Shown here piece by piece: positions 1-64,000 of a stretch of 64,000 nucleotides of DNA. Both the position numbers and the translations under genes were made by a program. Numbering within the stretch: the first letter of the stretch is position 1; every line of letters starts with the position of its first letter. Source of the DNA: Haliotis rufescens (taxonomy: Eukaryota); the NCBI RefSeq assembly GCF_023055435.1, contig NW_025963835.1, positions 2,046,001-2,110,000 on the forward strand, written 5' to 3'. The notes below the pieces were generated by a model. The model was not told where the DNA came from. It saw only the letters and a list, made by a program, of their open reading frames with translations, and did not search any database.

Positions 1-2
1 GT

Positions 3-2085
3 CGCCTCTACATCATCGTGTGTGCATTATCGCCTCCACATCGTATGTGCATTATCGCCTCCACATCGTATGTGCATTATCGCCTCTACATCGTATGTGC
101 ATTATCCCGTCCACATCGTATGTGCATTATCGCCTCCACATCGTATGTGCATTATCGCCTCTACATCGTATGTGCATTACCGCCTCCACATCGTATGTGT
201 ATTATCGCCTCCACATCGTATGTGCATTATCGCCTTTCCATCGTGTGTGCATTATCGCCTCTACATCGTATGTGCATTTTCGCCTCCACATCGTATGCGC
301 ATTATCACCTTTACATCGTGTGTGTATTATCGCCTCCACATCGTGTGTGTATTACCGCCTCCACATCGTATGTGTATTATCGCCTCCACATCGTATGTGC
401 ATTATCGCCTTTCCATCGTATGTGCATTATCACTTCTACATCGTATGTGCATTATCGCCTCCACATCGTATGTGCATTATCGCCTCAACATCGTATGTGC
501 ATTATCGCCTCTACATCGTATGTGCATTATCGCCTTTACATCGTGTGTGTATTATCGCCTCCACATCGTATGTGCATTATCGCCTCTACATCGTATGTGC
601 ATTATCGCCTTTACATCGTATGTGCATTATCGCCTCCACATCGTATGTGCATTATCGCCTTTACATCGTATGTGCATTATCGCCTCCACATCGTATGTGC
701 ATTATCGCCTCTACATCGTATGTGCATTATCGCCTTTACATCGTGTGTATTATCGCCTCCACATCGTATGTGCATTATCGCCTCTACATCGTATGTGCAT
801 TATCGCCTCTACATCGTATGTGCATTATCCCGTCCACATCGTATGTGCATTATCGCCTCAACATCGTATGTGCATTATCGCCTCTACATCGTATGTGCAT
901 TATCGCCTTTACATCGTGTGTGTATTATCGCCTCCACATCGTATGTGCATTATCGCCTCTACATCGTATGTGCATTATCGCCTTTACATCGTATGTGCAT
1001 TATCGCCTCCACATCGTATGTGCATTATCGCCGCTACATCGTATGTGCATTATCGCCTCTACATCGTATGTGCATTACTGCCTTTACATCGTGTGTGTAT
1101 TATCGCCTCCACATCGTATGTGCATTATCGCCTCTACATCGTATGTGCATTATCGCCTTTACATCGTATGTGCATTATCGCCTCAACATCGTATGTGCAT
1201 TATCGACTCCACATCGTATGTGCATTATCGCCTCTACATCGTATGTGCATTATCGCCTTTACATCGTATGTGCATTATTGCCTCCACATCGTATGTGCAT
1301 TATCGCCTCCACATCGTGTGTGCATTATCGCCTTTACATCGTGTGTATTATCGCCTCCACATCGTATGTGCATTATCGCCTCTACATCGTATGTGCATTA
1401 TCGCCTTTACATCGTATGTGCATTATCGCCTCCACATCGTATGTGCATTATCGACTCTACATCGTATGTGCATTACCGCCTTTACATTGTGTGTGTATTA
1501 TCGCCACTACATGGTATGTGCATTATCGCCTCTACATCGTATGTGCATTATCGCCTTTACATCGTATGTGCATTATCGCCTCCACATCGTATGTGCATTA
1601 TCGACTCTACATCGTATGTGCATTACCGCCTTTACATCGTGTGTGTATTATCGCCACTACATAGTATGTGCATTATCGCCTTTACATCATGTGTGTATTA
1701 TCGCCTCTACATCATCGTATGTGCATCACCGCCTCTACATCAGTGTGTGTACATTATCACCTCTACATCATAAAGTGTGCATCAATCATAGCTTCTACCT
1801 CATTTTGAGTGCATCATCGCCTCTACATCATGGTGTGTGCATCAACACCTCTACTTCATTGCTGTGCACCATCGCATCTACATCAACGTGTATGCATCGT
1901 CGCCTCTGCCTTATTGTGTGTGCATCATCGCCTCCAGAACATCGTGTGTGCATCATCGCCTCTACATCATTGTGTGATTCGTCGTTTCTACATCATCGTA
2001 TGTGCATGATCGCCTCTGCGTCAGGGCGTGTGCATCGTCGTATCTACATCATTGTGTGTGCATCATACTCTACTCATCGTCACAT
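3..2085. repeat. 25-bp minisatellite (CGCCTYYACATCGTATGTGCATTAT), homogeneous to ~1710 and then decaying; probably continues left of the window
   Basis: Tandem 25-nt unit read directly from the sequence. It produces the repetitive ORFs in all three + frames. Confidence 0.97.
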
Positions 2086-2286
2086 ATGTGAATCTCTTCT
2101 GATTTGATTTCACGATTGCTGACGAAGTGTTTTGCGTACCAAAAATCGACGGTTTGCAAATTCGGGAACGCTATTTGTCATACTTTGCTCATGGATGTTG
2201 AACCCCGAGAGTCTCGGCTTGTAAATTCTTAGTGCGCTGACATCATGATTAGTTAAATTTCAAATGACCCGTTCATATCAATAGGA

Positions 2287-2457
2287 GGGGCGGAGGGGTA
2301 GTCTAGTGGTTAAAGTGTTCGCTCGTCACGCCGAAGACCCGGGGTCGATTCCCCACATGTGTTCAATATGTTAAGCCCATTTGTGGTATCCCCCCGCCGT
2401 AATATTGCTGGAATATTGCTAAAAGCGGCGTAAAACCATACTCACTCACCCACTCAC
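2287..2457 (+). mobile_element. tRNA(Asp)-like-headed SINE (family A) with (ACTC)n tail
   Basis: A box TAGTCTAGTGG, GTCACG anticodon-arm remnant, B box GGTCGATTCC, 3' end GCTGGAATATTGCTAAAAGCGGCGTAAAAC-(ACTC)n. A near-identical copy starts at 4573. Confidence 0.85.
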
Positions 2458-2859
2458 AATAGGAATATATTTGTTAAAACGTGCCATAGTAAAAACATAC
2501 TTGTATTTGTTCGCATATAAATTTGGATAAGTATTCATGTTAGTTACATGCCCATGATCTTATATTTGTCGCCATGGGCAACTCAATGGTCGGTTTGTTC
2601 ATAATGTCAATCACAGGTTGTCTTTCCAGACTTGATTGTTTCCTGGCCACTGTGACGTATCTTGACCATTGTCGACGGTGGCTTTGGCCAACAAACAAAC
2701 CAACCAACAAACAATGGAGATATGTTTCATCTGAAAAGCTGGTGGTTGTGTCATCCAAATTATTGTTAAATCTTCAATATTACTGGTAAAAGTCAGCCAG
2801 AACTGTGAAACATTCATCTCATCGAGCTTGTGGAAATATACGAAAGAGCTGACGAACTT

Positions 2860-2950
2860 GATTCCCTTTTCATGATTTTATTCAAGGCTGGTAGTTCTTG
2901 TGAATCGTTTTGCGTTTCCAGGTGCAGCATAAGACGACAAAGACAGTCAT
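2860..2950 (-). other. Putative non-coding terminal (3'UTR) exon of the Kazal gene, with polyA signal
   Basis: Minus-strand acceptor tctactgttgatctttcag immediately before 2950, and AATAAA at 2882-2877. The last coding exon ends TAG|gtgag, so a downstream exon is expected. Confidence 0.5.
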
Positions 2951-3276
2951 CTGAAAGATCAACAGTAGAATTATGTTTCTGCTAGGATTTCATACGTTTG
3001 AACATACCCTTGTCGTTTTTCTTGGAGAGGTGTCTGCACTAGGTGCTCTCATCGATTATCAACTACGCAGCCACAGAACAACGGTTGGTATAAGTTTACG
3101 TCCACTGGAACCCGTTTCGGCAGAGAATCGAGACGGAGAGGAGAATGGCATCTAAATTTTTAAATTGAACGGTGATCATTTAACCACGTATCAGAGGCTT
3201 TCAGCATGCCTGTCAGTGGTTTGGGGCACTGATTTTTAGAAGTGGCATGTAATTCTTCCTTACCCATAGGGACAGT

Positions 3277-3402
3277 ATGGAATCCTGGAAGGGTCATTGT
3301 CGCGTGGTCGCGTGGTCGCATTGTCGCATAACAAAGACAAGCAAAAAGTGTCACAATTAACAAAAATGCGATAACGCGACAAAGTTCCTTCTAGGCTTCC
3401 AT
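3277..3402. mobile_element. Short MITE-like element with internal GTCGCG repeats
   Basis: TIRs ATGGAATCCTGGAAGG / CCTTCTAGGCTTCCAT (14/16 match) around GTCGCGTG/CGCGAC repeats. Confidence 0.5.
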
Positions 3403-4194
3403 TGGTGAGTAATAACCGAGTTCATAAACATCGCAATGTGCACCAGTGCAAACATTGCTTCACGCGCACCCGTCTAATGTTAACGTCATCCGGACGGCAT
3501 TGGTGGTGTCATCAAAACTTGTTGTGACGTAAGAGAGGAATGACGTCATACTAGATACGACGATTTTTATGAACTCGGATATTTCTTACCCTGTGTGTAG
3601 TAAATTCCTACATACTGTGTATCAAGCTCCTTCCCAGCGCGTGACACCTTCGTTACACTCTCGGTAACATCGCTGCCACCAGTGTGGGCGCGGCCATTAC
3701 AAGAATCCCAAGAAATTTGCCCTCTAACCCCAAATGTAGTAACGTTCATACTTTTGTTTATGTCTTTTGGAATGCCAACATAGTTCATTTTGAAAAGGTT
3801 TACAACTGACCATGTTTTCAAGATGAATTTACTTTGTTGTTTGTATAAACAGATTGGTTCGAGATTACAGACTTAAGGAAAATCAACCAACTTCTCCCTT
3901 ACATTCTTACTATATAAATTACATGATAGTTGTGATGAAATAGAAAATCAAATTGACGAGCAAGGAAAGTAACTTAGCAGCGGTAAGTGTATTCGGCGTC
4001 ACGACAGTCGTCACTTTTTTTGTAAACATAACGGTCATTCGGTTGTGAGTTCAACTCCAAGCATGGTTGTGGTCATCTATCACGGTTGGGAGTTTTGACT
4101 GGTGGCGGCGATAGTATCAGAGATCCGCGAACGGGATATCGCTGAGTAACTTAACTGTGTATGTGTTCTCAGTATGTGCTAGGTCTGAACTCAC

Positions 4195-7100
4195 CTAGCT
4201 CGAACATGCACCAAAATCAGCTACGTGGAGATCACGGTGGGTACACTTTGTCTTCTCGTATTCGCACCTACAACATAGATTCAGTGATGGAGATTCATTC
4301 AGGAACCAGATCCAAGCAAGTGTGGCGGTAACAGTACCTGGCTGGCTGTATTAAGCATATATTCGAATCAGAATTTCAAACATCTACGATCCACAAGTAT
4401 TACTAAAGTAAGGATGATGCTGTGTTGATTTTAGCTCAGACAAAAACTCACAGTACGTGTTTACAACGATAGTGGACAATATCTATCAGGGCAGCCAGCC
4501 AGACAATCACTGATACCAAGACGTCCATGCTGTCAACGCTACACAACCACATTACACACTTTAACCACCCAAGGGCGGTCGGGTAGCCTAGTGGTTAAAG
4601 CGTTCGCTTGTCACGCCGAAGACCCGGGTTCGATTCCCGACATGGGTACAATGTGTGAAGCCCATTTCTGGTGTCCCCCGCCGTGATATTGCTGGAATAT
4701 TGCTAAAAGCGGTGTAAAACCATACTCACTTTAACCACCAAATCTTCTTCATATTGGCTGCATCTCAAAGAACCAACGCAGTGGATATGAATGGGTAATG
4801 GTCATTAAATGATCTGCCTTTATTTACTATATATGTAAAGAACAGTTATCTGATATTGGTAGAGAAGGTGGGGTCTCTTTAAAATACTGGGTATAACATT
4901 GTGCCTCAGGTTTTTAAAAGGAATCGTAGGCTAACAATTAGCATTTTCTGCCCAAATGTTAAACCTTTAATTTCTTACATTAGCCTGTATCCTACACGCA
5001 GGACAAACCATGAAAGCAATGCCATGGGATCAAGAAATGAATCGGTTTGTCTATCTTGATACAAATTACTCACAAATTGGCGTAGGTCTTGCCGTCAGTT
5101 GCACACAGAGTCTCGGTCTCGTTGGGGCACTTCTCGTGAGACAACTCGATGCAGAAGTAGTCGAGGACTGCCTCCTCTCCACTTAAACCTGCTCCACCCG
5201 TTGTTGGGCGTTTGTCGCAGGAACCACGAAAAGCGATGTCAATTTTTTTCCCACCGCATCGGACTTTAGTGAAAGCACACCTGCATGAAACGATGATTTA
5301 GTTCTGAGCCATTTTGGATGTTACAGACAATCGTCATCACTTCGCGCATGAAATACCGTAAGGGATATTCTCGCGAAAGCCAGAATTTAATGCCTCACTC
5401 AGCAAATAGTCAAGCTGTATGACGGCGGTCTGTAAATAATCGAGTCTGACCAGACAGTGATTGACATCATGAGCATCGATCCACGCAATTGTGATACGAT
5501 TGCGTGATCAACCATGTCAGTGAGCCTGACCACCCGATCCTTTTAGTCGCCTCTTACGACAAGCATAGTCGGCTTTTACCGCAAGCTTGGCTTGCTGAAG
5601 ACTTATTCTAAGTCGGATCTTCACGGGTCTAATTATTCAGTGAATGAATGTTCTTCTAATTCCTGCAAATAATCCATTGCACGTTCATCTTTTTATATCT
5701 ATTTGATTTTGATAAGATCTGTCTGAGGTTGTCATTTCTTATGGAGTCACGTATGGTACCCAATTCACTGAAATTGGATGTGCAGAGTTGCGCCCCTTAG
5801 TCATCCCAGAATTCTATGATCCTGAGTAAGAATCCCGGTTCGCTCTGATTGTATTTCTAGGTTTGTCAGTATCATGGCCGTGCTCGTATGTTTCACAAAA
5901 GTGATGATAAACAAAAACATACATCGTTTTTCTTCCCACATCAAGCTAAAATGACTGAAATACATTTCCAAGCGGCGTTTGACCAAATGCAATCATTTTC
6001 TTTTGGTTGCTATTGAGAAGTGTTGCCTCACGTTGTCATGTGCTATAGTTTCGAGATTTAACGCTGACTCACAGGTTCCTGTAAGTAACGCCATCAGTAC
6101 CACATTCTTGGTGTTCACGCTCATGGTCACAGTTCCTGTACTGGTAGCGACGACAGGCGAAGCTGCCAAGGAAGTCCCCCAGCTGAGAGGAACATACTGA
6201 AAAACAGTGAGAATCACAATTTAACTGAGGCTGGGCAAGATTTGCCTTAATTGTACTGATAGACGTGAAATGAACATATTGAGATGGCTTCAGCTGCAAT
6301 CATAGATCGACTAAAGGGCTCACTTAAATAGCCCCAGAGGATGATGTAACCATGTTTCACAATAACCTCAAAGACGACCTTGACCTACGATTGACACGAA
6401 ACCAACATTTGATGTGGTAGGTTTTACAAATATACATGAAAATATAAAGTTCCATGTCTGTAGAGGGAAGTATGCCTCAGACACTGTCAATGATAAAACA
6501 AAGTTTAACAAGTACTGTAATGGTGACCTTGACCTTTGACTATACTTAACCAATAATTTCTAAAAAACGACCCCATACTAGAGAAGGTACATACCAAATG
6601 TAATGATAAATGCATGAATACGTTTTGAGAAAGTGTAATTACATACATATAGTGAGTTTTTATCTGTCTGGTGACGTTGACCTTGACCTTTTATATGGCA
6701 TGTGCCAAAGAACTAGATACCATGATACTCGTCACAATGGAGTGCAGATTTGGTGGATCAGATGTATGTCCATCGCCCCACGAATTCAATCGAAAGTGTC
6801 AAAGACAGCCATGTGTATTTAGCGGGACAGGTTGGAATGGAACCTCGCTGTGTCTCTATATGAGTATTTCTATGACCTCAAAAGGACAACCTGTGTTATG
6901 TAAAGGTTCTACACGTGTCTCTTATCACCTTATGTGTACAATCCCAAGCAGCAGTCTCGATCTAGGTTATCTGGATATAGAATCCATTAACTATCTTTGC
7001 GGATACATTTTGAAGTTAGAAAATTAATGTTAAATAAACTTTTATGTTGAAGTTTAAGGAATTACCGGTGATGTGATTGGTTTATTTGCTGCTCACATGA

Positions 7101-8013
7101 CCCGTTCATTTTTCAACAAACTTCAAAAAGTGACGTTTACAAAGTATAAACTTCGTCTTTTGACGTTTACATGATTTGTGACCGGAACTACTTTTCATGA
7201 CGTTTACATGATTTGTGACCGGAACTACTTTTCATGACGTTTACATGATTTGTGACCGGAACTACTTTTCATGGGGAATCACCGAGTTGAAAATATCTCT
7301 ATTAACTCCCCTGGTTGTCATGTCTTAAATACCTACAAGGATTGTTGTAAGAACGACATTTTTAATTTTACTACCTGCCAATTTACATGGTGACATAAGC
7401 GCTACATGAAATGCACCTTTGGCATTCAATGACAAACGTTTGAAGGTAAATTGGCTTATAATTTACTTGGATGCTTCAGTGGTACATATGTCTTATTTAT
7501 GTCAGTTAAGAAAAATATAATAATTGTTCCTCGTCACTATTTTCAAAACTGGCAGAATAGGATTCATGTTTTGTATTTCTCTAATAACTTACACATGTAT
7601 AAAAGTAAGCCTCTTGACACGTGACCTCTGTTGGTTGACGTTTAAGAGTCTCCGCTACGAATGTGAATTGCATGGAGTGTTGAACAAAAAGTCGGAGCCA
7701 AGAGCAAAAACGAAAGTTAACAGGGCATGGGTAATTTAGGCGCAGGTTTGATCATGCAAAGCAAGGCATTTATTTTAGCAAGCTTGCGTAAGTAGGTGGC
7801 TACCCATCAGTACGGTAGAAGAGTGGCACGGGGCGCGAGTGGGCGGTTCGAATCCCCATTCAGAGCATACGCATAGCATTACAAACACGTTAACCGTCAA
7901 CGACCCCCATCACTTGTGGCTTTCGTCCCACATCAAGCTGAAGTGCTGTTCAAACCCAACTCACTAACTCACTTACCAGCTACGAGGGCGGCAATGACAA
8001 TAGCACGAAGCAT
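4195..8013 (-). CDS. Secreted two-domain Kazal-type (serine protease inhibitor / follistatin-like) protein, 146 aa, 4 coding exons
   Basis: Exons 8013-7977, 6196-6073, 5280-5074 and 4267-4195, all GT-AG and phase-compatible (441 nt). Translation: MLRAIVIAALVAVCSSQLGDFLGSFACRRYQYRNCDHEREHQECGTDGVTYRNLCAFTKVRCGGKKIDIAFRGSCDKRPTTGGAGLSGEEAVLDYFCIELSHEKCPNETETLCATDGKTYANLCEYEKTKCTHRDLHVADFGACSS*. It has a signal peptide and two 6-Cys Kazal motifs (CxTDGxTYxNxC). Confidence 0.92.
4573..4730 (+). mobile_element. tRNA(Asp)-like SINE (family A) with target-site duplication
   Basis: A/B boxes TAGCCTAGTGG and GGTTCGATTCC. Flanked by a ~16-bp TSD (CACTTTAACCACCCAA / CACTTTAACCACCAAA). Confidence 0.88.
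5390..5629 (-). mobile_element. SINE-like repeat family B (GACCCGTGAAGATCC...GTCGTAAGAGGCGACTAA core)
   Basis: Reverse complement of the copies at 12293 and 18104. Confidence 0.85.
5775..5985 (+). mobile_element. Degenerate SINE family C (tRNA-Leu-like head)
   Basis: GTGCAGAGTTGCG...AATCCCGGTTCGC...TCCCACATCAAGCT matches the copy at 11470-11718. Confidence 0.6.
7161..7273. repeat. Three perfect tandem copies of a 37-bp unit
   Basis: TGACGTTTACATGATTTGTGACCGGAACTACTTTTCA x3. Confidence 0.95.
7797..7972 (+). mobile_element. Degenerate SINE with family C-like 3' end, abutting the Kazal exon-1 donor
   Basis: B box GGTTCGAATCC, CATCACTT..GGCTTTC.TCCCACATCAAGCTGA, and tail AAACCCAACTCACTAACTCAC. 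Confidence 0.6.
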
Positions 8014-8357
8014 AGTGGATGGACGAGTCGATCAAAGGTAAAGGAAGAGAAAACGTGTCAAAGGGTTATAAAAGAAGTTCGGATATAGGTGCGGCGGTTT
8101 CTGTGTATTGTGGGTCGAGCTGATTGGTTCCCTGTAGGAAACACTTGTTATACATACGTACATGACCCTTTGGAACTATAAAACGTAGGTCCTTATATAA
8201 GTGGTATATTGCCATGTTTTGTTAAATATGTAAGTCTTAACACATTAAAGGTGGTAGCTGTGGTGGAATATATTCTCAGACATCCATTAGTGGTCACACT
8301 CCAGTCGCACAAAAGGACGTAACACTAATATAATAGGGACCAATCATTTGATACTGT

Positions 8358-8634
8358 ATTTGTGTGTGCGTGCGTGTGTACTTGCTTGCGTTCTTGTGCG
8401 TGCTGGCGTCTTTGTTTGTGTGTGTGTGTGTTTGTGTGTATGTGCGTGTTTGTGTGTGTGCGCGCGTGTGCGTGTGTGTGTGTGTTTGTTCGCGCATGTG
8501 TGTGTGTGCTTGCATCTGTATATGTGTGCTGAGTGCGTCTCTGTGCGTGTTTGTGTGTGTGTGTGTGTGCGTGCGTGCGCGCGCGTGTGTGTGTGTGCTT
8601 GCATCTGTATATGTGTGCGTGCATGCGTCTCTGT

Positions 8635-8685
<51 letters not shown>

Positions 8686-8706
8686 CGCGCGTGTGTGTGT
8701 ATGTAT
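8358..8706. repeat. Compound (GT)n/(GC)n microsatellite
   Basis: Read directly from the sequence. Confidence 0.97.
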
Positions 8707-10789
8707 GTTTCAGTTTGGAACCGAGCATTTGTTAGGTAACTGCTTCAAAATATGCAGCACAATAAAATACAAGTATGTTCAATGATCTTGAACGTGACGA
8801 TAAACCACATTTCACCACACCAATCATAACTTGATATAATTTATCCACGCTGTGCATATTATAATAATATATCTCATATATACCGAGAGAGAGGTATCGT
8901 CTCAGACATACTAGCAGCCAATTATACCTTGAAGAGGTGTGTGATGAAGGAACGATATTTTCATTAAATAGCACTGACGTCTACAGTGGACATATAGAAG
9001 TTACCACTCCAATAGATATGTGATACTGTGAAATATGCTCATTTAGGAATCTTCTCCACAGTGCACACTTGAAATGTATAAAATGTAGGAATGTGTCCAT
9101 GCAGTGGGCTGTGTAAGAATGAGGCAATGACGTGGATACGTGTAACTGTTACAATGTATGTATAGCGCCATACAGTGGACACTTGAGCTGTGTAAGGTGT
9201 AAGAATGAGGCAATGCCGTGGACACATGTAACTGTTACGATGTACGAGTGACCCTACATACATATGGTTAAAAAAAGTCAAAAAAGGGAATTGCATCTGA
9301 CACAAAGTTTGTCACTGATGCGTTAAAATTGGGGCCCAGTAACGTTTTGATAACGTTTGTAATCTTGGGGTCAAATCCAATTTTCAAGTGTAAGCTTTCT
9401 TTTGACCAGCATTTTACTTCGTCTGTTTACTTCCCAACATTGTTGAGTTCGTTTCGTGGTTCTTTTTAACATAATTTTTTTATCTTGTTTTATAACAGAT
9501 TTACAACAATAAAAATATCAGATACTTCTCACTGTCCCACGATTTGCGAACTTTCAGAGAGTTTAAATACATCTTATTGTTGAGTCTTTTTTTCGTGTTC
9601 GGCTATCTAGGGGTTGGGAGGGGGTGAAGATACGCGGATGGCCCAGTCGTCTAAGGCTCTGCAATTCTATGTGCAGAGTTGCGTTCCTTAGACGAACCAG
9701 AAACAAAGTGGTACATGTCTAAGACCTGCATCATTTCGGGATTTCCTCCGACGTCAAGCTGATATAACACATGTTATAAGTGTTTTTACGTTAATACTTC
9801 TAAAAACGCGAAATCAATATTAAAGTCAATTCTTGTAAATAAATACGTCAACAATAATAAGTTCACAGACCATTTTTGCATCTGATCATTCGTGATTTAA
9901 GTATTTAACACAAAAACATGTAGACAACGATACCGTGGCAATCAGTGATATCGTTCAGAGCAATAATGAAACACGTCACATGAAAGGAGGCCGTGAGCGT
10001 GGTCTTATGTTTAGTGGAAACATAAATGCAAACAAATTGATAGATAAGCCAATAAAATGTCATGGAATCACTTGCAGTTTATGCATATATCTGTGTGTTG
10101 TGTTCAACCAATATGATAAAACGACAAGACCCTTTCCATGTTCTTAAGAAATATCTGTTAACGGCAGAGTCGATTGTACGATTCCGACTATATCATGAGC
10201 ATGTGTAGATGAACTACTATCAAATAGTGATGATACCAGGTGCTCGCTAAAAAATGAGCGTATCCTGCCCCACCGGTCGCGCCCGCTACAAACGCACGCA
10301 ATGGCAAGTCAATTGTTCACCGTAATAAATAATAAAAGATTATTAAACATCTCATCTCCTTTATTCAATACCGTTTAGAGTTTGAGAAGTTAGATGTAGT
10401 TTTTTTAACTATTTATGTTTCACATAATACATGACGACAGTTGCGTGATAATTATATATGACATTTCTTAACAGGTTAATCTCCGAAATGACGGTCACGC
10501 TTGATTTCAAGGAGCAAAATATAATGTCTATGTTGTGTTACTGTGTTGTGTGACCTATGTTTTTTTCAATGGGACCTCATGCGTGTGGGAAAGTCTAACA
10601 TAATTGATGTGTATTAAAGCATAGATAAGCGAGTTGGTGTAAGACATTAATTTACCTATCACTAATTCTGTCACTTACTGCGACCGACCACGTGACGCTA
10701 AAGGTCGCACTGATCGGACTGTCACATGAGGCCAAAATCAGGAATTTGTCATAACAGATGGTGTCCTTAGAATGGGACACCGTCTGTCG

Positions 10790-11048
10790 TGAGTGGGTGT
10801 GTGGGTTTACGCCGCTTTTAGGACTTTTCTTTGTTTGTTTGTTTGTTTGTTTTCTGTTTAACGCCGTTCTCAGCAATATTCCAGCTATATGACGGCGGTC
10901 TGTAAAAAAGCGAGTCTGGACCAGACAATCCAGTGATTGATATCATGAGCATCGATCCACGCAATTGGGATGGATGACATGCATCAACCAAGTCAGCGAG
11001 CTCACACATCATACCCACGAGGAAATCGTATCTGGATCTTCGGCGTGA
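10790..11048 (-). mobile_element. SINE family B copy (internally deleted) next to a second SINE 3' tail
   Basis: TTTAACGCCG..CTCAGCAATATTCCAGCTATATGACGGCGGTCTGT...CCAAGTCAGCGAG, plus GAGTGGGTGTGTGGGTTTACGCCGCTTTTAG. Confidence 0.75.
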
Positions 11049-11469
11049 CGAGCGAGTGATTTCACCACTTGGCAACCCGACTGCCCCGTTTTATGAACGA
11101 GTTACTGTTCAATAGATATGTATAGAATACAATTCATACCCACGTCAACATATCAACACGTCGTACAGAGAAATAATAGCGCTTCACCATGTTGTCGACT
11201 CGTTTATTCCGAGTGGTCTTGTTGATCTCTGCTTTCGTATTATCCCATAAAACACTTTACATAAAATCTCCTGTTGAATGTTGTAGAGTCTCTTTAAAAC
11301 TTTAGGGTCATTTCCAACTGTCGGACACAGGGCGGGGTCCATCCTATGCCCCCTTCGATTGCTGCGTTGGGAGCGTACTTGAATAGTCCAATGAAAAAAA
11401 GCATGGCTCTGTTTTGAATAGCGTTAACAGCTGTCAGTCTGTTGTTTATTATATTGCAATACATCTTGA

Positions 11470-11718
11470 AGTGAGTGAGTTGGGTTTAACGCCGCTTTTA
11501 ACATTATTTCAGTTATATTACGGCGTGTCAGCTTAATGTGGGAGGAAAGCCCGAAGTGATGCAGGTCTCAGACGTTTACCACTTCGGTGAAACAGACATG
11601 GTGCTGACAAACCTAGAAACATATTCGGGGCGAACCGGGATTCGAACCCACAATCCAAGGGACGCAACTCTGCACAGCGAATCACGGCGCCTTAGACGAC
11701 TGGGCCTACCGTGCCCCC
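11470..11718 (-). mobile_element. Full-length SINE family C (tRNA-Leu-like head, ACTC tail)
   Basis: Minus strand reads GGCCCAGTCGTCTAAGGCGCC...GTGGGTTCGAATCCC (Leu-type D-arm and T-arm) and ends GCGGCGTTAAACCCAACTCACTCAC. Confidence 0.8.
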
Positions 11719-12292
11719 TAATACATCTTGTAAGTCCAACTAGTAAACGTTAACCTTCTGTAAGACAGAGGGTCATGTAGGTTATCTGTTGAAGGTTTAG
11801 GTTTCCATTGTGCGTGCGTGTGTGTGTGTGTGTGTGTGTGTGTAGGTAGGGTTGCAACAAAAACTATCTTTTAACGTCCTTTGGTAAGACGCGGCCGGGC
11901 AAAGAACTCCTGGCCTTCTCTCCGGGCGGACGCTCAACCACCAGATCACGAATGCGGTTTACCAATTTAAAGGTTCAAGTCAAAGAAATGCGCCGTTGTC
12001 AAACCTTGTAGCCCAATGGAAGCACAACACCAGTACTGAGTTTCGTAATGGGGGCAACGGACTCGTTTAGTCAGACAAGGTGAAGATAACAGTACAAGAT
12101 TAATCTGATCTCGTAAACTTTCTCCTCATGTCTGAGTCCGATTAGTTGTTTACAGTAACATCCATTTTGCCTGAGCGATTTGGCTACAGAGATACAACCA
12201 ACCTTCCTCTATAATGAAGCTGCTATATCTAAAATAATGTTCAAAGCGGCTTTTAAACCATATCAAACCTCCGTATTCTAACCAACCCATGC

Positions 12293-12555
12293 GACCCCTG
12301 AAGATCCGGGGTAGAACACATCTTCAGCAACCCATGCTTGCCATAAAAGACGACGATGCTTGTCGTAAGAGGCGACTAACGGGATCGGGTGGTCAGGCTC
12401 GCTGACTTGGTTGATGCATGCCACCATATCCCAATTGCGTGGTTCGATGCTCATGATATCAAACACTGTATTGTCTGGTCCAGACTCGCTCATTTACAGA
12501 CCGGCGTCATATAGCTGAATATTGCTGGGTGCGGCGTTAAACAACAAACAAACCA
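12293..12555 (+). mobile_element. SINE-like family B, full length, (AAAC)n tail
   Basis: High similarity to the copies at 5390, 17130, 18104, 43858 and 52075. Confidence 0.85.
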
Positions 12556-12870
12556 TACCAGATCGTGTGTTGTCAGATATAATCATGAATGAGTTCTCTG
12601 TTTAACCTTAGTTCATAATCGGGGACAAATAGCGGTCTCTGACACCTGAAGTACGCAACTCAGTAGAAGATACTATGGTACCTCAGACAACAGTGACACA
12701 CGTGCTCAGATAACAAGGTGTCGTATGTAGTGTGACTTGCGCTTTACACTCGTATTTCTGTGGTTTGTAATCAAATCGTGACTGTGGGATAGGCCGAGAT
12801 CTGTGTCATGTGTACCTAGCCAGGTGACCAAGGACATAACTGGAACATGTCTCATTCATAATGCATGTTT

Positions 12871-15800
12871 ACAATACACACTGTAGAAGAGAAAGGTCGT
12901 CATATGTTGGGCGAGTGAGTGAACAATACACACTGTAGAAGACATATGCCGTCATATATTGAGCGAGTGAGTGATCAATACACACTGTAGAAGACATATG
13001 CCGTCATATATTGAGCGAGTGAGTGAACAATACACACTGTAGAAGAGATAGGCCGTGATACATTGAGCGAGTGAGTGAACAATGCACACTGTAGAAGAGA
13101 TAGGCGGTGATACATTGAGCGAGTGAGTGAACAATACACACTTTAGAAGACATATGCCGTCATATATTCAGCGAGTGAGTGAATCATGCACACTGTAGAA
13201 GAGATATGCCGTAAAACATGGAGCGAGTGAAGGAAAAATACACTGTAGAAGAGATATAACGTCATATTGTGAGCGAGTGAGTGAATAATGCACACTGTAG
13301 AAAGAGATATGTCGTCATATATTGAGCGAGTGAGTGAACAATACACTCTGTAGAAGAGATATGCCGTCATATATTGAGCGAGTAAGTGAACAATACACAC
13401 TGTAGAAGAGATAGGCCGTGATACATTGAGCGAGTGAAGGAAAAATACACTGTAGAAGAGATATAACGTCATATTGTGAGCGAGTGAGTGAATAATGCAC
13501 ACTGTAGAAGAGATATGCCGTAAAACATGGAGCGAGTGAAGGAAAAATACACTGTAGAAGAGATATAACGTCATATTGTGAGCGAGTGCGTGAATAATGC
13601 ACACTATAGAAGAGATATGCCGTCATACATTGAGCGAGTGAGTGAACAATACACTCTGTAGGAGAGATATGCCGTCATATATTGAGCGAGTAAGTGAACA
13701 ATACACACTGTAGAAGAGATATAACGTCATATATTGAGCGAGTAAGTGAACAATACACACTGTAGAAGAGATATGCCGTAAAACATGGAGCGAGTGAAGG
13801 AAAAATACACTGTAGAAGAGATATAACGTCATATTGTGAGCGAGTGAGTGAATAATGCACACTGTAGAAGAGATATACCGTCATATATTCAGCGAGTGAG
13901 TGAATAATGCACACTGTAGAAGAGATATGCCGTAAAACATGGAGCGAGTGAAGGAAAAATACACTGTAGAAGAGATATAACGTCATATTGTGAGCGAGTG
14001 AGTGAATAATACACACTTTAGAAGACATATGCCGTCATATATTCAGCGAGTGAGTGAATCATGCACACTGTAGAAGAGATATGCCGTAAAACATGGAGCG
14101 AGTGAAGGAAAAATACACTGTAGAAGAGATATAACGTCATATTGTGAGCGAGTGAGTGAATAATGCACACTGTAGAAAGAGATATGTCGTCATATATTGA
14201 GCGAGTGAGTGAACAATACACTCTGTAGAAGAGATATGCCGTCATATATTGAGCGAGTAAGTGAACAATACACACTGTAGAAGAGATAGGCCGTGATACA
14301 TTGAGCGAGTGAAGGAAAAATACACTGTAGAAGAGATATAACGTCATATTGTGAGCGAGTGAGTGAATAATGCACACTGTAGAAGAGATATGCCGTAAAA
14401 CATGGAGCGAGTGAAGGAAAAATACACTGTAGAAGAGATATAACGTCATATTGTGAGCGAGTGCGTGAATAATGCACACTATAGAAGAGATATGCCGTCA
14501 TACATTGAGCGAGTGAGTGAACAATACACTCTGTAGGAGAGATATGCCGTCATATATTGAGCGAGTAAGTGAACAATACACACTGTAGAAGAGATATAAC
14601 GTCATATATTGAGCGAGTAAGTGAACAATACACACTGTAGAAGAGATATGCCGTAAAACATGGAGCGAGTGAAGGAAAAATACACTGTAGAAGAGATATA
14701 ACGTCATATTGTGAGCGAGTGAGTGAATAATGCACACTGTAGAAGAGATATACCGTCATATATTCAGCGAGTGAGTGAATAATGCACACTGTAGAAGAGA
14801 TATGCCGTAAAACATGGAGCGAGTGAAGGAAAAATACACTGTAGAAGAGATATAACGTCATATTGTGAGCGAGTGAGTGAATAATGAACACTGTAGAAGA
14901 GATATGCCGTCATATATTGAGCGAGTGAGTGAACAATACACACTGTAGAAGAGATATAACGTCATATATTGAGCGAGTGAGTGAACAATACACACAGTAG
15001 AAGAGATATGCCGTCATATATTGAGCGAGTGAGTGAACAATACACACAGTAGAAGAGATATGCCGTCATATATTGAGCGAGTGAGTGAACAATACACACT
15101 TTAGAAGACATATGCCGTCATATATTCAGCGAGTGAGTGAATCATGCACACTGTAGAAGAGATATGCCGTAAAACATGGAGCGAGTGAAGGAAAAATACA
15201 CTGTAGAAGAGATATAACGTCATATTGTGAGCGAGTGAGTGAATAATGCACACTGTAGAAAGAGATATGTCGTCATATATTGAGCGAGTGAGTGAACAAT
15301 ACACTCTGTAGAAGAGATATGCCGTCATATATTGAGCGAGTAAGTGAACAATACACACTGTAGAAGAGATAGGCCGTGATACATTGAGCGAGTGAAGGAA
15401 AAATACACTGTAGAAGAGATATAACGTCATATTGTGAGCGAGTGAGTGAATAATGCACACTGTAGAAGAGATATGCCGTAAAACATGGAGCGAGTGAAGG
15501 AAAAATACACTGTAGAAGAGATATAACGTCATATTGTGAGCGAGTGCGTGAATAATGCACACTATAGAAGAGATATGCCGTCATACATTGAGCGAGTGAG
15601 TGAACAATACACTCTGTAGGAGAGATATGCCGTCATATATTGAGCGAGTAAGTGAACAATACACACTGTAGAAGAGATATAACGTCATATATTGAGCGAG
15701 TAAGTGAACAATACACACTGTAGAAGAGATATGCCGTAAAACATGGAGCGAGTGAAGGAAAAATACACTGTAGAAGAGATATAACGTCATATTGTGAGCG

Positions 15801-16518
15801 AGTGAGTGAATAATGCACACTGTAGAAGAGATATACCGTCATATATTCAGCGAGTGAGTGAATAATGCACACTGTAGAAGAGATATGCCGTAAAACATGG
15901 AGCGAGTGAAGGAAAAATACACTGTAGAAGAGATATAACGTCATATTGTGAGCGAGTGAGTGAATAATGAACACTGTAGAAGAGATATGCCGTCATATAT
16001 TGAGCGAGTGAGTGAACAATACACACTGTAGAAGAGATATAACGTCATATATTGAGCGAGTGAGTGAACAATACACACAGTAGAAGAGATATGCCGTCAT
16101 ATATTGAGCGAGTGAGTGAACAATACACACAGTAGAAGAGATATGCCGTCATATATTGAGCGAGTGAGTGAACAATACACGCAGTATATATTAAGCGAGT
16201 GAGTGAACAATACACACTGTAGAAGACATATGCCGTCATATATTGAGCGAGTGAGTGAACAATACACACTGTAGAAGAGATAGGCTGTCATATATTGAGC
16301 GAGTGAGTGAACAATACACACTGTAGAAGAGATATGTCGTCATATATTGAGCGAGTGAGTGAACAATACACACTGTAGAAGAGATAGGCCGTGATACATT
16401 GAGCGAGTAAGTGAACAATACACACTGTAGAAGAGATAGGTGGTCATATATTGAGCGAGTAAGTGAACAATACACACTGTAGAAGAGATAGGTCGTCATA
16501 TATTGAGCGAATGAGTGA
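12871..16518. repeat. 52-bp satellite (GAGCGAGTGAGTGAACAATACACACTGTAGAAGAGATATGCCGTCATATATT) with a 50-bp variant and higher-order repeats
   Basis: About 70 tandem monomers. Identical blocks recur at offsets of 875 and 1083 bp, shown by identical ORFs at 13143, 14018 and 15101. Confidence 0.97.
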
Positions 16519-17129
16519 TGAAGGTCGTAGACGTTTGCCAAAATCCCCGAGCTCTGAGATTAAACCATTTGGATTACGGATCCTGACAGAACCACTCCAA
16601 TATATGGCAAGTCCTCCTCTTCGTCACTGGTATCACATGATTTCTCTAAACTGTGACTGTTTTACACAACATCCAGCAACATTCCAGCTTTAATAATCGA
16701 GTTTGGTGCAGACAAACCGTTTGTTGATAGAAAACACTGACGCCGTCTAAGTACATATGCATACAGTCAGCTTGGACATTGCACTCACTCCAAATTTTAA
16801 TCAACTCTTTGAGACAACAGGGACACACGTGCTCAGATAACAAGGTGCCGTACGTAGTGTGACTTGCGCTTTACACTCGTATTTTTGTGGTTTGTAATGT
16901 GCCGTCATATATTGAACGAGTGAGTGAACAATCCATGCACGCAACCGTGGTGTGTCAACCATGTACCCCATTGCGATACCAGAGTCGTTGTGGGGACAAC
17001 GTCAAAACCGAGAATACTTCCAAAGATCCAGATTGCTAAAACGTCCCTTCCAAATTTTGATCAACTCTTTAAGACACGCGCATGTCTCCGGTCGAATTCC
17101 CCCGGACATACCGTAGCTACAATTTAGCT

Positions 17130-17290
17130 GACCCGTGAAGATCAGGGGTAGAATAGGTCTTCAGCAACCCATGCTTTCCGTAAAAGGCGACTAACGGGAT
17201 CGGGTGGTCAGGTTCGCTGACTTGGTTGATGCATGTCATCGTATCCCAATTGCGTGGAACGATGCTCATGATGTCAATCACTGGATGTCA
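17130..17290 (+). mobile_element. SINE-like family B, 3'-truncated
   Basis: GACCCGTGAAGATCAGGGGTAGAATAGGTCTTCAGCAACCCATGC... Confidence 0.8.
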
Positions 17291-18103
17291 TTTGCGTGGA
17301 TCACAAACACTGCAACCATGATGATGCACAAAGTATTTCGCAATTCGGGACCCAACGATGGAGCAATCGTCTCTATGTGACGAATGTATGTACTCTAGAA
17401 AGCGGAACTCCAAAAGCCTGTGGGCTGCTAAGGCTCGTGGAATATTTTTTTATTTTATTTTTTTATGAATCCGCCCGCCCTTTCATTTACCCCTGTTCAT
17501 AAAATTAATAATGTCTTAAGAAACGTCTTGATGAAGTCAAACTTTGTGCCCACGTCATCCAATTCAAAGTATGTCAGGAGAACCTCGCCAGTGTCACAAT
17601 GACTTCGGACCCCGTCTCTAAATTCCGCGAAATTCTGGCCTGAAGAGATCGCTTGGAATATTACCAACAAGTATACTCGGATAGATTTGTAATCTACTAA
17701 AACTATAGTTTAAAAAAACCTCCCTACATAGTCCGTTTTGATAAGCCATTTACATTTTATGGCATCTACTTAAAATATTGTCTTCTGACCCAGTTAAAGA
17801 TGAACCTTCAAACACTGAAAACATCGGGTGATTTTCATATTTTACGGACGCTTCAAAAACTAATCCCAATCAAGTCAACACGAGCCAGTTGCTGAAGCGA
17901 TCTTGGCATTTCAGTAATGATTACACTATTAGTAAGTCATATTTGGAGGCCGTTAGAAACAGGACAGATACTTTCGTAAATAGAAAATCTGTTTGTGATC
18001 TTTGATTTAATCTGCCTGTTATTTCTTCTTTATTGGTTATTAAACGCCCCCTCCCCCCTATTATTAATTATTATTAATTCAGTGCATTTCCACATAAAAT
18101 AGG

Positions 18104-18370
18104 GCCCGTAAAGATTTGGGGTAGAATAGGTCTTCAGCAACCCATGCTTTCCGTAAAAGGCGACTATGCTTGTCGTAAGAGGCGACTAACGGGATTGGGT
18201 GGTCAGGCTCGCTGACTTGGTTGATGCATGTCGTCGATCCCAATTGCTTGGATCGATGCTCATGATGTCAATCACTGTATTGTCTGGTCAAGACTCGATT
18301 ATTTACAGACCGCCGCCATATAGCTGGAATATTGATGGGTGCGGCGTTAAACAACAAACCAACAATCAAA
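18104..18370 (+). mobile_element. SINE-like family B, full length
   Basis: Same consensus as the copy at 12293. Confidence 0.85.
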
Positions 18371-19817
18371 CAGTAACTTTCATATTCTGTTTATATTTTC
18401 TGACGAAACATATTTGTTTTTGTTTTCAACACTAATACGTTGCATCGACACATCGATAATGTTTTTACATGTAAGTAACTGTTGTTTGACAACTCCTTCA
18501 AGTGCTTCCGCGGTATCTTGGCATCGAAAGATATGTCCTACAACGCATGAACATACAGTATTATTGTAGTATCGGTATATCGGTGGTATAAATGTTCATC
18601 TAAATAAGATCAATATCTTATATATTTTCCAACTAAATAAAGATGATATCTATTTAAATCTATTTAAATAAAGATCAACCCGAAGAAAAATAGGAATGTA
18701 GAAACAGGAACACCCTATTATTAAAATTTAAAACATTGTCATGAAAATCACCCCAAATATTCTTTAAAAAATCAACAATTCATATAAAATGGAATATTTC
18801 AAAAACACAAATATGTTTTTCCGCCCACATCGTTACCCTGCCACCGCAAAAGCAATCGACCGGGGTCTGGAGATGAGGTTTTAGGACCCTGGCTACGGAC
18901 GATTGTCTTTCCCCTACTTTAAATCTTTCAATGAAGTTGTGCATCAGTTAGGGGGGCATGACTTCGCAGTTGAATAGTTGTTAACAGACCAAATAAATGT
19001 CATTTGTGTCATTGATTGTGCATAACATTTTACCATAAACTGCATTTATAAGAACTCATTGAAATGTTATTTAGACCTTCATGCATAAGGTTTCTGGTAA
19101 TCCGATTTATCGTCAATCGGCGATCGAGTCAGAATTAACCATCGGGAATCTGGATAAACTACAGGTATAATTGCTATCATTATCAAAAGAACAGTCTAAC
19201 ATGCTGAAAATCAGTGTTTAACTGTGACGTAGCTGAGGCATTTTTATAAGTTTTGACAACTTTGGAGATATAAATTTCGAAACAATTTTGCGAGGGCACG
19301 AGGCCTAGCCAAGCGGGATCAGTAGCCATACCAGTGCTTGTAGACCTCTGCGGCTTGAAACCTTCTCCACAAATTAAAACAGTTGGATTAGGCCGAAATA
19401 TGTTTGAATTGTTACCTTGTTTCGTTTTGTCGCTGTGTGTACATCTGACTACACTTCTTAACGTTAGGACAGACCGACTGTCAACAACGTCTGACCGTGG
19501 TCGTGACGTCTCATAGACTAGGGTTAGAGTAGCTTCCCTTTGACTAGCGGACAGACCGATGGATTGCCGCGAAAGGCAATTAAAAACAACACGTTACTGT
19601 TGTTTTGCGTATGTGTTGCTTCGCCACTGTATAAGGAACGGATTTCAGTTGGAACTATATTGGCTACTGTCACTGTCCGACTGACACATCACTTACCGTG
19701 TGACGTAATAAATATTAATGCGCGCGTTCCAGGAAAACTCGCAATGTTTCGGTAATGTTTGTGAGAGAGGGAAAGCGATTTTAAAGCACAGAATTAAAGA
19801 ATGACATTATATGATAA

Positions 19818-19950
19818 AGAGGTTATCACGCTTGTGTGTTTGGGGATGGTAAATATCCTGTATTAGGAATAAACAAAGCTCGCTAAATACAATGTTTATT
19901 CCTAATGCAGGATATTTACCATCCTCAAACACACTCGCGTGATAACCTCT
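19818..19950. repeat. Long inverted repeat / hairpin (58-bp arms, 17-nt loop)
   Basis: Arms 19818-19875 and 19893-19950 are reverse complements with 4 mismatches. Loop is AAGCTCGCTAAATACAA. Confidence 0.9.
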
Positions 19951-20496
19951 ATTCATTAGATGATAGATAACGGCAATATCACCAATATGACATAATACAA
20001 ATTACAGAACATATTTGGCAGGATTGACGGATTGAGTAAGCTAGCTTTGTATTCTTGCACAAATATATTTGGCCGTTTGTTCAGTCTCAAACTTTCTATT
20101 GACAGGATTAATATATGGAAATAAAGATTGGGCTTAACAAGTTTCCAGGTACACAATTAATGAATTTGAGTGTTCCAATAGATTGTTATCTCATAAAACC
20201 ATTTTTAATCCAATCAATAACTTTTTGTCAACAATCTGATTTAAATGAGAGGGAACATTTTGTACACTCATTGTCATTTGAAATGGGACAACTGATTCAT
20301 CAATGAAGTGTCTTTTCATTGAAGTTGACGTCAAAGGCTATTGCTTGCTGACAAAGATAAGTCTGGAAGACACTTCTCTCGTGCTGTTTTCCTACATTAC
20401 TTGCAATCGTTTGTGTTTCAGATAACTTCTCTATATCTAAGTCGCTAATGGTCATCATACAAAGAGAGTTATCGCGCTTTGAGACAAATCGCCCAT

Positions 20497-20534
20497 CCAA
20501 TGACGTCACAGAGGAGTACAATAGGATGACGTCA
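20497..20534 (+). promoter_or_regulatory. CCAAT plus tandem full CRE sites (TGACGTCA x2, 26 bp apart) upstream of orphan gene copy 1
   Basis: TGACGTCA at 20501 and 20527. Conserved at 24050/24076, 27644/27670, 34682/34708 and 38248/38274. A non-coding first exon ends at donor AAG|gtaag (20689). Confidence 0.7.
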
Positions 20535-20915
20535 TAGAATGGTTCCTTGACGACGTCTCTGGTTTGCCAGCCACATTCGCCAGCATATCGTAACTATCAG
20601 ACGTACAATTCTTGCTCGTCGGAAACTTGATAGTTTATTGCAGTTGAGTGTACCTTTTCCCTAGTGCGACTCTTACCGAAGTTTATAAGGTAAGGACTAT
20701 TTTATTTGCTCACAAAAGAATCAAAATGTCTTGCGGGAACGATGTAGCTATTTGAAGGTGTTTGTACAGTGCGATCGTTACGTCGGATCTGTAGAACACT
20801 CCACTATGTTCAAGACAACAGTCTTCTATTCGTTTCTTATGGAAACTATCATACTCTCGTAGCCACGGTCCAGCAGCTGGTCTGTAATTTCACATTCAGA
20901 TTTCATTTTCTCCAG

Positions 20916-22448
20916 ATGAGTCTGCATCCTCAAGTGCGGTCGAGACGACGGAAGATTCTCTCGCCCATTCTTGAAACGAACGAGGGCGAAATAATCCCAA
21001 TCAGACTAACACCCACAGAAAAAGAACATTTACTTGGTAAGTGTCAAATATACTCCTAAAACGCAATGTCTTTTGCATCGTCCTCATTAATTTATTTGGA
21101 ATTTCAGAAGAAAATCACTTGATGTGTGTTGGAGTTGATAATACACTGCATTAAAACAAACATAAATAATCCATAAAAATACACAGTCAAGCCTTCGGTC
21201 CCTCGGCCTTCATCAGGCACACTCTGTTGGTTTCCACTACACAGTGGAAGGTCCAAAACATGTAACTGTGCCTTATGAAGGTCGGGAAGCCGGAAGCATG
21301 ACTGTACATATTTATGTATTTATCTGAATTCCCCTATGAGAATATACACAAGAGAAGATTTATAAATAATCCATTTAAAGTAAAATCTAGTATATTGTAA
21401 GCCAGACAAATTGTAAATGCGTTCAACCCAACAATGTAACAGATCAAGAGGGCTTCGAAATACATGTACACACTATATGCATATAATCTTTCCTTTTTAT
21501 GTTCGCAGTTCAGTACATGGACTTAAAGTCCCAAGTTGGAGATTTGGAGGAAAGGTAAACACTGTGAACTCTCATATACCTTTTATCGTTATTATTTATT
21601 CTAAAAGAGATCTCCTAGTTTATATTTATTCTTGATAAAATACGATATACCACATCCTTATATCCATACAGGAACAATGGAGGATAATTTTATCTATATT
21701 TTAGTGGTATTGATAACTAAGTATTGCTAAACTCGGATTGAATATATATGTATGTATCGTCTAATCGTAAACATATTTCTTCTTCAGCCTTCTTGATTAT
21801 CTCTTCAATGAGAACAAGAAACTCCTAGAAGAGAATGAGCGACAGAGGCGAGAAGTGAGCAATGAGAGAGAGTTGCGGCTGAAGGCCGAGGCTGAAAGAC
21901 AAAAGTTCCGACTAGACTATTATAACTATAAACTCAGTTTCACAATGGAGCAGGCTGAGCTACGGGAAGTGAAGAAAACACTGGAGGAGCTGGCGGGAAT
22001 GTGGGAGACGGAGAAGAAGGTGGAGGAGGAACAGAGGAAGAAGCTGGAGGAAGAGATGAAGCAGCTGAAGTCACACCATCAGCTTGCTGTGCATGAACTG
22101 GCTGCCCTCCAGCGCCACACTGCTCCTCTGACCTGTCAGACTCCCGGCAAGACACAGCCAAGTCTTCCCTCCGTGGCTCCTCCAGTTCAGCCGAAGAAGG
22201 CACGCAGACCCTACACGGGACGATCTAAGAACAAAGGTCTAAACAATGCTTCATCTGCCAAGTCGGACCTCCTCGCCTCAGGGGACAACTTAATCAAGGT
22301 CAAAGTTATAACAAGTCAGAACAACCTAAAGATCGCTGGTGATGTTTTGCCCAAAGACTCGCAAATTCACAATGCTGCCAAGAAACCAATCCGATCAACC
22401 AAAGCTGTTGCCATTGCAAAGCAAACGCAAGTTCGGAACATGCGATAA
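20916..22448 (+). CDS. Uncharacterised coiled-coil protein, copy 1 (275 aa, 3 coding exons)
   Basis: Exons 20916-21036, 21509-21554 and 21788-22448 splice in frame (GT-AG, phases 1 and 2): MSLHPQVRSRRRKILSPILETNEGEIIPIRLTPTEKEHLLVQYMDLKSQVGDLEESLLDYLFNENKKLLEENERQRREVSNERELRLKAEAER... An E/K/L-rich heptad region is followed by a Pro/Lys-rich tail. Confidence 0.8.
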
Positions 22449-22827
22449 TGACTCATAACATTTAAGAAGTGATTTGTTATCTTTAAATTCGTTTTACAAG
22501 AATATAACATCGCAATACATAAACCAGCGTTTTGTGTTGTTTTGTCACGAGGGTTGAAATCGCCCTGGAAATGTACATAAACAACGGTCTTTCAGAAGTC
22601 AAGATTACTTGTTGGCTTATTGTCTCGGGAGGTGTGAGTGGGTGGAGAGGGACAAGGCTGACACAGTCACCTTAACCGCCGCAATTCGCTGTGCAAGTTA
22701 AGTCAGCTTTTAAGTACAAACAAAGGTTTGGATGCAATCGTAACACACCAGTGCAGAGGAAAAGAGTATATCTCGGATTTGTTAATTTTTGTTGTTGATT
22801 CATGTTGTATTGCTTATGTAGTATACA

Positions 22828-23236
22828 CGATTGCCTCCGTTGCCTGGAGGGTAGAGCTTCTGACCCAGTCGGTGGTTCGATCCCCGGCCATCGATACTAT
22901 AAAACGTTAATAGATGGTATTTATTGTTACCCTGCCCGGCGCTCGGCATTAACGGGCTAAACAAGGACTGGTCGGCTATGAGGTCAGTACACTGTGTCTG
23001 AGTGGGGTATTCATGTTAAACTGCGACATGGCATCTCTGTGGGCTAGCACTATGAAATCAGCATTAGTCCGGACTAGTATGAGCAGACAAACACACACAC
23101 ACACACGCACGCACACACACACACACACATACTTACGCACGCAAGCGCACACATGTACGAACGCACGCGCACACATGTACGTCGCTGTACAAGTACAATA
23201 ATCTTTACATTAAACCCAATTTTACCTCACCTCAAC
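22828..23236 (+). mobile_element. tRNA-headed SINE family D with (CA)n, carried in the tandem unit (also ~26404, ~33605 partial, ~37024)
   Basis: GCCTCCGTTGCCTGGAGGGTAGAGC...GGTTCGATCCCCG...GATGGTATTTATTGTTACCCTGCCCGGCGCTCGGCATTAA, homologous to 52968-53291. Confidence 0.75.
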
Positions 23237-23931
23237 TCCATGTTGCACCTTACAGTGCTCGTGGATTTCACCAAAGTGAAGCCGCATCACTTCAGGCTTT
23301 CCTTCTACATCAAGTTGACACGCCCTTATACAAGTAAAATACTGTTGAAAGCGGCGTTAATCCCCTCAATGACGAGTTATAATTTTGACGCACATGCTTA
23401 TGTGATTGTAGTATCGGGGGGTTTAACACATCTCACTTACTCACTAGCTATAAAAATGTTTGGCGTAATGAGTATCAAAGAAAAGGTAGTCTGCACCCAT
23501 TTGTCATACACCCCGTTTTGTGGACAGGTTAAATAAAGTGGTGCTGGGTTGACATATTGTGGCCACTCATTGTTACAATGGAACATCCCTGACAGGATTA
23601 AACTTGTCATGTTATGGTATAGGAGGTTAGGCTTGAATATTGTCGGGAGCAAAGAGATCAAGACAACTAACTGAAAATATTCATTCGCCTTGTGGTTAAA
23701 TATACCTCAGAAGCAAGATAATGTTTCATTGCTCAATAATAACGTTTTAAGAGTTGATCGAAACATTAGTAAAGAGATTGACTATAACATCTCCTCTTGA
23801 GTTGATTACTGTACAGTTTCTAGATTTAGAAATCATCAATGTGATAAATGTCAACACTGTTAGATAAATAACAGAATGTACTCAAAATGAAAGGGTACCC
23901 TTATCATACGTCTCCCCCCCCCCCCTTTTTT

Positions 23932-23963
<32 letters not shown>

Positions 23964-24454
23964 AGTCGCCTCTATCTCTGTCTCTCTCATAGCGCGAAAT
24001 CTTCACCAATAGAGGGTTATCTCCCTTTGAGACATATCGCCCCATCCAATGACGTCATAGACAGGAACAATAGGATGACGTCATAGAATTGTTCCATGAC
24101 GACATACCTGGCTTTCCAGCCTGTCGACAGTAAGACACCGTAGCTATCAGACGTACATTTCTTGCTTCCTGGAAACTTCATAGTTGTTTGCAGTTGAGTG
24201 TACCTTTTTACCAGTGCAACTCTAACCGAAGTGTATAAGGTGAGAACACTGCATTTAGAAATTTCCGAAGAACTGAAATGTCTTGTGGGAAAGTTGTGGT
24301 TTTGAAGGTTATTGAACAGTGTAAACGTATCTGTAGAACACTACATTATGTCTCAGACAACAGCCTTCTTTATTGTTCCTGTAACTATCATACCCTCGCA
24401 GCCACGGTCTAGCAGCTGGTCTGTAGTTTCACATTCAGATTTCATTTTCTCCAG

Positions 24455-25941
24455 ATGAGTCTGCATCCTCAAGTGCGGTCGAGACGCCGGAAAATTCTCT
24501 CGCCCATTCTTGAAACGAACGAGGGCGAAATAATCCCAATCAGATTAACACCCACAGAAAAAGAACATTTACTTGGTAAGTGTTAAATATACTCCTAGAA
24601 CTTAATGTTTATTGTGTAGTAGTCATTAATTTAATTGGAATTTCAGAATAATCGCTTGGTGTGTGTAGGAGTTAATAAAACACTGCATTAAAACAAACAT
24701 AAATAATCCATAAATATACACAGTCAAGCCTTCGGTCCCTCGGCCTTCATCAGGCACACTCTGTTGGTTTCCACAACACAGTGGAAGGTCCAAGACATGT
24801 AATTGTGCCTGATGAAGGTCGGGAGGCCGGAAACGTGACTGTACATATTATTTATTTATATATTTATTTGAATTCAGCGATGGGAATATATACAAAAGAA
24901 GATTTATCAATAATCCAGTCAATGTAAAATCTAGTGTATTGTAAACCAGATAAATTGTAAATGCGTTCAACCCAACAATGTCACAGTTGTCAACAATGTC
25001 AACAAGTTGGTCTCGAAATATATATGTATATAATCTTTTCTTTAATGTTCGCAGTTCAGTACATGGACTTAAAGTCTCAAGTTGGAGATTTGGAGGAAAG
25101 GTAAACACTGTGAACTCTCATATACCTTTTATCGTTATTATTTATTCTAAAAGAGATCTCCGAGTTTATATTTATTCTTGATAAAATACGAATTACCACA
25201 TCCTTATATCCATCCAGGAACAATGGAGGATAATTTTATCTATGTTTTAATAGTATTGATAACTAAGCATTGTTATATATATTGAATATATATGTATGTA
25301 TCTTCTAATCGGGAACATATTTCTACTTCAGCCTTCTTGACCATCTCTTCCATGAGAACAAGAAACTCCTAGAAGAGAATGAGCGACAGAGGCGAGAAGT
25401 GAGCCATGAGAGAGAGTTGCGGCTGAAGGCCGAGGCTGAAAGACAACAGTTCCGACTAGACTATTATAACTATAAACTCAGTTTCACAATGGAGCAGGCT
25501 GAGCTACGGGAAGTGAAGAAAACACTGGAGGAGCTGGCGGGAATGTGGGAGACGGAGAAGAAGGCGGAGGAGGAACAGAGGAAGAAGCTGGAGGAAGAGC
25601 TGAAGCAGCTGAAGTCACACCATCAGCTTGCTGTGCATGAACTGGCTGCCCTCCAGCACCACACTGCTCCTCTGACCTGTCAGACTCCCGGCAAGACACA
25701 GCCAAGTCTTCCCTCCGTGGCTCCTCCAGTTCAGCCGAAGAAGACACACAGACCCTACACGGGGCGATCTAAGAACAAAGGTCTAAACCATGCCTCATCT
25801 GCCAAGTCGGACCTCCTCGCTTCAGGGGACAACGTCATCAAGGTCAAGGTTATAACAACCCATAACAACTTAAAGATCGCTGGTGGTGTTTTGCCCAAAG
25901 ACTCGCAAATTCACAATGCTGCCAAGAAACCAATCCGATAA
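24455..25941 (+). CDS. Coiled-coil orphan protein, copy 2 (258 aa; TCA>TAA removes the last 17 aa)
   Basis: Exons 24455-24575, 25055-25100 and 25332-25941. The ancestral stop is still present at 25990-25992. Confidence 0.75.
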
Positions 25942-27499
25942 ACCAAAGCTGTTGCCATTGCAAAGCAAACGCAAGTTCGGAACATGCGATAATGACTTAT
26001 AACATTTAAGAAGTGATTTTTTATCTTTAAATTTCATATTGTTGTTATCTATTCAATTGTTATTTCGTTTTACAAGAATATAACATCGCAATACTTAAAC
26101 CAGCGTATTGTGTTGTTTTTTTCACGAGGGTTGAAATCGCCCTGGAAATGTACATAAACAACGGTCTTTCAGAAGTCAAGATTACTTGTTGGCTTATTGT
26201 CTCGGGAGGTGTGGGTGGTGGAGAGGGACAAGGCTGACACAGTCACCTTAACCGCCGCAATTCGCTGTGCAAGTTAAGTCAGCTTTTAAGTACAAACAAA
26301 GGTTTGGATGCAATCGTAACACACCAGTGCAGAGGAAAAGAGTATATCTCGGATTTGTTAATTTTTGTTGTTGATTCATGTTGTATTGCTTATGTAGTAT
26401 ACACGATTGCCTCCGTTGCCTGGAGGATAGAGCTTCTGACCCAGTCGGTGGTTCGATCCCCGGCCATCGATACTATAAAACGTTAATAGATGGTATTTAT
26501 TGTTACCCTGCCCGGCGCTCGGCATTAACGGGCTAAACAAGGACTGGTCGGCTATGAGGTCAGTACACTGTGTCTGAGTGGGGTATTCATGTTAAACTGC
26601 GACATGGCATCTCTGTGGGTTAGCACTATGAAATCAGCATTAGTCCGGACTAGTATGAGCAGACAAACACACACACACACGCACGCACACACACACACAC
26701 ACATACTTACGCACGCAAGCGCACACATGTACGAACGCACGCGCACACATGTACGTCGCTGTATAAGTACAATAATCTTTACATTAAACCCAATTTTACC
26801 TCACCTCAACTCCATGCTGCACCTTACAGTGCTCGTGGATTTCACCAAAGTGAAGCCGCATCACTTCAGGCTTTCCTTCTACATCAAGTTGACACGCCCT
26901 TATACAAGTAAAATACTGTTGAAAGCGGCGTTAACCACCTGGATGCCGAGTTATAATTTTGACGCACATGCTTATGTGATTGTAGTATCGGGGGGTTTAA
27001 CCCATCTCACTTACTCACTCGCTATAAAAATGCTTGGCGTAATGAGTATCAAAGAAAAGGTAGTCTGCACCCATTTGTCATACACCCCGTTTTGTGGACA
27101 GGTTAAATATAGTGGTGCTGGGTTGACATATTGTGGCCACTCATTGTTACAATGGAACATCCCTGACAGGATTAAACTTGTCATGTTATGGTATAGGAGG
27201 TTAGGCTTGAATATTGTCGGGAGCAAAGAGATCAAGACAACTAACTGAAAATATTCATTCGCCTTGTGGTTAAATATACTTCAGAAGCAAGATAATGTTT
27301 CATTGCTCAATAATAACGTTTTAAGAGTTGATCGAAACATTAGTAAAGAGATTGACTATAACATCTTCTCTTGAGTGGATTACTGTACAGTATCTAGATT
27401 TAGAAATCATCACTGTGATAAATGTCAACAGTGTTAGATAAATAACAGAATGTACTCAAAACGAAAGGGTACCCTTATCATACGTCCCCCCCCCCCCCC

Positions 27500-27544
<45 letters not shown>

Positions 27545-28049
27545 ATCTATCTCTCTCTCAGTCGCCTCTATATGTCTCTCTCATAGCGCGAAATCTTCAC
27601 CAATAGAGGGTTATCTCCCTTTGAGACATATCGCCCAATCCAATGACGTCATAGACAGGAACAATAGGATGACGTCATAGAATGGTTTCCATGACGACAT
27701 ACCTGGTTTGCACGCCAGTCGACAGCACGACATCGTAGCTATCAGACGTACATTTCTTGCTTCCTGGAAACTTCATAGTTGTTTGCAGTTGAGTGTACCT
27801 TTTTACCAGTGCAACTCTAACCGAAGTGTATAAGGTGAGAACACTGCATTTAGAAATTTCCGAAAAACTGAAATGTCTTGTGGGAAAGATGTGGTTTTGA
27901 AGGTTATTGAACAGTGTAAACGTATCTGTAGAACACTACATTATGTCTCAGACAACAGCCTTCTTTATTGTTCCTGTAACTATCATACCCTCGCAGCCAC
28001 GGTCTAGCAGCTGGTCTGTAGTTTCACATTCATATTTCATTTTCTCCAG

Positions 28050-29589
28050 ATGAGTCTGCATCCTCAAGCGCGGTCGAGACGCCGGAAAATTCTCTCGCCC
28101 ATTCTTGAAACGAACGAGGGCGAAATAATCCCAATCAGACTAACACCCACAGAAAAAGAACATTTACTTGGTAAGTGTTAAATATACTCCTAGAACTTAA
28201 TGTTTATTGTGCAGTAGTCATTAATTTTATTGGAATTTCAGAAATAATCGCTTGGTGTGTGTAGGAGTTAATAATACACTGCATTAAAACAAACATAAAT
28301 AATCCATAAATATACACAGTCAAGCCTTCGGTCCCTCGGCCTTCATCAGGCACACTCTGTTGGTTTCCACTACACAGTGGAAGGTCCAAGACATGTAATT
28401 GTGCCTGATGAAGGTCGGGAGGCCGGAAACGTGACTGTACATATTTATTTATTTATTTATTTATTTGAATTCAGCGATGGGAATATATACAAAAGAAGAT
28501 TTATCAATAATCCAGTCAATGTAAAATCTAGTGTATTGTAAGCCAGATAAACTGTAAATGCGTTCAACCCAACAATGTCACAGTTGTCAACAATGTCAAC
28601 AAGTTGGTCTCGAAATATATATGTATATAATCTTTTCTTTTATGTTCGCAGTTCAGTACATGGACTTAAAGTCTCAAGTTGGAGATTTGGAGGAAAGGTA
28701 AACACTGTGAACTCTCATATACCTTTTATCGTTATTATTTATTCTAAAAGAGATCTCCGAGTTTATATTTATTCTTGATAAAATACGAATTACCACATCC
28801 TTATATCCATCCAGGAACAATGGAAGATAATTTTATCTATGTTTTAATAGTATTGATAACTAAGCATTGTTATATATATTGAATATATATGTATGTATCT
28901 TCTAATCGTAAACATATTTCTACTTCAGCCTTCTTGACCATCTCTTCCATGAGAACAAGAAACTCCTAGAAGAGAATGAGCGACAGAGGCGAGAAGTGAG
29001 CCATGAGAGAGAGTTGCGGCTGAAGGCCGAGGCTGAAAGACAACAGTTCCGACTAGACTATTATAACTATAAACTCAGTTTCACAATGGAGCAGGCTGAG
29101 CTCCGGGAAGTGAAGAAAACACTGGAGGAGCTGGCGGGAATGTGGGAGACGGAGAAGAAGGCGGAGGAGGAACAGAGGAAAAAGCTGGAGGAAGAGCTGA
29201 AGCAGCTGAAGTCACACCATCAGCTTGCTGTGCATGAACTGGCTGCCCTCCAGCGCCACACTGCTCCTCTGACCTGTCAGACTCCCGGCAAGACACAGCC
29301 CAGTCTTCCCTCCGTGGCTCCTCCAGTTCAGCCGAAGAAGGCACACAGACCCTACACGGGGCGATCTAAGAACAAATGTCTAAACAATGCTTCATCTGCC
29401 AAGTCGGACCTCCTCGCCTCAGGGGACAACTTAATCAAGGCCAAGGTTAGAACAACTCAGAACAACTTGAAGATCGCTGGTGGTGTTTTGCCCAAAGACT
29501 CGCAAATACACAATGCTGCCAAGAAACCAATCCGATCAACCAAGGGTGTTTCTATTGCAAAGCAAACGCAAGTTCGGAACATGCGATAA
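28050..29589 (+). CDS. Coiled-coil orphan protein, copy 3 (275 aa)
   Basis: Exons 28050-28170, 28652-28697 and 28929-29589. Confidence 0.8.
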
Positions 29590-29931
29590 TGACTCATAAC
29601 ATTTAAGAAGTGATTTGTTATCTTTAAATTCCATATTGTTGTTATCTATTTAATTGTTATTTCGTTTTACAAGAATATAACATCGCAATACTTAAACCAG
29701 CGTATTGTGTTGTTTTTTAACGAGGGTTGAAATTCACCATCAAAATGCACACAAATAAAACGGTCTTTCAGAAGTCAAATCAGTTGTTGGCTTATTGTCT
29801 CAGCAGGTGTGGGTGGGTGGAGAGGAACAGGACTGACACAGTCGCAATTCGCTGTGCAGGTTAAGTCAGCCTCAAAGTACAAACAAAAGGAAAGGATGCG
29901 TTCGTAACACACCAGTGCAAAGGAAAAGAGT

Positions 29932-32900
29932 TCAATACCCATATGGGCTCAAATATGCTATGTAATAACTTTTTGATATTTGCACAGTGGGAAATTTGGC
30001 ATTCTCGAAGCTAATTGGTCAGTTGAACAAAGATCAAATTTCATTGGACAACGGAACTATTTTTTTCTCATTCCATTCATTCACAAATCCATGCCTCTCC
30101 CTTCAGATGTTTTACGTGCTACAAACTCACTTATTCGAGATTTTTAAGACAAGAAACATACTTTCATATCAACAATATGATTTCACGTTATTATTTTTTC
30201 ATTTATTTCACATGATTTTCATTTCATTGAGAGTAAAAACAAAAACTACGTCCGCGTTTGTAAACAAACATGGCTGGCCATTTGACACCTGTCAAAGTAA
30301 ATGACCTCGTTAAAGCGGACGGAGATCTGACTGACATGAAGAGTTATTCGTATAATTCAAACTCTGAACACACTTAATTTAATGTTTTTGTTGTCAAAAC
30401 TGGGCCTACCCTTAGAATACAGTACCACAAACTTTTCAAACACGTGACAATACTCTATGGCGTAATTTGTAGTATTTTGTTGCCAGTCACACCGGCGAAA
30501 CAATGCCCTGGGACGTCAGGGGTCATCGAGTGTGCATAAGCTCCTCCCAGTGATCTATCATCTCTACACGAAATGTCATTAAATACGCCAAGGGTTGTGG
30601 AGAGTTTTGAATATGTGTTTACTGAATATAGCCTGCGGCGGCGCATTTTATAGCAAGCGCTAGTTTACAAAAGCACTTTTATTTTTTATATATTTTTTAT
30701 TTCGTTTTTCTCGTAATTCAAGTGGCTAAAAGGGTTATAAATGGGAACTAATATACATGTATTATTTTTTCGGTTAAATAAGTTTCAGTATTATGCAAAA
30801 GAATGTAGATCTAGTTTATTAGGGATATTATTTTGGCGCTGAACACATCCAAATATCGCTAGTGTTAGGGTAGGTTACCCCGAACTCTATCCTTAGCCCT
30901 TGGTTCCCCTTTACGATCAATCACCCCTTTTCGATCATTAGGGTTAGGTACCCGTTTAGTGGCTATTAGATTACCCCAATTCTGTCCTTAGCCCTTGGAT
31001 CCCCTTTACGATCAATCATCCCTTCACGATCATTAGAGTTCGGTAAATCTACCCGTTTAGTTTCTCCTAATATTCTTCACACACAAAAATCGAGTAAAAG
31101 GAATGAAATGGTTTTGTGTCGAACACTTTGGCTACTGGAAACTGTCCTGGAACATTCACACAAGCCACTTTTACCGGCTACATTTTTTCATTACTGATTC
31201 AAAAGCGAACTCACCATTGTGTCGTCACTAGCCATGCACATGCCTCCCTCGTTCCTTACTATTATCCACATCATCCTTACAGTGTTCCCTACCACACTTT
31301 TCTGTCCCAAATCAACACGACGAATTATTAAATAACACGTCATTCATGCGTACTCGCGAGTTCGACGTCTGACGCCTTGATCCGTTTTCAGTTCGCGCCA
31401 TATCGGATCATTCCTCGCCACTCGGTATATTGTAGATTACGGAATGGGACGAGTGTGCCAAATGGCATCGGGATCATTTGTAAGTGTCGATAGACTAAAG
31501 TCACGAGACACCATATAACGTCGTAGGCATGACTAGGTAAATTTGCACTTTGTTTCACAGTGCGGACGTAGCTCAGTCGGTTTGCTGTCGGGCTAACAAT
31601 CCGAAGGTCGCGAGTTCGCTTCCGACGGATTCACACAAAAACTGGTTGCTTGTCTTTAAGACATGTGACCTTCCTCACGAGAAGTTATGGTACTGTATTC
31701 TACAGGTGATCTCAAAACTGCATATGGCTAGATTGAAGTTCCAAGATTCAGATTGTGATGTTGCCAGGAACTGTTTCTAGTGCGCCAAGATCAACACCAC
31801 CAAGTCCGGGTTTGCGTCTGTCTTAGAGGACTTGCTTTTTTACGAATTTTTCGACCACCCAAATCCAAAAACCAGACTTTGTACAGACAGGTTTGCCTTT
31901 GTGAACGATGATGACACCGATAACTGCTAGTGAAAATGAAAACACAATGAAAAAGACTAAAGCTGACAAACTGACACAAATTAACTTAGTGCACAAATTT
32001 ATACAGGTAAGAAAAACACGAAAAATAAGACTACTCACACTTTCAACGATGACATGAGAATAAAAACAAATTCATTTTGCAACAACATTTAGACTTTCCG
32101 AAAGACATCATAAAGATACACCATTTCGTAGAATTTTGTAACGTTGTGTGAAGAAATAAGAACGTGACACTTCTTTATACAATGTATACGTTTTTGTAAC
32201 TGCGATGTAAGCAAAGTACGGCGCTGAGCGGTATGCAGGCTGACTGACGTCCGGGCACCATAAGACACAGGAAAGGTGCAACTAAACATTATTCTTTGCA
32301 AATTTATCATTTCAGCATGCACATCAGACGGTTCAGAATTCGAAATGTCAACTTTGAAGGAGAGCATAGAGTGTTGCCTTGGCGAAAAGATTACCAACAT
32401 ATATCTGGATGCGAAATCGATGCTGAACTCGGAGAGGTTTTGAAATCAAAACAAAAATAATTTAAAACACAAGAAAAGGAAAACTTACCCCAGCGAGCTG
32501 ATCCTGTGTCCAATATTGAACTAAATGAACTCCGTGAATGCGGACAGCTTGGCACAAAGTCTCCAGATACCGTGTTAGTTTATCAACAGGTATTCGACCA
32601 TGATGAATAATATCAAAATATCAACAAATTCCCGCATCTGTGTCCACTCCACAAGCGTGTTTGACATGTCTTCCTTAAATCCCACTTGTTTCCGATCAGT
32701 CACATTTGTCTCAAATAACACACGATTTTCATTAAACTTGTTGTCCAGAGTAAACTGTAACGCCGGTTCTCATGTCATTCGATCCTGGTTTCGGATGTCT
32801 CATATCTGGGTCAAGTCGGGTCATTCATTCCGACACTGTGACAGCAATCGTACTGCTCAAAGTTTACTTTCTTTTCGTAACTTTTCTCTAACAAACAAGA

Positions 32901-33603
32901 CTTCTGTACATTCCGTCTATGTTGTTGTTATAGGTTTTGGCATTTTTTTCTAATAACACATAAAAAATTGGACAGGTTTTCCGTGTTTCCTCTTCTCAAT
33001 GTGAAATGCATGTCTCTGCCGATGCACGACGGGGGCTGTCTGTCAGTGACGAGATCTGGTTGTCAAAACAAGCCTTGATTAAAAAACCTGATGAACCTTT
33101 TTGGAAACTTGTCTTCTTTATCAATGCTAGATACTGTACGCTGTGTAAATCGGACAGAAATACAACTGAAATAATGTGATCTTGACAGTTCTTTAACAGA
33201 ACTATATTTTTCATGCGTAACAACACGTTAATATTCGTAATGCGATTGGAGAGAATGGACAGTGTTTTTACACGCGGATTGATACAAACAGCTGATTTTT
33301 GATCGGCGACAGGATTTTTCCCCCTTGGTTTTGGTTTTGGTTTGTTGTTTAACGCCGCACTCAGCAATATTCCAGCTATATGACGGCGGTCTGTAAATAA
33401 TCGAGTCTGGACCAGACAATCCAGTGATTGATATCATGAGCATATCGATGCACGCAATTGGGATCGATGACCTGCATCAACCAAGTGAGCCTGAAACGTC
33501 TTTAATATTATAACGGGTAATAAATAGAATAACCCTCTGGGTACGAGTGATTACGGAAATTATGTCACTCGTAAAATTAATGTTGTAAGTTCCTCGCTAA
33601 AGC
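29932..33603. mobile_element. Unclassified ~3.7-kb composite insertion replacing ~240 bp of the tandem unit
   Basis: Unit sequence stops after GGAAAAGAGT (29931) and resumes at CTGTGTCTGAG (~33605). The insert contains a 95-bp direct repeat (30891/30986), a tRNA-like head and a SINE B fragment (33340-33490). Confidence 0.6.
31562..31633 (+). pseudogene. tRNA-like sequence (SINE head or pseudo-tRNA)
   Basis: A box TAGCTCAGTCGG and B-box-like GAGTTCGCTTCC. The acceptor stem does not pair. Confidence 0.55.
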
Positions 33604-35086
33604 TCTGTGTCTGAGTAGGGTATTCATGTTAAACTGCGGCATTGTATCTCAGTGGGCTAGTACTATGAAATCAGCACTAGTCCGCACGAGTATGAGCAGA
33701 CAAACAAACACACATACACACACACACACGCACGCACACAAACACACTTACGCACGCACGCGCACACATGTACGAACGCACGCGCACACATGTTTGTCGC
33801 TGTATAAGTACAATAATCTTTACATTAAACCCAATTTTACCTCACCTCAACTTCATTCTACACCATACACGTGGTCGTGGATTTCACCAAAGTAAAGCCG
33901 CATCCTTTCAGGCTTTCCTTCTACATCAAGTTGACACGCCTTATACAAATGAAATACTGTTGAAAACGGCGTTAACCCCCTGGATGCAGAGTTATAATTT
34001 TGACGCACATGCTTATATGATTGTGGCATCGCGGGGGTTTAACCCATCTCACTTACTCACTAGCTGTAAAAAGGTTTTGCGTAATGAGTATCAAAGAAAG
34101 GGTATTCTGCACCCATTTGTCATACACCCTGTTTTGCTGACAGGTTCAATAGAGTGGTGCTGGGTTGACATACTGTGGCCACTCATTGTTACAATGGAAC
34201 ATCCTTGACAGGATTAAACTTATCATGTTATGGTATAGAAGGTTAGGCTTGAATATTGTCGGGAGCAAAGAGATCAAGACAACTAACTGAAATAATTCAT
34301 TCGCCTTGGGGTTAAATATACTTCAGAAGCAAGATAATGTTTCATTGCTCAATAATAACGTTTTTAGAGATGATCGAAACTGTAGTAAAGGGAAAGACTA
34401 TAAAATCTTCCCTTGAGTGGATTAAATTTACTGTACGGTATCTAGATTTAGAAATCATCAATGTGATAAATATCAACACTGTTAGATAAATAACAGAATG
34501 TACTCAAAATAAAAGGTTACTCTTATCATACGTCTCCCCACCCCCCTCTCTCTCTCTCTATCTGCGTCTCTCTCTTTCTCTCTATCTATCTCTCACTCGC
34601 TATCTGTCTCTGTCTCTCTCGTAGCGCGAAATCTTCACCAATAGAGGGTTATCGCCCTTTGAGACATATCGCCCAATCCAATGACGTCATAGACAGGAAC
34701 AATAGGATGACGTCATAGAATGGTTCCATGACGACATACCTGGTTTGCCAGCCAGTCGACAGCACGACATCGTAGCAATCAGACGTACATTTCTTGCTTC
34801 CTGGAAATTTCAGAGTTGTTTGCAGTCGAGTGTACCCTTTTACCAGTGCAACTCTAACCGAAGTGTATAAGGTGAGAACACTTTATTTAGAATTTTCCAA
34901 AGAACAGAAATGTCTTGTTGGAAAGGTGTGGTTTTGAAGGTTATTGAACAGTGTAAACATATCTGTAGAACACTACATTATGTCTCAGACAACAGCCTTC
35001 TTTAATGTTCCTGTAACTATCATACCCTCGCAGCCGCGATTCAAATGTTAGTCTTTAGTTTCACATTCAGATTTCATTTTCTCCAG

Positions 35087-36615
35087 ATGAGTCTGCATCC
35101 TCAAGTGCGGTCGAGACGCCGGAAAATTCTCTCGCCCATTCTTGAAACGAACGAGGGCGAAATAATCCCAATCAGACTAACACCCACAGAAAAAGAACAT
35201 TTACTTGGTAAGTGTTGAATATACTCCAAGAACGCATTGTCTTTTGCGTCGTCGTCATTAATTTAATTGGAATATCAGAAGAAAATCACTTGATGTGTGG
35301 TGGAGTTAATAATACACTGCATTAAAACAAACATAAATAATCCATAAATATACACAGTCCAGCCTTCGGTCCCTCGGCCTTCATCAGGCACACTCTGTTG
35401 GTTTCCACTACACAGTGGAAGGTCCAAAACATGTAATTGATGAAGGTCGGGAGGCCGGAAGCATGACTGTACATATTTAGGTATGTATTTGAATTCAGCG
35501 ATGGGAATAAATACAAAAGAAGATTTATCAATAATCCAGTCAATGTAAAATCTAGTATATTGTAATCCAGATAAACTGTAAATGCGTTCAACCCAACAAT
35601 GTCACAGTTGTCAACAATGTCAACAAGTTGGTCTCGAAATATATATGTATATAATCTTTTCTTTTATGTTCGCAGTTCAGTATATGGACTTAAAGTCCCA
35701 AGTTGGAGATTTGGAGGAAAGGTAAACACTGTGAACTCTCATATACCTTTTATCGTTATTATTTTTTTTAAAAGAGATCTCCGAGTTTATATTTATCCTT
35801 GATAAAATACGAGTTACCACATCCTTATATCCATCCAGGAACAATGGAAGATAATTATATCTATGTTTTAATGGTATTGATAACTAAGCATTGCTCAACT
35901 CTGATTGAATATACATGTATGTATCTTCTAATCGTAAACATATTTCTTCTTCAGCCTCCTCGATCATCTCTTCAGTGAGAACAAGAAACTCCTAGAAGAG
36001 AATGAGCGACAGAGGCGAGAAGTGAGCCATGAGAGAGAGTTGCGGCTGAAGGCCGAGGCTGAAAGACAACAGTTCCGACTAGACTATTTTAACTATAAAC
36101 TCAGTTTCACAATGGAGCAGGCTGAGCTCCGGGAAGTGAAGAAAACACTGGAGGAGCTGGCGGGAATGTGGGAGACGGAGAAGAAGGCGGAGGAGGAACA
36201 GAGGAAGAAGCTGGAGGAAGAGCTGAAGCAGCTGAAGTCACACCATCAGCTTGCTGTGCGTGAACTGGCTGCCCTCCAGCACCACACTGCTCCTCTGACC
36301 TGTCAGACTCCCGGCAAGACACAGCCCAGTCTTCCCTCCGTGGCTCCTCCAGGTAAGCCGAAGAAGGCACACAGACCCTACACGGGACGATCTAAGAACA
36401 AAGGTCTAAACAATGCCTCATCTGCCAAGTCGGACCTCCTCGCTTCAGGGGACAACTTAATCAAGGTCAAGGTTATAACAACCCAGAACAACTTAAAGAT
36501 CGCTGGTGGTGTTTTGCCCAAAGACTCGCAAATTCACAATGCTGCCAAGAAACCAATCCGATCAACCAAGGGTGTTTCTATTGCAAAGCAACCGCAAGTT
36601 CGGAACATGCGATAA
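35087..36615 (+). CDS. Coiled-coil orphan protein, copy 4 (275 aa)
   Basis: Exons 35087-35207, 35676-35721 and 35955-36615. Confidence 0.8.
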
Positions 36616-38652
36616 TGACTCATAACATTTAAGAAGTGATTTGTTATTTTTAAATTCCATATTGTTGTTATCTCTTTAATTGTTATTTCGTTTTACAAGA
36701 ATATAACATCGCAATACTTAAACTAGCGTATTGTGTTGTTTTATTTCACGAGGGTTGAAATCGCCATGGAAATGTACATAAAAAACGGTCTTTCAGAAGT
36801 CAAGATTACTTGTTGGATTATTGTCTCGGGGGTGTGGGTGGGTGGAGAGGGATAGGACTGACACAGACACCTTAACCGCCGCAATTCGCTGTGCAAGTTA
36901 AGTCAGCGCTAACGTACAAAGGTTTGGATGCATTCGTAACACACCAGTGTAGAGGAAAAGAGTATATCTCGGATTTGTTATATTTTTTGTTGATTCATGC
37001 TGTATTGCTTATGTAGTATACACGATTGCCTCCGTTGCCTGGAGGATAGAGCTTCTGACCCAGTCGGTGGTTCGATGGCCGGCCACGCCATACTATAAGA
37101 AGTTAATAGATGGTATTTATTGTTACCCTGCCCGGCGCTCGGCATTAACGGGCTAAACAAGGACTGGTCGGCTAAGAGGTCAGTACACTGTGTCTGAGTG
37201 GGGTATTAATGTTAAACTGCGACATGGTATCTCAGTGGGCTAGCACTATGAAATCAGCATTAGTCCGGACTAGTAGGATCAGACACACACGCGCACGCAC
37301 ACATGCACACACGTACGCACCCCCACACACGAAGGCACGCGCGCACATGTACGTCGCTGTATAAGTACAATAATCTTAACATTAAACCAAATTTTCCCTC
37401 ACCTCAACTCCATGCTACACATTACACGTGGTCGTGGATTTCACCAAAGTGAAGCCGCATCACTTCAGGCTTTCCTTCTACATCAAGTTGACACGCCCTT
37501 ATACAACTGAAATACTGTTGAAAGCGGCGTTAACCCCCTGGATGCAGAGTTATAATTTTGACGCACATGCTTATGTGATTGTGGCATCGGGGGGTTTAAC
37601 CCATCTCACTTACTCACTAGCTATAAAAAGGTTTGGTGTAATGAGTATCAAAGAAAGGGTATTCTGCAAGCATTTGTCATCCACCCCGCTTTGCTGACAG
37701 GTTCAATAAAGTGGTGCCTAGGTTGACATACTGTGGCCACTCATTGTTACAATGGAACATCCTTGACAGGATTAAACTTGTCATGTTATGGTATAGAAGG
37801 TTAGGCTTGAATATTGTCCTGAGCAAAGAGATCAAGACAACTAACTGAAATAATTCATTCGCCTTGGGGTTAAATATACTTCAGAAGCAAGATAATGTGT
37901 CATTGCTCAATAATAACGTTTTTAGAGATGATCGAAACAGTAGTAAAGGGATGGACTATAAAATCTTCCCTTGAGTGGATTAAATTTACTGTACGGTATC
38001 TAGATTTAGAAATCATCAATGTGATAAATATCAACACTGTTAGATAAATAACAGAATGTACTCAAAATAAAAGGTTACTCTTATCATACGTCCCCCCCCC
38101 CCCCCCCCCCCCCCTCCCTCTCTCTCTCTCTGTCTCTCTCTTTCTCTCTATCTATCTCTCACTCGCTATCTGTCTCTGTCTCTCTCGTAGCGCGAAATCT
38201 TCAACAATAGAGGGTTATCGCCCTTTGAGACATATCGCCCAATCCAATGACGTCATAGACAGGAACAATAGGATGACGTCATAGAATGGTTCCATGACGA
38301 CATACCTGGTTTGCCAGCCAGTCGACAGCACGACATCGTAGCAATCAGACGTACATTTCTTGCTTCCTGGAAATTTCAGAGTTGTTTGCAGTCGAGTGTA
38401 CCCTTTTACCAGTGCAACTCTAACCGAAGTGTATAAGGTGAGAACACTTTATTTAGAATTTTCCAAAGAACAGAAATGTCTTGTTGGAAAGGTGTGGTTT
38501 TGAAGGTTATTGAACAGTGTAAACATATCTGTAGAACACTACATTATGTCTCAGACAACAGCCTTCTTTAATGTTCCTGTAACTATCATACCCTCGCAGC
38601 CACGATTCAAATGTTAGTCTTTAGTTTCACATTCAGATTTCATTTTCTCCAG

Positions 38653-40183
38653 ATGAGTCTGCATCCTCAAGTGCGGTCGAGACGACGGAAGATTCTCTCG
38701 CCCATTCTTGAAACGAACGAGGGCGAAATAATCCCAATCAGACTAACACCCACAGAAAAAGAACATTTACTTGGTAAGTGTTGAATATACTCCAAGAACG
38801 CATTGTCTTTTGCGTCGTCGTCATTAATTTAATTGGAATATCAGAAGAAAATCACTTGATGTGTGGTGAAGTTAATAATACACTGCATTAAAACAAACAT
38901 AAATAATCCATAAATATACACAGTCCAGCCTTCGGTCCCTCGGCCTTCATCAGGCACACTCTGTTGGTTTCCACTACACAGTGGAAGGTCCAAAACATGT
39001 AATTGATGAAGGTCGGGAGGCCGGAAGCATGACTGTACATATTTATGTATGTATTTGAATTCAGCGATGGGAATATATACAAAAGAAGATTTATCAATAA
39101 TCCAGTCAATGTAAAATCTAGTATATTGTAATCCAGATAAACTGTAAATGCGTTCAACCCAACAATGTCACAGTTGTCAACAATGTCAACAAGTTGGTCT
39201 CGAAATATATATATGTATATAATCTTTTCTTTTATGTTCGCAGTTCAGTATATGGACTTAAAGTCTCAAGTTGGAGATTTGGAGGAAAGGTAAACACTGT
39301 GAACTCTCATATACCTTTTAGCGTTATTATTTATTTTAAAAGAGATCTCCGAGTTTATATTTATCCTTGATAAAATATGAGTTACCACATCCTTATATCC
39401 ATCCAGGAACAATGGAAGATAATTATATCTATGTTTTAATGGTATTGATAACTAAGCATTGCTCAACTTTGATTGAATATACATGTATGTATCTTCTAAT
39501 CGTAAACATATTTCTTCTTCAGCCTCCTCGATCATCTCTTCAGTGAGAACAAGAAACTCCTAGAAGAGAATGAGCGACAGAGGCGAGAAGTGAGCCATGA
39601 GAGAGAGTTGCGGCTGAAGGCCGAGGCTGAAAGACAACAGTTCCGACTAGACTATTATAACTATAAACTCAGTTTCACAATGGAGCAGGCTGAGCTCCGG
39701 GAAGTGAAGAAAACACTGGAGGAGCTGGCGGGAATGTGGGAGACGGAGAAGAAGGCGGAGGAGGAACAGAGGAAGAAGCTGGAGGAAGAGCTGAAGCAGC
39801 TGAAGTCACACCATCAGCTTGCTGTGCATGAACTGGCTGCCCTCCAGCGCCACACTGCTCCTTTGACCTGTCAGACTCCCGGCAAGACACAGCCAAGTCT
39901 TCCCTCCGTGGCTCCTCCAGTTCAGCCGAAGAAAGCACACAGACCCTACACGGGACGATCTAAGAACAAAGGTCTAAACAATGCCTCATCTGTCAAGTCG
40001 GACCTTCTCGCCTCAGGGGACAACTTAATCAAGGTCAAGGTTATAACAACCCGGAACAACTTAAAGATCGCTTGTGGAGTTTTACCCAAAGACTCGCAAT
40101 TTCACAATGCTGCCAAGAAACCAATCCGATCAAGCAAGGGTGTTTCTATTGCAAAGCAAACGCAAGTTCGGAAGATGCGATAA
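38653..40183 (+). CDS. Coiled-coil orphan protein, copy 5 (275 aa)
   Basis: Exons 38653-38773, 39244-39289 and 39523-40183. Confidence 0.8.
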
Positions 40184-40529
40184 TGACTCATAATATTTAA
40201 GAAGTGATTTGTTATTATTTTGATTTCACAATGTTGTTAATTATTTGGTTTTTCGTTTTACAAGAATATAACATCGCAATTGTGGCAATACTTAAAAGAA
40301 CGTCTTGTGTTTTTTGTCAAGCGAGCTGCCAATTTACCATGGAAAACTGCAGTAAATAAACGGCTCCCTCCTTCGGCGCACCAATTTTTTATACACACAA
40401 AATTTTGTTAATGCAAGCATTTGGATGGAATACACCAGTGCAGAGGAAAAAGGTATATCGCGATTTTTTATATAATTTGCTTAGCGTGATGTTGGCCTAC
40501 TTATTCCAGTCTAGATGATACCTGGTGCA

Positions 40530-41212
40530 CAGGTGGCCCAATTAAGGCGCCGCACTTAGCTGTGCAGAGTTGCGTCCCTTGGGCATGACAGAATTAGTGG
40601 GTTCGACTCCCAGTTCGCCCCGATTATGATCTACACTTGTCAGGTTTCATCCCAGATTAATCTGGGTACACCGTGATATAACTGAAATACGGTCAAACAA
40701 CGTTTAAATCCAACTCACTCACTCACTCACTCACTCACTCACAACATCATACCCGTGCTCGTTGGTTTCACCAAAACAAAGCAGTACGTCGGACCTGCTT
40801 CACTTCTGGCTTTCCTACAATATCAATCTGACACACCGTGATATAACTGAAATACGGTCAATTAACGTTTAAATCCAACTCACTCACTCACTCACTCACA
40901 ACATCATACCCGTGGTCGTTGGTTTCACCAAAACAAAGCGGTACGTCGGACCTGCTTCACTTCCGGCTTTCCTACAATATCAATCTGACACACCGTGATA
41001 TAACTGAAATACGGTCAATTAACGTTTAAATCCAACTCACTCACTCACTCACTCACTCACAACATCATACCCGTGGTCGTTGGTTTCACCAAAACAAAGC
41101 GGTACGTCGGACCTGCTTCACTTCCGGCTTTCCTACAATATCAATCCGACACACCGTGATATATCTGATATCACTCTTACATAGCGGCGTTAAACTCATC
41201 TCGCCCACCCAC
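40530..41212 (+). repeat. SINE family C copy whose 3' half is tandemly triplicated (157-165-bp unit)
   Basis: Head GGCCCAATTAAGGCGCC...GGTTCGACTCCC. ACACCGTGAT recurs at 40668, 40833, 40990 and 41151. Confidence 0.85.
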
Positions 41213-42571
41213 TATAGAAAAGGGTTTGGTATTATGAATATTAAAGAAACAGTGTTCTACACCATTTGCCATACAAACCGTTTTCCAACAGGTTAAATAT
41301 GGTAGAGGCTGCGTTTACAGGCTTGGTCTACCAATTGTTTCAGTAGAACGTCCGACGGGGTTAAATTATCGGGCGGATTTTTTTCAATAATTGAAATACG
41401 GATCCACCGAACCTGACAATCGGAAATGTTTTCTTGGGGGGGGACTTTTTATATTAACGCCTAGCATGATAATCACACCTTTAAAAACTCCCAAATTGTG
41501 TTACTGTCTTACCCAGACTAAATATACCTGCTCAGTGACCCCATGAATGGCTCCTCTAAAACGAAGACGGTACTCCAAGCATACAATGCGGCTTTGTTCC
41601 AGTGTAAAGGCTAAAAACATTTCTATCACATTGCTCAAGAATGCCAAATTAAAAAAGGGAATTTGAAATATATTTTTCCCATCATACCGATAGATTATTT
41701 TACAAACCATTTTTAAGTATATACTCCGAAACGTTGTGTCCTCATAATAAAGAAGTTGACATTCACATATTCTCTTCCTCCCTTGAAACCAATTTTGTTT
41801 TGAGTGATTAGTGGAAGTTTGTTGCTTAACGTCTTACTCGGAAATTGATATTCCAGCTTTATGACGACAGTCTGTAAATTATTCGAATCTGGACCAGACA
41901 AACCAGTGATTGATATCATGGACACGCCGATCAACTCAATTGGGATACGATGCCATATGTATCAACCAAGTCAGTGATCCTTACAATCAACCCTATCCAT
42001 TTCTTCGCCTCCTATGACAAGACTAGGTTGCGTACCTGGAATTTTAAGAAACTGTATACGGGTCCCTCTTCAGCACGTACACTTATGTTCTAATCAAGTT
42101 TCGAAATATGTTCCTCTATAAAATAGCAATACTGTAGATAACAGGATCACAGTAACCTAATTATGATTTTTAGCTTCTTAGTATAAGTTAATAAGTCAAA
42201 AATGGTTGTCGGCATTTTGGATGACCATCCCCATTTCCATGTATATTTTCATTAGGACCCTCCCCGAAAAGACAAAATGCATGACACTTTATAGTGTATC
42301 ATCAAATGTCCATTTGGTCATGACCCTCTCAAAATAAGTGTACTGCTTTTTAGAACCTTCTCCTAGAGATTGTCAAAGTTCCCTCTGACCAACTTGTGTG
42401 GTGATCAAATTGTCCATACCCATGTGGTTGACAAACGGGGCGCAAGCACATGGGGAAACACAGCTAGTCCCTGACAGACTCCTAAATTAGAACCATAAAC
42501 ATATTCGTATTCCACTCTCACCCCCCTCTCAGTCCCAGGATGACTATATTCAGCTTATGGTTTCTTAATAC

Positions 42572-42964
42572 TAGGGCTGGGACGAGTCCAAATTGACTAC
42601 CCGGTACCCACCCCGCTATTACCCGACCCTACCTGGGTACCCGCTACAGGTCTCAAGAGTTTGGTGCAAATTGTCCGATAGGAAATAGTTTGAGCGTAGC
42701 CCGGGGTAAAATGTATTCAAATATATGTATAAAACGATCTGGTCATGCATACACTGAAGTTGACTGAAGTGTTATTTTTATTCAAACCTATAAAGGTCAG
42801 AAGCAATGGTGCTTAGTCAGAAAGAAATGCGAACATTAGTGACTTGTTCTGTAACCATATAGTTCTAAATATTAAACAATATATCACATGACTAACCACG
42901 GGTCTGGGTAGTCCTGTGGGTACCCGGGTCCTACTCAGTACCCGAGTTACCCGTCCCAGCCCGA
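42572..42964. mobile_element. hAT-like MITE
   Basis: TIRs TAGGGCTGGGACG / CGTCCCAGCCCGA, a perfect 8-bp TSD CTTAATAC (42564-42571, 42965-42972), and subterminal TACCCG repeats. Confidence 0.85.
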
Positions 42965-43087
42965 CTTAATACTCCTGAGTTCCTTCATGAAAATATGGTG
43001 TTGTGAACGCTCCACGCAACGCAATGTTTATTAGACTGTGCAGGGAGTTTGTTAAAGGGGGGTAACTGCAAAGCGAAGTTACATGGA

Positions 43088-43116
43088 ACTTCCTGTTTAT
43101 TGGCGCACTTTTCGAA
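43088..43116 (+). promoter_or_regulatory. ETS plus E2F/CDE-CHR cell-cycle promoter element of ERCC6L
   Basis: ACTTCCTG (43088), then TTGGCGC (43100-43106), a 4-nt spacer and TTCGAA (43111-43116), ~70 bp upstream of the putative ATG. Confidence 0.55.
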
Positions 43117-43186
43117 AGGCAGGATATCATCGACATGTGTATTTTGGTTTGATTTGACTGTCATTGAAGATACAGATTCAATCATT

Positions 43187-46100
43187 ATGGATTCTGATGT
43201 TGAAAATACGGAGAGGCAGTTTGATGGCATCACTATCAGTGATAAGAGACCATTCAAAGGTGTGCAACACTGGCAATATGTGGCGTCACTCTGGCAAAGT
43301 TTGGGTGGGGTTTGAAACATTGTAGGATTTCATTTTCTGTACATACTTTTGATATGTCTAAGAAAAAAATATTGTTGTGGTCCATATCAGTCATTCGATG
43401 GTATTTATCATGAAGCTGTAAAATCCCTATGAATTCAGATAACGATGATAACTTTATACGATATATCCAGCTAGGCTAGATATCAGGCCTCTAAAGACCG
43501 TGAACGGTGGAATTAGTTTCCCTGGGAAACCAACTGGCAGGCACACTGCCCCTGTCAGGACTTTCATCTGATAAGGTCTCTTACTGTCCAACAAATGACC
43601 ATGCCGATACTCTGCTATGTACCAGATGTTCAATAGTCAAAACAGGATTAGTCCCATTCGCTGTCTGGGCTGCGTGTAGAGGGGGCAAGGGCCCTGAGCT
43701 AATGATGAGCCTAACCAGCCTGACTGTGCCAGGATCACCAAAACCCTCTTTGCTGCGTTTTATATTTTAATCTGTACATAATAATTTTTTAAAAAATAAA
43801 ACAGGCTGATGAAATCATATTCATGTAAAGCATAATTATATACAATTGCTATTTAGTGTGAAGATCCTGGGTAGAATAGATCTTCAGCAACCCATCCTTG
43901 CTGTAAAAGGCGACTATATGCTTGTCATAAGAGACGACTAACGGGATCGAGGGGCCAGGCTCGCTGACTTGGTTGATGCATGTCATCGATCTCAGACTCA
44001 ATTATTTACAGACAGCTGTCATATAGCTGTAATAATGCTGAGTGTGGCGTTAAACAACCAACAAACATAATCTTACATGTTGAACATTACACAATCTCAT
44101 TAAACATGTTAAAATCAGATCTTAGTTCTCGCTATCGCAGTTTTTCCATACATGAAAGTTGATTTATTATCTCAAATTTCGAGTTATGACAGATGTGTAT
44201 TTATGTTTATGTATATTTATCACAACAGAAGTGGTATAAGTAGCAAATCTAGTGTGGAAGTAGTTATTTGCAATGACAAATGTATATTGTCGGAATCCTA
44301 GATGCCATTTTGAGACTGTTCATTATAATGCTGACATACCAATATTTATTAACTGGTACTATTGTATCCTTATTTCCACAGACGTCAAGCTGGAATAACA
44401 AACAATTTTAATTTATTGTAGAAGTAGTACTTTTTCTTTGAAGAATGTTCATTGTAGTTTTGCTGAATATTTCCAGCAACTTGCAAATATTTATATTTAT
44501 GTATGATTATTCCTGGAGGACATGCACATACTACTGTACAACCAACATTTATTGTGTAGAAATAAGTGTTTGCTTTCAGCAGTGGTAATTAATATTGCTG
44601 TTTTCATGCTGAATACCTTGGCACAATTGATCATTCGTATAAAAAACCCACCCTGAACAGCAAGCATAATACATTTTTCGTACTTGTTAAACTTTCCCCT
44701 GCTATCTATAATTATATAGAATTATGTGTAAATACATATTGTCTGTTGGTGATTGACTACATGATACTGACTCGGTGACATAGGGACATGTATATAGTGT
44801 ATAAAGTGTATTGTGAGTTTTTCCTTGTTTACCATACCAAAGAGGCAAGTAGACTAGAGAAACAGACTTTCACAAGTCTCTAAAGCAACTATCAATCTTT
44901 TAAATAATAATTTCTAGATTATATAAATAATGATATGTTGTCCTATAAAAGACTTGCATCCTCAGACTGACCGCTTATCTAGACTTGCCTATTATAAGGA
45001 CAGAACGACTTTACACCCATGGACTTATTCAATACAAGGAGCAAGGCTAACAGCAGACAGTGGGGAGATGCTTGAGATTGGGAGACAGGCAGCAGAAGCA
45101 AGCTCCCACTGTGAATAAACAAAGAGGTCATTCCAGCCATCATAGTCCCGTCGCTCTTATCAGTAGATTCCAAATCTCATGTCCGCCTGTCACTTACATT
45201 TTGATAAACTATTAGCAACCATTTTTTTATGCTCATGATATCAATCCCTGGATTGTCTGGTCCAGACTCCATAATTTACAGACCACTAGAATATTGCTGA
45301 GTGCACCGTTAAACAAAAAACGATGTAAATTAAACATGTTAAATGTTCTCCATCACATCCACAGAAGTTCAGAATTTGCGGCATGAATCCCCTACATCCA
45401 TTAAACCACCGAGGAAAGACAGCCACCCCTCGAGTTCCGATGGTGACCACCAGGTGGATGAGCAGGTCATGTTCAACAAACTGGTCACCAGGGCCAAGAA
45501 GCTGGCTTCTCACGGCCAGGTCGAGAGAGCCCTGGAGTTCAACAAGCGGGCCCTGAGGATTCACTACACAGAGAAGTTGGCAAAACGGATCAAGAAAATG
45601 GAGGTAGTGATTGGATTTATGTGGACCTGCTCATGGGCTATTTGGCACCATGTCTGCAGTTCATGTCAGTATAATTTCCAAATTTGGATTTCCCAAATGA
45701 TGAAAAGTAATAATGGTATCAGGCCTATTTCTCCTTTACCGTGACCCTCCCCTGATCCTATTCCCCCCAGGAAGCTGGCTTCTCATTCGTACAACATAAC
45801 ATGGTTTAATTAGAATAACAAATAAATTATCAGATGACAGATGACATTTGGGGGAGGGGGGGGACAGATGACATTTGGGGGAGGGGGGGGACAGATGACA
45901 TTGGGGTGGGGATAGACAGATGACATTGGGGTGGGGGGACAGATGACATTGGGGTGGGGGGAGACTGATGACATTGGGGTGGGGGGGAGACAGATGACAC
46001 GGGGGGGGAGACAGATAACATGGGGGTGGGGGGAGACAGATGACATTGGGGTGGGGGGACAGATGACATTGGGGTGGGGGGAGACTGATGACATTGGGGT

Positions 46101-49100
46101 GGGGGGGGAGACAGATGACATGGGGTGGGGGGAGACAGATGACATGGGGGTGGGGGGAGACAGATGACATGGGGGTGGGGGGAGACAGATGACATGGGGG
46201 TGGGGGGAGACAGATGACATGGGGGTGGGGGGAGACAGATGACATTGGGGTGGGGGGAGACAGATGACATTGGGGTGGGGGGAGACAGATGACATAGGGG
46301 TGGGGGGAGACAGATGACATTGGGGTGGGGGGAGACAGATGACATTGGGGTGGAGATAGACAGATGACATTGGTGTGGGGGGGAGACATATGACATAGGG
46401 GTTGGGGGAGACAGATGACATTTGGAGGGGGGGACAGATGACATTGGGGTGGGGATAGACAGATGACATTGGGGTGGGGGGAGACAGATGACATTGTGGT
46501 GGGGTGTGAGGCCTAGACTCAGTAATATCTAATGTCAGAGCTACAGTTAAGCTGCATATTTGCGTAAAATACCACCCCACCCCCCCACCCCCAAACTATT
46601 CAAAACCTAATTACCTTCAGTTAATTTGCGTACAGAAACACATGCATTAAATGAAAAACTCAATTGTTTGAAAACAGAACGTATAAATACCCATCCAAAG
46701 AAGCATTTTCAGCATGCGTACATGGGAGCTAATTTCCGAAACACAATTACGAGCTAATTTACTTTCCGAGTAAAGCCTATATTTAGAACTTTCTTCTTTC
46801 TTTTTTTAAATCTCAAAATGCTTACTCATTTTGGGAAAAACCCAAGATGCCCAATAGAGTGATGAATAGATGAGTTAAAAAATATTGGTTACCCAATGAA
46901 AAATGAAATAACACAATTAAAAAAAAACCTTCGAGTGAAAACTCAATTGCTCAAAATGTTATCTGGAGCTCTGAATGTTATGGCTTTGTAAGCTTGTATT
47001 TCACTGACAAATTACCGATTTTCTTCCAAATTGACTGCCAAGGACACTTAGTTTAATTCCCATGCATGTTGATTTCCAGGCCTACCTGACCCAGTATGGT
47101 GGGGGGAGCTCGGAGGAGGATGACGGCACCATGGAACATCTTGGCGAGGGTTTCTACCTGTACAGGGAGTTCTATGAGAGAATCTACATGCATCAGAAGG
47201 AAGGCCTGCTGTGGTTCTGGGACCTCTTCAGGAAGAAGAAGGGCGGCATTCTGGGAGATGACATGGGGTAAACAAATTCATATTCAAAACTTATGGGAGT
47301 GGGATTCTTGAGCCCCAAATAAATTATTATGGTTATTTTTTTCATATTATACATTTATATACTGCACTCATCTCTGCTCAAATTCAGTTTATATGTTTGT
47401 TCCCAGATCAGCAAGATCAGTGGATCTGTATGAATTCCATTTATTATTTTCAACTCCCTGGGGAGTATTCAATCCAAGCTGCCTAAAGACACCAGATGGA
47501 TTTTATGTCCACCTCCCTTATTGACATATTTGAACTAAGTCACTATGGTGACACCACAAGTTTTCACACTTGTGTTTTAGGTGCATTTACATGTACATGT
47601 TGCCACCATGGGGGTGAAGTGGGTTCTTTTGAGTTAACAATGTGAAAGCATAGCTCCAGATAACTTTTTGAGCAATTGAGTTATAACCCAAAGATTTCTA
47701 TTTTAATTGGGTTATTACATTTTTCATTGGGTAACCAATATTTTTTCACTCATCTATTCATCACTTTTAATTGTGTTTTTTCGCAAAATGAGTAAGCATT
47801 TTGAGATTTAAAAAAAAATTAAACAATCCTAAATATTGGCTTGACTCAGAAAGTAAATGAGCTCGTAATTGTGTTTCGGAAATTAGCTCAGTTGTACGCA
47901 TGCTGTTGTACGCAAAAAATTCATTGGGTATTTACGCGTTCTGTTTTCAAACAATTGAGTTTTCCATTTAATGCATGTGTTGGTGAACGCAAGGTTATAG
48001 AAAGTAATTGAGTTTTGAATAGTTTTGGGGGGTATTTTTACACAAATACACAGCTTATCTGTAGCTCAGTGAAAGTGTTGTATTACTTGTGTTTCAGGAA
48101 ACCCAGCCTAGTACGAGCACCTTATGGTGCCACTTTGGCAAATGTTTGGTAGCATAATTCTTTTATCAACATGTTCAATGTTTCTTCTTATTTTAGTTAT
48201 TTGTTTATGTTTTTGAAAGTTCGAGTTTTTTCTTGTTACTTCGATTATATATTTTCTATTCGGTTATTTTCTCGTTACTTCAAATATTATCTCATAATTT
48301 CTATTATTTTCTCATTATCTGATTATTTCAAGTTTATTTTAAAAAAACCTCAATATTTCAGAAAGTTTTCGCTGCTTTCGATTATTTTTCGTTAGAGTTT
48401 TTTCTCGTTATTTTGATTATTTTCTAGTAATTTCTGTTGCTTTCTCGTTACTTCAAGTTTATTTAAGAAACTAGAATTTTATGCTTATCCTGCATTACTC
48501 CTTATTGCATTCACTGCTTACCTTATGACAACAATTTGCTGCTGCGATGGTCTTTGGTGAAGAAATAAAGATGTTTCTATATTCCACTCCTGCTTTTTGT
48601 ATAGATCATCGCCGCTGGACATCTCTCAGCAGGGCTCTTCAAATTGGATATTTTTAGACCTTTCGTTTGGCTATTATTCTAAATTTATATACGATTGGTG
48701 ATGTATTCTTTTCATTTTACATCACTGATTTGTGTATTATTATGTGGGTGATTTTGGTGTGAAAAGACTGTCACGTGGCTCGTTGTTTTGAATTTGTTAC
48801 AATTGTTTACTTGCAAGGGTAGTGAAATTGTTCACAATTCTTAGCTACTTATATTTAACATATACATGTTTTTAAATACTAGAAGCTTTGGCGTTACATA
48901 GAGTTTGCATCTGAGTTCAAGCGCCTGCTCCTATGTCAACCTTGGTCTTCTAGCTCTCAGTTCAATGAACAGATCTCAGACACACACGGCTGTTAATTAC
49001 CTTTATGGCCCTTTCCAATGTTGGCCCTGGTTAGTCCTTCTCTCACTCAACACCACTGACAGTTCATGTCAAATCCCCGCCATCCATAAACACGCTGCTT

Positions 49101-52100
49101 CCTTTCCTTATTTTTCCCATCTCTACCTCAGCTTCCGCTCACGCATGCGTACACGTAGTCAAGTTCAGAGGTCACTTCCAGTACACTCGAATGTAAATAT
49201 ACTACACAATGTGGTTAGGACTGACATGTTATCACAGCAAAGTTTCCAACTTATGCCAGGGATGAGACCGCGCACAAGGTTCTAGAACACGACTCTCAAG
49301 TCTATCCCAGCTGGTTGGCAGGTTGGGCAATTTCAATCCAAGACTCTATTCTCTCAAGGAAGGTCAAGACCAGGATTCTTTTTGTGGAAGAGGACATGGC
49401 AGAGGTAAACCTCAGGGCTCTTATCACTCCCGCCATGTAAATACCTGGGGAAGTGATACGAGGGGTACATACACTGAAGTGTTGGACAGTCACGACTGGG
49501 AACTGCCCCTAGTCATCCCAATTGTTGACACCCCAGTGGGCGGGAGACTGAATCTGTTCTGGAAGAACTGGACCATTCTCAAGGATGACTTTGTACTCAA
49601 CATAATACGTCATGGCTACCGTTTCACACACAAGCATATCAGTTACTGCGTCAGAGGTTCAGGCAACCAAACATCGACCTGTTTGCAGCTTGCAAAACCA
49701 CCAACTTATGACGTATGTCTCCCTGTTACCGGATCAGCAGGCTTGGGCGGTGAATGCATTCAGCTTCCTTTAGGAAGGCCTAAAAGCGTAAGGTTTTCCA
49801 CCACCTGTTATACTTCCCAAGGTGATACAAAAGATCAAGGAGACAAGGAATCTTGCTCCGACTTTGGTCGCGCCCTGGTGGCCGACGAGAGGGCGGTTTG
49901 TCGAGCTCAGAAGAAGATCCACTCCCCCTCCCACAGTGGTCCAACCTACTCATCCGCCCTCACAACAAACTGCCTCACCCTCAAGGTTTACGAGGGCCCC
50001 CCCTTTGAGCCCCTCGACGCATCCTTTTTTCATGACCTCACCAAGAAAACAATATTTCTCGTGGCATTAGCCATGGCAACATGGGTGAGCAAGCTACATG
50101 CTGGTCGACATCACCCTGGTCCTATATGGGCATGGTACGCACGGAGCGTATCGGGTTGTGCTTGGTTTATATAGCACCCAATCGTTCATTCACTATCACA
50201 CCAATATCAATGATTGTGGGTGCTGAAGATAAGGGTGAACTGCACTTGTGCCCAGTACGAGCACTTCGAGGTTTCATCCGCCATTCCAAAACTAGACGTG
50301 GTTTGAGGAAACGGTTATTCATACCCGTATCTCCTACGTCCACGACAGAAGTTAGACGCAACACCATATGGTTACGCGCAGTCATCCTTCAGGCTTATGA
50401 GATCACCAAACGTGATCCTCCGAGAGCAAATAATCCTCCCGAGATCAGGGTGTTATCCTCTACCATGGCGTTACATAGTAACTGTTCTACTAAATCGATC
50501 ATGGAAAGATGTTTTTGGAGGTCCAACACAGTTTTCGCCAGTCATTGTCTTCATGATGGGGCTCTTGAAGCAGTCGAGGGCATGCAAAGTTTTGGTCCTC
50601 TGGTAGTAGCCCAGCAGGTAACCAACCCTTGACGCAAATAATGAACTCGTCCTATACGGAGCCAGTCTACTTCCCGCACAAGTCACTGAGACACAGCCAG
50701 TGGAAGAAATTAAGCTTTTTTATCAGGCTTTGGCCCGGTGACATAGTGGGTAAAGATTTTTATCTGTGAAGCTAGTATTCTTTATTACCAAATATGTTTA
50801 GGGTCTTACCCTTTAATTCCTATAATCCTTTTGTATTAACCCTACCGTTATGATGTTTTTCTGAGCTTTTTCCGCCTCACGTATTATTGACAAACATGTG
50901 TTGTTGTTTTGGGGTGTGAATTATTGAGTTTTTTTACTTCTGAAGGTTACCCACCTCCAAACTGTCATTATTACAGATGCATTAAGGAGTAATGCAGGAT
51001 AAGAAAAAATTTAGTGAAATTTAAATAATTTTTACATTTGTATACTTATCCTGCATTACTAAGTTTAAGGACACATCTGTCGCAGACTTGCCTTCCCACT
51101 TTGGATTCAAGTTTGTTTTTAAGCTTGGGCGACAGGCAGTGATGTAAGGAAGGTGACATGTCATTAAGGTCACATGACAGCATGATGGTCCATGCAAAAA
51201 GCAGGAGTAGAATGTGAAACACCTTTATTTCTTCACTCAAGACCATCACCGAGCGCTGTCTTTTTGTTGTCGTAAGTTAAGCAGTGAATGCATTAAGGGG
51301 TTGTGCAGGATATGTATACAAATGTAAAAAATATTTAGATTTTACTAAAATTTCGAGTTTTTTCTTGATGCTTCGATTATTGTAGAAAAAGAACTCGAAA
51401 TTTCAAGTTAATAATTGAAATAACAAGTAATTTTTATTTGAAAAAATTAAAGTTATGCTACCAAAGTGGCACCATTAGGCTTTCGTAGCCACGCTGTTGT
51501 TCACTTGCACCCAAATGTTTTTTAAAAAAGCTGGAAACCCATCCTTAACATTTGGAGAAAAATCAGATGTTTTACATATCATTGTTATCTACAAATTTGA
51601 GAAACCTTTCAGCCTATGTGAGTTTTTACATCTTACAAACTATTTGAGTGAATCATTATTAAAAACATTATTAACATGGTTAAAGCGTCTCCACGTCATG
51701 CCAAGAGCCCGGGTTTGATTCCCCACATGGGTACAATGTGGAAAGCCTGCTTTCTGGTGATGCTCTCTGGCCTTGATATAGCTTGACTGTTAAAAGTGGT
51801 GTAAAACATACTCACTCACTTGGTTGGTTGCATGTCATCCCACCCCAAAGGCGTGGATCATTGCTCACAATAATAACTACTGAATTGTCTGGCCCAGACT
51901 TGATAATCTACAGGCTGCTGTCATATACTGTAGCCATGATAGCTGGAATATTGCTGAGTGCGGCACACAATACAGATGAACACTTGAACGACAAAAAACA
52001 AATTATAAAGATTTAGGGTAAGCCCCCCATTAAACCACACATTTTTTAAGCCTTAACACTAAAAAGAACCATTCATGAAGATTCGGGTTGGGACTATGCT

Positions 52101-55100
52101 TACCTTAAAAGGCGACTATGCTGTCGTAAGAGGCGACTAATGGGGTCAAACTTGGTGACTTGGTTGATGCATGTCATCGTATCCCAATTGCGTAGGTCAA
52201 TGCTTATGATGTTAATCACTGAATCGTCTTGTCCAGACTCGATTATTTGCAGACCGCTGTCACATAGCTGGAATATTGCTGTTAACAACAAACAGACCAA
52301 CAAAACAAATAGAATAATGTCATGAAACAGTCCTCTTGAGCATGTTGAGTTTTATACGTGTTATATTTTCAAACAAGTTAACATTTTAACGTTTTTTTCT
52401 TTGGTAAGATTTAGGGTAGGTTTGTCAAAATTGGTGTGGCCTTGACATAATCAATAAATGTTTCAGATTAGGAAAGACGATCCAGGTGATTGGGTTTCTG
52501 TCTGGGATGTTTGACATGGACAAGATCAAGTCGGTGTTGATTGTGATGCCTGTGTCTGTCATCCCCAACTGGGAGAAAGAATTCAGCAAATGGTGGGTGG
52601 TATATGTAGGAGATAAATGTGTAATTTTATTTGCAGCCGTTTATTGTGATTGTTATTATTTCTTCCTGGAAATGACAATGTTAGCTGGTATGCTATGATG
52701 TGACGAAACAAAAGATGACATCATATGTTTCATGATAAATTTAAGATATATAGTGGACTTCTGATTGGTGGCTTGAGTTGTTGCCTGTGTTTGGTGATAA
52801 AACTTGCAACAAGAAAACTGGGACAATTTCTTGTCCTTTAATGAACAAGAGGAAGAAATATGATCATTGACAAACTAGCAAGCGTTACTAACAATCCAAT
52901 AGCTACTCTCCAAACTGGAGTGCTTCTTCCTCTATTTTCATTCCTCAGTTTACCCACTGGTAAGGAGACCGCCTCCGTGGTCTAGTGGTAGAGCCTCCAC
53001 CCGGAGATAGGAAGGTCCAGGGTTCGATCCCCGTCTGGGTCATACCAAAAGATATTAAAAGATGGTACTTGTTGTTACCCTGCCTGTCGCTTGGCATTAA
53101 GGGGCTAAAACTGTGAGTGGGATATTCATGTTTAACTGCGGTATGGTATCTCAGTGGGCTAGCACTATAAATCGGCATCAGTCAGGACTAGTACATGCAG
53201 CCACACGCACACACACACGTGCATGCATGTCACTATATAAGTGCAATAATCTTACACGCGACGTCAAACTCCATTTCATCCCCCTCCCCCTACTGGTAAG
53301 GAGGATGGCAGTTTCCATACACTCCGGCTGATGTCTCATCATCCTCCGTAATATGAATGCTCTTGATCCGCCCCCGTACCTCACTGCACAAAACACCAGT
53401 TCCAGATCTGTATAGATTCCCCCAACGGAATATAATGTTATGAGAGTCTAACAGCTAGGTACAATCCATCTAGTCTGCAGCTCATTTTTGACTGGATTTT
53501 GTGGATTTTAGAGGGCATGAGCGGCCCAGTCATCTTAGGCGTCACAATTTGATATGCAGAGTTACATCCCCTGGGGATGCTAGGAATCTGTGATTGTGGG
53601 TTTGAATCCCATTCCAACCTGATTATGTTTGTAGGTTTGTCAGCAGCATACTCAGACTTTTGGGTCTCACCAAAGTGGTAACTGTCTGAGACCTGAATCA
53701 CTTTGGGCTTCCTCCCACATCAAGCTGACACCCAAGGATATAACTGGAATANNNNNNNNNNNNNNNNNNNNNNNNNNNNNNNNNNNNNNNNNNNNNNNNN
53801 NNNNNNNNNNNNNNNNNNNNNNNNNNNNNNNNNNNNNNNNNNNNNNNNNNNNNNNNNNNNNNNNNNNNNNNNNNNNNNNNNNNNNNNNNNNNNNNNNNNN
53901 GGGCTCCGGGTATCCGTGTGACGCTGTACCACGGCAACAGCAAGCGGGAGAAGGAGCGAGCTCTGGCCAAGGTGCAGCGGCGTAATGGTGTCTGTCTCAC
54001 ATCCTATGGTCTTGTTGTCACCAGCTCGACACAACTCACTCAGAAAGATGGAGCTGAATTTGTCTGGGTGAGCTCAGTGTTTGTTGTAGATGTCTTGTTA
54101 TTAATTCTACTTGTGGGCATGGTGGCCTCACTGCCTTAAATGCACTTGGACTTTGACAGTAATTAGTCAGAATTCGAACAACTGCAAGAACATAATCTTG
54201 ATTGAAGATGATTTTATGATAATCTCAATAATTGCTTGTTTTAGGCCTTATATTCTTTTTTAGTTGGTTTACAAGTCCAGCAGACAAAATAAACTGAACT
54301 TTGAAACAAATAAAATGACTTTTGAAAAAAATAATTTTGGGCGACACTGTTTTGCTTATTAGCATTGATTAGATGAAATGAAAAAAACGCACAAGGTTTT
54401 ATCATCGCTGTTAATAAAATATGGTGAATAAGCTATATAAAAATCTTTATTAAGATTATTAAAAAAAAACCTAACCAATTAAGTGTATTTTGGTGTCTTG
54501 CATGTTAAAATTTGTTTCTTTTTCATTGATTAGTAGCAGTCCTAATCATGCTATTCTGGAGGTTTAAATTGTGTCAATTCTTCGTCCGACCACCTTCATT
54601 GCATTTTTTTGACAATTATTTTGCAAAACAACCAATAAAAATTAAAAGGTCTTAGCTTGTGCTGGAAAGTTAACATATTGAGTTTATGTGATAAGATGCA
54701 ATAATACTTATTTTGATTCCAATTACGTTTTTACCTATTATACCATAATGAATAATTAGGTTTTTATCTTTATCCTGCCTCTGTACTTATATAAAAAATA
54801 AATGCCTACCGCCTCACATTTCTGAAACTATGTATGTTTGACTATTCCAGGACTATGTGATTCTGGACGAGGGCCACAAGATCAAGAACCCGACTAAGAC
54901 AACAAAAGGGGTTCACGCTATCGGTGCCCGGAACAGGATCATCCTGACTGGCACGCCGGTCCAGAACAATCTCAGGGTGAGTCACTGAGGAGTGCACAGA
55001 TGCCGCCTTTACCGTTTTGCCATAATAGTTAAGACTTGAGCCTAAAATTATACTATTACATTTGTCCTCCCCCAAATTGTGAATTTTGTCATTTTGTTCA

Positions 55101-58100
55101 CGAATTATTTACATGCATAAAATATCGCAGAGAGCAAGTTCTGAATATGACACTATGCTGATCAGTGAGACCATGCTTTCTATTCACATGGTGTTGAAAT
55201 GTAAGTCCCACAATGATACAAGGTCTCTGACTGGTGGTGATGTTGAGACATATTGACCAAGCATTAATTAAATCAACAATTAAAATAAATATGGTAATGT
55301 GGGGGAAAACACACCATATTCCTTACAACAAAACACCTGGATCGCCTTTGAATGGACATCTCAAATAGTAGCTAAGAGGGAAAATATGTCAAATATGAAA
55401 ATGTCTTTGAAAAATGCATACTTTTATTCCATTATTTAAGCCTAATAAACTTGTACCGGTTGTTGAACCTAAACAAAGGCTTTGAATTGTTAGAGCAGTG
55501 TTTGAAATTAGGCATTAAAGTCAAAGGGCCATGTCAAGTCTTCAGGCTTATGAAAATAAAAGAATTGGTCTCAGGCAATGACTTTTGAAAATATAGTGCG
55601 GGTGGGCGTTTCTTTTGTTTTTTGTGCTTGTTCAAACTAGTATGTAACCAAGTAAACAGTTGTTTACCATCAACCTTGGAAAGGGCCTCCCTACATAAAC
55701 AAGCATGCAAACCCCCATTGGCACCATAATCATAGCACGAGATGCGCAGTAAAGCAGTGTGCCTGTAAAGGGAAGTAACTGTGTTATATTGGATTGCATT
55801 TTTTTTAAAGTAATAAAAACGAAACATTGGGCAGACTTTATGTGGGTGCGGTGGGCGGTGCCTATTTTTTTTTAGCCTTAGGTTAAAAGCTAAAGACTCC
55901 CTAGATTCAAATACTGCCGCTGTAGACTTCCAGGATCAAAGGATCCCCTTTAATTTCGAACACTCGAATTTAGGACTATCAGAAGCTGCATATTTTGAAA
56001 GCTTTTCTTATAAACATTGTGAGCGAGTGAGTGTGTTGGGGTTGGGTTTAACAGTATTCCAGTTATATCACAGTGTGTCAGCTTAATTTCAGAGGAAAGC
56101 CTGAAGTGATGCAGGTCTCGTTTGGTGAAACCAACGAGCATGTGTATGATGCTGATAAAACTAGAAACATAATCAGGACAAATCGCAAGCTTAGGTGTCT
56201 GGTGTGCGCAAGGGACGCAATTTCTGCAGTGAATTGCAGCACCTCAGACGACAGGGCCACCCGTGCTCCCTGCGGACATCATGCATGGATGGCAAACATT
56301 AAGATTTTGATGGAATCGGTACGGAAGTTTGAGTTAAATTCGGACGTAACGATCGAGGGAAATATGTTATACAAAAGAAGGTTACTCAATACAGATGTTG
56401 TGTTTGTTCAGGAGCTGTGGGCATTGTTTGACTTTGTGCACCAAGGACAGCTGCTGGGAACAGCCAGAACATTCAAGATGGAGTATGAAAACCCCATTAT
56501 AAGGGTAAGTAGTTGAGAGCATATTTATGTTTTTAAGAACCCATGATGATTCCTGGTTAGAATTGCTCCTTAGCAACCTTGCAGCGCTGTAGTTTGGCAC
56601 TAGTCCCATAGTCCTTGCCACACTACCCAATAGTTAAAGTAGTCTTCAGCAACCCATGCTTGCCGTAAAAAGGCAACTATGCTTGACTAACAACATGGAT
56701 TTCAATGTGCAGATTTCAGTCGACAGCAGGAATGCAAAGCATTTGTACCGCCAACTGGGTGGCCAGGACTGTGCACGAAAACGCAGCAGTAAAAACAGTG
56801 CGCCAAAACGCACCCAAATGAACATGAAATGGACATGAAAATATTGTGTTTCATGTGCAAGAGGCACTTAACATGTTACACGACTGATTTTGAGTACAGT
56901 TGTGAAAAAGTTGTCAGGTGGCAACATTTTTAGTCCCAGAAAGGGAATTTAGATTGGAAACGTTGTTATAAAACAACATAGCAACAGAGTTCACATATAA
57001 AAGTGAACTTATCCACAAATTGTTCATCATAGAAAATAGTGTAATTGATTAGATACATTAAAAGTTTGAACTTGTTTCTATAGTTTATATTTTTTAACTT
57101 ATCCTGCATTACTCCGTATTGCATTTACTGCTGTCTTTGACAGAGAGACGAACTGTGTGAGATCCAGCTGCTGAAGAAAGTTGTTTCCATCTGTCCAGGA
57201 AGCAGCGCCCCCTCCCACACAGTCGGCACGTGACCCGGAAGACATGACGTCATGTCAAAACTCATAACTGCTTTGTCAACCACATGGATCGGACGTGAAC
57301 TGTATCCCTCAGTGGAATTATTAAAGAGAGTTTACTTGGTCCTGACTTTCTTTCGTTTTCTACGACAAAAGTCTGCTGTATTACCTTTGCCTTCATTATA
57401 TTGTTAATTGGTAATGTTTCTCGCTCGGGTTCTGACTCTCGTCACGGTTTTTCCGAGCGTATTGTTGTTTCCCGCCATTTTGGTTTACCGCCATTTTTTC
57501 CCGCCCTGTTGCGATTCACTACATGTCCACGTACTTTCGTGTTTTGTGTCTTGAATTCGCTCTATGGTTGGAGTTTTACATTAAGTTTAATGATTGTTTT
57601 CGGCGTGTTTGAAGCGTAATTGTTTGCTCTTATTAACTTTGTAACAAGAATAAGTTATGTTGAGTTACATTATGTTTCACGTTGTGTGTTTACACATCGT
57701 TATGTTTTTTGCTTCAATTCCAGTATGTCTCGCTGCTCTCGCTGCCGAGGGAATAAATCTGGACGGGACCCCCACCCCTGCTGCCTGGACTGTACAACCC
57801 CGTGTACCCTCACAGAGCGTTGCAGTTATTGTAGTCCCCTGTCGCCAGTCGCCTTCACCGCCTACCTCAGAGTGTCTCGGAAACGATTCACCCAGCGTGT
57901 GCGTCGACTCGCCAACATGTCATCCAACGTAGAGTCTGCCTCCCATGGCACGACATCCGACCGTACACGGTCTCCTACACCACCCTTACCGTCATCTGCT
58001 TCGACATCATCGTCTGCAGCATCGCCCGTTTCGGGTTTCCTGTCACCTCTACCATCTACGACGACAACTCCGGCGCCTCTTGGTCCGGCGCCTCCGATGT

Positions 58101-61100
58101 ACCCGGCGCCTCTTGGTCCGGCGCCTCCGGCGCCTCTTGGTCCGGCGCCTCCGATCTACCCGGCGCCTCCGATCTACCCGGCGCCTCCGGCGCCTCTTGG
58201 TCCGGCGCCTCCGATCTACCCGGCGCCTCTTGGTCCGGCGCCTCCGATGTATCCGGCGCCTCTTGGTCCGGCGCCTCTGATGTCTTCGATGTATACGGCG
58301 CCTCTGACTACTTCGGCGCCTTTGACTTGTGCTGCGCCTCCTACTTATGGACATGCCCTTCCGTCATCGTTCATGGATCCATCTTGGATGCAAGCTTGGA
58401 TGCAGTCATTGTTTGCGCAAGCTCAACCCACCTCAGCGACGCCGACGGTGCCTCCTGCGACGCCGGCGACGCTGACGGCCCCGACTACTGCTACTGCCAT
58501 TCCTGAGGCCCCCTCCACATCGGGTGCTTCTCGGTCTCGAACATTGTACACCTCGTCGCCTCCGACTGTCTCTCGGCACTCGTCCAAGTCTGCTCGTTCC
58601 CGTCGTCGCTCTCGTAGTCGCTCTCGTAGTCACTCACCCGTACATAGACGACGACGTCGTTCCTCCTCCTCGGAAGGATCATTTCGCCCCAACTATGACC
58701 CTCCATCTCCCGAGATTGATACACACTTGGGCCTTTCACAGGTTGCTGATTGGTTGGCGGACCGTCTGGCCTCCGTCGCTCCCTCCCCGGGCTCCGATGT
58801 GGATAAAAAGTTGACGATCTGGTCTAATCCGACTTCTCTACCACCCGACCCAATGCTCACTGACCTGGTTACGGCGTTGGACGAGGACTTCGCTAAGTTG
58901 TCCCTCACGCCGTCGTTCAAGGCTCCGCGTTTCCGGCGGGAAGATTTCCCCGTCCACTCCTTCGACGTGGCCGACGGTGCACATATCCTGGACGAGGACT
59001 TACATCGAATGACCGGGTCTTCTCAGTCCGTCACCATACGTATGCCGGACTCCCGACTCGCTTTCGTGGAAACGGAACTGCGCCGTACTTTGAAGCCACT
59101 ATCTACACTTGCTTCATCTGCCAGAGCCATTGACCAGGATCTCGCTGAATCCAATCCTAACAGGATCGACCACTTGCGCACGGTTATGACGTTCCAACTT
59201 CGCCAGATCGATCACATGCGCAATCACCTGAGAGCTGCGCTTGCGGAGATCACCACTACTCGACGGTTGGGTTACTTGACTTCCACGGACTGGGATTCCG
59301 AATTCAAGCGTTCCTTACTACGACAACCTTGGTCGGGTCCTACCCTTTTTAATGGTGCTATCTCCGCTACCCACACCCGCGTCTCCAGTTTCGCCAGGGA
59401 TGAAACTGCTCTCAGAGCCTTGGAGCATGTAACACACCAATCAGCGGCCAAGTCCTCCAAAGGCAATTATAAACCACGCCGTTCCTCCCTCAAGGTCGTC
59501 TCCAAACATACCTCGCCCTTTCGTGGGACAGGGCGTGGTCGTGGTAGAGCCCGTGGCACTTACCAACCCCGAAGGGATCGTCGCCCCGGCAAGGGGGCCG
59601 ATTCCACCTCAAAGCGTTGACCGGCGGCACCTCAACGACTGGGACCTCCCACCCCCAGTCGTTCCGGTCACCGACACACCTGTGGGTGGGAGACTAGGCC
59701 GGTTTTGGAGAAACTGGTACATACTGGAGGACCCGTTCGTCACCGACATCCTCTGTCAGGGGTACCGGCTCCCATTGTCTGCGCTGCCTCCTCTGACGTC
59801 TACTCCGTCAACGGCCGCTTATTCACCCCACCAGCTTCGGCCCCTTCACGACAGCATCCTTTCCCTACTGCAGAAGGAGGCCATAGAGATCGTACACGAC
59901 CCGGCTCGACACCCAGGATTTTACTCTCCGGTGTTTCTGGTGCCCAAGAAGGGGACCACCAGCTGGCGCATGATACACAATCTCTCCACTTTCAACCGGC
60001 TCTACCTGGAACGTCCTCCCTACTTCCGAATGACGACGTTGCGACTGCTCAGGACGAGAATCTCAGCTGGCGATTCCCTGATCAGCCTCGACATCCAGGA
60101 CGCCTATCTTCATGTCCCCATCCACCCCAACGACCGGCGCTTCCTCAGGTTCCTTTTCAATGGTACCCATTACCAGTGGGCGGTCCTACCATTTGGAATT
60201 TCTACGGCCCCGTGGCTTTTCACACGGATCACCCGCCCGGTCGCCGCCTACCTACACCTGAGGAACATCAACTTCGATCCATACATCGACGATTGTCTCC
60301 TCAACAATCGGGACTCGGCGTTGCTACTGCGTCACAGGGATTTTACCCTGCGGCTCTTCAATCAGTTGGGTTGGATCGTCAATCAGACCAAGTCGGAGCT
60401 GATCCCATCGTTCCGTCTGCAGTTTATCGGGGGCCTGTTTCTCACGGATCTGGACCTCCTTCAAGTCCCCAGAGACAGGTGGTTGAAAATCCTCGCTCAT
60501 CTCTTCCCTGCCCTTCAACAGGCTCGAACTCTCCGCCAATGGCAGGTTCTATTGGGTCTCCTCACGTCGGCTCAAGACCTGACTGCCAGAGGTCGCCTCC
60601 AGCTCCGTCCAATTCAACGGTTTCTCGCACCCTTTATCCGGCAGCAGGATCCGGAGTCCCTCATCGTCCTCCCGGTCCACCTCCACCCCTTCCTCCGATG
60701 GTGGACGGTGGAATCGAACGTCTGCGGCGGCGTCTCCTTGACCGCGCTACAGCCCTCCCTCCACCTGTTCGTCGACGCATCCAAACAGGGTTGGGGGGCT
60801 CATCTGGGGACTCAAACAGTTGCAGGGCTGTGGTCAGGAGATCGACTCTTCTGGCACAGCAACAACCTCGAACTCGAAGCTCTCATACTGGCCGTCTCCC
60901 ACTGGCAGAGCATTCTCCGGCACGGCCAGTTGGCCATCTCCACGGACAACATCACCGTGGTGTGGTGTCTGAGGAATCAGGGTACTCTCCACTCTCAGTC
61001 CCTGCTCAACCAGACCTTCCGATTTTTCGACCTGGTGGACCGTTTAGACTTGCAATTCCTTGTTCAGCACATTCCAGGTTGCCGGAATGTTCTGGCAGAC

Positions 61101-63981
61101 GCTCTGTCCAGGCCGGACAAGGTGGCTCCCACCGAATGGCGACTCCACCCAGAGATCTTCACAGTCCTTTGTCAAACGATCGCCTCTCCAAACATCGATC
61201 TGTTCGCCACGTCTCAGAACTGCCAGCTGCCGACTTACATCTCGCCGGTCCCGGATCCGGCCGCTGTAGCAGTCGACGCCTTCAGTGTTCCCTGGGAGGG
61301 ATTAAGCGCGTACGCTTTTCCGCCTCCGGTTCTCCTTCCCAGGGTTCTTCAAAAGATCCAGGCCACTCGACACTTGACACTGATTTTGGTCGCGCCTTGG
61401 TGGCCGGCCAGAAGTTGGTTTGTCGACCTCCGAAACGTCGCCAGAGACAACCCTCTAGAACTGCCAGCGTGGTCCAACCTTCTGCTTCACCCACACAGTC
61501 GGTTGCCCCACCCAAGTCCCGCTCGGTTTCATCTGCACGCCTGGCACATCTGCAAAAAGCCCTAGGAGCCAAGGGCTATTCGACTAGAGCAGCCAAGGCT
61601 ATTGCTTTCGCCCATCGTCCATCTACACGGGGACTATATGATGATAAATGGTCCTCGTTCCAGGCGTTCTGCTCTGACAAGCATCAGGATCCGATGACGG
61701 CATCCCCGCAGTTCCTGGCTGAGTTTCTTCTGTACTTGCGCAGCACGCGTCGATTAAAAGGCTCTACCATCTCCACGTACCTGGTCGCCATTAACTCCGT
61801 CCTTGCCATTCCGGACGACCGGAGAATGACGAAAATTCCCGAACTCCAGGCTATGCTGCGCTCGTTTCGTCTCGACGACCAGAAAGCCAAGTTCAGACCG
61901 CCTGCGTGGGATCTGAATGTGGTCTTAAAGGCTCTTCGGGAGGCTCCCTTCGAACCACTCCACACGTCTTCCTTTTACGACTTAACGAAGAAGACGGTGT
62001 TTCTACTGGCCTTGGCTACTGCCGCCCGGGTTAGTGAGCTCCACGCCCTCGACGTCTCTCGGGTCAGGTTCGAACGCGGGACTCATGGAGCAGTTCATCT
62101 TGGGCTGTGCTTGGACTTCATCGCAAAGAATCAACTCCCCGGACAGCCTGATAGATCCTTCACCATCCCTCCACTTTCGTCGATTGTGGGTGCCGACGAC
62201 GTGGAGGAGCTCTTATTATGCCCAGTTAGGGCCCTGAAGGTTTTCCTGCGACGGTCTAAAGCCTGCCGTAAGTCTAGGAAACGCCTTTTCCTACCGGTCT
62301 CCCCTTCGTCGCTGTCGGAGGTCAGCCGGAATACTATCTCCCTGTGGCTCCGGGCGGTCATCCTCCAATCTTATAAAGTCGCCGGATTGGACCCCCCCAA
62401 GGCTAACAACCCCCACGAGATTCGGGCGGTCGCGTCTACCATGGCTCTGCACAGTAACTGTTCCCTCAAATCTATCATGGAAGGCTGTTTTTGGCGTTCC
62501 GACACCGTTTTCGCCAACCACTACCTCCGTGATGTAGCCTTGGAAGATGTCGCTGGCGTTCATAGCTTTGGTCCCCTGGTGGTAGCTCAACAGGTCACCA
62601 ACCCCCGACGCCACTGATTCTCCGTTACCCTGAGCGGGGCCCGTCGACCTCTCTGGTGTTTATCACCACAGATTAGAGGGCTCTACTGCGTTCCGCATTC
62701 GCTCTTAGGTCAGTGCTAGTTTTGGCATTCCCGCCTCATACTATTTCTGTCAACTATTTCGGGTTCCCTCTTTTGCATCGACTCTCGTTTCCTTTCACAG
62801 GAATGGTCGCTGGTGTTCCGGTCATCGCTTGTCCATGCGGTGCGATTTCATCGGACCTTTGTCGAGGGTTTTCTTCTGGCTCACATCTGAAGGTATGCCC
62901 ACCGGCCGTGCCGTCTGATAAAGATGCAATACGGAGTAATGCAGGATAAGTTAAAAAATTTAGTAAAATCTAAATATTTTTTACATTTGTATACTTATCC
63001 TGCATTACGAAGTCTAAGTGCCCCCCCTGCGCTCCGCTTCCTCCCCACGAAGTTTCCGATGTTATGTTAAAGCAGTTATGAGTTTTGACATGACGTCATG
63101 TCTTCCGGGTCACGTGCCGACTGTGTGGGAGGGGGCGCTGCTTCCTGGACAGATGGAAACAACTTTCTTCAGCAGCTGGATCTCACACAGTTCGTCTCTC
63201 TGTCAAAGACAGCAGTAAATGCAATACGGAGTAATGCAGGATAAGTATACAAATGTAAAAAATATTTAGATTTTACTAATGTTTTGAATTTAGGGGTTAT
63301 CTTCACTCCACTGGGTGTCAACAGATATTTTGCAAATTCTTTAATGCTTTTAATCAAGGTGCTTACATGATTTGATGCACTTCGCGGGGTAAGACCCGTT
63401 TTATTGCAATATAGACATTGATTATAGAGCAGATCTTCCAGACTGGGCGCCGCCATTTTGTTTGAAACAGCAAGTGATATGAGAGATGGAATCTGATTGG
63501 TTAATAGGAGGAACATAGAAGGGACATAACTCGTAATAATCACTGGTGGCGCAAAGAACGAGCCTGGAAATTCCAGCCTTGTTCGACGGGTAGAAACTTC
63601 TTTAGTCAGTTAACGCCCTTGCCTCGTGAAGATTATGGATATCAGTACCTTGATTGTTTGCGACAATGCGTTCATGTGACATCAAAAACAATTTAAATAG
63701 GTGGACAATTTTTATAATGCTCAGTTGGAATTACTGAAATACTTTCACCTATATACCTTATGGGTAAATACAGCAATACTCAGTCTGTGAAAGTTATTTG
63801 TGATGTTTCAGTCTCGAGAGCGTGATGCCACAGCCGGTGAGAGACGACTTGGGCAGGAGATGGCGGAGAGCTTGAAGAAGATCATTGAGCCGTTCTTCCT
63901 TCGAAGAACCAAAGCTGAGGTGACTGACAAGAAGAACAAAGGAGGAGAAGAAACTGAAGATGGGAAGAAACATCTCACTAA
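43187..63981 (+). CDS. ERCC6L: ERCC6L/PICH SNF2-family DNA translocase, 5' part (gene continues beyond the window)
   Basis: Phase-compatible exons 43187-43259 (least certain), 45365-45603 (TPR-like ...RALEFNKRALRIHYTEKLAKRIKKME), 47080-47267 (HQKEG..GGILGDDMG), 52467-52592 (LGKTIQVIGFLSGMFD), 53902-54067, 54851-54976 (DYVILDEGHKIKN..LTGTPVQNNL), 56412-56504 (ELWALFDF..FKMEYENPI) and 63812-63981 (..IIEPFFLRRTK). The N-terminal TPR and the SGMFD/FKMEYENPI motifs match PICH rather than CSB. Confidence 0.9.
43858..44068 (+). mobile_element. SINE-like family B with internal deletion
   Basis: Family B consensus at both ends. Confidence 0.75.
45829..46505. repeat. G-rich ~24-25-bp minisatellite (GACAGATGACATTGGGGTGGGGGGA)
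   Basis: Read directly from the sequence. It gives the spurious Pro-rich minus-strand ORFs. Confidence 0.95.
46536..46973 (+). mobile_element. MITE with CAGAGCT termini, copy 1
   Basis: CAGAGCTACAG...CTGGAGCTCTG, flanked by a 5-bp duplication AATGT. An inverted paralog starts at 47649. Confidence 0.8.
47649..48069 (-). mobile_element. MITE with CAGAGCT termini, copy 2 (inverted)
   Basis: Reverse-complement homolog of 46536-46973, flanked by a 6-bp duplication TGAAAG. Confidence 0.8.
48112..51487. mobile_element. MITE with internal ~21-bp repeats (TTTTCTCGTTATTTCGA), split by the deleted DIRS element
   Basis: Inverted ends CCTTATGGTGCCACTTTGG..TAGCATAA / TTATGCTACCAAAGTGGCACCATTAGG. The repeat array continues on both sides of the DIRS insert. 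Confidence 0.65.
48475..51349 (+). mobile_element. Internally deleted, degenerate DIRS1-type retrotransposon (2.9 kb)
   Basis: Diverged ITRs (~48484-48615 and ~51182-51313), ICR 50977-51059 and a right extension. Remnants of the gag end, pol N-terminus (DTPVGGRL..FWKNW), MT domain (PNIDLFA, VAPWWP) and YR (DLTKKTIFLVALA, CPVRAL, FGPLVVAQQVTNP). RT and RNaseH are deleted. Confidence 0.92.
51678..52305 (+). mobile_element. Cluster of degenerate SINE A and SINE B fragments
   Basis: GGTTAAAGCG..GTCATGCC..GGGTTTGATTCCCCACATGGGTACAATGTG (family A). Family B cores at ~51830 and 52075-52300. Confidence 0.7.
52968..53291 (+). mobile_element. tRNA-headed SINE family D (resembles the mollusc RUDI/Meta-domain type) with TSD
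   Basis: A box TGGTCTAGTGG, B box GGTTCGATCCC, core GGGTCATACCAAAAGA..AAAAGATGGTAC, and a 12-bp TSD ACTGGTAAGGAG. Confidence 0.85.
53515..53751 (+). mobile_element. SINE family C truncated by the assembly gap
   Basis: GGCCCAGTCATCTTAGGCG...GTGGGTTTGAATCCC...CTCCCACATCAAGCTGACAC. Confidence 0.75.
53752..53900. other. Assembly gap (149 N) directly before an ERCC6L exon
   Basis: Run of N. Confidence 1.
56020..56270 (-). mobile_element. Degenerate SINE family C
   Basis: GAGTGAG..GGGTTTAAC..GTGTCAGCTTAAT..GAGGAAAGCCTGAAGTGATGCAGGTCTC...AAGGGACGCAA. Confidence 0.7.
57097..57274 (+). repeat. DIRS left ITR (178 bp)
   Basis: Appears to be the exact reverse complement of 63069-63246. Confidence 0.95.
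57725..59620 (+). CDS. gag: DIRS Gag-like ORF1 (N-terminal Cys/His zinc finger, Pro-rich repeat, RS/RG-rich regions)
   Basis: First ATG at 57725: MSRCSRC..HPCCLDC..C..CSYC. PAPLGPAPP repeats, and C-terminal PFRGTGRGRGR. Confidence 0.85.
   Translation: MSRCSRCRGNKSGRDPHPCCLDCTTPCTLTERCSYCSPLSPVAFTAYLRVSRKRFTQRVRRLANMSSNVESASHGTTSDRTRSPTPPLPSSASTSSSAASPVSGFLSPLPSTTTTPAPLGPAPPMYPAPLGPAPPAPLGPAPPIYPAPPIYPAPPAPLGPAPPIYPAPLGPAPPMYPAPLGPAPLMSSMYTAPLTTSAPLTCAAPPTYGHALPSSFMDPSWMQAWMQSLFAQAQPTSATPTVPPATPATLTAPTTATAIPEAPSTSGASRSRTLYTSSPPTVSRHSSKSARSRRRSRSRSRSHSPVHRRRRRSSSSEGSFRPNYDPPSPEIDTHLGLSQVADWLADRLASVAPSPGSDVDKKLTIWSNPTSLPPDPMLTDLVTALDEDFAKLSLTPSFKAPRFRREDFPVHSFDVADGAHILDEDLHRMTGSSQSVTIRMPDSRLAFVETELRRTLKPLSTLASSARAIDQDLAESNPNRIDHLRTVMTFQLRQIDHMRNHLRAALAEITTTRRLGYLTSTDWDSEFKRSLLRQPWSGPTLFNGAISATHTRVSSFARDETALRALEHVTHQSAAKSSKGNYKPRRSSLKVVSKHTSPFRGTGRGRGRARGTYQPRRDRRPGKGADSTSKR
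59523..61565 (+). CDS. pol: DIRS Pol: reverse transcriptase, RNase H and Dam-like methyltransferase domain
   Basis: RT motifs FYSPVFLVPKK, LDIQDAY, LPFG and YIDD. RNaseH motifs VDASKQGWG, NLELEA, TDN and NVLADALSR. MT-like motifs IDLFA, DAF..W and YAFPP. No early ATG. Confidence 0.95.
   Translation: MGQGVVVVEPVALTNPEGIVAPARGPIPPQSVDRRHLNDWDLPPPVVPVTDTPVGGRLGRFWRNWYILEDPFVTDILCQGYRLPLSALPPLTSTPSTAAYSPHQLRPLHDSILSLLQKEAIEIVHDPARHPGFYSPVFLVPKKGTTSWRMIHNLSTFNRLYLERPPYFRMTTLRLLRTRISAGDSLISLDIQDAYLHVPIHPNDRRFLRFLFNGTHYQWAVLPFGISTAPWLFTRITRPVAAYLHLRNINFDPYIDDCLLNNRDSALLLRHRDFTLRLFNQLGWIVNQTKSELIPSFRLQFIGGLFLTDLDLLQVPRDRWLKILAHLFPALQQARTLRQWQVLLGLLTSAQDLTARGRLQLRPIQRFLAPFIRQQDPESLIVLPVHLHPFLRWWTVESNVCGGVSLTALQPSLHLFVDASKQGWGAHLGTQTVAGLWSGDRLFWHSNNLELEALILAVSHWQSILRHGQLAISTDNITVVWCLRNQGTLHSQSLLNQTFRFFDLVDRLDLQFLVQHIPGCRNVLADALSRPDKVAPTEWRLHPEIFTVLCQTIASPNIDLFATSQNCQLPTYISPVPDPAAVAVDAFSVPWEGLSAYAFPPPVLLPRVLQKIQATRHLTLILVAPWWPARSWFVDLRNVARDNPLELPAWSNLLLHPHSRLPHPSPARFHLHAWHICKKP
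59705..62617 (+). CDS. DIRS tyrosine recombinase ORF (overlaps pol; SAM-like and catalytic domains from ~61520)
   Basis: Catalytic R (ATAARVSEL), K (FIAKN), CPVRAL, HxxR (HEIR), W and Y (FANHY). In frame with gag. Confidence 0.93.
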   Translation: MEKLVHTGGPVRHRHPLSGVPAPIVCAASSDVYSVNGRLFTPPASAPSRQHPFPTAEGGHRDRTRPGSTPRILLSGVSGAQEGDHQLAHDTQSLHFQPALPGTSSLLPNDDVATAQDENLSWRFPDQPRHPGRLSSCPHPPQRPALPQVPFQWYPLPVGGPTIWNFYGPVAFHTDHPPGRRLPTPEEHQLRSIHRRLSPQQSGLGVATASQGFYPAALQSVGLDRQSDQVGADPIVPSAVYRGPVSHGSGPPSSPQRQVVENPRSSLPCPSTGSNSPPMAGSIGSPHVGSRPDCQRSPPAPSNSTVSRTLYPAAGSGVPHRPPGPPPPLPPMVDGGIERLRRRLLDRATALPPPVRRRIQTGLGGSSGDSNSCRAVVRRSTLLAQQQPRTRSSHTGRLPLAEHSPARPVGHLHGQHHRGVVSEESGYSPLSVPAQPDLPIFRPGGPFRLAIPCSAHSRLPECSGRRSVQAGQGGSHRMATPPRDLHSPLSNDRLSKHRSVRHVSELPAADLHLAGPGSGRCSSRRLQCSLGGIKRVRFSASGSPSQGSSKDPGHSTLDTDFGRALVAGQKLVCRPPKRRQRQPSRTASVVQPSASPTQSVAPPKSRSVSSARLAHLQKALGAKGYSTRAAKAIAFAHRPSTRGLYDDKWSSFQAFCSDKHQDPMTASPQFLAEFLLYLRSTRRLKGSTISTYLVAINSVLAIPDDRRMTKIPELQAMLRSFRLDDQKAKFRPPAWDLNVVLKALREAPFEPLHTSSFYDLTKKTVFLLALATAARVSELHALDVSRVRFERGTHGAVHLGLCLDFIAKNQLPGQPDRSFTIPPLSSIVGADDVEELLLCPVRALKVFLRRSKACRKSRKRLFLPVSPSSLSEVSRNTISLWLRAVILQSYKVAGLDPPKANNPHEIRAVASTMALHSNCSLKSIMEGCFWRSDTVFANHYLRDVALEDVAGVHSFGPLVVAQQVTNPRRH
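62924..63008 (+). promoter_or_regulatory. DIRS internal complementary region (ICR)
   Basis: The 5' half is complementary to the element's left end (57089-57124) and the 3' half to the right end and extension (63231-63279). Confidence 0.95.
63069..63279 (-). repeat. DIRS right ITR (63069-63246) plus 33-nt right extension
   Basis: Inverted copy of the left ITR, followed by ATACAAATGTAAAAAATATTTAGATTTTACTAA. Confidence 0.95.
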
Positions 63982-64000
63982 GTACTTGCTGTTAATATTA

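Follow-up and report, generated by a model that had tools for sequence, protein, structure and literature searches.

The reverse transcriptase of an intact DIRS1-like retrotransposon in Haliotis rufescens is probably made as a Gag-Pol fusion through a low-level +1 frameshift at CCC_UUU_CGU (59516-59524), a reading to which we give a probability of roughly 80% on comparative sequence grounds. All positions refer to the window, that is, the whole 64-kb stretch of DNA that was analysed. The pol frame lies +1 to gag and lacks a usable ATG, and TTT CGN has been selectively retained across diverged families of these elements. The motif itself is already known, but its setting, the DIRS elements, is new, and there it is paired with likely readthrough of the gag stop codon.

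Architecture of the window element

The element lies on the + strand at approximately 57089-63280. Its left inverted terminal repeat (ITR; 57089-57274, + strand) pairs with 63069-63264, the inverted match covering 196 nt at 97%, and the right repeat together with its extension was placed at 63069-63280 (+ strand), the 3' limit being approximate. An internal complementary region (ICR; 62924-63008, + strand) is complementary to both termini (pairs I2 and I3). The ATT at 57089 probably forms the first bases of the element, this start being deduced from the ICR junction, and such a terminus is as listed for molluscan DIRS1-like elements in the published sections available to us.

ORF1, which is gag-like and ends in TGA, encodes 631 aa (frame 57620-59620, first ATG 57725, + strand) with Pro-rich repeats and a basic Gly/Arg tail; a Pfam search of the 631-aa protein matched no family, and the gag label was given by position alone. 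Tandem Pro-rich repeats with a spacing of 9 to 33 nt are seen within gag at 58035-58312. The pol frame (stop-to-stop 59433-61565, + strand) carries reverse transcriptase (RT), RNase H (RH) and methyltransferase-like (MT) domains. RVT_1 was matched above the cut-off (E 6e-18) and RT_RNaseH below it (E 5e-4), and the Dam profile gave no direct match to the window pol; the methyltransferase assignment is indirect, via P0074, to whose Dam-domain part the pol C-terminus is 36% identical (E 3e-24). The closest named homologues of the window pol are Haliotis proteins. The initial annotation had described pol as +1 to gag, open from 59433 and devoid of ATG until inside RT, past conserved N-terminal motifs, and these frames were confirmed: the first pol-frame ATG (59970) lies inside RT, 110 codons past the start (59640) of a conserved N-terminal segment with PVGGRL. 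Beyond its stop, the gag frame continues for 998 codons (59621-62617, + strand, first ATG 60539) and has a tyrosine recombinase (YR) at its end (Phage_integrase, E 2e-5 at residues 787-970, slightly below the cut-off), overlapping pol for about 650 codons.

With its ITRs, ICR, RT/RNase H, tyrosine recombinase and indirectly assigned MT, the element belongs to the DIRS1-like retrotransposons. Three ORFs, ITRs, an ICR, RT-RH-MT and YR are common to it and to the DIRS1-like elements described in the available sections of PMC3266345, PMC5633606 and PMC7192593. In contrast to the Mollusca of PMC3266345, which in the passages available are given as being without a long pol/YR overlap, the intact +1 families analysed here do have such an overlap.

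The window also holds a decayed DIRS relic, and both insertions appear to sit, sense-oriented, within introns of a host gene of the SNF2 family (45343-64000), whose exons at 47080-47265 and 52468-52590 match SNF2-rel_dom. We take this host gene to be ERCC6L-like. A simple tandem repeat array at 45736-46595 gives rise to long minus-strand pseudo-ORFs.

The TTT CGN motif in gag/pol overlaps

The predicted +1 site (59516-59525, CCC TTT CGT G, + strand) is in phase with gag and inside the gag/pol overlap. The initial annotation had placed CCC TTT CGT there in the gag frame, which holds at 59516-59524, and the GTG at 59523, named as the next pol codon, does sit in the pol frame. The homologous site of the relic, TCT TTT TGT (49377-49385, + strand), had been described as one CpG transition from UCU_UUU_CGU; the relic is related to family B, an aligned locus of which (L028) indeed reads TCT TTT CGT. 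The motif in one element is within chance, as shuffling places it in about 5 of 52 overlaps and a second in-frame TTT CG occurs in the window gag at 58682. Evidence beyond chance comes from comparison across families.

Searches of the element's own genome yielded 140 loci, some of them duplicated, and from a metagenome scan the best 80 of 431 confirmed loci were taken (34-54% pol identity). A filter that took no account of the motif retained 96 loci whose pol is in +1 (55 metagenomic, 41 from the own genome) and 13 whose pol is in -1. Of the 111 loci removed, 58 had no long ORF upstream that stops close to where pol starts, 34 had a broken pol, 13 were missing the pol N-terminus and six lay at contig ends. 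Family A copies with indels make up five of the 13 calls with pol in -1; these five were not counted as -1 families. Clustering of the +1 set at 80% pol identity, the first identifier being taken from each cluster, gave 52 representatives. A second set consisted of 24 MAG contigs, presumably host contaminants, and one viral locus, and 16 loci were left after the same filter. Near-complete DIRS elements lie within bacterial MAGs (L223-L242), probably as host contamination. Among viral contigs a single-protein query found no relatives, and an alignment query gave one distant locus, which was dropped.

Exactly one gag-frame TTT CGN lies in the overlap of 24 of the 52 dereplicated +1 elements, while codon shuffles of the same overlaps placed the motif in 5.05±2.0 (maximum 15 in 10,000). 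TTTCG was the top in-frame 5-mer of the overlaps (z 9.3) and occurred three times and not at all in the other two frames. Stricter clustering left the motif in 24/46, 16/32 (60% pol identity) and 11/22 (50%) elements, and none of 5000 shuffles reached the observed count at 60% or 50%. Within the last 150 gag codons, 24 of 3902 codon pairs inside the overlap form the motif, but on the 5' side of the last pol-frame stop only 2 of 3846 do so (p 1e-5), and in L175, L034 and L135 the pol frame opens just 2-7 codons ahead of it. All four CGN codons are found among the 24 motifs; the codon preceding TTT is NCN in 20 of them, against a background of 31%, and YCC in eight.

Each of the six local families that have intact +1 copies (A, B, C, D, E and H) carries the motif, as do two of the eight loci that had been excluded for short contigs. 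Seven of the 16 loci in the second set carry it (null 2.3±1.3, p 0.0017); seven of these 16 are >70% identical to earlier loci, and among the remaining nine it occurs in three. Family A keeps CCC TTT CGT in 23 of 26 loci, with two losses by deletion, one adjacent deletion and no synonymous change, a retention that has little power because the copies are 82-100% alike. In one family A copy (L013) a 10-nt deletion over the motif puts gag and pol in one frame. When branches were mapped on a quick pol tree, the motif was found on many deep branches, yet only six changes were needed. It is therefore probably old and its counts are non-independent, so that the p-values given here overstate the independence of related elements. 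A single ancestral origin would retain the frame relation whatever the function of the motif.

Pol could in principle be translated from a spliced or internally started RNA, with the pyrimidine-rich TTTCG forming part of a splice acceptor or of another RNA signal. In the window a pyrimidine run is followed by CAG 11 nt past the motif, several motif-less elements have the acceptor-like TTT CAG, and passages of PMC5633606 report shorter DIRS-1 mRNAs in Dictyostelium RNAi mutants. However, a YAG within 15 nt past the motif occurs in only 6 of the 24 elements, and the next AG mostly follows an A and keeps to no one phase (11, 8 and 5 cases in the three phases). By a crude score there is no strong donor within 300 nt of the window gag stop and none at a common position across families, and a crude scan for donors and acceptors gave no support for splicing into the recombinase frame. 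We thus regard such an RNA as an unlikely source of pol.

Somewhat less probable still is that the motif is a mere conserved Pro/Ser-Phe-Arg peptide of the Gag tail, pol being reached by leaky non-AUG initiation, reinitiation or another route. Phe-Arg is enriched in the Gly/Arg-rich tail (30/3902, as compared with 32/25961 upstream), and family G has a TTC CGC variant, as such a peptide would allow. Its synonymous spellings, however, are strongly avoided. TTT CGN accounts for 24 of the 30 Phe-Arg dipeptides in the 52 overlaps, where 10.3 were expected (binomial p 4e-7), the others being spelled TTC CGN (1), TTT AGR (3) and TTC AGR (2), whereas upstream gag uses TTT CGN in 14 of 32 (Fisher p 0.004). 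Families with pol in -1, moreover, carry a different signal suited to their frame. The check for codon-level conservation across many DIRS overlaps that the initial annotation had proposed was thus mostly passed: TTT CGN is favoured over its synonymous spellings, although the motif is not universal, being absent from 28 of the 52 +1 elements. On this comparative evidence, TTT CGN in DIRS gag/pol overlaps is a real, selected sequence signal.

In 15 of the 28 motif-less elements no candidate +1 site could be named, and a few of these 15 have TTT CAG. A pol-frame ATG ahead of the conserved N-terminus is found in 30 of the 52 elements, local families B and D included. In decayed family F, the seven broken copies seen have no TTT CG, the site reading TCT, CCT or TTT AGA, and the broken copies of decayed family G have TCC CGC or TTC CGC at a site resembling that of sister family D. 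CCC, TCC, TTT or ACC stands right before the gag stop in 13 of the 28 motif-less elements, which may shift at the stop itself. A clade comprising L122, L128, L155, L163, L164 and L185, as well as L165, L176 and L167, has gag ends of CCC TAG G or TCC TGA/TAG. Judged by eye, the pol-frame similarity of elements with such ends begins at the stop. For the window element a shift at the stop (CGU_UGA_C), as perhaps in relatives ending CCC UAG or UCC UGA, is nevertheless very improbable, as such a pre-stop codon is found in none of the 24 motif-bearing elements, the window element included (Fisher p 6e-5, a value inflated because 10 of 14 such rows fall in one clade). A UUCG tetraloop has a C-G closing pair, and this reading of the motif was set aside by reasoning, the flanks being U and any base.

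We return to the +1 shift at CCC_UUU_CGU. The initial annotation cited UUU_CGN as a +1 motif known from PA-X and the amalgaviruses, which matches the available text of PMC3498833 and PMC5052127. The site reads UCC_UUU_CGU in influenza A PA-X (PMC3498833) and UCC_UUU_CGG in human PLEKHM2 (PMC11451614), and in the accessible parts of these papers shifting is measured at about 1% (PMC3498833, PMC11451614) and reported as independent of 3' structure (PMC11451614). At the DIRS shift sites a 3' stimulatory structure was unsupported (mean z -0.38, p 0.28, 24 sites). As far as these sources describe them, PA-X and PLEKHM2 share with DIRS a zero-frame UUU_CGN core at the 5' end of the +1 ORF and a YCY-like codon before it. 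In contrast to both, the DIRS site is a predicted one and belongs to a retrotransposon, in which the shift would yield an essential polymerase; its preceding codon is NCY (CCC in 7, TCT in 6 and TCC in 1 of 24), the CCC of the window fitting YCC. The window site has the sequence features of the PA-X class, namely a zero-frame UUU_CGN in the overlap, YCC before it and conservation at the nucleotide level.

The amalgaviruses, according to sections of PMC5052127, resemble DIRS in that a structural ORF1 is fused to a +1 polymerase (RdRp), all four CGN codons are used, some members have a variant site and the shift was proposed from comparative evidence; they differ in being dsRNA viruses without a second recoding into a third ORF. 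Gag-Pol is likewise made by a +1 shift in the retrotransposons Ty1 and Ty3 (PMC5052127 and PMC5009743, available parts). Unlike DIRS, however, these are LTR elements with a DDE integrase, and they use different codons (CUU_AGG_C in Ty1) and a yeast-specific rare tRNA, at an efficiency of up to about 40%.

Taking PA-X and PLEKHM2 as models, tRNA-Phe on UUU in the P site, with CGN in the A site, would re-pair to UUC, and about 1% of ribosomes would then proceed in pol from GUG 59523, Phe being followed by Val. The majority would stay in gag for 33 codons more and terminate at its single UGA.

The gag stop codon and the recombinase frame

A likely readthrough signal at the gag stop, 100 bases 3' of the predicted frameshift site, was overlooked in the initial annotation. 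This single stop, CGT TGA CCG (59615-59623, + strand), is a predicted readthrough site. In the window, the post-stop frame has no stop over the 647 codons that overlap pol, where 500 synonymous shuffles of pol gave a mean of 18.9 and a minimum of 9, and its first ATG is codon 307. Past the gag stop, the same frame runs uninterrupted for 900 codons or more in 33 of the 52 elements; in another 15 it is open as far as the contig end, and in the remaining four it spans 552-827 codons.

The gag stops of the 52 elements are TGA in 38 and TAG in 14, with no TAA; TAA ends 13 of 31 recombinase frames, and a TAA gag stop occurs in one of the 16 loci of the second set. The base after the stop is C in 33 of the 38 TGA and G in 11 of the 14 TAG. 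The distance between the gag stop and the conserved start of pol varies from about -50 to +10 codons, so this stop context is not explained by a pol residue. Like TTT CGN, the stop signal has been selectively retained, as a lone stop in a leaky context separating two in-frame ORFs that selection keeps open. The window UGA CCG differs from the classic UGA CUA or CGG context. Viral readthrough of types II and III usually involves a 3' stimulatory structure. At the DIRS gag stops, the test for such a structure gave z values of -1.5 and -0.8 in the window and a mean z of -1.15 across the 52 elements, no lower than in flanking windows.

These frames and stop contexts are most simply explained by readthrough at the gag stop, with translation continuing in the recombinase frame, and we judge this likely. 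As in viral readthrough types I-III, in so far as the available sections of PMC13517186 describe them, UGA-C and UAG-G contexts, and one UAG CAA, occur at the gag stop and UAA is avoided. The DIRS elements differ from these viruses in that the product would be a recombinase ending a frame that overlaps pol for about 650 codons, that no 3' structure signal is found and that UGA CCG of the window falls outside the type II hexamers. A minority of ribosomes would insert a residue at UGA and extend Gag by 998 codons, ending in the tyrosine recombinase. One mRNA would then give abundant Gag together with minor Gag-Pol and minor Gag-linker-recombinase.

Frame-permuted relatives and a possible double recoding

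As judged from the frames and motifs of these elements, the candidate shift signal depends on which frame pol occupies relative to gag. The local families with pol in -1 (L205, L207 and L208) have a short overlap whose gag frame reads T TTT TTA, the heptamer of the HIV-1 shift site (as quoted in a passage of PMC3498833), and have no TTTCG in the 330 nt 5' of pol. Canonical -1 heptamers are found in only 8 of the 52 +1 overlaps. Inverted termini are present in L205 and L207. A short separate recombinase ORF accompanies T TTT TTA at the gag end in L205, L207, L208 and L212, of which L212 is broken.

In two further layouts gag and pol share one frame, split by TAG G in L126 and by TGA CTA in L178/L179, and a -1 heptamer (A AAA AAC and G GGA AAC, respectively) is placed for entry into the recombinase frame. 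In the intact local L197 family (L197, L198 and L210), CCT TTT CGC, about 270 nt before the pol match, leads from gag to the recombinase frame, and a second TTT CGA in the recombinase frame would lead into pol; its gag/pol overlap has no canonical -1 site. In two local families (L218, L195 and L217) the gag frame enters the recombinase frame without a stop, and both families have CCC TTT CAY in the overlap, seen as CAC or CAT in L218 and L217. L218 has a donor-like AG GTATGT near the expected position of the stop.

We lean, though not strongly, towards a general scheme in which all three DIRS proteins would be made from one mRNA by double recoding at the end of gag, with interchangeable parts. 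The common form would combine a +1 shift to pol, at UUU_CGN or at a slippery codon beside the stop, with readthrough to the recombinase. Frame-permuted relatives would use readthrough to pol and a -1 shift to the recombinase (L126; L178/L179), a -1 shift to pol (T TTT TTA) or UUU_CG to the recombinase frame (L197 family).

In a full-text literature search, none of the papers listed assigned UUU_CG or gag readthrough to DIRS elements; Poulter and Butler 2015 and the work of Goodwin and Poulter lay outside its reach, and a proposal of frameshifting or of readthrough in DIRS1 may already be found there. No DIRS translation mechanism is given in the available parts of PMC3266345 (with its supplements), PMC3783388, PMC6681497, PMC8547959, PMC7192593, PMC5633606 and PMC5009743. 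A passage of PMC13003380 quotes Poulter and Butler 2015 to the effect that programmed frameshifting is the probable route to the Ngaro recombinase, and the general idea of frameshifting is thus already in print.

A +1 slip together with readthrough would explain how the start-less pol and recombinase genes of DIRS elements are expressed, and it points to two exact codon-level sites that are open to reporter assay. The annotation of these elements would change as well: pol and the recombinase would have to be entered as fusions to Gag, and both frames of the 650-codon overlap would count as translated. The dozens of independently diverged natural variants would also serve to define the motif (NCY before, any CGN after, possibly CAY). 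If the frameshift reading is true, the UUU_CG class of +1 shifts, which comprises a few viruses and two vertebrate genes, gains a widespread group of transposons, and if the double-recoding reading is true, a PA-X-type shift operates in a widespread class of animal transposons.
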